DNA of 37,527 bases from an uncultured Alphaproteobacteria bacterium (GTDB lineage Bacteria; Pseudomonadota; Alphaproteobacteria; Rs-D84), in assembly GCA_944390835.1 (NCBI GenBank), contig CALXQT010000014.1, positions 1 through 37,527 on the forward strand, in the 5' to 3' direction. Positions 1-37,527 of the stretch are shown here, piece after piece; positions within the stretch are counted from its first letter, which is position 1; the number at the start of each line of letters is the position of its first letter. The notes beneath the pieces were generated by a model. It was not told the DNA's origin. It was given only the letters and a program-made list of their open reading frames with translations, and made no database searches. The translations under genes were made by a program, and so were the position numbers.

Positions 1-58
1 AAACATAGATTAAAATGAAAAAGTTAAGAATACAAAAAAGAATATTAAAAATAAATAT

Positions 59-82
59 AGAAACACCCGATAGGTTGTTTCT
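59..82 (-). terminator. Possible intrinsic terminator downstream of the PagL-like gene
   Basis: Imperfect inverted repeat AGAAACA...TGTTTCT a few nt past the minus-strand stop codon, with A-rich sequence on the left (U-rich on the minus strand). Confidence 0.4.
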
Positions 83-87
83 TATTT

Positions 88-651
88 TTAGAAACTGTAA
101 TGTATAGCCAGACCAGTAAAATTAAAACCGCGGTTTATTTCTGTGAAACTGCCGTTAGAAAAATGTTGAGTAAACCATTCTATGCGCCAACGATCAGAAA
201 TATTTTTACCGATAAATACACGTTCGCCGAATACTAACCTGCTTTCCACATATCGGTCACCAGAATCACGCATATATGGCCCTATACCGACGCCGATATA
301 AAATCCGTGCCAATCCACAAGAGATACATCCCAAGATATACCAGCAGCAATGAAGTTTAAACCATCGTCATGGTTGTAACCAAGGTTTTGGACAATAGAG
401 ATATTCATTCGCGATGGTAATCTAAATATTTCCATTGGCTGACTGTATTGTAACATAAAATTGGTCATTGGCTCAAAATCCCACAGAAAAGGATTAATTA
501 ATTTTAATAAAGAGCCCGGACTGGTTCCTTGTGCTACGTATAATGCGATTGCGTTATCTGTGTTTTTTCCGAACATAGGATTAAGTTTCTCTGATTCTGC
601 AAATGCAGGTAATGTTAATAACGATAAAAATAGCACAATATGTTTTTTCAT
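88..651 (-). CDS. Lipid A 3-O-deacylase (PagL)/acyloxyacyl hydrolase family outer-membrane beta-barrel
   Basis: Signal peptide MKKHIVLFLSLLTLPAFA. C-terminal QHFSNG...NRGFN matches the PagL-family H-x-S-N motif, and the protein ends in aromatic residues (HYSF). Start moved from 669 to the ATG at 651, which follows a TATAAT box. Confidence 0.75.
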   Translation of the reverse strand: MKKHIVLFLSLLTLPAFAESEKLNPMFGKNTDNAIALYVAQGTSPGSLLKLINPFLWDFEPMTNFMLQYSQPMEIFRLPSRMNISIVQNLGYNHDDGLNFIAAGISWDVSLVDWHGFYIGVGIGPYMRDSGDRYVESRLVFGERVFIGKNISDRWRIEWFTQHFSNGSFTEINRGFNFTGLAIHYSF

Positions 652-727
652 GGTTTGGTAATTATACACTATAAAGACTCATAAACAAATAATAAAAAAT
701 TCCCCATGAAAAGACCCGGTTTTCTTA

Positions 728-756
728 TTTACAGACCTTTGTAAAAATGTTATAAT
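728..756 (+). promoter_or_regulatory. Sigma70-type promoter for the 843 gene
   Basis: TTTACA-N17-TATAAT with an extended TG. Confidence 0.6.
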
Positions 757-842
757 TATAGAAAATAGGCGGGGGGTCTATATTTGACCGTACCGTTAAA
801 TAACGGGTTTTCCGGGCCTTTCCGGAATACAGGAGAGTATTT

Positions 843-3014
843 ATGAAAAGCCGTAATTTCGCAGAATATTGTAAAAATGCGATGGGAACAGTGTTTTTAT
901 TGGCAGGCGCATTCTTTGTTTGTTCAACATTGATATCTATGCGTGCCGTTTTCGCGGATCCTATTGCTCCAGCTAATGCAATAAGTACAGCATCTGTTCA
1001 ATCGCCGCGTTCAAGCAATAGTGTGCGGTCTTCTGGTCGTGCCGCGTCTTCACGCAGTACTTCTTCGACTGTGGTTTCTCGTGGAACAACGGCGTCAAAT
1101 ACAGGAACTACTGCAAGAACAGTAACATCTCGTACCACATCTGTGCCGACAGCGACTGCAAGTACCGCTTCTTCTGGGCGTTCAAGCGCAACAGTTTCTC
1201 GTGGGACAACGACAAATTCTTCATCTTCTCGGGGTGTGTCATCTCGTAATGTTGTGTCTCGGGCCACATCCTCAAATGTTGTAAATTCTTCACGAAGTGT
1301 TGTTTCTCGTACGGCAACAACGCCAAATACGGCAGCACGCATATCATTACAAGGCAGCGCAATTCGTGGCAGCACTTCTGCGGCAACTAATACATACACA
1401 TATCTACAGAGCAAACTTTATACTGGTAATTATTCTAATATAATTGATTCTACGACGGGTTTGATTTCTGCCGAAGCATATAATAATTGTATGGAATCTT
1501 ATTATGCATGTATGGATGAAATTTGTACGGCTCGTAATGCTGCGCAGCGTCGTTGTGCGTGTGCCGGTCGTGTAAAGGCGTTCGCAGAAGCTGAGGCGGC
1601 ACTGGAACAGGCCAATGAAGAATTGATTAAGGTATCTGGCGAGTTAGCTTTATTGATTGCAACTAAGGGTAAAGATGTAAGTCAGGCGTTCCAGTTAACA
1701 GACGCTGAAAAAGTTATGAACTGTGTTTCTTGGCAAGAAGTAACTAATAAGTATGGTCAGTCTTCTGATGAAGCTATTGAATGGTGTTATAATCATGGAT
1801 TTTATGGTTCAAATGGTGGAACTTTGTCGTCTTGTGCACAACCATCATATTGTTCTGAAACCGGAAATAATTTTGGATTTAATATAGCGGATATAGATGG
1901 TTCAAGTAGCGATATTTTAGCATCCTTACAATCGTGGGCTGATGCAAAAGAGCAAACTTTAACAATATTAAGCGATGATACGGATAGTTTGACAAGTGCT
2001 TTTGATAACCTGACAAATGTTGTTGGTAATTTGGCGGGGATAGATGGGGCTTTCGCTAATACAGAAGATTTAAAGGATTCTTTAGCCGAAACATGGGGGT
2101 ATGAGTTGTTTGAATATGCCCATAACAATGTATGTAACCGGGTCCTGGATTCTTGCTTTAACGGAATTTATGAGGCATGCGGTACACCACCGTCTGGCGG
2201 AACAAAATGCGGTAACGGTCGTTCACAATGCCCTTACAATTATAATAGCTATATATCTGTAAGTAATACAGGTACGTATGAATTAAACTTTATTGAATCT
2301 GATACAGGTTATACGGCTTCTAATTCGGCAACGTGTTTTGGGTATACAACTGCATCTGGTGACCCTTATGCGGATTTGCGTAAACCTGTTGCGGATGCTC
2401 GTCGCAGTATTATGCAAAAGTATGCGTTGGATGCAAATGCTGACTGTGATGCTTATGGCGATCAGTTAAGTACTACGGCACAAAATATTGGCTATCAGAA
2501 AGTTGCAGCTCAGCAGGCTTTGCAACAGAAACGTTTAGAGTTTTATCAAGAAGAACAGCAAACTATCTTGTCTGAAGCAACAGCTGCTGGAACTAACTTT
2601 AATGAATGCTTAAGCGAAATCTATGATTGCTATGAGACACAGGCAGACGCTGAACCTAATTGGACAACGTCGCGTATCAAAACATATTGCGCACAGGTCG
2701 CGAATGTTCCGCATTGCTATGAGACGATGATATGTAATCCGTCTACGTCGCAATTCCGTGCAATTATTGATAAGCAAGATAACGAACAGTGCAATAACAG
2801 TCAGAACTATGAAGAAAATACTTGTCGTAACATTGTAACATTGAATGAAATCTTGAACGGTGTAAACGGTGCTACGGTTACGGATGCGAGTACGCAGTTA
2901 TGTATCGGTTCTGATTCTTCAAAGTGCAGTTCTGCTAATTTGCGTGAACAATGCCTGTTGAATAACTGGGTTGAAGAAATCCGTACATGGACGAAGCCTA
3001 GTTCAGGAGATTAA
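843..3014 (+). CDS. Secreted Cys-rich hypothetical protein with an N-terminal Ser/Thr/Arg low-complexity repeat region (paralog A)
   Basis: 723-aa ORF with SD AGGAG. Signal-like segment ending AVFA-D, about 140 aa of S/T/R repeats, then 26 Cys in the remainder. Colinear motifs shared with 3879..6290. Confidence 0.85.
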   Translation: MKSRNFAEYCKNAMGTVFLLAGAFFVCSTLISMRAVFADPIAPANAISTASVQSPRSSNSVRSSGRAASSRSTSSTVVSRGTTASNTGTTARTVTSRTTSVPTATASTASSGRSSATVSRGTTTNSSSSRGVSSRNVVSRATSSNVVNSSRSVVSRTATTPNTAARISLQGSAIRGSTSAATNTYTYLQSKLYTGNYSNIIDSTTGLISAEAYNNCMESYYACMDEICTARNAAQRRCACAGRVKAFAEAEAALEQANEELIKVSGELALLIATKGKDVSQAFQLTDAEKVMNCVSWQEVTNKYGQSSDEAIEWCYNHGFYGSNGGTLSSCAQPSYCSETGNNFGFNIADIDGSSSDILASLQSWADAKEQTLTILSDDTDSLTSAFDNLTNVVGNLAGIDGAFANTEDLKDSLAETWGYELFEYAHNNVCNRVLDSCFNGIYEACGTPPSGGTKCGNGRSQCPYNYNSYISVSNTGTYELNFIESDTGYTASNSATCFGYTTASGDPYADLRKPVADARRSIMQKYALDANADCDAYGDQLSTTAQNIGYQKVAAQQALQQKRLEFYQEEQQTILSEATAAGTNFNECLSEIYDCYETQADAEPNWTTSRIKTYCAQVANVPHCYETMICNPSTSQFRAIIDKQDNEQCNNSQNYEENTCRNIVTLNEILNGVNGATVTDASTQLCIGSDSSKCSSANLREQCLLNNWVEEIRTWTKPSSGD
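1074..1211 (+). repeat. Imperfect coding direct repeats (VSRGTT units)
   Basis: GTTTCTCGTGGAACAACG at 1074 and GTTTCTCGTGGGACAACG at 1194 (17/18 identical), with more degenerate copies nearby. Confidence 0.7.
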
Positions 3015-3022
3015 GGTTAGAA

Positions 3023-3056
3023 AATAAAAAATGCCCCAAACGGGGCATTTTTTATT
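3023..3056 (+). terminator. Intrinsic terminator
   Basis: AATAAAAAATGCCCC-AAAC-GGGGCATTTTTTATT, a perfect inverted repeat with a U tract. Confidence 0.9.
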
Positions 3057-3177
3057 GGTTAAATACGTGGTTTGTAGAAAAGTTTATGCAAAACTGCTTG
3101 ACTTTTTGTTGAAAAATGTTATTTTTGTAGAAACTTTTAAGCAAAACAGAACAAGAACAATATAAAAGAGAAAGAAA

Positions 3178-3477
3178 ATGAGCGAAATTGCAATCTTTCA
3201 AACCGGTGGCAAACAGTATCGCGTAAAGCAGGGTGATATTGTAAAAGTTGAAAAACTAAATGCTGAGGGTAAAGTTGAATTCGATCAGGTATTGATGTTA
3301 GATGACAAAATTGGTACCCCATTTATTGAAGGCGCCAAGGTTGTTGCCGAAGTCGTTGAACAGAAACGTTCTGACAAAGTTTTAGTATTCAAGAAAAAGC
3401 GTCGTCAGAATTATCGTCGTACAAAGGGTCATCGTCAGTACATCACTGTATTGAAAATCACAGAAATTAAAGGCTAA
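3178..3477 (+). CDS. rplU: 50S ribosomal protein L21
   Basis: [12 protein letters not shown] and [17 protein letters not shown] signature motifs; precedes rpmA. Confidence 0.98.
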
Positions 3478-3522
3478 AAATTTCTGGTTGTAGTGTAATC
3501 AGAAATCTAAAGGAGTTTAATT

Positions 3523-3789
3523 ATGGCACATAAGAAAGCAGGTTCAGCAACGACCAACGGACGTGATTCAGCAGGACGTCGTTTGGGTGTTAAGAAATCT
3601 GGTGGCAGTCGTGTTATCCCAGGCAACATTATCATTCGTCAGCGTGGTACATCTGTACATCCTGGTTTGAATGTTGGTATGGGTAAAGACCACACATTAT
3701 TTGCGAAAATTGCAGGTATTGTGAAATTTAAAAAAGGTCTGGGCGACAGAAAGACAGTTTCTGTTATACCTGAATCTGAAGACAAATAA
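3523..3789 (+). CDS. rpmA: 50S ribosomal protein L27
   Basis: [24 protein letters not shown]...IIRQRG...GKDHTLFA; SD AAGGAG. Confidence 0.98.
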
Positions 3790-3790
3790 A

Positions 3791-3820
3791 AAAGTCCGCC
3801 AATTGGCGGACTTTATTTTT
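3791..3820 (+). terminator. Intrinsic terminator after rplU-rpmA
   Basis: AAAGTCCGCC-AATT-GGCGGACTTT followed by ATTTTT. Confidence 0.9.
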
Positions 3821-3878
3821 AATAAATATTTTTTCATCTTTTATGTCGGTCATAGTTGTGTTATAATTATGTAATAAT

Positions 3879-6290
3879 ATGAGAAGATTGCCGCTGTGCT
3901 TTTTCTTGATTGCTTTTTCTGCACCGTTTGCTTTTGCAGACGGTACTACTTCAACTATATCACGCGTAATTCCGTCTACATCTGGAACTTCGTCATCACA
4001 GTCTGATACAGCAGCGCGCGGTTCATCGGCTACTGTGTCTCGCGCTCAGGTATCGCGTACTACAACAAATACAGCATCACAAATAGCAGCTGGCGTTACA
4101 AAAGATGTAAACGAACGTGAAGAAGCTGATCGTAACGTTGTCAGTCGTACGGCAACAAATACAGATTCTGCTGATTCCGGTGTTGTTCGTGTTGGTGCAA
4201 GGGTCGTATCTTTGGGAACCGATAACGCAGCAACAAAGACTGCATCAACTGCGCGTAGCAGTACGACCACAATAAATTCTGCTTCGACGTCACGTTCAAG
4301 TATTTCTCAGACAGGAACAAGTAGTGCACGCGAAACTTTGGAAGCGACTGTAAATAATGTCGGTCTTAACCCCAGGGTAGAGGCAGCAAGTATTAACAGT
4401 AATCCAGCATTACGCCGTGCCGGAGTAACTTTAAGACCAACAACGGCCGAGGTTGGTGGGCGTGCTAAAATAGCTGGCACAACAGTTCAAACGGGTTCTA
4501 ATATCGATGAAGAAATTCGCAACCTTCAATCGCGTGCAGCCAGTTCAACACAGGTTGCTACATCTGAATCTATTTCTGAAGCGAAAGAACGTTTAGAACT
4601 GACATCGGATTTAAATTCTTCTTGTCAGCAACAGTATAATGATTGTATGGATCAGTTTTGTGCGGTTGTGAATTCTAATCAGGGTCGTTGTTCGTGCTCT
4701 TCAAATCTGTCAAATTATACAGAGGTAGAAGAGGCGGTAACGGACGCTAATAATCAATTAAATGAAGTTGCGCAACGTATTCGTTATGTTGGTCTTTCTG
4801 CTGACGAAATCCGGGCTATTATGACAGAGACAGAAGCAGAAGAAGCCTTAAATGGTTCAAAAGATACATCAGAAACGCGTAACATGTTGGAAGAAATAGA
4901 GGCGCTTATTCGTGATCCTGTCAGCACTACTTCTTCTTACACTTCTTCATCGTTTGGTCTGGACATGGATTTAGATTTTTCTTCTGATGTGGCCGATATA
5001 TTCAGTTTAGATTTCTTAAATACTGGTACAACAAGTTTTTCTAATTTGCGTGGTAAAGACTTATATAATGCCGCTAAATCTCGTTGTAAAACGGTTTTAA
5101 ATCAGTGTGAGGCAGCTGGGGCCAATGTTGATCAAATTACAGGAAATTATGATTTAGCGATAGATAAAGATTGTATCGCATATGAACAGGGTTTAACCAA
5201 GATGAACGAAACTTTGGTTTCGAATGTGCGTAGCGCTAACTTAATGTTACAGAAGGCGCGCTTGGCGGTGTTACAAAACAAGAACCAGTATGATGCAAAG
5301 GGATGTATTGCTGCACTGGATGCTTGTATGACGGACGAAATGGTTTGTGGCGCTGATTATACAAAATGTTTGGATCCTACTAAGCGATACATTGATGAAA
5401 ATGGTGATGTTGTTCTGGGTGAGAATATAACGAATATTACCGCATTTATGAAAAATTACGATAATTCAAAAATAACAGACGCTTTCCTTAGCCAAGCTTA
5501 TAAAATGTCGACGAGTGTTGATAGTTGTACGAAAGAACCAGATAAGGATGGTGTCGGTAATAACGGTGCTTGCATTGTAAAATATCTGTTACAAAAAATA
5601 GGTACTGGGCAAGAAGTAACTGATGAAGGATTGTGTCGTGCAGTATTGGATAAATGTCAGGCATATACATACGATGATAACGAGAAATATAATGCTTATA
5701 ATGACATCGTTGTCAATTATGTTCAGAGAGCAATGGTTAATATTCAAGCGGAACAGCGCCAGATAATATCTGATTACGCATCAAATTGTATGTTGGATAT
5801 TGCAAACTGCTATAATCAGCAAGTAACGCAGGTTAATGCGTGGTCGTCAAGTGCCAGCGTAAGCAGCATTTATAGCGTTATGCGTGGCGCATGTCGTAAC
5901 GTAGCTTTGACGTGTGCTTATGCTGTATTTGCTGAACCTGAAGACAGTACTAACGCTTCTACGGCTTGTATTTATTACACAGATACATCTAAAACTACCG
6001 TTGAACAAAATGAGTCTAACTGTATAGATAATATATCACAAATGTTTTATCAGTCATTGTTATGCCCGGATAATTCTACATATCAAAAAACAGACGGTGA
6101 AGCGGGTTCCAATGATTATGTTAATGATCGTTGTAAATGTAATAATGGTTATGAACCTTTTGGATCGCAGTGTTTGCGTAAATGTGACACAAATTTTGTA
6201 CGTAATTCTTATGGTACGTGCGTATGTGATTCTAGCTCTGGTTATACCATGGTGGACGGTTCTTGTGTAAAATCTACTAACTCTGATTAA
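3879..6290 (+). CDS. Secreted Cys-rich hypothetical protein with an S/T/R-rich N-terminus and EGF/laminin-like C-terminal Cys repeats (paralog B)
   Basis: 803 aa; signal peptide ending AFA-D; VSR-type repeats; 30 Cys after the signal; C-terminal CKCNNGY...C and CVCDSSSGY...C units. Confidence 0.85.
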   Translation: MRRLPLCFFLIAFSAPFAFADGTTSTISRVIPSTSGTSSSQSDTAARGSSATVSRAQVSRTTTNTASQIAAGVTKDVNEREEADRNVVSRTATNTDSADSGVVRVGARVVSLGTDNAATKTASTARSSTTTINSASTSRSSISQTGTSSARETLEATVNNVGLNPRVEAASINSNPALRRAGVTLRPTTAEVGGRAKIAGTTVQTGSNIDEEIRNLQSRAASSTQVATSESISEAKERLELTSDLNSSCQQQYNDCMDQFCAVVNSNQGRCSCSSNLSNYTEVEEAVTDANNQLNEVAQRIRYVGLSADEIRAIMTETEAEEALNGSKDTSETRNMLEEIEALIRDPVSTTSSYTSSSFGLDMDLDFSSDVADIFSLDFLNTGTTSFSNLRGKDLYNAAKSRCKTVLNQCEAAGANVDQITGNYDLAIDKDCIAYEQGLTKMNETLVSNVRSANLMLQKARLAVLQNKNQYDAKGCIAALDACMTDEMVCGADYTKCLDPTKRYIDENGDVVLGENITNITAFMKNYDNSKITDAFLSQAYKMSTSVDSCTKEPDKDGVGNNGACIVKYLLQKIGTGQEVTDEGLCRAVLDKCQAYTYDDNEKYNAYNDIVVNYVQRAMVNIQAEQRQIISDYASNCMLDIANCYNQQVTQVNAWSSSASVSSIYSVMRGACRNVALTCAYAVFAEPEDSTNASTACIYYTDTSKTTVEQNESNCIDNISQMFYQSLLCPDNSTYQKTDGEAGSNDYVNDRCKCNNGYEPFGSQCLRKCDTNFVRNSYGTCVCDSSSGYTMVDGSCVKSTNSD

Positions 6291-6294
6291 GGTT

Positions 6295-6324
6295 AAAAAA
6301 TACGGTTTTTTAAACCGTTTTTTT
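6295..6324. terminator. Bidirectional terminator between convergent paralog B and dnaQ
   Basis: A tract, ACGGTTT/AAACCGT hairpin, T tract. Confidence 0.75.
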
Positions 6325-7000
6325 ATGCTGAAATTTTTTCCATAAAATTATTATGTGCATTAAGTTCAGTTTCGTGTGCTGGAAAATGACGTCGAGGAAA
6401 ATTACCTCCGATTTTAGGATGCGCTAAAAACGCGTCGTGTTGTTTAGCGATAATATCTGTAACGTCTGGTGCGGGTGCAGTATTTTCAAGTTCTTTATAT
6501 ACCTTTGCCAGAATTTCAGCGTCTATTAATGCACCATGGGCATCTGCACGTGCAGTTAATGATATGCCATACCATTTTGCCAGTGCATCTAAAGAATAGC
6601 TCTTGGGACCAAATACACGATTTCGCGCAATAACTATAGAATCGTATTGTTGGGTACGCGGAATTTGCGGTAAACCGGCCATCTGTAATTCATAATTGAT
6701 GAAAGGAAAGTCAAAGTCTAAACCATTATGTGCAACTATTGGGCTGTCACCAATAAAGTCCAGAAATTTGGGGGCTATAATATTCATTTTCGGTTTGTCT
6801 TCCAAAAAAGCATTAGAAATTTTATGAACCATGTACGAATCAGGTGGAATTATTTTCCCGTCTGGGTTTATGTATTCATGAAATGTATTATCTGTAATAT
6901 TGCCATCAATCATTTCAACAGCGCCGATTTCTATACACCTGTCGCCACGCATGTATTCTAGACCGGTTGTTTCTATGTCAAAACAGATAATACGCCCCAT
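6323..7000 (-). CDS. dnaQ: DNA polymerase III epsilon subunit (DEDDh 3'-5' exonuclease)
   Basis: ExoI DIETTG, ExoII AHNGLDFD, ExoIII HGALIDA; C-terminal E..AH..F tail typical of DnaQ. Confidence 0.92.
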   Translation of the reverse strand: MGRIICFDIETTGLEYMRGDRCIEIGAVEMIDGNITDNTFHEYINPDGKIIPPDSYMVHKISNAFLEDKPKMNIIAPKFLDFIGDSPIVAHNGLDFDFPFINYELQMAGLPQIPRTQQYDSIVIARNRVFGPKSYSLDALAKWYGISLTARADAHGALIDAEILAKVYKELENTAPAPDVTDIIAKQHDAFLAHPKIGGNFPRRHFPAHETELNAHNNFMEKISA

Positions 7001-7067
7001 TTCCTATCCTTGTAAAATATGTTTTTGATAACTTCACTTTGTGTATTATAATGTGTTGGTGAATTTA

Positions 7068-9170
7068 ATGCTAGAAAATCTTAATCCAGAACAAAAAAAA
7101 GCAGTTGAAACGACAGAAGGGCCGTTGTTAGTGCTTTCTGGCGCAGGAACTGGGAAAACACGCGTACTGACGACACGTATTGCATATATATTGAATAACG
7201 CATTGGCTTTGCCGTGGCAGGTTTTGGCGCTTACTTTCACTAATAAAGCCGCTAATGAAATGAAAAATCGGTTGGCTATGTTTTCAGCAGATTCTGGGTG
7301 GTATGCCGGGGACGTTTGGTGTGGTACTTTTCATTCTATTTGCTTGCGTATTTTACGGGCTAATGCGGTTGCTGTTGGATTACGGCGTGACTTTTTGATA
7401 TACGGTGAAGACGAACAGAAAACAGTTTTAAAACATGCATTATCTGAATTAGGGCTGGATATAAAAGATTTTAACCCAGCTGACTGGATAGAACGTATTT
7501 CTGCAATAAAAGATAGAGGTTTAAATAGTTATGAGCATACTTCTGCTATTGCAACTAAAATATTAGATGCATATAACAGTGAACTTTCCAGACTTGGGGC
7601 GATTGATTTTGGTGATATTATATTAAAAGTTCTGGAGTTGTTTAATGCGATGCCGGATGTGTTAACTCGTTATCAGAATCAATTTAAATATATTTTAGTG
7701 GATGAGTTTCAGGATACTAATCTTGCCCAGATGCAATTTCTGCAGATGTTGACACAGAATAAAGATAATCCAAATATATGTTGCGTGGGTGATGATGATC
7801 AGTCCATTTATTCTTGGCGTGGTGCAGAAATAAAGAATATTTTAAACTTTGAGAAAAATTTTCCTAGTGCTCAAATAATTCGTTTGGAAACCAATTATCG
7901 TAGTACTCCGAATATATTGGGGGCGGCGAATTCTTTAATTCGTCATAATTCTGGGCGTTTGGGGAAAGATTTGCGTGCGAAGTCTGGTGTTAATGACGGT
8001 GAACCTGTATACGTTTTAACCGTACCAAGTGATTTCGATGAGGCAAGGTTAGTTGCAGATACAATAATGCGTAAAGATGATGCAGAATCTTACGCAGATT
8101 ATGCGGTGTTAATACGAGCTGGTAGTTTATCTCGTTTGTTTGAAGAAGAATTTACATCTCGGGGTATACCATATAAGTTAATTGGAGCAACGAAGTTTTA
8201 TGATAGAGCAGAAATTCGTGACGCGATTGCGTACTTGCGTGTATTAGTATACCCGTTTGACGATATTTCTTTTATGAGAATTATTGGAAAACCGCGTCGC
8301 GGTTTTGGCCCAGCAGCAATTAATAAGTTGCGACTACTTGGTGAAAATTTAATGGCTGGGTTAAAAAATGCGAACTTAACCGGAAAGCAGGGAACCGCAG
8401 CGGACGAGTTTTTGTCGGCATTTGATTTTGATTGGAAAAATATGCGACCAATGGAGGCGGCACAAAAAATATTAGATGCTTCTGGGTATATACAGATGTG
8501 GCGAGAATCTAAAGATATTGATGCGCCAGATAGGTTAGATAATATTCGTGAATTAATTACAAACGTAATATCTAAGTACGATACTTTAGAAGAGTTTTTA
8601 GAGCATGCCGCTTTGATGATGACTGATGATAATGATTCAGACGACGTGGTAAATTCTGCAGATTCTGTCAGCATTATGACGATACATGCTGCAAAAGGGT
8701 TGGAATTTGATACTGTTTTCTTACCTGCATGGGAAGAAGGCATTTTCCCAAACGATATGGCGATACAGTCTGGGGGCCTAGAAGAAGAGCGTAGGTTGGC
8801 ATATGTTGCAATTACGCGTGCAAGAAAACGAGCTATCATAATAAATACTATGTCTAGGTTAGTCTTTGGAACTAGGCAGTATAATTCTCCTAGTCGATTT
8901 ATAACGGAAATGGATAATCGCTTTTTAGATTTTCAGGGTGGAAGTCCTAGGCCTCATAAATATTATCACGGAGTACCTACACCATATTCAGAACCTGTCA
9001 AACAGCGCCGAGAGTCAATTAAACACGCGTCGTCAGTAGGGCGATTGGTAGAACATCAAGAAATGGGACGAGGTGTTGTAATAGAAGAAAACGATGATAT
9101 TTTGACGGTTGCTTTCCGCGCGCGTGGAATAAAAAAAGTTGCACGTAAGTTCGTTGCGTTTGTGGATTAA
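7068..9170 (+). CDS. uvrD: ATP-dependent DNA helicase UvrD/PcrA/Rep family
   Basis: LNPEQ Q-motif, GAGTGKT, TFTNKAA, VDEFQD, VGDDDQSIYSWRGA, NYRS, TIHAAKGLEF, EERRLAYVAITRA. The ATG at 7068 is preferred because a TTGATA-N16-TATAAT promoter overlaps the GTG at 7041. Confidence 0.95.
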   Translation: MLENLNPEQKKAVETTEGPLLVLSGAGTGKTRVLTTRIAYILNNALALPWQVLALTFTNKAANEMKNRLAMFSADSGWYAGDVWCGTFHSICLRILRANAVAVGLRRDFLIYGEDEQKTVLKHALSELGLDIKDFNPADWIERISAIKDRGLNSYEHTSAIATKILDAYNSELSRLGAIDFGDIILKVLELFNAMPDVLTRYQNQFKYILVDEFQDTNLAQMQFLQMLTQNKDNPNICCVGDDDQSIYSWRGAEIKNILNFEKNFPSAQIIRLETNYRSTPNILGAANSLIRHNSGRLGKDLRAKSGVNDGEPVYVLTVPSDFDEARLVADTIMRKDDAESYADYAVLIRAGSLSRLFEEEFTSRGIPYKLIGATKFYDRAEIRDAIAYLRVLVYPFDDISFMRIIGKPRRGFGPAAINKLRLLGENLMAGLKNANLTGKQGTAADEFLSAFDFDWKNMRPMEAAQKILDASGYIQMWRESKDIDAPDRLDNIRELITNVISKYDTLEEFLEHAALMMTDDNDSDDVVNSADSVSIMTIHAAKGLEFDTVFLPAWEEGIFPNDMAIQSGGLEEERRLAYVAITRARKRAIIINTMSRLVFGTRQYNSPSRFITEMDNRFLDFQGGSPRPHKYYHGVPTPYSEPVKQRRESIKHASSVGRLVEHQEMGRGVVIEENDDILTVAFRARGIKKVARKFVAFVD

Positions 9171-9188
9171 ATGAGCGTAATAATGTTT

Positions 9189-10487
9189 TTATTTTTTTTC
9201 ACGCCATAGTTTAATAAATTCTTTGCTTTTGTTATATGTACTTGTCCACAATGTCTTAATATCATTGGTAAAGTCTTTTTCAAAACTATTATTTATTTTA
9301 CCACCTAGATCTTCGGCAATTTTATCAGCCTTGTTGGCAAGATAGGCAACCAATAATCCTGTTAGTAGTGTTATGACAAATCCGGCGTTATCTAATGTTG
9401 GGATCTTAGCAGATAGATCAGCGTCTATTGTGCCAGATAATAGTGCCGCACATAACGCGATAACAATTGATAAAGAAACGAAATAAATAGCGGCGTTTAT
9501 AAAACGTTGAATTTGATTTGATAAAGTTTCTGGTTTGAACAATCCCAGAAAACCGTTAAATATATCTCCGACAATACCTTTATATGAAGTGTTTTTTACG
9601 GTTTCCGCAATCGCGGTAAACGGTAACATTATAACGGCCAAGAACAAATCCATTATAACGCCAAGACCCATAAGAGTAAACTTAAATGCATTATATATAA
9701 AGATTACTATAAAAGCAGCACCAACCGCCATTGTAAAAGCACTGGTCCCAATGCCGGCAATTAACCAATGCCAACCTGCGGCAATTGCCGTTGTAAAAAA
9801 GCCAGATAAACGCGTGGGAACACAAAGAATATCTGCGGCCGCTTTTGCGTCAATTATCATTCCATTTGAGGCTTTGGCAGCGGCATATTCGCGAATGGCA
9901 TTACAGGTATCTGGTATTTGTGCACCGGCTGAATTCGTCACGGCATTTAATATAAGATCTGACATATAAGTTGCGATGCTTATTATTGGCCCCATAATCC
10001 ACATGAATACTTGTGCCGGTCCTTGGACAAGAATAATTGACCAAATTGCTATTATAGCACCCTTTTTAACGATCGTTTCACCAAGTGCCATTGCGCTGGA
10101 ACCTTTAGTGATCATATTATAGGCTTCAAACATAATCCATAATATATATGTCAAGATCATGAATATTATTGCGAAACGAACAAGCGAAGAATCTAATATA
10201 TCCGCCAACCACGAAAGAGCGTCCATCATCGCAAAGCCTATTTTTGCTTCGACTGGTACATAATTTGGAACCAACTGTTTCTTTTGAAATTCGGATTGGA
10301 ATTTAACCATATCTGACCCAAGCATAGTATTAAATTGTTCTATGTTTTCTGTAGTCATCCAATCGCCATAATCGCCAACTTCTGTAAATGGTACGTTTGT
10401 GGTTGCTGCTGTTACAGGTTGTATCGTTAACAGACCTGCAAAAGCAACTGCGATTATGTTTTTAAAGATTTTTTTTAATAATCTCAT
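9189..10487 (-). CDS. VirB6/TrbL-like polytopic membrane protein (paralog 4)
   Basis: Signal-like N-terminus, several TM helices, a periplasmic Cys pair (DTC...LCVP) and the VirB6-like segment VIMDLFLAVIMLPFTAIAETV. Confidence 0.6.
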   Translation of the reverse strand: MRLLKKIFKNIIAVAFAGLLTIQPVTAATTNVPFTEVGDYGDWMTTENIEQFNTMLGSDMVKFQSEFQKKQLVPNYVPVEAKIGFAMMDALSWLADILDSSLVRFAIIFMILTYILWIMFEAYNMITKGSSAMALGETIVKKGAIIAIWSIILVQGPAQVFMWIMGPIISIATYMSDLILNAVTNSAGAQIPDTCNAIREYAAAKASNGMIIDAKAAADILCVPTRLSGFFTTAIAAGWHWLIAGIGTSAFTMAVGAAFIVIFIYNAFKFTLMGLGVIMDLFLAVIMLPFTAIAETVKNTSYKGIVGDIFNGFLGLFKPETLSNQIQRFINAAIYFVSLSIVIALCAALLSGTIDADLSAKIPTLDNAGFVITLLTGLLVAYLANKADKIAEDLGGKINNSFEKDFTNDIKTLWTSTYNKSKEFIKLWREKK

Positions 10488-11923
10488 TATTCTTTACCAG
10501 TTGCCTTTGATATTGTTTCAAATATTTGTCTTGGACTGTCCCATATTTTTTTGCCTAAATCTTTCGCCCATGTTCCAAAATCAAATTTTTCTGAACCTTC
10601 TGCTATTAAAATACTATCAACTTTTGGTTTAATCGCATAGAAATATAAGAAGAACAGCAAAATCATCATTAATAAAAATTCCCAACCATCATCCATGAAG
10701 TCAAAAGCACCAGGGTATTGATTCTCAACTTGGGTACGTTGAGCTATGAAACAAGCTTTGAATTTATCTGCGTCAATTTCACCGTCTACAGTGGCAACAT
10801 GTTCGCAAGTTGAAAAAACGTTTATAACAGATAATGTTTGAGCATTAGGGTTTTCTATTTTTTGTCCCATTAGTGGAGGTAAAATTGCGCTATACCCATC
10901 ACGTGGACCAGGGAAGTAAGAGTCTGCAGCATAAGCAACAATTGCATATGTAATAAGTACTTTTAAAGTTATTCCTACAATTTTTATTGCTGAGTTTACT
11001 AACATATTTATGGCGTTTTTTATAACACCGTTGGCTAAAGACCATGTTTGTTCAAATGCAGCGGCGGCTAATAATAACGGTAAGAATATAATTAAAAAAA
11101 CTAATTTGAACACAACAGATAATATTTGAAAGACTAGATCAAATCCAATTATTAAAAACATTAAAACTAATGTTAGCCCGGCTAACCATGTTAATACCCC
11201 ACCACCTAATCCTAGCCATGCGTAGTTCATTAAAGAAAAACCCCCGGCGGCTCCTGCCAGCATTACACTATTTATATTACCCATAACGCACATAAATGGT
11301 TGTAATATTGGGTTTAATATATCAGAGTTTTTGCTTGTCGTTGTTAAAGCCCCGCACTGTGCCGCATCTGATACACCTGTTGCCGCCATAGAAAGTTCAG
11401 CACCGACAAACAGAACCGGTGTTATAGTTATGTTTGAAACAGTTCTTAATGCCGCTGTGCCACCCATACCTAAAGCACCCATAAGTGCGCCAACAATTAA
11501 TACCCTGGCACCTTGTCGCCATACTTTGTCAAACCAACCAGCCAGTTCAAGCTTTTTTTCTTTTTCGTCTAATTCTGAGGTTTTTTTCGCCGCGTCAAAA
11601 ATATATTTTGCGGTATAGATAATTAGAAATATCCCAAAACCAAGAGACATTAATATCCAAATGTTATCAACCATTGCGGTCCAAAACATTTCTGCAGCGT
11701 TACCAATAACTGTAAATAGTTGTTCGATATATCCGCATAAAAAGCAGCCATTTGCTGACGCTATATTCCCATCGCTTACACCAATTGTATTCATAAAACC
11801 ATCTAAACTGGTATAAGTTATTGCAGCCCCACCAATAGAAGATGATAAATACCATATACCGATACCTAACGCAATTGCGCCCATAATAAATTTGATAGCA
11901 ATCATTATTAATTTTGCTTTCAT
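10487..11923 (-). CDS. VirB6/TrbL-like polytopic membrane protein (paralog 3)
   Basis: N-terminal CFLC, multiple TMs, segment FKLVFLIIFLPLLLAAAAFEQT; the stop overlaps the next start (TAATG). Confidence 0.65.
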   Translation of the reverse strand: MKAKLIMIAIKFIMGAIALGIGIWYLSSSIGGAAITYTSLDGFMNTIGVSDGNIASANGCFLCGYIEQLFTVIGNAAEMFWTAMVDNIWILMSLGFGIFLIIYTAKYIFDAAKKTSELDEKEKKLELAGWFDKVWRQGARVLIVGALMGALGMGGTAALRTVSNITITPVLFVGAELSMAATGVSDAAQCGALTTTSKNSDILNPILQPFMCVMGNINSVMLAGAAGGFSLMNYAWLGLGGGVLTWLAGLTLVLMFLIIGFDLVFQILSVVFKLVFLIIFLPLLLAAAAFEQTWSLANGVIKNAINMLVNSAIKIVGITLKVLITYAIVAYAADSYFPGPRDGYSAILPPLMGQKIENPNAQTLSVINVFSTCEHVATVDGEIDADKFKACFIAQRTQVENQYPGAFDFMDDGWEFLLMMILLFFLYFYAIKPKVDSILIAEGSEKFDFGTWAKDLGKKIWDSPRQIFETISKATGKE

Positions 11924-11926
11924 AGT

Positions 11927-13192
11927 TTACTTCTTTTCACCGTCTTTTTTGCCATCGCTTTCTTTATTTCCGGTACCATCTTTTTTTTCATTTTCATTTT
12001 TTTTGTTTTCTTTATCTTTGGCGTCGCCGCCATTTAAAATATTTTTACCGATATTAGTTGCAGTCGTAATTACTGAAGATGTCAATTTCATTGCGTTGTC
12101 GGCTAATTCTTCACTTAAGTTGTTCTTTGCGGATACACCAAAAGAATCTAATATCATAGAAGTTACCTGTGGAATTTGGTCGTATATAAAGTTTAACACA
12201 TATACCAATATAATGCAGCTGCCCAAAGTCATAGCGGCAAGATTTTCTTCGGATAAATCACCTGCAAACACTTGCCCTGTTGTAATAAGTTCCATAATTT
12301 CTGCTGCACTCTGACCGGGTGCAGAAAAGAATTTAGCAAGTATTACCATAATAACAGTATAGGTTATTACAGCAGACGCAAGCGCAATTATTGAATTAAT
12401 TAGGTCTTTAAATTGCTTTGTTCCTATGTTTTTACCAAGAGAAGAAATCCATTTTGGTGCATCGTCTCCTTTGAAAGCGACCAATATTAAGGACAGTGGG
12501 AAAAAGAATGCAAAAAACGTCATTGCTACGATTATGTCTGCAAAGTAAAAGCAGAAACGGATAAAAAATTTAAAGAAACCGTAAAATAAATAGGCCCCTA
12601 TAAAGAATAAAATAATGTGTTTTATAAGCGAACCAATCCCTAATAATGCCTTTAAAGAAAAAGCTTTGTCCATAACAGCAATTCCTAGTTTCATATATGA
12701 CTGGAATTGAGTAATGGTTGTTTTCATCAGCATAATTATTTTGTCACGTAATTGTGGTCGAAAGAATCCTTCTTCTGACATTTTTTCTGGTTCATATGTT
12801 ACCTTTTCAGTAACATCTGTGCTGTCGATATGTAACATACTTTGGGTATAGATTAGTGTTATATCCGCAACAGGTTCAAATGTAATGCTTGTTATAAAAC
12901 GGGGAAACATGACACCCATGCTTAAAAGTGTAAGCGCTACTAAAGAGTTTATAATAACAGGTTTGATGGATTTTTGGTACAATGGGTCTGAAATATCCTC
13001 TTTCATATTTTTCCAGACCGCGTTTATGACGTAAAAAGAAAATAAAATGCAAAACAATATTGCACAGAATATTACAAATTGATTATATACTGCACCAGCG
13101 GCATCTGACACGATTTGAAATAAACGGTCAAATACGGGACAGCCCCAGCACTGTACCGTATCATCAATCAAAGAATTCATAAATCCGTTCAT
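11927..13192 (-). CDS. VirB6/TrbL-like polytopic membrane protein (paralog 2)
   Basis: N-terminal CWGCPVFDRLF, multiple TMs, segment FADIIVAMTFFAFFFPLSLILVAF, charged K/E/D tail. Confidence 0.65.
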   Translation of the reverse strand: MNGFMNSLIDDTVQCWGCPVFDRLFQIVSDAAGAVYNQFVIFCAILFCILFSFYVINAVWKNMKEDISDPLYQKSIKPVIINSLVALTLLSMGVMFPRFITSITFEPVADITLIYTQSMLHIDSTDVTEKVTYEPEKMSEEGFFRPQLRDKIIMLMKTTITQFQSYMKLGIAVMDKAFSLKALLGIGSLIKHIILFFIGAYLFYGFFKFFIRFCFYFADIIVAMTFFAFFFPLSLILVAFKGDDAPKWISSLGKNIGTKQFKDLINSIIALASAVITYTVIMVILAKFFSAPGQSAAEIMELITTGQVFAGDLSEENLAAMTLGSCIILVYVLNFIYDQIPQVTSMILDSFGVSAKNNLSEELADNAMKLTSSVITTATNIGKNILNGGDAKDKENKKNENEKKDGTGNKESDGKKDGEKK

Positions 13193-14484
13193 TTCTTTTT
13201 AAACCATCCTATTGCGGTACCAATTGCAGAACCTGCACTTTTAATGCGGTTAGCAAATACTTTTGTATCCCCTTTTACTTGGTTGTATAATTTATCCATA
13301 CCCGATCCGACATATGAATCTAATTGTTTGCGAGTAAGCTCAAATATACGAAACATTAAATAAAACGTTAATATTGCAGATAACCATAATATAGAGTGCT
13401 GTCCGAACCCAAGTGCGCTATTTGCAATGCTTGGAACATTTGATGTTGCGGTTCCCCCAGCCGCCACAACAAATATGGAAGAGTTCCATTGGAATAAAGA
13501 TTTTATGATTGCTATGTTTACGCATAAAATAAAAGAGCATGCGATCATAGTTATGACAATTTTTTGTAGTGCTTTAGTTATCCCACCAAACGCAGGCCAT
13601 ACGTCTAGCCATTGTTTGCTGGGCTTTGCGACATATGTTAATACTTGAAATGGGTAAAGTACTAAAGCCATTCCAAAGTTAAAGATGGCTTGTATTATAA
13701 GCAAAGCCATAAATAAATTACTGGCGACAAAAGTGAAAACTAATATTAGCCCCGTAATCAGATTTAAGAAATCTTCTCCGCCATGTGGAATGAGTGTTAT
13801 TAAACCGCGCAAACCCTGATTTATAAATTCAAAGCCGCGTTTAATAATTGTGTTATTCGCATGAGATATATCTGATACGGGCTGTACTAAAAATTCGCAA
13901 CTGTCTTGAGTCAGCCAACCTTGTTCTATTATTGATGGGGGACATTCTATTTTAGGGGCGTTTATACCTGCGTCATTAACAGTTTCTGTTATACTGTGGG
14001 TATAAAGCGAACCGAATTTTAGGAATGGATTTATAAGCCATTCTGTTAAATATACAGGTTTAATCTGTAATAGGACCGTTACAGCAACAATTGCACGAAT
14101 TGCTGGTTTAAGCATGTTGCTGGCTATAGTTATTCCATCAACGCCATCTGAAATTTCACCGCCACCAGAAAAACCGAAAAAAGAAACCCACAATTTTGGA
14201 AAATACATTTTGAGTAAATATAATACCATAGATACAGCTAAGAATCCCCAAACAAGAATATATATTATACCGGTTCCCCCACCAACAAAGAATTCATATC
14301 CCCCAGTGGCGATAGCCATAAGTGCGTCTAATATTATTGGAATCAGCGGGGCTAAATTTAAAGCGTCGACTATTGTGCGTTCAGCAGCACCTGCAATTGA
14401 TGGCATGAATAAAAAGCACGCTAATAAAGCAACGCTTAATATGCGCTTAAAAGCGGGATAAAAATTTTGTTTTAATGAAAACAT
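13189..14484 (-). CDS. VirB6/TrbL-like polytopic membrane protein (paralog 1, first in operon)
   Basis: Signal-like N-terminus, multiple TMs, Cys pair ECPP...SCEF, segment IFNFGMALVLYPFQVLTYV; ATGA overlap with the next gene. Confidence 0.6.
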   Translation of the reverse strand: MFSLKQNFYPAFKRILSVALLACFLFMPSIAGAAERTIVDALNLAPLIPIILDALMAIATGGYEFFVGGGTGIIYILVWGFLAVSMVLYLLKMYFPKLWVSFFGFSGGGEISDGVDGITIASNMLKPAIRAIVAVTVLLQIKPVYLTEWLINPFLKFGSLYTHSITETVNDAGINAPKIECPPSIIEQGWLTQDSCEFLVQPVSDISHANNTIIKRGFEFINQGLRGLITLIPHGGEDFLNLITGLILVFTFVASNLFMALLIIQAIFNFGMALVLYPFQVLTYVAKPSKQWLDVWPAFGGITKALQKIVITMIACSFILCVNIAIIKSLFQWNSSIFVVAAGGTATSNVPSIANSALGFGQHSILWLSAILTFYLMFRIFELTRKQLDSYVGSGMDKLYNQVKGDTKVFANRIKSAGSAIGTAIGWFKKK

Positions 14485-14510
14485 TCTCTCTATGTTATTT
14501 TATCTTTTCA

Positions 14511-14544
14511 ATTATATCACATTTACGGCAAAATATGATATACT
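14511..14544. promoter_or_regulatory. Back-to-back divergent extended -10 promoters
   Basis: Minus-strand TGATATAAT at 14519-14511 and plus-strand TGATATACT at 14536-14544. Confidence 0.55.
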
Positions 14545-14552
14545 TAAAAATA

Positions 14553-15842
14553 ATGAATAAATTAAAAAAGTTTTGGATAGTTTTTTTATCTTTCTTGCCC
14601 TTTTCTGCAGGGGCGGTTGCTCCATTAGTCGTGGGTACGATTGCTGGTTTGGGTGTTATTGCTGGTTTTTCTATATACAGAACTGCTGCCCCAGTAAATA
14701 TGGCAGACGCATTAAATTTTTTCAGTACTTGTTGGTCGTGTCAGATGTTCTCTGACATTATGGCCACTATGTCCGGTTTACTCCCGCGGGTTTATGGTGC
14801 GATGGGATCTGTAATATTGCCGTTATCTGCCGGATTAATGGCGATATGGTTTGCGTGGAAATTATTTTCCGGTTTTATAAACGCAAAAATAGAAGAGCCT
14901 TGGACAATTGTCGGTGATTTCGGAACAAAATTTATAAAGTTAGGTTTGGTTGCAGGGTTGCTTGTCATACCCCTGCCAAGAATATTAACAAATGTTGTAA
15001 TAGAGCCTGTATTTAATGTAGGTTTGTCTTTAAATCGTGCTGTCGCCGGAAATGATGATTTTGCAAAGTGTGTGGTTGCCACCGCTTTGGCGGACCCTAG
15101 TGCTGCAAGTGTTTCTACAGCCTCGGCTGGTGCTTTTTCGCCCAAACTGCGGCATAATTTAGTCTGTGAAATAGCCAATATTCATCAGATGACCGGACTT
15201 GGAATGACAGTTGGTTGGACAATGTTAAGTATGGCTTTTAATGAAGAATACATGCATCATTTTTTATGGTTTGTCCCGATTTTTCCGAATATACCTATCT
15301 TTTTTACCGGTTTACTTATATTAGTTTTGTTCTTTTTTGCGTTACTGCCGGTGCCTTTGTATTTCTTGGAAGTTTTTATAACGCTTTCAATGGATTTAGT
15401 AATGTTGCCGTTTATGTTAATGTCTTGGCTGTTTAAGGGATGGGCAATATTCCCAGATGGGGGCAGAAATGTTAAAAAAATGATAGAGGATGTTATAAAG
15501 GCGACGGCTGGAATTGCCTTGGTAGGCGTTTTTGTCACGTTTTCTGTCATGTTTTTAAACGCTGTTTTTGGACAGTGGGAGGGTGCTGATAGATTAGCAC
15601 TGGCGCTATCAGAAAATGATTCAACTATTTTGATGGATGGTTTATTAATGCGAAATGACAGCATAATAACAATAATTTTAATGGGAATTTTCATTGCTAT
15701 GTTCATGACAATGATACCTACACTAGTAAAAACTTTGTTCGCGAACGTAGAAATTCCTGAAACCTATTACGAAAAGACGAAAGAAAATTTAAATATTTTA
15801 TGGAAAAGCCTGAAAAATTGGTACGAATCACTAAAAAAATAA
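14553..15842 (+). CDS. VirB6/TrbL-like polytopic membrane protein (paralog 5, divergent)
   Basis: Start re-called at MNKLKKFW (signal-like), avoiding overlap with the opposite gene. CWSCQMF motif, a second Cys pair, and segment FITLSMDLVMLPFMLMSWLF. Confidence 0.65.
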   Translation: MNKLKKFWIVFLSFLPFSAGAVAPLVVGTIAGLGVIAGFSIYRTAAPVNMADALNFFSTCWSCQMFSDIMATMSGLLPRVYGAMGSVILPLSAGLMAIWFAWKLFSGFINAKIEEPWTIVGDFGTKFIKLGLVAGLLVIPLPRILTNVVIEPVFNVGLSLNRAVAGNDDFAKCVVATALADPSAASVSTASAGAFSPKLRHNLVCEIANIHQMTGLGMTVGWTMLSMAFNEEYMHHFLWFVPIFPNIPIFFTGLLILVLFFFALLPVPLYFLEVFITLSMDLVMLPFMLMSWLFKGWAIFPDGGRNVKKMIEDVIKATAGIALVGVFVTFSVMFLNAVFGQWEGADRLALALSENDSTILMDGLLMRNDSIITIILMGIFIAMFMTMIPTLVKTLFANVEIPETYYEKTKENLNILWKSLKNWYESLKK

Positions 15843-15910
15843 AAAATCAAGTGCTTTATTTAACGTGCCCCCCTTTTTTGAGAGTTCCGAATCTGATATA
15901 ATTCATAGCA

Positions 15911-16429
15911 ATGAAGCAGTTTCCGATTCTTTATTGGCCACGTAAGATGAACGCTGATACTGATTATCAGCTGGCGCGTAAGGTTATAAATGGTGCAACC
16001 GGTGTCATGCCAGATGTGGTAACTGGTGACGTTGATCTGATGTTGATTTTAGAAGAAAACCCCAGTGCTACGATATATTATCCTGTGTTTTGTGAATCCA
16101 CAGGCTGGTGGGGTGAATTGTTGGGGGGAAGTGCGGTTGTTACAGATAAAATGATCATTTCTCCAGAATGTCAGCTAATGGTCATAGAATCTGAACGTAC
16201 GGCGAATAAAGCCGGAAAAGGCGGGAAAAATCAACTGTTGGCGGCGGAAATATATCCGGCCAGCGGTTTTTTTAAGAAAATGAATTCTGGTATTGCAACT
16301 GTGGCAGATATGTTGGCAACTGATGCTGGAACTATTTTAGCGTTGTTTACCGGTAAGAATCAGTCTCAATTTATAAATGTATTAGAATCTACGGGAAATT
16401 CATATTTAGGCTGCATCGGCAGATATTAA
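15911..16429 (+). CDS. Hypothetical cytoplasmic protein
   Basis: 172-aa ORF fills the gap with normal composition and has a TATAAT box 8 nt upstream; family not recognised. Confidence 0.7.
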   Translation: MKQFPILYWPRKMNADTDYQLARKVINGATGVMPDVVTGDVDLMLILEENPSATIYYPVFCESTGWWGELLGGSAVVTDKMIISPECQLMVIESERTANKAGKGGKNQLLAAEIYPASGFFKKMNSGIATVADMLATDAGTILALFTGKNQSQFINVLESTGNSYLGCIGRY

Positions 16430-16443
16430 TGTGTTAATATTGC

Positions 16444-16471
16444 TTGATTTCCGGAAAAATACTTGTATAAT
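16444..16471 (+). promoter_or_regulatory. Sigma70-type promoter of rpmE
   Basis: TTGATT-N16-TATAAT. Confidence 0.6.
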
Positions 16472-16507
16472 TTTCACGCTTTGTTTAAACAATAAAAGGG
16501 TAATAAG

Positions 16508-16720
16508 ATGAAAAAAGGAATTCATCCAGAATATCATGAAATAAACGTAACCATGACAGATGGTAAAACGGTAAAAATGTATTCTTCTGTGAAGAAAGAT
16601 TTGGTTTTGTCCACAGATAACTTAAATCATTCTGCATGGACTGGTCAACGCAGCAATGTCGGCGAAAAGGGTCAACGTGCTGCTGGTTTTAAGAGTAAAT
16701 TTGCTGGATTTAAATTTTAA
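16508..16720 (+). CDS. rpmE: 50S ribosomal protein L31 (Cys-free, non-zinc type)
   Basis: MKKGIHPEYH...MTDG...HSAWTG...F..KF. Confidence 0.95.
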   Translation: MKKGIHPEYHEINVTMTDGKTVKMYSSVKKDLVLSTDNLNHSAWTGQRSNVGEKGQRAAGFKSKFAGFKF

Positions 16721-16756
16721 AAGTACCAAATGCTTTAAATCGGACGGGTGGTTGCA

Positions 16757-17461
16757 ATGGAACTGTTGATCAAAGGTTCAACCGAATTAAATAAAATGTT
16801 CATGGCGTTACAGCGTACTGCGGCTGGATTGCGCCACGATTTCGGAGAGGTTGAAAATTTACAACAGTCTTTACATGGCGCGCGCGATTTCGTGAAAAAA
16901 GCTGCGGCAAGAATAGAAGAAAGCATTCTTAATGATTTATTGCTTGTTCGGCCGTCAGCGGGTTTGTTGACACCAAATGTTTCTCGTGAAGGTGACGGGC
17001 GGGACGAATTTGTACTTTCTTTGTCTGGGGCATCAAATTTTATTCGTGCAAACCCACATTTTGCGATTTCTTTGGCATTACGTTCGAATGATGAAACAAA
17101 AATAGCATTAGTATATTCCCCAATTGATGAACGTTTATATTATGCAGAAGCAGAACGTGGAACTTATGTCTTTTCTGCGTATCATTCTGCTCGGGTAAAG
17201 GTTTCTAATTTATCAGAACCTTCTGAAATAACTGTTGCGTATAATGTATCAGACGGGCGTTCTGTAATTGGCGATGCAAGACGTACAGGGTGTCCTGCCT
17301 TAGATTTAGCCTGGGTCGCATCAGGTAAATTTGACGCGTTTGTTTCTGATCCGCTAGATTTTGCGGAAATTGCTGCGGGGGATCTATTGGTGCGTGAGGC
17401 TGGTGGTAAAATTGTTATGGGAGCAGATTTAATTGCAACAAACGGTAAAGTAGAAATATAA
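16757..17461 (+). CDS. suhB: Inositol monophosphatase family protein (SuhB-like) with degenerate catalytic motifs
   Basis: RHDFGEVENLQ (alphaproteobacterial SuhB N-terminus), PHFAISLAL, RRTGCPALDLAWVASGKFD and IAAGDLLVREAGG; the DPLDGT motif is absent. Confidence 0.8.
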   Translation: MELLIKGSTELNKMFMALQRTAAGLRHDFGEVENLQQSLHGARDFVKKAAARIEESILNDLLLVRPSAGLLTPNVSREGDGRDEFVLSLSGASNFIRANPHFAISLALRSNDETKIALVYSPIDERLYYAEAERGTYVFSAYHSARVKVSNLSEPSEITVAYNVSDGRSVIGDARRTGCPALDLAWVASGKFDAFVSDPLDFAEIAAGDLLVREAGGKIVMGADLIATNGKVEI

Positions 17462-17477
17462 CGTATAAAAAATAAAT

Positions 17478-17499
17478 AAACCGCCTAAGGCGGTTTTTT
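17478..17499 (+). terminator. Intrinsic terminator after rpmE-suhB
   Basis: AAACCGCC-TAA-GGCGGTTTTTT. Confidence 0.9.
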
Positions 17500-17604
17500 A
17501 TATGCATGAACTTTGAATAATGTGCCTGACATAAAGTAAAGAAGGACTTAAATTTTTAATACAAACTTGCAAACCGGGAATAAATATCGTAAACTTTAAT
17601 AGTT

Positions 17605-19653
17605 ATGAAATTCAAAAAAATATTACGAATTTTCCTGAATACTTTGTTTTGGGGCTTTACTTTTTGTATTGCTGCATTGGCAGTATTAGTTTTTATTTAT
17701 GGTAACGATTTGCCAGATTATAAAAAGTTGGCAACTTATGCTCCGCCTGTGGCGACGCGATTATATGCTTCTGATGGCAGTTTGTTGATAGAATATGCGG
17801 AAGAAAGACGGGTTTTTATAGATTACGCAGATTTACCACCACAACTTATAAATGCTTTTATCGCGGCAGAAGATCAGAATTTCTGGACACATCCCGGTAT
17901 CGATGTCCAGGGAATTATGCGTGCCTTAGTAAATAATGGGTTGCATATGTTGGGCTTTGATGCGCGTTTTTCTGGTGCGTCTACGATAACTCAGCAAGTT
18001 GCAAAGAATTTCTTTTTAACATCAGAAAGAACGATTTCACGTAAAATAAAAGAGGCTATTTTAGCGCTGCGTTTAGAAAGAACATTTTCTAAAGAACATA
18101 TTTTAACACTATATATGAATCAGATATATTTGGGGGCTCGTGCATATGGTGTAGGATCTGCGGCATTGATGTATTTTAATAAACCTGTATCTGAATTGAC
18201 TTTATCGGAATGTGCATTTTTAGCCGCGTTACCAAAAGCACCTAATAATCGTGATGATGCAGTTGTTCGGCGAAATTATGTTTTGCGTCGTATGGTAGAT
18301 GAAGGTTATATAACTAAAGAAGAGGCGGATGCCGCGTCCGCAGAACCACTAAATATTAACAGTGGTTTTACCGCACAGATGGAAGAAGATTTTCAATATT
18401 TTGCAGAAGATGTGCGTCGGCAATTATTAGAGACTTTGGGTCGTGAAACCTTATATAATGAGGGGTTGTATATAAAGACAACGATTGTCCCGGAATTGCA
18501 GCATGCCGCTAGCGCAGCTTTAAACAAAGAACTGGATAGGTATAACTCCATTCGTGGGGAAAACGAGGCAAAATTACAAGGTGCAATTATTGCTATGAAC
18601 CCGCATACTGGACGTATTGTTGCAATGACGGGCGGGCGTTCTTTTAACGAAAGTTCATTTAATCGTGCAACGCAGGCCATGCGTCAAATAGGAAGTACGA
18701 TAAAGCCTTTTGTGTATCTGGCAGCATTGGAGCGTGGCGTGTCTCCAGAAAGTTTAATTTTAGATGCACCAATTGTTGGATGGCGTGAAGATGATACGCT
18801 ATGGAAACCCGAAAATTATGATAAAAAGTTTTTAGGTGATATACCTTTGCGCTATGCGTTAGAGACTTCGCGTAATGTTCCGGCTGTTCGAATGGTTCAA
18901 AGTTTGGGCGTGGAAAATGCAATAGAGGTTGCACAACGATTTGGCGTATATCCAGAAAATTTAAAAAATATAAATCTTTCTTTGGCTTTAGGATCTGGTG
19001 AAACAACGTTGCAAAAATTAGTTCAGGGGTATTCGGCTTTTGTAAATGGAGGATATTTGATAGAGCCTAAATTAGTTGATTATATTGAAGATAGATATGG
19101 ACGTGTACTTGACGGAGGAAAAGTGACGTTGATTGAGTGGAACGAGGAACTTTTGCCGCCAGAAAAAATATCAGACGCTGAACCATTATCAGATCCGCAA
19201 AGTTTGTATCAAATGGTATCTATACTACAAGGTGTTGTTGAGCGCGGAACAGGAAAGCAGGCGCGTGTGCAAGGACATACAATTGCCGGGAAAACAGGAA
19301 CAACGAACGATGTAAAAGATATCTGGTTCGTCGGTTTCTCAAAAAATTTAATTGCAGGAGTATATCTTGGGTTTGATTTGCCGCAACCGTTGGGGCAAGG
19401 TGCCGGCAGTCATATGGCCGCCCGCGTTTTTGCAGATTTTATGAAAGTTGCGCTGGCAGGTGAAACAAATCAACCTTTTTCTGTCCCCGATGGTTTAACT
19501 TTTGTGCGTGTTAATCGTAATAGTGGTGCCGCCGCATCTGCAGATCCTAATGGGACAATCATTACAGAGGCTTTTAAACCTGGTCAGAAACCTAATCCTG
19601 CTCCGCAGAAAGAAAATAAAAAGTCAGGTCCTGTTGTCGGCGGCGTGTTTTAA
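17605..19653 (+). CDS. mrcA: Class A penicillin-binding protein 1A (transglycosylase/transpeptidase)
   Basis: N-terminal TM; TG motifs EDQNFWTHPG, GASTITQQVAKN and RKIKE; TP motifs STIK, SRN and KTG. Confidence 0.93.
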   Translation: MKFKKILRIFLNTLFWGFTFCIAALAVLVFIYGNDLPDYKKLATYAPPVATRLYASDGSLLIEYAEERRVFIDYADLPPQLINAFIAAEDQNFWTHPGIDVQGIMRALVNNGLHMLGFDARFSGASTITQQVAKNFFLTSERTISRKIKEAILALRLERTFSKEHILTLYMNQIYLGARAYGVGSAALMYFNKPVSELTLSECAFLAALPKAPNNRDDAVVRRNYVLRRMVDEGYITKEEADAASAEPLNINSGFTAQMEEDFQYFAEDVRRQLLETLGRETLYNEGLYIKTTIVPELQHAASAALNKELDRYNSIRGENEAKLQGAIIAMNPHTGRIVAMTGGRSFNESSFNRATQAMRQIGSTIKPFVYLAALERGVSPESLILDAPIVGWREDDTLWKPENYDKKFLGDIPLRYALETSRNVPAVRMVQSLGVENAIEVAQRFGVYPENLKNINLSLALGSGETTLQKLVQGYSAFVNGGYLIEPKLVDYIEDRYGRVLDGGKVTLIEWNEELLPPEKISDAEPLSDPQSLYQMVSILQGVVERGTGKQARVQGHTIAGKTGTTNDVKDIWFVGFSKNLIAGVYLGFDLPQPLGQGAGSHMAARVFADFMKVALAGETNQPFSVPDGLTFVRVNRNSGAAASADPNGTIITEAFKPGQKPNPAPQKENKKSGPVVGGVF

Positions 19654-19709
19654 TAAACTTTTTTATAAAAATGTGTTATCATATATTTTATTAAAAGACG
19701 GAGGTTCAC

Positions 19710-19997
19710 ATGAAAAAGATGGCTTTGCTAGGATGTATGTTTTTAGCACTGATTGCATGCAGTAAAGAAGATTCCGGACTGAATTGCGGTGCGTATCATG
19801 TTGATATAACTATGTCTGAAGACGGAGAAACAATAAACGCTGTAATAAATGGGGATGAGGTATCGTTAAATCATGCTATTTCTGCGTCAGGGGTACGTTA
19901 CGTTGGTGAATTAAATGATACCATTGTAACTTTATGGAACAAGGGCGAAGATTGGACACTTTATTTAAATGAAGAAGAAATGATAGAATGCAAGTAA
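19710..19997 (+). CDS. mliC: MliC-family lysozyme-inhibitor lipoprotein
   Basis: Lipobox LIAC; MliC motifs SASGVRY and LWNKG; SD GGAGG. Confidence 0.8.
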   Translation: MKKMALLGCMFLALIACSKEDSGLNCGAYHVDITMSEDGETINAVINGDEVSLNHAISASGVRYVGELNDTIVTLWNKGEDWTLYLNEEEMIECK

Positions 19998-20061
19998 TTG
20001 TTAAATAACTTTAGCTTTTTATAATTATGTGATAAAATGTCAGCATAAGAAGGAGATTTTT

Positions 20062-21150
20062 ATGCTGACATCTTTATTCCTTGGACGTGGTGTAACGTTT
20101 TTTGCCAGTGGATGGACCCAGTTTGCGGCCGCATTTGGTTTAGCGTTTTTAATAGTATTTTTATTCGGTCGATCTTTTATAAATACGATGCACCGTATTC
20201 AGAAAAAAGGCCAGCCTATCAGTGAAAACGTACCAGAGGCGCATAGAAAAAAAGCAGGAACACCAACAATGGGTGGGTTGCTTATTCTTACTGCGATTAT
20301 AATACCAAGTATTTTGTTTATGCCGATTTCTAATCCTACTGGTTGGATAGCATTGTTGGCTTTGGTAATGTTTGGTGCAATAGGATTTGTAGACGACTAT
20401 AAAAAGGTTGTGTCTCAATCAAAAAAAGCCGCTAATGGGCTGTCGCCATTGACACGTTTGGGGCTGGAGGCTTTATGTGTAATCATCTTGGCTTATTTAA
20501 TAAATAGAACAACCCCTTTATATATTCCTGAATTGTCATTAGTTATGCCGTTTGGAATTACCTGGTCGTTGGGTATTCTTTATTATTTGTTTGCTTATTT
20601 TGTTATAGCAGGTAGCGCCAATGCTACAAATATAACTGATGGATTGGACGGCATGTTAGTCAAGTTATATATGCCTGTTTTGGTGGTTCTGGTTGTGGCG
20701 CTATATGGGGCGACGAGAATAGGCTTTATGGATACTGTTATGTTCCTTCCGACTGCTAACGGATTGTATGCGGTATTAGGAGCCGCCTTCGGTGCAGTAC
20801 TTGGTTTCTTATGGTTTAACTCAAAGCCGGCATCAATATTTATGGGGGATGTTGGATCATTGGCGCTTGGCGGTTTTATGGGAACTGTAGCAATGCTTTT
20901 GAAATCCGAGATTATAATGGCAATTGCTGCAGGTATGATGGTTTTAATTTTGTTGTCTTCCTTTATACAGACAATGTATTTCAAATTATCCAGAAAAATA
21001 TCAGGTACTGGGAAACGGGTGTTCTTGCGTGCACCATTACATCATCATTTTGAAGAGATGGGATGGCCAGAAACAAAAATAGTGGAACGCTTTTTCATAA
21101 TATCGATATTATTTTCTGGGCTTGCGTTGGTTCTTTTGAAGTTTGCGTAA
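20062..21150 (+). CDS. mraY: Phospho-N-acetylmuramoyl-pentapeptide transferase
   Basis: KAGTPTMGG, DDY, NITDGLDG, FMGDVGS, APLHHHFE; start at the ATG at 20062, after SD AAGGAG. Confidence 0.96.
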   Translation: MLTSLFLGRGVTFFASGWTQFAAAFGLAFLIVFLFGRSFINTMHRIQKKGQPISENVPEAHRKKAGTPTMGGLLILTAIIIPSILFMPISNPTGWIALLALVMFGAIGFVDDYKKVVSQSKKAANGLSPLTRLGLEALCVIILAYLINRTTPLYIPELSLVMPFGITWSLGILYYLFAYFVIAGSANATNITDGLDGMLVKLYMPVLVVLVVALYGATRIGFMDTVMFLPTANGLYAVLGAAFGAVLGFLWFNSKPASIFMGDVGSLALGGFMGTVAMLLKSEIIMAIAAGMMVLILLSSFIQTMYFKLSRKISGTGKRVFLRAPLHHHFEEMGWPETKIVERFFIISILFSGLALVLLKFA

Positions 21151-21153
21151 AAT

Positions 21154-21177
21154 AAATCCCGGTTTACCGGGATTTTT
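21154..21177 (+). terminator. Intrinsic terminator after mraY
   Basis: AAATCCCGGT/ACCGGGATTT inverted repeat with a T tract. Confidence 0.85.
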
Positions 21178-21234
21178 AATAAAAATATTTTCATCAGTAT
21201 ATTTTCTTAAAAAAGATGATATAATATTCAAGAC

Positions 21235-22371
21235 ATGTTAAGAACCGAAGAAAGTAAACTTACGAGTTGGTATTTTGAAATAGACCGAAAGCTGTTGGCC
21301 TATGTGTTAGTTATGATGGTCATCAGCGTTATATGCATGATTTCTGCAGGATCTGTGGCGGCAGAACGTATCGGTCAATCTTGGAATTATTATATCGTTA
21401 AAGCAATCCCCTTTTATTTTATTGGCGCTGTAATTTTATTAGGAGCCAGTATGTTAAATAAAAAATGGGTTATTCGTATATCTTGGTTGAATGTTATAAT
21501 TGGGTTGCTGTTATTGATTGTAACTATTGTTGCACCACATACTATAAACGGTTCAGATAGATTTGTTTCTTTGGGTTTTGCCAATGTTATGCCTGCAGAT
21601 ATTATGAAACCAGGTTTTATAATTATTACTGCATGGTTCTTGGCGAAAATGCGTGATGCATATGGTGATGATATATTTTTTAATAAATCGGCGTGGCAAT
21701 TTAAGTGGTTGTCGTGGTGGCCGTATTTAGCAACTTTTGCATTGGCTTTATTAATAATTTTCTCTCATCCTGATCTAGGAACGTCTATTTTGTATTTGGC
21801 TGTGTTATGCGCCATGATGTTTATTGCTGGTTTACCATTGGTTATTATACCTGTAATAGGGTTAGCGGGGGTTGGATTGTTAACTGTTGCCTTCTTTACA
21901 ATGTCGCACGTACACAATCGTATAATTTCCTTTTTTACAGGTACGGGAGATACTTATCAAGTAACCCAATCTGTACAATCTATTCAAAATGGTGGTTTGT
22001 TTGGTCAAGGAGACGGTTCTTTTGTAAAGCAGTCATTGCCTGATGCACATACCGATTTTATATTTGCTGCTTTGGCAGAAGATGCTGGTGCGATATTGGC
22101 ATGCGCCTTGCTGGTTTTTTTGATGTTGGTATTACGTCGTTTGATCTTAAACGCGACTAATGCCCGTGATAAATTCGTTTTTTATGCTGCAGGTGGAACA
22201 GCGGCATTGTTTGGAACACAAGTGTGTATAAATTTAATGTCTACGCTGCATTTGTTTGCGCCTAAAGGTATGACATTACCATTTATATCATATGGGGGTA
22301 GTTCGTTATTGGCTTTCTGTTTGCTGTTCGGTATGATAATGGCAGTAGTACGAGAAGATAAGTGGAAATAA
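21235..22371 (+). CDS. ftsW: SEDS family peptidoglycan glycosyltransferase FtsW
   Basis: PDLGT, YQVTQS...GGLFGQG, LPDAHTDFIF, KGMTLPFISYGGSS; lies upstream of murG. Confidence 0.92.
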   Translation: MLRTEESKLTSWYFEIDRKLLAYVLVMMVISVICMISAGSVAAERIGQSWNYYIVKAIPFYFIGAVILLGASMLNKKWVIRISWLNVIIGLLLLIVTIVAPHTINGSDRFVSLGFANVMPADIMKPGFIIITAWFLAKMRDAYGDDIFFNKSAWQFKWLSWWPYLATFALALLIIFSHPDLGTSILYLAVLCAMMFIAGLPLVIIPVIGLAGVGLLTVAFFTMSHVHNRIISFFTGTGDTYQVTQSVQSIQNGGLFGQGDGSFVKQSLPDAHTDFIFAALAEDAGAILACALLVFLMLVLRRLILNATNARDKFVFYAAGGTAALFGTQVCINLMSTLHLFAPKGMTLPFISYGGSSLLAFCLLFGMIMAVVREDKWK

Positions 22372-22385
22372 AAAAGGTATGGATA

Positions 22386-23432
22386 ATGAGAATATGGATT
22401 GCGACTGGTGGTACTGGTGGGCATGTTTTTCCTGCTTTAAGTGTGGCTGCTGAGTTAGTAGCGCGTGGTCATCGTGTAACCATTTCGGCAGATCGTCGCG
22501 TAAAAAAAATGGTGCGTGACGGTGCACCAAATGGTGCAAAAATAGCGTCGGTTTGGGCTTCGGGTGTTGGCGCAAAAAGCCGGATTAAGCAGGTGGTTGC
22601 TTTGTCGAAAATCGCTGTTTCTGCTGCATGGTTGTCATTGCGCTTCGTTTTCTTGCGCCCTGCACGCGTCGTTGCCTTTGGTGGATATGCGTCGGTACCT
22701 GTTGTGTTCGCCGCACATTTATGGAAAATACCTACTTATTTACATGAACAAAACGCTGCTATCGGGCGCGCAAATAAATTTACTATGCGGTGGGTAAAGA
22801 CTCTTATGACTAGTTTCCCAACTGTTGATGGTATACCTTCAAATACATCCGCCAGAGTCGTTTATACGGGGTTACCTGTGCGACATGAATTCTTGGCTGC
22901 TGCTGGATCGCCTATACCTGCTGCTTCTAAGTTATTAGTTACTGGTGGTTCTTTGGGGGCGCAGATATTAGATGAGGTTGTTCCGGCCGCATTATTACAA
23001 ATGAAAAATAAAAAGATATTTGTTACGCATCAGACGCGCCCAGAAAATGTCGCTAGATTACAAAAATTATATGCAGATAATAAAATTAGAGCAAATGTTT
23101 TGTCTTTTATACATGATATGGCAGGCACGATTGTTGATGCGGATTTAGTAATTGGGCGTAGCGGTGCTAGTACAGTTGTAGAATTAGAAACAATAGGGCG
23201 TGGTGCAATACTTGTTCCACTAAATATAAATCCGGACCAGGCTGCTAACGCAAATAGTTTTGCACGTCTTGGGGGTGGTTTTGCGGTGCCACAAGAAAAG
23301 TTTACACCAAAATGGCTGGCCGCAACGTTGACAGAGTTATTTGATAACCCATCACGATTGGAAAAAATGGCTAAAAAGTCTCTTGTTCCTAATAATGCGG
23401 TTCAAACAATTTGTGATGAAGTAACAAAATAA
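22386..23432 (+). CDS. murG: Undecaprenyl-PP-MurNAc-pentapeptide GlcNAc transferase
   Basis: GGTGGHVFPA, GGYAS, HEQN, GGSLGA, RSGASTV.E, Q..NA; start re-called at MRIWIA. Confidence 0.96.
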   Translation: MRIWIATGGTGGHVFPALSVAAELVARGHRVTISADRRVKKMVRDGAPNGAKIASVWASGVGAKSRIKQVVALSKIAVSAAWLSLRFVFLRPARVVAFGGYASVPVVFAAHLWKIPTYLHEQNAAIGRANKFTMRWVKTLMTSFPTVDGIPSNTSARVVYTGLPVRHEFLAAAGSPIPAASKLLVTGGSLGAQILDEVVPAALLQMKNKKIFVTHQTRPENVARLQKLYADNKIRANVLSFIHDMAGTIVDADLVIGRSGASTVVELETIGRGAILVPLNINPDQAANANSFARLGGGFAVPQEKFTPKWLAATLTELFDNPSRLEKMAKKSLVPNNAVQTICDEVTK

Positions 23433-23503
23433 TAATTTGTGTATTTTTCTGCTTGCTTGCGATTCGCTATTTGTTCTATCATAAAGTAAGGAAGGAAAGA
23501 AAA

Positions 23504-24838
23504 ATGCGACAGATTGCAATCTCTGTTTTATCGCTATTTATTGTTTTGCCTGCTTTTGCAGATGTAAGGTTACCAGTTGTAAATATTACAGCAGGTGGCG
23601 TTTCTGCACGTGCTGCGTTCGGTGAACCCGTGGTAAAACAAACAGAAAAGGTCGTTGCAAATAATGCAACAAATGGGGAGAATAAAGAAAAAATTGCGAA
23701 CGCCGAAACCAATAATCGGGGTGTTGTATCACGTAATACAATTAGCAAACCTGTGCAGATTGATGCGTTGGCAGACGCAGGTGAGCAAATTATTGCATCA
23801 GATATATTATCACCACGTCGACCAAGTTCTGATTTGTGGACCAGTTCGTCATCAAATATCATGCCTTTGCGGTTACCAACCCCACAGGAGTTTTCTGTAA
23901 TTAGATCTGATTCTGCATTGCCAGAAGAAAGTTTAGATGGAGATATATCACAGCAGTTTGCATATGATTCTGGTATTAAAGAGGTTGTTAAAGAAAAGGA
24001 ACCTTTGTCGGAATTAGATTCACAGATTGCTCGTTTAAATGAATTGCAACGGCTTGCGGATGAAAGCGTTCAAAAGAGTCTGGCCTCGAATGAAAAAGAA
24101 CAATCTCGTCGTGTGGTTTCCCGTAACACAGTTACTCGTCAAACGTCGGAAACAACGAAATCATCACCAGATAATGAGATAAAGTTGGCGCGTATGGTGG
24201 TTCCTATGGATGATTCAGGAGATGATGTAATTGTTCGGGCCGTTCAACGTGCTGAATCGCCTCAGATAATCTCAACGCGTAACGAGATGACACAGATGAG
24301 CCCTACTGAATTACGAAAAGCGTTTAGAAAAACGTTTTTGTCAGAGAACAAGCATTTGTCTACATTCCAAATAGATAACCGTTTTGATGTTGCAAGTGAT
24401 ATGACGGTTAATGCAGAAGGTTTTACATCGGAACGGGATTTGTCCGAAACAGGTGGAATTCGCCCATTGGAAATAAAAATAAAATTTCGTAATGATGATG
24501 CAGCGTTATCTCGTGATAATTATAATTTGTTGACAGAATATGCTGGTATAGTATTAAGTAATCCTACACGTGCTGTACAAGTTTCTATTCCTCAGACAGT
24601 TACAACAAATGCAGATGATAGGAAATTGGCGGCTCGTCGATTGGCCATAATAGAACAAGTTCTGCGTGATAACGGGATTTCAGAACAAAGAATACTGCCG
24701 GTATTGTCTCAAAGAGATGAAGAAGGTTTGGTCTTGCGTATGATTTCATTAGATCAGTATGAAACATTGACTAAACAGCAACGTGATGTGTTTGGTGATA
24801 CTGTCAGTAAGAAAACGTATAGAAGTATGTCTTGGTAA
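23504..24838 (+). CDS. Exported protein with a disordered N-terminal half and a C-terminal OmpA-like domain
   Basis: Signal MRQIAISVLSLFIVLPAFA after a purine-rich SD. The C-terminal KFRNDDAALS...RKLAARRLAIIEQVLRDNGISEQRI resembles the OmpA_C pattern. Confidence 0.6.
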   Translation: MRQIAISVLSLFIVLPAFADVRLPVVNITAGGVSARAAFGEPVVKQTEKVVANNATNGENKEKIANAETNNRGVVSRNTISKPVQIDALADAGEQIIASDILSPRRPSSDLWTSSSSNIMPLRLPTPQEFSVIRSDSALPEESLDGDISQQFAYDSGIKEVVKEKEPLSELDSQIARLNELQRLADESVQKSLASNEKEQSRRVVSRNTVTRQTSETTKSSPDNEIKLARMVVPMDDSGDDVIVRAVQRAESPQIISTRNEMTQMSPTELRKAFRKTFLSENKHLSTFQIDNRFDVASDMTVNAEGFTSERDLSETGGIRPLEIKIKFRNDDAALSRDNYNLLTEYAGIVLSNPTRAVQVSIPQTVTTNADDRKLAARRLAIIEQVLRDNGISEQRILPVLSQRDEEGLVLRMISLDQYETLTKQQRDVFGDTVSKKTYRSMSW

Positions 24839-25590
24839 AGAAAATTCTTAGACGCGTAGGTAAGGGGTTTTCATATGCCGCGCATTTCATGATTGAGTTT
24901 TTATTTCCTGCTTCTTGTCCTTTATGTGGGAATTTAGTTTCTACAGATGGTGAACTGTGTGCGGATTGTTGGACTTCTTTTAATTGGATCGGGAATCCAA
25001 AATGTAAAAAATGTGGTTACCCCTTTCCAGCAAATCTAGATTTTGGAATACATCATTTGTGTCCACAATGTGCGGCTGGTAAGTGTGTGCTTGATTTAAT
25101 ACGTTCTGCTTGTGTGTATGATGATGTTTCTAAAGCCGCGATGCTGCCATTCAAACACGCTGGACGGATTAAATATTCGGCTTTTATGTCCAGAGCTATG
25201 ATGTGGGCATTGCGAGATATTGATATAAAGCCTGATATAATTATGCCGGTACCTTTGGCTTATCGCAGATTATTTCATCGTGGTTATAATCAAGCAACGT
25301 TACTGGCTCGTCCAATTGCTAAGGCTTTTGGGGTGAAGTTAGATTTAGATAGTGTGCATCGTATATATCGGCCTGATATGGGGCATAAAAATATGGCACA
25401 ACGAGCTGAAAATGTCCGTGGGGTGTTTCATGTAACCCGTCCAGATAAAATAAAAGGGAAAACAATTTTATTAGTAGATGACGTTATGACAACAGGTGCA
25501 ACTTTTGCCGAACTTTATAAAGTTCTTAAAGCGGCTGGAGCTGCTGATATTTACGGGGTTACATTTTGTAGAATTGTTCGTGCTATTTAG
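24832..25590 (+). CDS. comF: ComF family protein (double zinc ribbon + PRTase)
   Basis: Four CxxC pairs, PVPL...RGYNQ and LLVDDVMTTGAT; the start may instead be the later ATG (MIEFLFP). Confidence 0.9.
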   Translation: MVKKILRRVGKGFSYAAHFMIEFLFPASCPLCGNLVSTDGELCADCWTSFNWIGNPKCKKCGYPFPANLDFGIHHLCPQCAAGKCVLDLIRSACVYDDVSKAAMLPFKHAGRIKYSAFMSRAMMWALRDIDIKPDIIMPVPLAYRRLFHRGYNQATLLARPIAKAFGVKLDLDSVHRIYRPDMGHKNMAQRAENVRGVFHVTRPDKIKGKTILLVDDVMTTGATFAELYKVLKAAGAADIYGVTFCRIVRAI

Positions 25591-25979
25591 TTTGTACTTT
25601 GATTAGTCTTGTTTACAAAAGTTTTTAACATATGTGTTTTATGACTTTCTACTTCTTGTAGTATGATTTTAGTAGAGCACATTTTTAACAATGTTTCTAA
25701 TTTATCTGCTTTTGTTTTTGTATTTTTTTCTGTTTTGGCGTCATCCAATATCGGTTTTATGGATTCTTCTATAAGGACAGAGTCAATGTATAATTTATAT
25801 TTTGCGTAACTGTTTGTTGCGTCTGAATGTGAATACAAGGTGTATATTTCTACATATGCATCCTCGCCTATACCCTTGGGAATAAAGAAAGAATAACATG
25901 AAAAATCTGTATCGTTATTAACGGATATATAACTTTTTGGTATAGAATTACATAATAAATAAAATAATTGATTTGTCAT
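25587..25979 (-). CDS. Hypothetical protein (orphan, AT-rich)
   Basis: 130-aa ORF co-oriented with 25988..26392 (8-nt gap); its stop overlaps the comF stop. Confidence 0.65.
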   Translation of the reverse strand: MTNQLFYLLCNSIPKSYISVNNDTDFSCYSFFIPKGIGEDAYVEIYTLYSHSDATNSYAKYKLYIDSVLIEESIKPILDDAKTEKNTKTKADKLETLLKMCSTKIILQEVESHKTHMLKTFVNKTNQSTN

Positions 25980-25987
25980 GATTGCTT

Positions 25988-26392
25988 CTACTCTTGTTGT
26001 TTTTGTTGTTTTAGTTTATTTAAAAAAATTTGTATTTCTTTTAGTTGATTTACATAGTGTTTTTCGGTTTTTTCTCTGCATATGGTTATTATGTTGCCTA
26101 TAATATCTGATTCCGTAGGAAGCTCTGTTTGTTTTGAAATGCCTATAGATGCGCGTGGGTTATAATATTGTGCATAAATATATTTATCATCCATAGAGAC
26201 TTCAAATAAACCTGTATATGGTGTATACGCTACGGTTAATAATCTTTTATGTATTGTGTTTTTTTCAGTTTCATAATGTGCGGACACCGTATAAATATTG
26301 ATAGGCTTGTTGTTATTATTATATTTTACAGAATGGCTAATCGGATTTTCCGAAAAGATTTGCTTTATTAAAATCAGTTCACTAAATGCCAT
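25988..26392 (-). CDS. Hypothetical protein (orphan, AT-rich, Gln/Lys tail)
   Basis: 134-aa ORF downstream of a TTGACA-N17-TATGTT promoter. Confidence 0.65.
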   Translation of the reverse strand: MAFSELILIKQIFSENPISHSVKYNNNNKPINIYTVSAHYETEKNTIHKRLLTVAYTPYTGLFEVSMDDKYIYAQYYNPRASIGISKQTELPTESDIIGNIITICREKTEKHYVNQLKEIQIFLNKLKQQKQQE

Positions 26393-26421
26393 AGTTGATT
26401 CTTTGGTTTTTGTTAAATTTT

Positions 26422-26450
26422 AACATAGTACAAAAACTGTAGTTTGTCAA
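26422..26450 (-). promoter_or_regulatory. Sigma70-type promoter of the orphan pair
   Basis: Minus strand TTGACA-N17-TATGTT. Confidence 0.55.
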
Positions 26451-26524
26451 TTAAAATATACAATGTCTTGAATTTTATTTTTAATTTGATAGGATTTATT
26501 GGGTACATTTAAAGCGGTTATATT

Positions 26525-27046
26525 ATGAAATTAATTGTTCTATCTTTATTATTTGTTTTTTTATCGTTTAATGCTTTTGCGGGAATTCCTTTAGTTGGAT
26601 TGTATCAGACAATTGATGATGAAACGAATTTACCAAAATCTATTGTAAATTTATACGAATATAAATCGGGCAAGGACTCTTTATTAGCTGGGCGTATAGT
26701 GGCTTTGTATGATGAAAAAGGGAATCTTTCAGAAACTGTTAATAATCCGGTAAAGGTTGCAGACAAGGTATCAGGAAAGCCGAAATATGTTGGGCTGGAT
26801 ATAATATGGGGTATGAAATGGGATGACGAGGATTCTGAATATAAAAATGGTAAGATAATGGACCCTAAAAAGGGCAGTATTTATTCAAGCGTAATTTGGC
26901 AAAATTCAGATGATAAATTGCAAGTGCGCGGGAAAATAGGACCATTCGGCAGAACTCAGACTTGGAATGTGTTAAATGTTTCTGATTTACCGATCGAGTT
27001 GCAGAAGATAGATACATCTGCATGGTCACCAGTAATAAGGAAATAA
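26525..27046 (+). CDS. DUF2147 domain exported protein
   Basis: Signal peptide; G.Y.TIDDET, GKIMDPKKGSIY and LQVRGKIGPFGRTQTW motifs. Confidence 0.8.
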   Translation: MKLIVLSLLFVFLSFNAFAGIPLVGLYQTIDDETNLPKSIVNLYEYKSGKDSLLAGRIVALYDEKGNLSETVNNPVKVADKVSGKPKYVGLDIIWGMKWDDEDSEYKNGKIMDPKKGSIYSSVIWQNSDDKLQVRGKIGPFGRTQTWNVLNVSDLPIELQKIDTSAWSPVIRK

Positions 27047-27067
27047 ATATTTTGAAAAGGGTTATAG

Positions 27068-27796
27068 ATGACAGAAAAGTATATTGAAAAGCGTGTTTTG
27101 CAAGCTTATCAGTGTGACAGATATGGTAACGTTCGTCCGTTAATTTTGATGAATGAATTACAGGGGGTTGCAGATACTCATGCTGAGGTTCTGGGGTGTG
27201 GTCGTACATATTTGATAGAACATAATATGGCCTGGGTTGTAACCCATTATCTTGTTGATATAATTGAAATGCCACACGAAGCCGAAGAATTGTCTTTTAT
27301 AACATGGCCATCGGATCAAGACGGTTTGCGCGCTACGCGTGATTTCGAGGTTCGTGGTAGTGATGGGCGTTTAATGGTTCGGGCTACATCTCAGTGGATT
27401 TTAATCGATATGGAAAATCGGCGTCCGTTACGATTAGAAGAGAAATTAGCAACGTGGAATATAATTCCAGAACGGGCATGGGACAGAACTTTTGAAAAAT
27501 TCCCAGACTTTGAAACCAAAAAAACGCATTTATTTAAATGTCGCTTTGATGATATTGATGTAAACCAGCATATAAATAATGCTGTTTATGCAGTTTGGGC
27601 AACGGAAAGCGTTGGTTATGTTTATCGTAATCAACATAAATTGAAACGTATTGAATTGAACTTTAAAAAAGAGATAAACCCAGATACACCGGAGATTTCT
27701 GTAGACGTTACAATTGATGGTTTGATAAGCCGGCATAAAATTAGAACCGGTGATGTTGAACACGCTTATGTGATATGTACTTGGGAAGAGTTATAA
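27068..27796 (+). CDS. Acyl-ACP thioesterase (FatA-like, double hot-dog)
   Basis: WVVT..., ATSQWILID and the catalytic DIDVNQHINNAVY motif. Confidence 0.88.
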   Translation: MTEKYIEKRVLQAYQCDRYGNVRPLILMNELQGVADTHAEVLGCGRTYLIEHNMAWVVTHYLVDIIEMPHEAEELSFITWPSDQDGLRATRDFEVRGSDGRLMVRATSQWILIDMENRRPLRLEEKLATWNIIPERAWDRTFEKFPDFETKKTHLFKCRFDDIDVNQHINNAVYAVWATESVGYVYRNQHKLKRIELNFKKEINPDTPEISVDVTIDGLISRHKIRTGDVEHAYVICTWEEL

Positions 27797-27820
27797 AAAA
27801 ACCGCAATTGCGGTTTTTTA
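27794..27820. terminator. Bidirectional terminator between the thioesterase and rpmH
   Basis: A tract-CCGC-AATT-GCGG-T tract, overlapping both stop codons. Confidence 0.85.
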
Positions 27821-27970
27821 TTTTACTGCTGTTACAGCTAATCTTTTACGACCCGCTGCACGACGACGATTTAAAACTTCGCGTCCGCCTTTGGTCGCCA
27901 TCCGTTCACGAAATCCGTGCGTTTGTACGCGACGAGTTTTAGATGGTTGATATGTACGTTTTGTTGCCAT
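27818..27970 (-). CDS. rpmH: 50S ribosomal protein L34
   Basis: My manual translation is [50 protein letters not shown] (50 aa, below the ORF-track cutoff); SD AAGGA. Confidence 0.97.
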
Positions 27971-28133
27971 AATAAAATCCTTTTGTGCCCCTATTTAATC
28001 ACAGGTTTTGTAAAAACGCAACATTTTTATTTAGATTTTATTAATCCTAACTTTTTTAAGCCTTCTAAGGTCAGGTAGTATACAAATAGGGCCGTAAAAA
28101 GTTTCCAAAACGGTAAAAACATAATTTATCCTT

Positions 28134-28325
28134 TTATTTTGTATGTTGGCGTGCATTGGTCATAACTTTTTTGCGAAAAGCAATGCAGCTTTCTAATGTT
28201 TTTAAATATATTTGCATCAATTGTGCTTGTGTTCTCATGATATAATTGCCATTGCGGTAATGTTTTATCAGATATCTAAGCTCTTTTTGTGTTTCTTTAA
28301 ACATATTTTTTTGTTCTGGCATCAT
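28134..28325 (-). CDS. Small hypothetical protein (orphan)
   Basis: 63 aa, directly preceded by TTGACA-N16-TACCAT on the minus strand. Confidence 0.55.
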   Translation of the reverse strand: MMPEQKNMFKETQKELRYLIKHYRNGNYIMRTQAQLMQIYLKTLESCIAFRKKVMTNARQHTK

Positions 28326-28442
28326 AGGTCATATGGTATCACAAAAGGATGTTTTGTCAACGCGTTTTTTAGGGTTTATGTCTTGACCAAAAGTTAAAAA
28401 ATTTGCTATTCTTTACTTGTTAAAAATAAGGGATTTTCTAGT

Positions 28443-31193
28443 ATGTCAGAAACAAATAATATCAACGAGATTAATGAGATAAAAATACCGCAGTCTTCTT
28501 TGGAACACGAAATGCGGACAAGTTTTTTGGATTATGCTATGTCGGTCATTGTAGACCGTGCATTGCCGGATGTCCGTGACGGTTGTAAGCCTGTTCATCG
28601 TCGTATTTTGTATGTTATGAATGATGTTGCGCCGGCAAATAAAGCCACAGTAAAATCAGCGCGTATAGTCGGTGATGTTATGGGTAAATATCATCCGCAT
28701 GGGGATAGTTCTATTTACGAGGCTATGGTTCGTATGGGACAAGATTTCTCTATGGGTGAAATGTTGGTCCAGGGGCAAGGTAACTTTGGGTCTCGTGACG
28801 GTGATAAGGCGGCGGCTATGCGTTATACCGAGGCACGCCTTTCTAAACTTGGGGCGTCCATGATGGACGATATGGAAAAGGATACTGTAGATTGGCAGCC
28901 GAATTTTGACGGTACTTTGCAAGAACCTGTTGTTTTACCAACTAAATTTCCTAACTTTTTGGTTAATGGCGGTTCGGGTATCGCGGTTGGTATGGCAACC
29001 AATGTCCCGACATATAATTTAGGTGAAATTTGTAACGGTATTTTAGCAATATTAAACAATCCGCAACTTACAGATGATGAACTGTTTGAAATTATTCCTG
29101 GACCAGATTTTCCAACGGGGGCCATTGTAATGGGGCGTGCCGGTGCATATAAGGCGCATACTACGGGACGTGGTTCAATCATTGTGCGGGCTAAAACGCA
29201 TATGGAGACATTCCACGATCATCAGGCCATTGTGGTTGATGAAATACCTTATCAGGTGAATAAGTCTCAATTAATTATGAAAATTGCAGAGTTAAGCAAA
29301 GAGAAACGTATAGAGGGTATTTCTGAAATTCGAGACGAGTCTTCTAAAGAGGGCTTGCGTATAGTCATTGAATTAAAACGTGACGCTATAGCAGATGTTG
29401 TATTGAACCATATGTTTCAATATACAGAAATGCAGACGAATTTTCCTGTAAATATGATGGCGTTGAATCGTGGGCGTCCGATGTTGTTTAACGTTCGTGG
29501 GGTCTTAGACGCGTTTATAGACTTTAGGTGTGAAGTTATTCGCCGCCGTACGATATTCGATTTGAATAAGGCGCGTAATCGTGCGCATACTTTGCTTGGG
29601 TTGTCTGTTGCTGTTGGAAACTTGGACGAAGTAATTGAATTGATTAAATCTAGTGCTAATCCAGATGCAGCGCGTGAAGCCTTGGTATCTCGCGGTTGGC
29701 GTGCGTCGGATATCGAAAACTATATTCAGTTGATTGATGATCCAAATACGGAATATAAGGATGGCATGTTTTACATGTCCGAAGATCAAGCACGTGCAAT
29801 TTTGGAACTGCAGTTACATCGTTTAACCGGATTGGAACGTGATAAGTTACATGAAGATTTAGTAGAATTAGGTGCCCAGATAAAAGATTTGTTAGATATA
29901 TTGGGCAGTCATGAGCGGATAATTCAAATTATTCGTGATGAAACGGCCATGGTGCGTGATAATTGGGCCAGCCCACGTCGTACAGAAATTTCTGACGCAG
30001 AAATAGATATCGATATAGAAGATTTAATCGCGCGTGAAGATATGGTTGTTACAGTTTCTAATACCGGTTATATAAAGCGTGTATCATTGGATACATACCG
30101 CGCTCAGAAACGTGGGGGTAAAGGCCGTAATGCGATGACAACAAAGGATGATGACTATGTTGTGCAGGTGTTTGTAGCAAATACTCATACGCCATTATTG
30201 TTCTTTAGTTCCAAAGGTCTGTGTTATAAACTTAAAACTTACAAGTTACCAGAAGCTGCAGCGGCGGCCAAAGGGCGTCCGCTTGTAAATTTGCTGCCGT
30301 TGGAAAACGGTGAAACAATAACAGCGATACTGCCGGTGCCGGAAGAAGATGTTGAACGTGTGCGTGCATCTGGTAAAGAGCATTTCTTAATGTTTGCTAC
30401 AGCATCTGGTACCGTTCGTCGCAATCGTATGTCCGACTTTGATTCTATTCGTGCAAACGGAAAGATTGCTATGAAGTTGGACGAAGGTGATTCTTTAATT
30501 TCTGTATTACCATGTAATGAGGATCAAGATGTTTTCTTGGCGACTTATCGCGGTCGCTGTATTCGTTTCCCGGTTCCGGAAATTCGTGTTTTTGCGGGAC
30601 GTAACTCAACAGGTGTGCGTGGAATGACTCTTGGCAAGGACGATCGCATTATCGGAATGGCTATGTTAAATCATGGAGAATCTGATGCGGCAGTTCGTGC
30701 GGCGTATATAAAACAAAGTCGTGCAGCACGTCGTGCAGAAACGGGTATAGAAGAAGAATCTGACGGTGAAGAAGAGGCAACATCTTTGGTATTAGATGAT
30801 GCAAAAATGCAGGAGTTGGCGGCAAGCGAAGAGTTTATCTTAACCATATCTGAAAACGGTTTCGGTAAACGCACAAGTTCTTATGAATACCGTACGACTC
30901 ATCGTGGTGGTGGTGGATTCACAAACATTAAACTTGGTGGAAAGAATACCGCTGTTGCTGGATCGTTCCCTGTTGAAGACAATAATGATATCATTATGGT
31001 AACAGATGGCGGTAAAATAATTCGTACGCCTGTAAAAGACGTTCGTATTGCGGGACGTGCTACGTCTGGGGTTACTTTGTTCCGTACCGCTGAAAATGAA
31101 AGAGTTGTATCTGCTATTTCCATTTTAAGTGATGAAGGGGAAGAAGCAGAAGTGGATGCCGATGTCGCCGAACAAGAGACAACAGGAAACTAA
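28443..31193 (+). CDS. gyrA: DNA gyrase subunit A
   Basis: [26 protein letters not shown], catalytic AAMRYTE, GyrA-box QKRGGKG, beta-pinwheel repeats and an acidic tail. Confidence 0.98.
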
Positions 31194-31207
31194 AAAAGGA
31201 AGCCGAT

Positions 31208-31594
31208 ATGGATAACGAATATTTTGCGTCTATAAACGAAGTATCAAAACGTTTGTCCGTACCGGCGCATACTTTGCGTTATTGGGAAAAGCAATTTCCT
31301 GTTGCAATTCGACCGACGACTGGCGCAGGAGGACGGCGTTACTATCGCGCAGAAACTGTTGACCGGTTGGTTGTAATTCGTGATTTGCTGTATAAACACG
31401 GATTAACAATTGCCGGTGTAAAAAAGTTACTGCGTGACGGTAATTTGCCGGCGTCCGCAGATGAGTTCACTGGCGTCGCTGGTGGTACAACAATTAATCA
31501 TGAAATACAAGGCTCAACAAACATTGATTCAAAACAGATTGATTTGGCTATAAGTATTTTGGAACAGGCGAAAGGTTTGATTAATAATAATTAA
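31208..31594 (+). CDS. MerR-family HTH transcriptional regulator
   Basis: SINEVS..L.VPAHTLRYWEKQF, GGRRYY, LLYKHGLTIAGVKK. Confidence 0.88.
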   Translation: MDNEYFASINEVSKRLSVPAHTLRYWEKQFPVAIRPTTGAGGRRYYRAETVDRLVVIRDLLYKHGLTIAGVKKLLRDGNLPASADEFTGVAGGTTINHEIQGSTNIDSKQIDLAISILEQAKGLINNN

Positions 31595-31600
31595 AAATAT

Positions 31601-31628
31601 AAAAAACGCCCAAAAAAAGGCGCTTTTT
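31601..31628. terminator. Probable bidirectional terminator
   Basis: A tract, CGCC...GGCG stem and T tract between convergent genes. Confidence 0.55.
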
Positions 31629-32229
31629 ATTTACTATTTTGTTGTTGTTTTTGTTGCAACAACATTAAACGTTTTTCACGAAGTTTGATAATTTTTTTGT
31701 TTCTATCTATACGTATTTGTAGCCAATTTTCACGTAATCTTTGACTTATAGGAATTTGCAATATGGCTTCACGTAAAGCACTATCTTGCTGTAGTTCGTA
31801 AAGACGTGAATACTTCTCTGATATCATGTTATCTGCGGCAAACATTTCTGGTTTATTACTTATGTATTCACCACGTAAATATTCACCCAAAGAATCAAGT
31901 TTTGATTCTAATTTTAAGTACTCTGTACTGTTATATGAATCGTAACCTTGATCAGACAGTTTGTTTAGTTTTTTCGATAAATTTTTGTACTGGGGATCCG
32001 TATATAAAGTATCCATGCTTCTTTGCGCCAGACTGTCGCGAGTATATATATAATCACATTCAGCATGGTAAATTCTTTGACGTTGTTTGTACAGTTCTTC
32101 TGATGGGTCCTTTGGTACTTTATAATTTAACACTGGTAAAACACAGCATAAGGCCGGTATCGAAATACCCACGACTATTTTCATGGCGGCATTACCGATA
32201 TTAGCTATCTTTGTTTTATTAAATTGCAT
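31627..32229 (-). CDS. Hypothetical protein with an N-terminal hydrophobic anchor, a helical body and a Gln-rich tail
   Basis: 200-aa ORF with an upstream TTGACA-N16-TATAGT promoter and SD-like AAGGGG. Confidence 0.7.
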   Translation of the reverse strand: MQFNKTKIANIGNAAMKIVVGISIPALCCVLPVLNYKVPKDPSEELYKQRQRIYHAECDYIYTRDSLAQRSMDTLYTDPQYKNLSKKLNKLSDQGYDSYNSTEYLKLESKLDSLGEYLRGEYISNKPEMFAADNMISEKYSRLYELQQDSALREAILQIPISQRLRENWLQIRIDRNKKIIKLREKRLMLLQQKQQQNSK

Positions 32230-32308
32230 ATCAAAACCCCTTGGTTATAAATACACTATAGTACAAAATTATATATTGTCAACTATTGTGTTGTCTGGGG
32301 AATTTTTT

Positions 32309-32384
32309 TGGCAGTCCCAACGGAAATCGAACCCGTGTTTTCAGAATGAGAATCTGACGTCCTAGACCGCTAGACGATGGGACC
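32309..32384 (-). tRNA. tRNA-Glu (anticodon CTC)
   Basis: The reverse complement folds as a cloverleaf: acceptor GGTCCCA/TGGGACT, anticodon arm TCAGA-TTCTCAT-TCTGA, T loop TTCGATT, encoded CCA. Confidence 0.95.
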
Positions 32385-32484
32385 AAACAGCCGTATTTTA
32401 CAGGTTGATTTATAAAATATCAATGTTTTTATTGCAAAAAAACAAAAGGTATTATAAATTTTTTAATCGTATGGGGAATATGAT

Positions 32485-33342
32485 ATGAAATATAAACCAA
32501 ACTTAAATTTGTTAGATGATTTTTCAGACATAAAACAGCATGTCAATTACCCAATGGTCGCAGTATTTGAATTTGCAGGAAAAAAATTAATATATGTCGG
32601 GACTAAGCATAATTCACAGGCGAATAGAGTACCAAAATCATTTGATGCGATAAATTATTGTTTTGATAATTTTGATATTGATTTTATCGTTACAGAATGT
32701 GCTCATACTCATAAATTAAAAGATTATGAATCTTTGTTATATCAGCCTGGTATGAACGAATTAATATATGCACCTTTAATAGGAAAGCAAAATAATATAA
32801 GTTATAAATTTATTGATGCTGATGAAAAAGATTGGTTTGCAGACGTGGTAAGTATTGACGAAAAATATATAAAAATAATGCAGGTATTTTTTGTCCTAAA
32901 CGATGCATATAAATATAAACAAATATTTACTGAAAACTTTTCTATACAGCGTTCAATTGATAATGTCGTGTATAAGTTTTGGAAAGATGGCTATCCTGCG
33001 CCGATGAATCAGGCTAAATTTCAAGCATTCTTTAGAAAAAATTTTGGTTTCAATGTAACTGACGATAATCTTAGCGATCTTTTAAAAGATAACCCTGAAT
33101 GGAACGCTCCAGATAAAAACGGAAATATTATTAATAAAGCATGGTCGTATATAAATATGTATTCTCGAGATAAGAAAATGGTTTGTGAGATTTTTAATGC
33201 CATGAATAAATATAAGTGTGTTATGGCTACAATAGGGGCGGGCCATTTTGACAATCAAAGGCGTGTTTTAGAAAGTTCTTTTGGTAAACCATTGTTGCTA
33301 TATAAATTTCCAAAAAGTTCTAGACGGGATAAGATTAAGTAA
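32485..33342 (+). CDS. Hypothetical protein, probably TraB/GumN/Tiki (EreA-ChaN-like) superfamily
   Basis: Ordered motifs LIYVGTKH, IVTE, SRDKKM and ATIGAGH match the family G-x2-H, E, R-[DN] and G-x2-H pattern; very AT-rich. Confidence 0.55.
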   Translation: MKYKPNLNLLDDFSDIKQHVNYPMVAVFEFAGKKLIYVGTKHNSQANRVPKSFDAINYCFDNFDIDFIVTECAHTHKLKDYESLLYQPGMNELIYAPLIGKQNNISYKFIDADEKDWFADVVSIDEKYIKIMQVFFVLNDAYKYKQIFTENFSIQRSIDNVVYKFWKDGYPAPMNQAKFQAFFRKNFGFNVTDDNLSDLLKDNPEWNAPDKNGNIINKAWSYINMYSRDKKMVCEIFNAMNKYKCVMATIGAGHFDNQRRVLESSFGKPLLLYKFPKSSRRDKIK

Positions 33343-33440
33343 AAGATTAAACATGTGTTTTCCTTACGATATGGTGGATAAATATCGTTGCAGAAAACAA
33401 TCTGTTGTGATATCCTTCTAAATAAATAAAAGAGGTAAAA

Positions 33441-33863
33441 ATGAAAAAAATATTATTTGTTACATTGTTGTGCTCGCCGTTAATTGCATGTTCTAGTAAC
33501 GATAAAGACGCTCAGCAATGTATTGATAAAATAGTTGAACTTACAAGTGTTTCTAGAATTTGCGATCAACCAGTTGGTGATAATGGTGTAGATTTTGTTG
33601 TAGATGGAAAAACGCAACATTATACCAAACAAGAAGCAGAAGAAAAGGGGATTTTTGCTTGTTCAGAGCCCGCAAAATATGCAGTTGTTGTCAGAGATTA
33701 TGGTATGCTTTCGCAAGAAGATGCATTAGCAATATCTGAAAATTGGAATTACGATGATATAAAACTTTATAATAATGAAGATAATGTAATACAAGAGTAT
33801 GAAAAAGATGCATGCGAGGTTTTAGATCGATTGAATAAATTTATTTCAGAAAATAAAAAATAA
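33441..33863 (+). CDS. Hypothetical lipoprotein
   Basis: Signal with lipobox LIAC; SD GAGG; four further Cys. Confidence 0.75.
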   Translation: MKKILFVTLLCSPLIACSSNDKDAQQCIDKIVELTSVSRICDQPVGDNGVDFVVDGKTQHYTKQEAEEKGIFACSEPAKYAVVVRDYGMLSQEDALAISENWNYDDIKLYNNEDNVIQEYEKDACEVLDRLNKFISENKK

Positions 33864-33879
33864 ATTTTATTTACTTTAT

Positions 33880-33910
33880 TAAAAAACTCGCCAAAATGAC
33901 GAGTTTTTTA
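33880..33910 (+). terminator. Intrinsic terminator
   Basis: TAAAAAACTCG...CGAGTTTTTTA inverted repeat. Confidence 0.75.
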
Positions 33911-34031
33911 TTTTGAGTATTTATCTGGAATGAGAATATCCTGCAAGTAAATGTGTAGTTATCTTAATATGTTTTCTCTTGTCTTAATATATAAATTTTA
34001 GAACCAAGCAATATCATTATCAGTACTTAGC

Positions 34032-34059
34032 AAAATAAAACCGCCACAAAGGGCGGTTT
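34032..34059 (-). terminator. Terminator downstream of tRNA-Gln
   Basis: Minus strand AAACCGCC...GGCGGTTTTATTTT. Confidence 0.8.
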
Positions 34060-34065
34060 AATTTT

Positions 34066-34139
34066 TGGTTGGGGCGCACGGATTCGAACCATGATAAAGA
34101 GAACCAAAATCTCTTGTCCTACCATTAGACGACACCCCA
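34066..34139 (-). tRNA. tRNA-Gln (anticodon TTG)
   Basis: Cloverleaf: acceptor TGGGGTG/CGCCCCA, anticodon arm AGAGA-TTTTGGT-TCTCT, GGTTCGAATCC, encoded CCA. Confidence 0.95.
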
Positions 34140-34231
34140 AAAGTCTTTACGAATTATATATATCTTTTGCTGTTTTGCAATAACATTTTTCATTTTTTAC
34201 ATCGGCGTTCAAAAAAATATGTATTTTACCC

Positions 34232-34275
34232 TTGATTTTAATTTATTAAAACTTATAATTATTAAAATTTTTAAT
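34232..34275 (+). promoter_or_regulatory. Promoter and candidate MarR operator palindromes
   Basis: TTGATT-N16-TATAAT overlapped by TTTTAAT-N2-ATTAAAA (34236-34251) and followed by ATTAAAA-T-TTTTAAT (34261-34275). The region is AT-rich, so chance is possible. Confidence 0.4.
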
Positions 34276-34309
34276 GATTTTGTACTTTTAATCTAAAAAA
34301 GAGGTTAAA

Positions 34310-34759
34310 ATGTCTAGAAGAGAATTTATAAACTTATTGGAATCAAATATATTTATATTAGATAGGTTGTCTGGCAGATTAAAAAAAGATCCTAATCTTT
34401 TATCTGGCTATCCTCGTCAGCAGTTAAGTATTCTTGTACGTTTACATATTGGAGGTCCCGCAAAACTTAAAGATATTGCACACCGTGAAATGGTGACGAC
34501 CCCTAATTTATGCGCCGCATTTAGAAAGTTAGAACGAGATGGGTTGGTTTCTCGTAGAATTGACGAAAAAGACAGGCGTAATACTTGGTATTCTGTAACG
34601 CGTACTGGTGAAAAAATTGCTTTACAGGCAATTGAAACTATGCGTGGAATGATAGATAAGCTTTTTTCTACGCTATCTCGTACAGATGAAGATGCTTTGA
34701 CTAAATCGTTAAAAACGATAAATCAAATTTTAACAAAAATGGAGTTAGCAAATGCGTAA
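34310..34759 (+). CDS. MarR-family transcriptional regulator
   Basis: Winged-helix pattern LERDGLVSRRIDEKDRR...VTRTG; first gene of the efflux operon. Confidence 0.9.
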   Translation: MSRREFINLLESNIFILDRLSGRLKKDPNLLSGYPRQQLSILVRLHIGGPAKLKDIAHREMVTTPNLCAAFRKLERDGLVSRRIDEKDRRNTWYSVTRTGEKIALQAIETMRGMIDKLFSTLSRTDEDALTKSLKTINQILTKMELANA

Positions 34760-36077
34760 GATTGGTTTTGGCGCATGTGTTTTATGTGTTGCGTTATCTA
34801 TAAATAACGTTTATGCAATGGATTTATCTTTGGACAATGCGGTTGATATGATTTTGTCTGAATCGCAAGACTTAAAGAAAGCGCAGGCGAATGTAAAAAA
34901 AGCGGCGGCGTCTTTAGATGCTGTTAATGCTAATCGTTGGTTCAACGTAGAAGGATCTATTTCATATATGAATTTGTTGGATATAAAAAATCCTACTAAA
35001 TCATATACAATTGACTTATCTCCAGAAATCGCTGGGTTAGTTGCAAGTTTTACGGGAGAAATGTCAGATTCTTATGAGATACCAGATAATATTGTTTTAG
35101 CCGGTGTGACGGTTACGCAACCTATATATACATTTGGGAAAATAGGTAACGCTGTTAAAGGTGTAAAATCTGCCATTAAAATGGCCGAGGCTGGTCAAGA
35201 AGTAACCCGTCGCGAAGTTCGATATAGTGCAGCTGATATATACTGGACCGCAAAAATGACGGATAAAATCGTAGAAATTTCAAAACAAGATTTAAATTCT
35301 GCACGTGCTGCGCGTAAGAGCTTAACATCTGCTGGACGGGCCAACCGTAGTAATTTAGTTAAAATTGAATCAGATATAGCGACCAAAGAAATAAATTTGT
35401 CTAATGCGGAGTTTAATCGTGATACAGCGCATAGAATGTTAAAAATATTGGCAGGAATTGATATTAACGAAGAGTTAAATTTAACTGATGAATTCCCTGA
35501 AAGTTTTCCAGATTTGAATGCAGGCCCTTTAAAAACAACTCCGCAATGGGATGTGTTAAATGAACAGGTTCAAATGTATGAACGTAATGCTAAATCAAAG
35601 CGCGCAGGTGCTTTACCGACATTAGCTGCCACAGCGTCATATAATTATATCGCCTTTGATAAAGATTTTGATAATATGTTTAACCGTAATAATACGCAAT
35701 CAGCCTATTGGGGATTAGCATTACAGATTCCTATCTTTAGCGGTGGTGTGAATATGGCAAATGCAACAGTTGAAGCAATGAATGCTGAAGCCGCGCGCCA
35801 AGATTTAGATAAGGCGAAAAAAATGACCACAGAAGAATATACTCGTGCAATTGATCAATATAATCATTTACGTGGTAATTTAGAAACTTTAAAAAATGCT
35901 CGTGATTTGGCGGCAAAAGCGTATGCCTTTTCTAGTGATCGTTTTGCTGCTGGCCAAACGTCGGCTATAGAATTATCAGAAGTATCTGCAGGGTTGTATC
36001 AATTGGATATGGCTTTGTTAAGCGCAAAATACAATATTTTAATGTCAGCAGAATCTATAAGAAAATTAGGTGAATAG
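34752..36077 (+). CDS. TolC-family outer-membrane efflux protein
   Basis: Signal peptide, LSLDNAV, two OEP-like repeats (QPIYTFG; LPTL...QIPIFSGG) and RFAAGQTSAIEL. Confidence 0.88.
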   Translation: MRKIGFGACVLCVALSINNVYAMDLSLDNAVDMILSESQDLKKAQANVKKAAASLDAVNANRWFNVEGSISYMNLLDIKNPTKSYTIDLSPEIAGLVASFTGEMSDSYEIPDNIVLAGVTVTQPIYTFGKIGNAVKGVKSAIKMAEAGQEVTRREVRYSAADIYWTAKMTDKIVEISKQDLNSARAARKSLTSAGRANRSNLVKIESDIATKEINLSNAEFNRDTAHRMLKILAGIDINEELNLTDEFPESFPDLNAGPLKTTPQWDVLNEQVQMYERNAKSKRAGALPTLAATASYNYIAFDKDFDNMFNRNNTQSAYWGLALQIPIFSGGVNMANATVEAMNAEAARQDLDKAKKMTTEEYTRAIDQYNHLRGNLETLKNARDLAAKAYAFSSDRFAAGQTSAIELSEVSAGLYQLDMALLSAKYNILMSAESIRKLGE

Positions 36078-36079
36078 AA

Positions 36080-36676
36080 ATGGAAAAAATACGTCAAAAA
36101 ATAAAAACGAAAGAATTTAAAAACGTTATGTATGCTGTATGTATAGCGGCGTTGTTGGGTTGGATCGTTTTTAGGTTTACAGCAATTGGTTCAGAAAATG
36201 CACTTGCTGTATTTAATCAATCTCGCTATGCCGCTGATGTTGGTGCACCAGTATACGCGATTGAAATGAAACGTGAATCTGGGATTTTACGTGAACCAAT
36301 AGAAGTAAAAAATAATCGTGCATTGGTATCTTCTGCTCGTGTAGGAAAGTTACGGTCTGGACAGAAAGTTGGTGATGGAAAAATAGTTTCTGTTTCGAAA
36401 GATATAGATCTGAATACAGGTATGCATGTTGTGCAAACAAAGAATGTTGATGATGGTTTACAGTATGCTTTGTATCAGACAGATGGTTACTTCGTTCCTT
36501 TATATGCGATAAATGGAGATACTGTCATGATTTCTGAAAATGGTATCGCCACACCGCGAAAAATATCTATTGTTCGTCAAGATGCTCAAAATGCATTAAT
36601 TGACGGACTGAAAGATGGTGATGTCGTTGTGCTATCAAAGGTAGATGCTGGCGCAAAAGTTCAAATAAAAAAATAG
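36080..36676 (+). CDS. Short periplasmic adaptor (membrane fusion protein-like) of the RND system
   Basis: Lies between TolC and the RND gene; N-terminal TM; motifs SGQKV, GKIVSVSKDID, VPLYAI and GLKDGDVVV; only 198 aa. Confidence 0.7.
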   Translation: MEKIRQKIKTKEFKNVMYAVCIAALLGWIVFRFTAIGSENALAVFNQSRYAADVGAPVYAIEMKRESGILREPIEVKNNRALVSSARVGKLRSGQKVGDGKIVSVSKDIDLNTGMHVVQTKNVDDGLQYALYQTDGYFVPLYAINGDTVMISENGIATPRKISIVRQDAQNALIDGLKDGDVVVLSKVDAGAKVQIKK

Positions 36677-36697
36677 ACCTTTGGATGGAGTTTTAAA

Positions 36698-37527
36698 ATG
36701 TTAAAGTTTTTCGTACGCAGACCTGTTACAACTGTAATGTTCGTATTGTTTTGGGTGGTCTTGGGATTCGTATCTTTCCCGGCCATGAATATAGAGCGCA
36801 CTCCAGCTGTTGATTTTCCAATGGTTACAGCAACCTTTATTTATCCTGGGGCCGCGTCATCAGAAATAGAATCACAGGTTATAAAGCGCGCAGAGGATGC
36901 TATATCAGAAGTTTCCGAATTAAAAAAATTAACTTCCCAGGCTTTTGAAAACGGTGGCTATGTTATGGCGGAATTTAACCTTGGGGTTGATGTTAATGAT
37001 AAAGCAACGGAAGTTAAAACCAAGCTAGATTCGCTATTGTCAGAATTTCCAAGTGATATGGAACAACCTGTTGTAGAACGTTTAAATCCGTTAGAGGAAT
37101 CTGTTATAGATATTGCAATAAGTGGTTCAGATTTACGTGACCTACAAGAATATGTTGATGATACTTTATCTAATAAAATTACTGGTATTACAGGTGTGGC
37201 AAGTGTCAGTGTTTTCGGCGGAGAAACGCGGGCCATTCGTATAGAATTGAATCCGGAATCTTTGGCTGCACGTGGTGCAACAATTATGGACGTTGTCGCT
37301 GCATTAGGTACGCACAATATGAATATCCCAGGTGGAAAAATTGAATTTGGTACGGATTCTTCAAACGTCAGATTTATAGGTGAATTTAGTAGTGTGGATG
37401 AAATTGCTAATTTACAACTGACCACGGCAGAAGGTCAACGATTTAAATTGAGCGACATCGCAACAGTTACAGATGCGGCACGTGATATTGAAAATGGTGC
37501 ACGTTATAATGGAAAAAATGTAATTAT
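36698..37527 (+). CDS. AcrB/AcrD/AcrF-family RND efflux transporter (partial, runs off the window)
   Basis: My manual translation begins MLKFFVRRPVTTVMFVLFWVVLG...PAVDFPMVTATFIYPGAASSEIESQV, a typical RND N-terminus; SD GGAG. Confidence 0.92.
   Translation, partial: MLKFFVRRPVTTVMFVLFWVVLGFVSFPAMNIERTPAVDFPMVTATFIYPGAASSEIESQVIKRAEDAISEVSELKKLTSQAFENGGYVMAEFNLGVDVNDKATEVKTKLDSLLSEFPSDMEQPVVERLNPLEESVIDIAISGSDLRDLQEYVDDTLSNKITGITGVASVSVFGGETRAIRIELNPESLAARGATIMDVVAALGTHNMNIPGGKIEFGTDSSNVRFIGEFSSVDEIANLQLTTAEGQRFKLSDIATVTDAARDIENGARYNGKNVI

Follow-up and report, generated by a model that had tools for sequence, protein, structure and literature searches.

A five-gene array in Candidatus Enterousia as the probable VirB6 set of a scattered chromosomal type IV secretion system

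Background

In type IV secretion systems (T4SSs), VirB6 forms the stalk, or protochannel, which is anchored in the inner membrane. Bao et al. are said to have reported an interaction among four Ehrlichia VirB6 paralogues in 2009. In the structural account cited here, VirB6 of R388 and DotA-IcmX of Dot/Icm are described as pentameric, R388 TrwI forming a pentameric stalk base together with VirB5, and DotA occupying, as a pentamer of VirB6 type, the central axis of a T4SS that translocates effectors (PMC12857230). As for copy number, the cited passages give five RvhB6 proteins for the scattered T4SS of Rickettsia (PMC2653234) and four VirB6 copies for Anaplasma and Wolbachia (PMC7648143; bioRxiv 10.1101/2025.08.29.673095), those of Anaplasma being co-transcribed and all expressed (PMC7648143).

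The window analysed here, i.e., the whole stretch of 37,527 nucleotides, comes from Candidatus Enterousia (order Rs-D84), a bacterium of the gut with a tiny genome, and carries an array of five genes, A-E, whose closest known counterpart is the scattered rvh T4SS of Rickettsiales with RvhB6a-e. With a probability of about 0.8, they are the VirB6 set of the genome's own T4SS, as regards identity and role and stoichiometry apart.

Results

Layout of the locus

According to the ORF listing, positions 9189-15842 contain five intact ORFs for polytopic membrane proteins, which have a common membrane-anchored core layout and, in a simple hydropathy scan, roughly 5-8 hydrophobic segments each (Table 1). 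D, C, B, and A lie on the minus strand, joined by a 4-nt overlap (ATGA, D/C), a 3-nt gap (C/B), and a 1-nt overlap (TAATG, B/A, with the start of A on the stop codon of B); E is divergent on the plus strand. The spacer measures 68 bp if E starts at 14553, which yields the 429-aa form found in the public protein collection. Gene count, strands, overlaps, gap, and spacer had all been given in this way by a first-pass annotation. Its flanks are confirmed as well for uvrD and the 172-aa hypothetical protein, and the 70-aa ORF beyond them probably encodes ribosomal protein L31 (rpmE), judging by its L31-like N-terminus. The conserved proline that it had pointed out falls in one alignment column across A-E (VIMLPF, IFLPLL, FFFPLS, VLYPFQ, and VMLPFM, respectively) and at least 70% of the 73 related rows keep it.

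Table 1. Positions of the array genes and neighbouring features within the window
Feature	Coordinates	Strand	Remarks
uvrD	7041..9170		Pfam UvrD-helicase, 3e-83
VirB6 paralogue A (putative)	9189..10487	-	432 aa; array position 5
VirB6 paralogue B (putative)	10487..11923	-	478 aa; array position 4
VirB6 paralogue C (putative)	11927..13192	-	421 aa; array position 3
VirB6 paralogue D (putative)	13189..14484	-	431 aa; array position 2; first in operon D-C-B-A
Divergent D-E spacer, 68 bp	14485..14552	.	presumably two promoters
VirB6 paralogue E (putative)	14553..15842	+	equivalent to position 1 of the array in the other Rs-D84 families; inverted in Enterousia
Hypothetical protein F, 172 aa, soluble	15911..16429	+	68 nt downstream of E
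ORF, 70 aa	16508..16720		probable ribosomal protein L31

The spacer region contains an imperfect inverted repeat (arms 14495-14524 and 14531-14560, 77% complementary) and legible extended -10 elements, TGATATAAT-like on the minus strand and TGATATACT-like on the plus strand, and a consensus scan places the plus-strand site at 14516-14544. The repeat and the -10-like elements may have a regulatory function. Regarding F, it follows E in 74 Enterousia loci and has dN/dS of 0.05-0.09; it has no match in Pfam or NCBIfam, is unrelated to A-E (hhalign 0.1-0.2%), and its profile finds no match in the arrays of other families. Its membership in the array's system is uncertain.

Homology to VirB6

All five proteins stay below the Pfam TrbL/VirB6 and NCBIfam thresholds, the best being B with 11.7 bits (E-value 0.06) against a Pfam TrbL cut-off of 25.9 bits. 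Distant homologues of B exceed this cut-off (27.6, 35.7, and 31.1 bits for P0157, P0169, and P0187, respectively), as does a relative's protein from array position 1 (26.2 bits).

The VirB6 assignment is made because a profile termed ext matches all five family profiles in hhalign at 87-99% (A 87.4, B 97.6, C 95.6, D 93.0, and E 98.6%), compared with at most 2.3% for reversed-sequence decoys and 0.1% for the soluble neighbour F. This profile comprises 7 ORFs lying under above-cut-off Pfam TrbL matches in other alphaproteobacterial genomes, and reaches 96% with canonical TrbL. As an HMM run over all 2061 ORFs of the genome, it matches only E (E-value 1.8e-18), B, C (6.7e-14), and D (5.7e-9), with no match to A at E ≤ 0.1.

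The paralogues are ~20% identical to one another. E is the least diverged, or central, member: it reaches 53% with canonical TrbL, 97.1% with C (phmmer 3.6e-9), 80.7% with A, and 33% with D, and its profile matches every one of the five array positions in loci L107 and L108. A, the most diverged, is linked to the set solely via profile-profile comparison (87% to ext and 92.4% to D) and language-model neighbours; the Atlas clusters closest to it bear the automatic name TrbL/VirB6 (0.97), and one with 89% PF04610 members follows at 0.90. The corresponding values for D are 0.98 for auto-named TrbL/VirB6 clusters and 0.90-0.91 for TraJ/TrbL-bearing ones. By profile comparison, A-E are mutually homologous, very divergent VirB6/TrbL-type proteins.

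A search of PDB sequences with the B-family profile found no VirB6. For the AF2 model of B (pLDDT 73, pTM 0.68), the top four structural matches are three chains of R388 TrwI/VirB6 (PDB 8rtd, 8rt9, 7o3v), followed by Legionella DotA (DotA-IcmX protochannel, PDB 9ngy). The TrwI chains are aligned almost entirely (257-269 of 261-272 residues, sequence identity 11-14%) with Z of 12.2-12.7, where a Z of ~13 borders on chance arrangements in helical proteins; DotA has a Z of 8.7 over 229 residues, and the next chain, at 6.9, is unrelated. Foldseek also places 8rtd_L first with probability 1.00 and E-values of 0.05 or weaker. The model thus shows a predicted VirB6 fold, obtained for B alone. Together, the ext matches and the Z of 12.7 to TrwI bear out the VirB6/TrbL likeness and mutual homology that had been claimed for the array.

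Conservation and copy number

The array genes have a GC content of 0.35-0.39, similar to the remaining window, and dN/dS of 0.04-0.09 against orthologues, with dS saturated. Of 80 Enterousia loci, 76 hold the complete set, intact and in order, and contig ends interrupt the other 4, so copy number is invariant across the complete loci. These values and the ordered copies establish that the genes are real and under purifying selection. In five other Rs-D84 families, 11 of the 12 uncut arrays hold five genes; the exception, L102, shows four copies and comes from a genome that is 72% complete. The tree groups paralogues by array position, with 10 label changes compared with a shuffled mean of 53.4 (0/200 shuffles as low). 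The first-pass annotation had asked beforehand whether relatives keep five orthologous lineages, and both the counts and the tree answer that they do: five lineages have been inherited across the order in fixed order and number under strong purifying selection. Rs-D84 genomes are <1.1 Mb, and redundant genes are usually lost from such small genomes.

Outside Rs-D84, alphaproteobacterial loci have 2, 3, or 5 copies, with five-member arrays in L141 and L144. A quick tree separates the Rs-D84 paralogues, as one group, from those in the arrays of five further alphaproteobacterial genomes (SH-aLRT 94), a hint that the five-copy set may have arisen by a separate expansion. In other Rs-D84 families the extensions differ between paralogues (N- or C-terminal): proteins at positions 2 and 3 begin with an extra stretch of ~240 aa, and lengths of up to 978 aa occur at position 5.

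The T4SS elsewhere in the genome

The statement that the array stands with no other T4SS gene holds within the window and next to the array, but not for the genome. Other contigs carry VirB3 (C24), VirB4 (C5), VirB8, VirB9, and the beginning of VirB10 (C9), additional VirB8-like genes (C13; two VirB8 matches in the genome), and a VirB11-like ATPase (C41). VirB9 has one match only, and no VirB6 gene was found in this genome outside the array. VirD4 and the TrbI domain of VirB10 were not found in the assembly, which is 91% complete; both VirD4 and VirB10 are present in 19/19 other Enterousia genomes searched, from which we infer that they belong to this organism's set too. Across 51 Rs-D84 genomes, VirB4 is found in 51/51, always as a single copy, and VirD4 and VirB10 in 49/51 each, likewise single per genome. 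In 21 Enterousia genomes no VirB5 match passes the Pfam cut-off; four of these genomes have weak matches (E-value ~0.002). Family f2 has the array some 6.5 kb (G025) or 14 kb (G034) away from VirB10. With VirB3, VirB4, VirB8, VirB9, and VirB11 elsewhere and VirD4 and VirB10 in relatives, the array is the VirB6 islet of a scattered yet complete, Rickettsiales-like chromosomal T4SS, and the earlier idea of a stand-alone domesticated module is not supported.

Discussion

As far as the cited descriptions go, the rvh system resembles this one in having five tandem, extremely divergent VirB6/TrbL-domain proteins with mutual similarity confined to a short region, in vertically inherited T4SS genes forming scattered chromosomal islets among housekeeping genes (PMC2653234), in a duplicated VirB8 and an undetected VirB5 (PMC11077975), and in belonging to reduced-genome, partner-dependent alphaproteobacteria; the likeness is to published descriptions of rvh. 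In contrast to rvh, where VirB4 and VirB9 are described as duplicated, VirB4 is single here and VirB9 has one match; the Enterousia array is not downstream of virB3-virB4, and its proteins are minimal (421-478 aa, compared with 674-1154 aa for RvhB6; PMC2653234). The VirB6-1 to VirB6-4 genes of Anaplasma, Ehrlichia, and Wolbachia are likewise described as tandem paralogues of a split T4SS; they number four, however, share an operon with sodB, virB3, and virB4-1, and sometimes have huge C-terminal extensions (PMC7648143). R388 TrwI differs from B in being a single-gene homopentamer of ~270 resolved residues from a conjugative plasmid with no sequence-level match, and DotA, which matches more weakly, is a far larger single protein from a type IVB system.

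The array thus probably encodes five subunits of VirB6/TrbL type, non-redundant and of ancient divergence, for a vertically inherited, vir-like T4SS whose remaining genes are spread over the chromosome. Whether all five are built into one machine with VirB3, VirB4, VirB8-VirB11, and VirD4 we regard as an even bet; the simplest arrangement would be a mixed five-fold stalk replacing the R388-type homopentamer.

The heteropentameric stalk suggested by the first-pass annotation is plausible, although in the strict form, with one copy of every paralogue, it is possible rather than probable. Exactly five genes in fixed order across an order of small genomes are consistent with it, and the translational coupling of D, C, B, and A suits equimolar synthesis. 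The VirB6 homologues of R388 and Dot/Icm are described as pentameric (PMC12857230), and five-member arrays also occur in L141, L144, and, by the cited account, Rickettsia (PMC2653234). However, E is transcribed apart from the other four in Enterousia, and five separate essential roles would preserve order and number equally well. Since related systems work with four copies and some sampled loci have 2 or 3, five is no general rule.

Somewhat unlikely is that A-E are specialised variants, each forming a homopentamer, for different machines or substrates or as regulators of secretion. The ~20% identity and the differing extensions in other families would fit, and cited passages on the rvh duplicates consider them possibly autoregulatory (PMC11077975) or call them 'presumably functionally redundant' (10.1101/2025.08.29.673095). 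Yet single VirB4, VirB10, and VirD4 genes imply one machine scaffold, four-gene coupling speaks against independent regulation, and copy number is constant in the 76 complete Enterousia loci.

We consider improbable an axially layered stalk of VirB6 rings in which some paralogues would replace VirB5 or other missing periplasmic parts. The lack of above-cut-off VirB5 points this way, as do, in the passages cited, the R388 VirB5 pentamer atop the VirB6 pentamer (PMC12857230) and the pairing of multicopy VirB6 with 'no VirB5 analog' in rvh (PMC11077975); against it, Pfam easily overlooks short, divergent VirB5 proteins, and A-E share their membrane-anchored core layout.

A T4SS-independent membrane module, e.g., a transporter or uptake pore made of VirB6-derived proteins, would suit both an array apart from T4SS genes amid housekeeping genes in conserved synteny and bacteria described as being without standard nutrient transporters (PMC12306168), but is very improbable given the co-occurring full T4SS set, the genome's lack of any other VirB6 to serve it, the proximity to VirB10 in family f2, and the same scattering described as usual in Rickettsiales (PMC2653234).

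As the VirB6 set of the genome's own T4SS, A-E would contribute to a machine that passes substrates from a metabolically dependent bacterium into a partner cell. If the strict heteropentamer were true, the core of this T4SS would be asymmetric, with five different faces.

Layout and flanks of the array

The source assembly comprises 816 kb in 57 contigs (91% complete), and contig C14, the window, is included in its entire length. The VirB6-like genes A–E are all intact ORFs, with chain lengths summing to 2191 residues and, according to a hydropathy scan, roughly 5–8 hydrophobic segments per protein. The junctions are exactly those described in the first-pass annotation, i.e., a 1-nt overlap between B and A (TAATG), a 3-nt gap between C and B, and a 4-nt overlap between D and C (ATGA). 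Its 68-bp spacer between D and E also holds, given that E starts at 14553, as in the 429-aa form present in a public protein collection. An imperfect 30-nt inverted repeat (77% complementary) is located in this spacer region and contains putative extended −10-like elements in both directions. Only ∼9 nt separate the end of the plus-strand element from the E start codon, so that the E transcript may have little or no leader.

The array is flanked by genes for a DnaQ-like exonuclease, UvrD, the hypothetical protein F, a 70-aa ORF that we take, by its N-terminus, to be ribosomal protein L31, an inositol monophosphatase, and a class A PBP. F is a soluble protein of 172 aa without a family match; it is under purifying selection and is found downstream of E in 74 Enterousia loci, and its profile matched no ORF in 15 loci fetched from other Rs-D84 families. 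A mobile element or a recent transfer was dropped as an explanation, because the GC content of the array is unremarkable, the housekeeping synteny is conserved, and the array occurs across the whole order.

Relatives of B originate from animal and human gut metagenomes and are assigned to Candidatus Enterousia, uncultured Alphaproteobacteria, and uncultured Rickettsiales. One typical Enterousia array locus (L087, B orthologue 70% identical) is deposited under a Bacteroides fragilis label and probably represents a mislabelled bin. The text available from the genomic study of the group (PMC12306168) places Enterousia in the GTDB order Rs-D84, describes genomes below ∼1 Mb from which most biosynthesis and the standard transporters are missing, and proposes an obligate symbiont or parasite lifestyle.

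Coordinates of the array, of the other T4SS-related genes, and of associated features (C, contigs of the studied genome unless preceded by another genome, G; L, fetched loci)
Feature	Location	Strand	Remark
A	window, 9189-10487	-	intact ORF
B	window, 10487-11923	-	intact ORF
C	window, 11927-13192	-	intact ORF
D	window, 13189-14484	-	intact ORF
E	window, start 14553	+	intact ORF
D/E spacer region with inverted repeat	window, 14485-14560		imperfect
F	window, 15911-16429	+	hypothetical protein
VirB3	C24		followed by an ORF running off the contig end
VirB4	C5		C-terminal 537 aa, running off the contig end
VirB8, VirB9, 300-aa ORF	C9		300-aa ORF cut by the contig end
VirB9 homologue	C9:929-2473		514 aa
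ORF	C9:1-900		no meaningful PDB sequence match
Lipoprotein, second VirB8-like gene, two ORFs of no family	C13
ORFs	C13:6818-7459, C13:6025-6813		the two ORFs above, next to the second VirB8-like gene; no meaningful PDB sequence match, no Pfam match
VirB11-like ATPase	C41		331 aa
Type IV pilus-like cluster	C5:2629-7302		few kb from the VirB4 fragment
Weak VirB5 matches (examples)	G006:C15:106862-107170, G020:C8:15036-15335		L157, L158
Sub-threshold VirB2/TrbC match (example)	G002:C7:84261-84527		L159
Two-helix ORF, other Rs-D84 families	L103:16552-16815, L105:4519-4785, L108:13678-13944, L109:16122-16385, L110:16415-16699, others		78-94 aa

Assignment to VirB6/TrbL

None of A–E reaches the gathering score of Pfam TrbL (PF04610, 25.9 bits) or yields an hmmscan match at E ≤ 1, and NCBIfam likewise gives them no direct VirB6/TrbL assignment. 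The best direct TrbL score belongs to B, the only one to score, with 11.7 bits (E 0.06, six-frame search). The missed cut-off reflects how sensitive a single model can be and does not amount to a structural test. With 76 representatives among 1.84 billion, the B family is narrow, and the TrbL cut-off is passed by its distant homologues P0157, P0169, and P0187 (27.6, 35.7, and 31.1 bits, respectively), as well as by a relative's orthologue of E, the gene at array position 1 (26.2 bits).

An external profile was built from 7 ORFs underlying TrbL matches over the cut-off in other small alphaproteobacterial genomes. According to hhalign, all five proteins align with this profile (87.4%, 97.6%, 95.6%, 93.0%, and 98.6% for A to E, respectively), A being the weakest; the same profile gives 96% against canonical TrbL, 0.1% against F, and at most 2.3% against reversed decoys. 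When its HMM was run against all 2061 ORFs of the genome, only E, B, C, and D were matched, and A was missed. Language-model neighbours of A and D, which serve as leads only, fall into clusters automatically named TrbL/VirB6, with TrbL- or TraJ-bearing clusters at 0.90–0.91. The proline-ending helix noticed in the first-pass annotation turned out to be a single aligned column (LPF, LPL, FPL, YPF) common to relatives and present in 3 of the 4 canonical TrbL rows shown. All five proteins combine this helix with a polytopic layout of at least ∼5 hydrophobic helices. A PDB sequence search with the B-family profile returned no VirB6 (best E 1.1, unrelated chains). Among proteins of 1009–2880 aa, a homologue search with a position-1 alignment gave nothing at E ≤ 0.001, which is weak evidence.

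Among the five, fold evidence covers B, modelled by AlphaFold2 with a 44-row alignment. The model has a pLDDT of 73, vs 48 (unusable) without the alignment. Its best structural matches are the R388 TrwI/VirB6 chains, with Z of 12.2–12.7 over 257–269 of 261–272 residues, followed by Legionella DotA (Z 8.7) and then by unrelated helical proteins (≤6.9). TrwI is ranked first by Foldseek as well, with an E-value of only 0.05. Thus, B is predicted to have the VirB6 fold seen in the solved TrwI structure.

Direct phmmer similarity among the five is weak (C–E 3.6e-9, B–E 6e-4, A–D 2e-3). Genus-level profiles were therefore compared, each with 25 rows taken at even steps through 70–80 full-length orthologues. 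The highest hhalign values are obtained for C–E (97%), A–D (92%), A–E (81%), and A–C (73%), followed by A–B (55%), B–C (40%), B–E (37%), and D–E (33%), while B–D and C–D stay at ∼1% or less. As a control, F scores 0.1–0.2% against all five, and reversed-sequence decoys do not exceed 2.3%. The E profile matches all five array members of two relatives (L107 and L108), and the D and A profiles match individual array members in other families. A–E are therefore, as judged from sequence, one connected superfamily in which A and D are the most diverged.

Two pairs of cysteines stand out in the alignments (A1, A2, and A3). In the N-terminal periplasmic part, one pair (CxxC in B, C, and E) hardly varies among paralogues and relatives, and a second pair, similarly constant and ∼25–30 residues apart, lies upstream of the proline helix. 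Their conservation suggests that both may form disulfide bonds.

Conservation and copy number

All five genes are found in the same order and orientation in 76 of 80 Enterousia loci, and the remaining 4 loci are cut by contig ends. A more distant sample of 15 loci from five other Rs-D84 families contains 11 loci with five tandem polytopic genes on one strand, 1 with four (L102, from a genome 72% complete), and 3 cut by contig ends. As E is the first array gene in these families, it is E that was inverted in Enterousia. The dN/dS values are 0.04–0.09 for all five genes, with dS saturated.

A quick maximum-likelihood tree (80 rows, 403 columns, LG+G4, SH-aLRT support only) was computed for the window, 2 of the 80 Enterousia loci, 8 of the 15 distant loci, 5 loci of other alphaproteobacteria, and 7 of 11 canonical TrbL sequences. 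Paralogues cluster by array position, with 10 label changes vs a shuffled mean of 53.4 (0 of 200 shuffles as low). The clade of position 4, i.e., of B and its counterparts, has an SH-aLRT of 98 (mark 95) and holds 10 of the 11 position-4 members. The Rs-D84 paralogues form a group separate from the arrays of other lineages (support 94); deep nodes are unsafe owing to long branches and skewed composition.

The number five is not universal, since the other alphaproteobacterial loci vary in copy number (5, 5, 3, at least 3, and 2 tandem copies). The two with five tandem VirB6-like genes (L141 and L144, genomes G063 and G118) come from other families with genomes of 1.4–1.7 Mb, and the other loci have 2–3. 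Neither VirB3 nor VirB4 was detected beside these two arrays with the VirB3 and VirB4 of the studied genome as queries.

Protein size varies within the order. Outside Enterousia (L100–L112), positions 2 and 3 carry N-terminal extensions of ∼240 aa and position 5 has long C-terminal extensions, reaching up to 978 aa in total; in Enterousia all five are trimmed to 421–478 aa. In the other Rs-D84 families, a two-helix membrane ORF directly precedes the first VirB6 gene. Its identification as VirB3 was dropped, as the real VirB3 is on C24 and three scanned copies have no Pfam match, bar one weak unrelated hit. No counterpart was found in the studied genome (best E 0.027).

Remaining genes of the secretion system

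The first-pass annotation regarded the array as isolated, which is true only locally: other core T4SS genes (VirB3, VirB4, VirB8, VirB9, and a VirB11-like ATPase) are present in the same genome, non-adjacent to the array and spread over five contigs. The VirB3 of C24 and the VirB4 of C5 are most simply explained as one virB3–virB4 operon split by an assembly gap. Searches of this assembly, which is 91% complete, detected neither VirD4 nor the TrbI domain of VirB10. Of the 51 Rs-D84 genomes sampled, 49 have VirD4 and 49 have VirB10, and the 19 other Enterousia genomes all have both. VirB10 is located ∼3.5 kb from VirB8 in those relatives, which fits the truncated ORF on C9. Exactly one CagE_TrbE_VirB (VirB4) match is found in each of the 51 genomes. 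For VirB8, two matches are detected in the studied genome, one of them below the cut-off; at least two are found in 18 of 20 Enterousia genomes and mostly one in other families. CagX (VirB9) has a single match, although a short second copy could escape the search. With 514 aa, the VirB9 homologue is long, and its C-terminal part weakly matches the peptidoglycan-binding SPOR domain (E 0.0015).

No VirB5 match over the cut-off was obtained in 21 Enterousia genomes, and 4 of them show weak matches of ∼17 bits. These involve the N-terminal half of the model and lie in ORFs of 361–411 aa. The VirB2/TrbC pilin model gives sub-threshold matches in ORFs of 128–148 aa in 3 of the 21 genomes. Such ORFs may encode very divergent VirB5 and VirB2.

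Distances between these genes differ among relatives. A single 648-kb contig of G040 carries the array at 149–159 kb, VirD4 at 199 kb, VirB4 at 436 kb, and VirB8–VirB10 at 487–491 kb. The array and VirB10 are 6.5 kb apart in G025 and 14 kb apart in G034. With core genes located elsewhere in the genome and in its relatives, the array is one islet, that of VirB6, in a chromosomal T4SS that is complete though scattered. The type IV pilus-like cluster on C5 encodes a PilB-like T2SSE ATPase, a T2SSF platform protein, and a PAP_PilO-family protein; pili are not mentioned for Rs-D84 in the available text of the published metabolic survey (PMC12306168).

Comparison with the rvh system

The closest known relative in kind is the rvh T4SS of Rickettsia, described by Gillespie et al. 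2009 (PMC2653234). According to the available part of a later account (PMC11077975), rvh is a rickettsial signature whose hallmarks include multicopy VirB6, duplicated VirB4, VirB8, and VirB9, and the lack of a VirB5 analogue. The system studied here also has multicopy VirB6, with five copies, and its T4SS genes are likewise scattered in chromosomal islets. A further similarity is the second VirB8 in the studied genome, and the lack of VirB5 matches over the cut-off may be another, subject to the weak matches noted above. In contrast to the RvhB4-I/RvhB4-II duplication, however, VirB4 is single throughout Rs-D84, and only one VirB9 was found vs the duplicated VirB9 of rvh, with the reservation about a short second copy applying here too. 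Enterousia VirB6 proteins are also smaller than the 674–1154 aa given for Rickettsia in the portion of PMC2653234 available, the Rickettsiales proteins being known here by description. Thus, the system works like rvh, yet it is not filed as an rvh member, because the VirB4 duplication hallmark fails, one VirB9 was found, and VirB6 is smaller.

Stoichiometry and significance

In R388, a VirB6 pentamer lies beneath a VirB5 pentamer, and the DotA–IcmX complex of Legionella is pentameric too, as stated in the accessible text of PMC12857230. A–E can be argued to be non-redundant parts of one machine, because five distinct, individually conserved VirB6 genes persist despite the small genome size, four of them are translationally coupled, and VirB4, VirB10, and VirD4 are single in each genome. 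The simplest arrangement would place one each of A–E in a five-fold stalk. We put forward, as a tentative and on balance unlikely reading with a probability of about 0.3, a one-of-each heteropentameric VirB6 stalk or protochannel forming an asymmetric T4SS core. Under this reading, the stem lineage of Rs-D84 would have split VirB6 five-fold independently of the five RvhB6 of Rickettsia, with the five-fold ring symmetry driving the convergence. A complex prediction for B and C, each supplied as an alignment, scored 0.00 vs a mark of 0.32, which counts neither for nor against binding. As for the direction of transport, VirD4 and VirB11 suggest that a substrate is passed outward to a partner cell rather than taken up in a ComB-like manner.

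A search of limited reach found no literature joining Rs-D84 with type IV secretion, VirB6 with a heteropentamer, or RvhB6 with a pentamer, and the words "secretion", "T4SS", and "VirB" do not occur in the main text, as available, of the genomic study of Rs-D84 (PMC12306168). Arrays of several VirB6 paralogues that belong to scattered alphaproteobacterial T4SSs are an already known kind of system; new are the lineage, the minimal size of the proteins, and the strictness of the number five (11 of 12 uncut arrays of other families and 76 of 76 complete Enterousia loci). Multicopy VirB6 is now placed in a different uncultured lineage, the gut-dwelling and genome-reduced Rs-D84, with the proteins stripped to their core. 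With this finding, a concrete machine for cell contact is also assigned to these partner-dependent gut bacteria.

The purpose of the multiplied VirB6 in Rickettsiales T4SS is still called "a mystery" in the accessible part of a recent preprint (bioRxiv 10.1101/2025.08.29.673095). The array lends itself to simple tests of whether five VirB6 copies occupy five stalk positions. If the heteropentamer is true, it could be demonstrated most readily with the small Enterousia proteins, which carry no extensions, and it would explain the multiplication of VirB6 in rvh-type systems.
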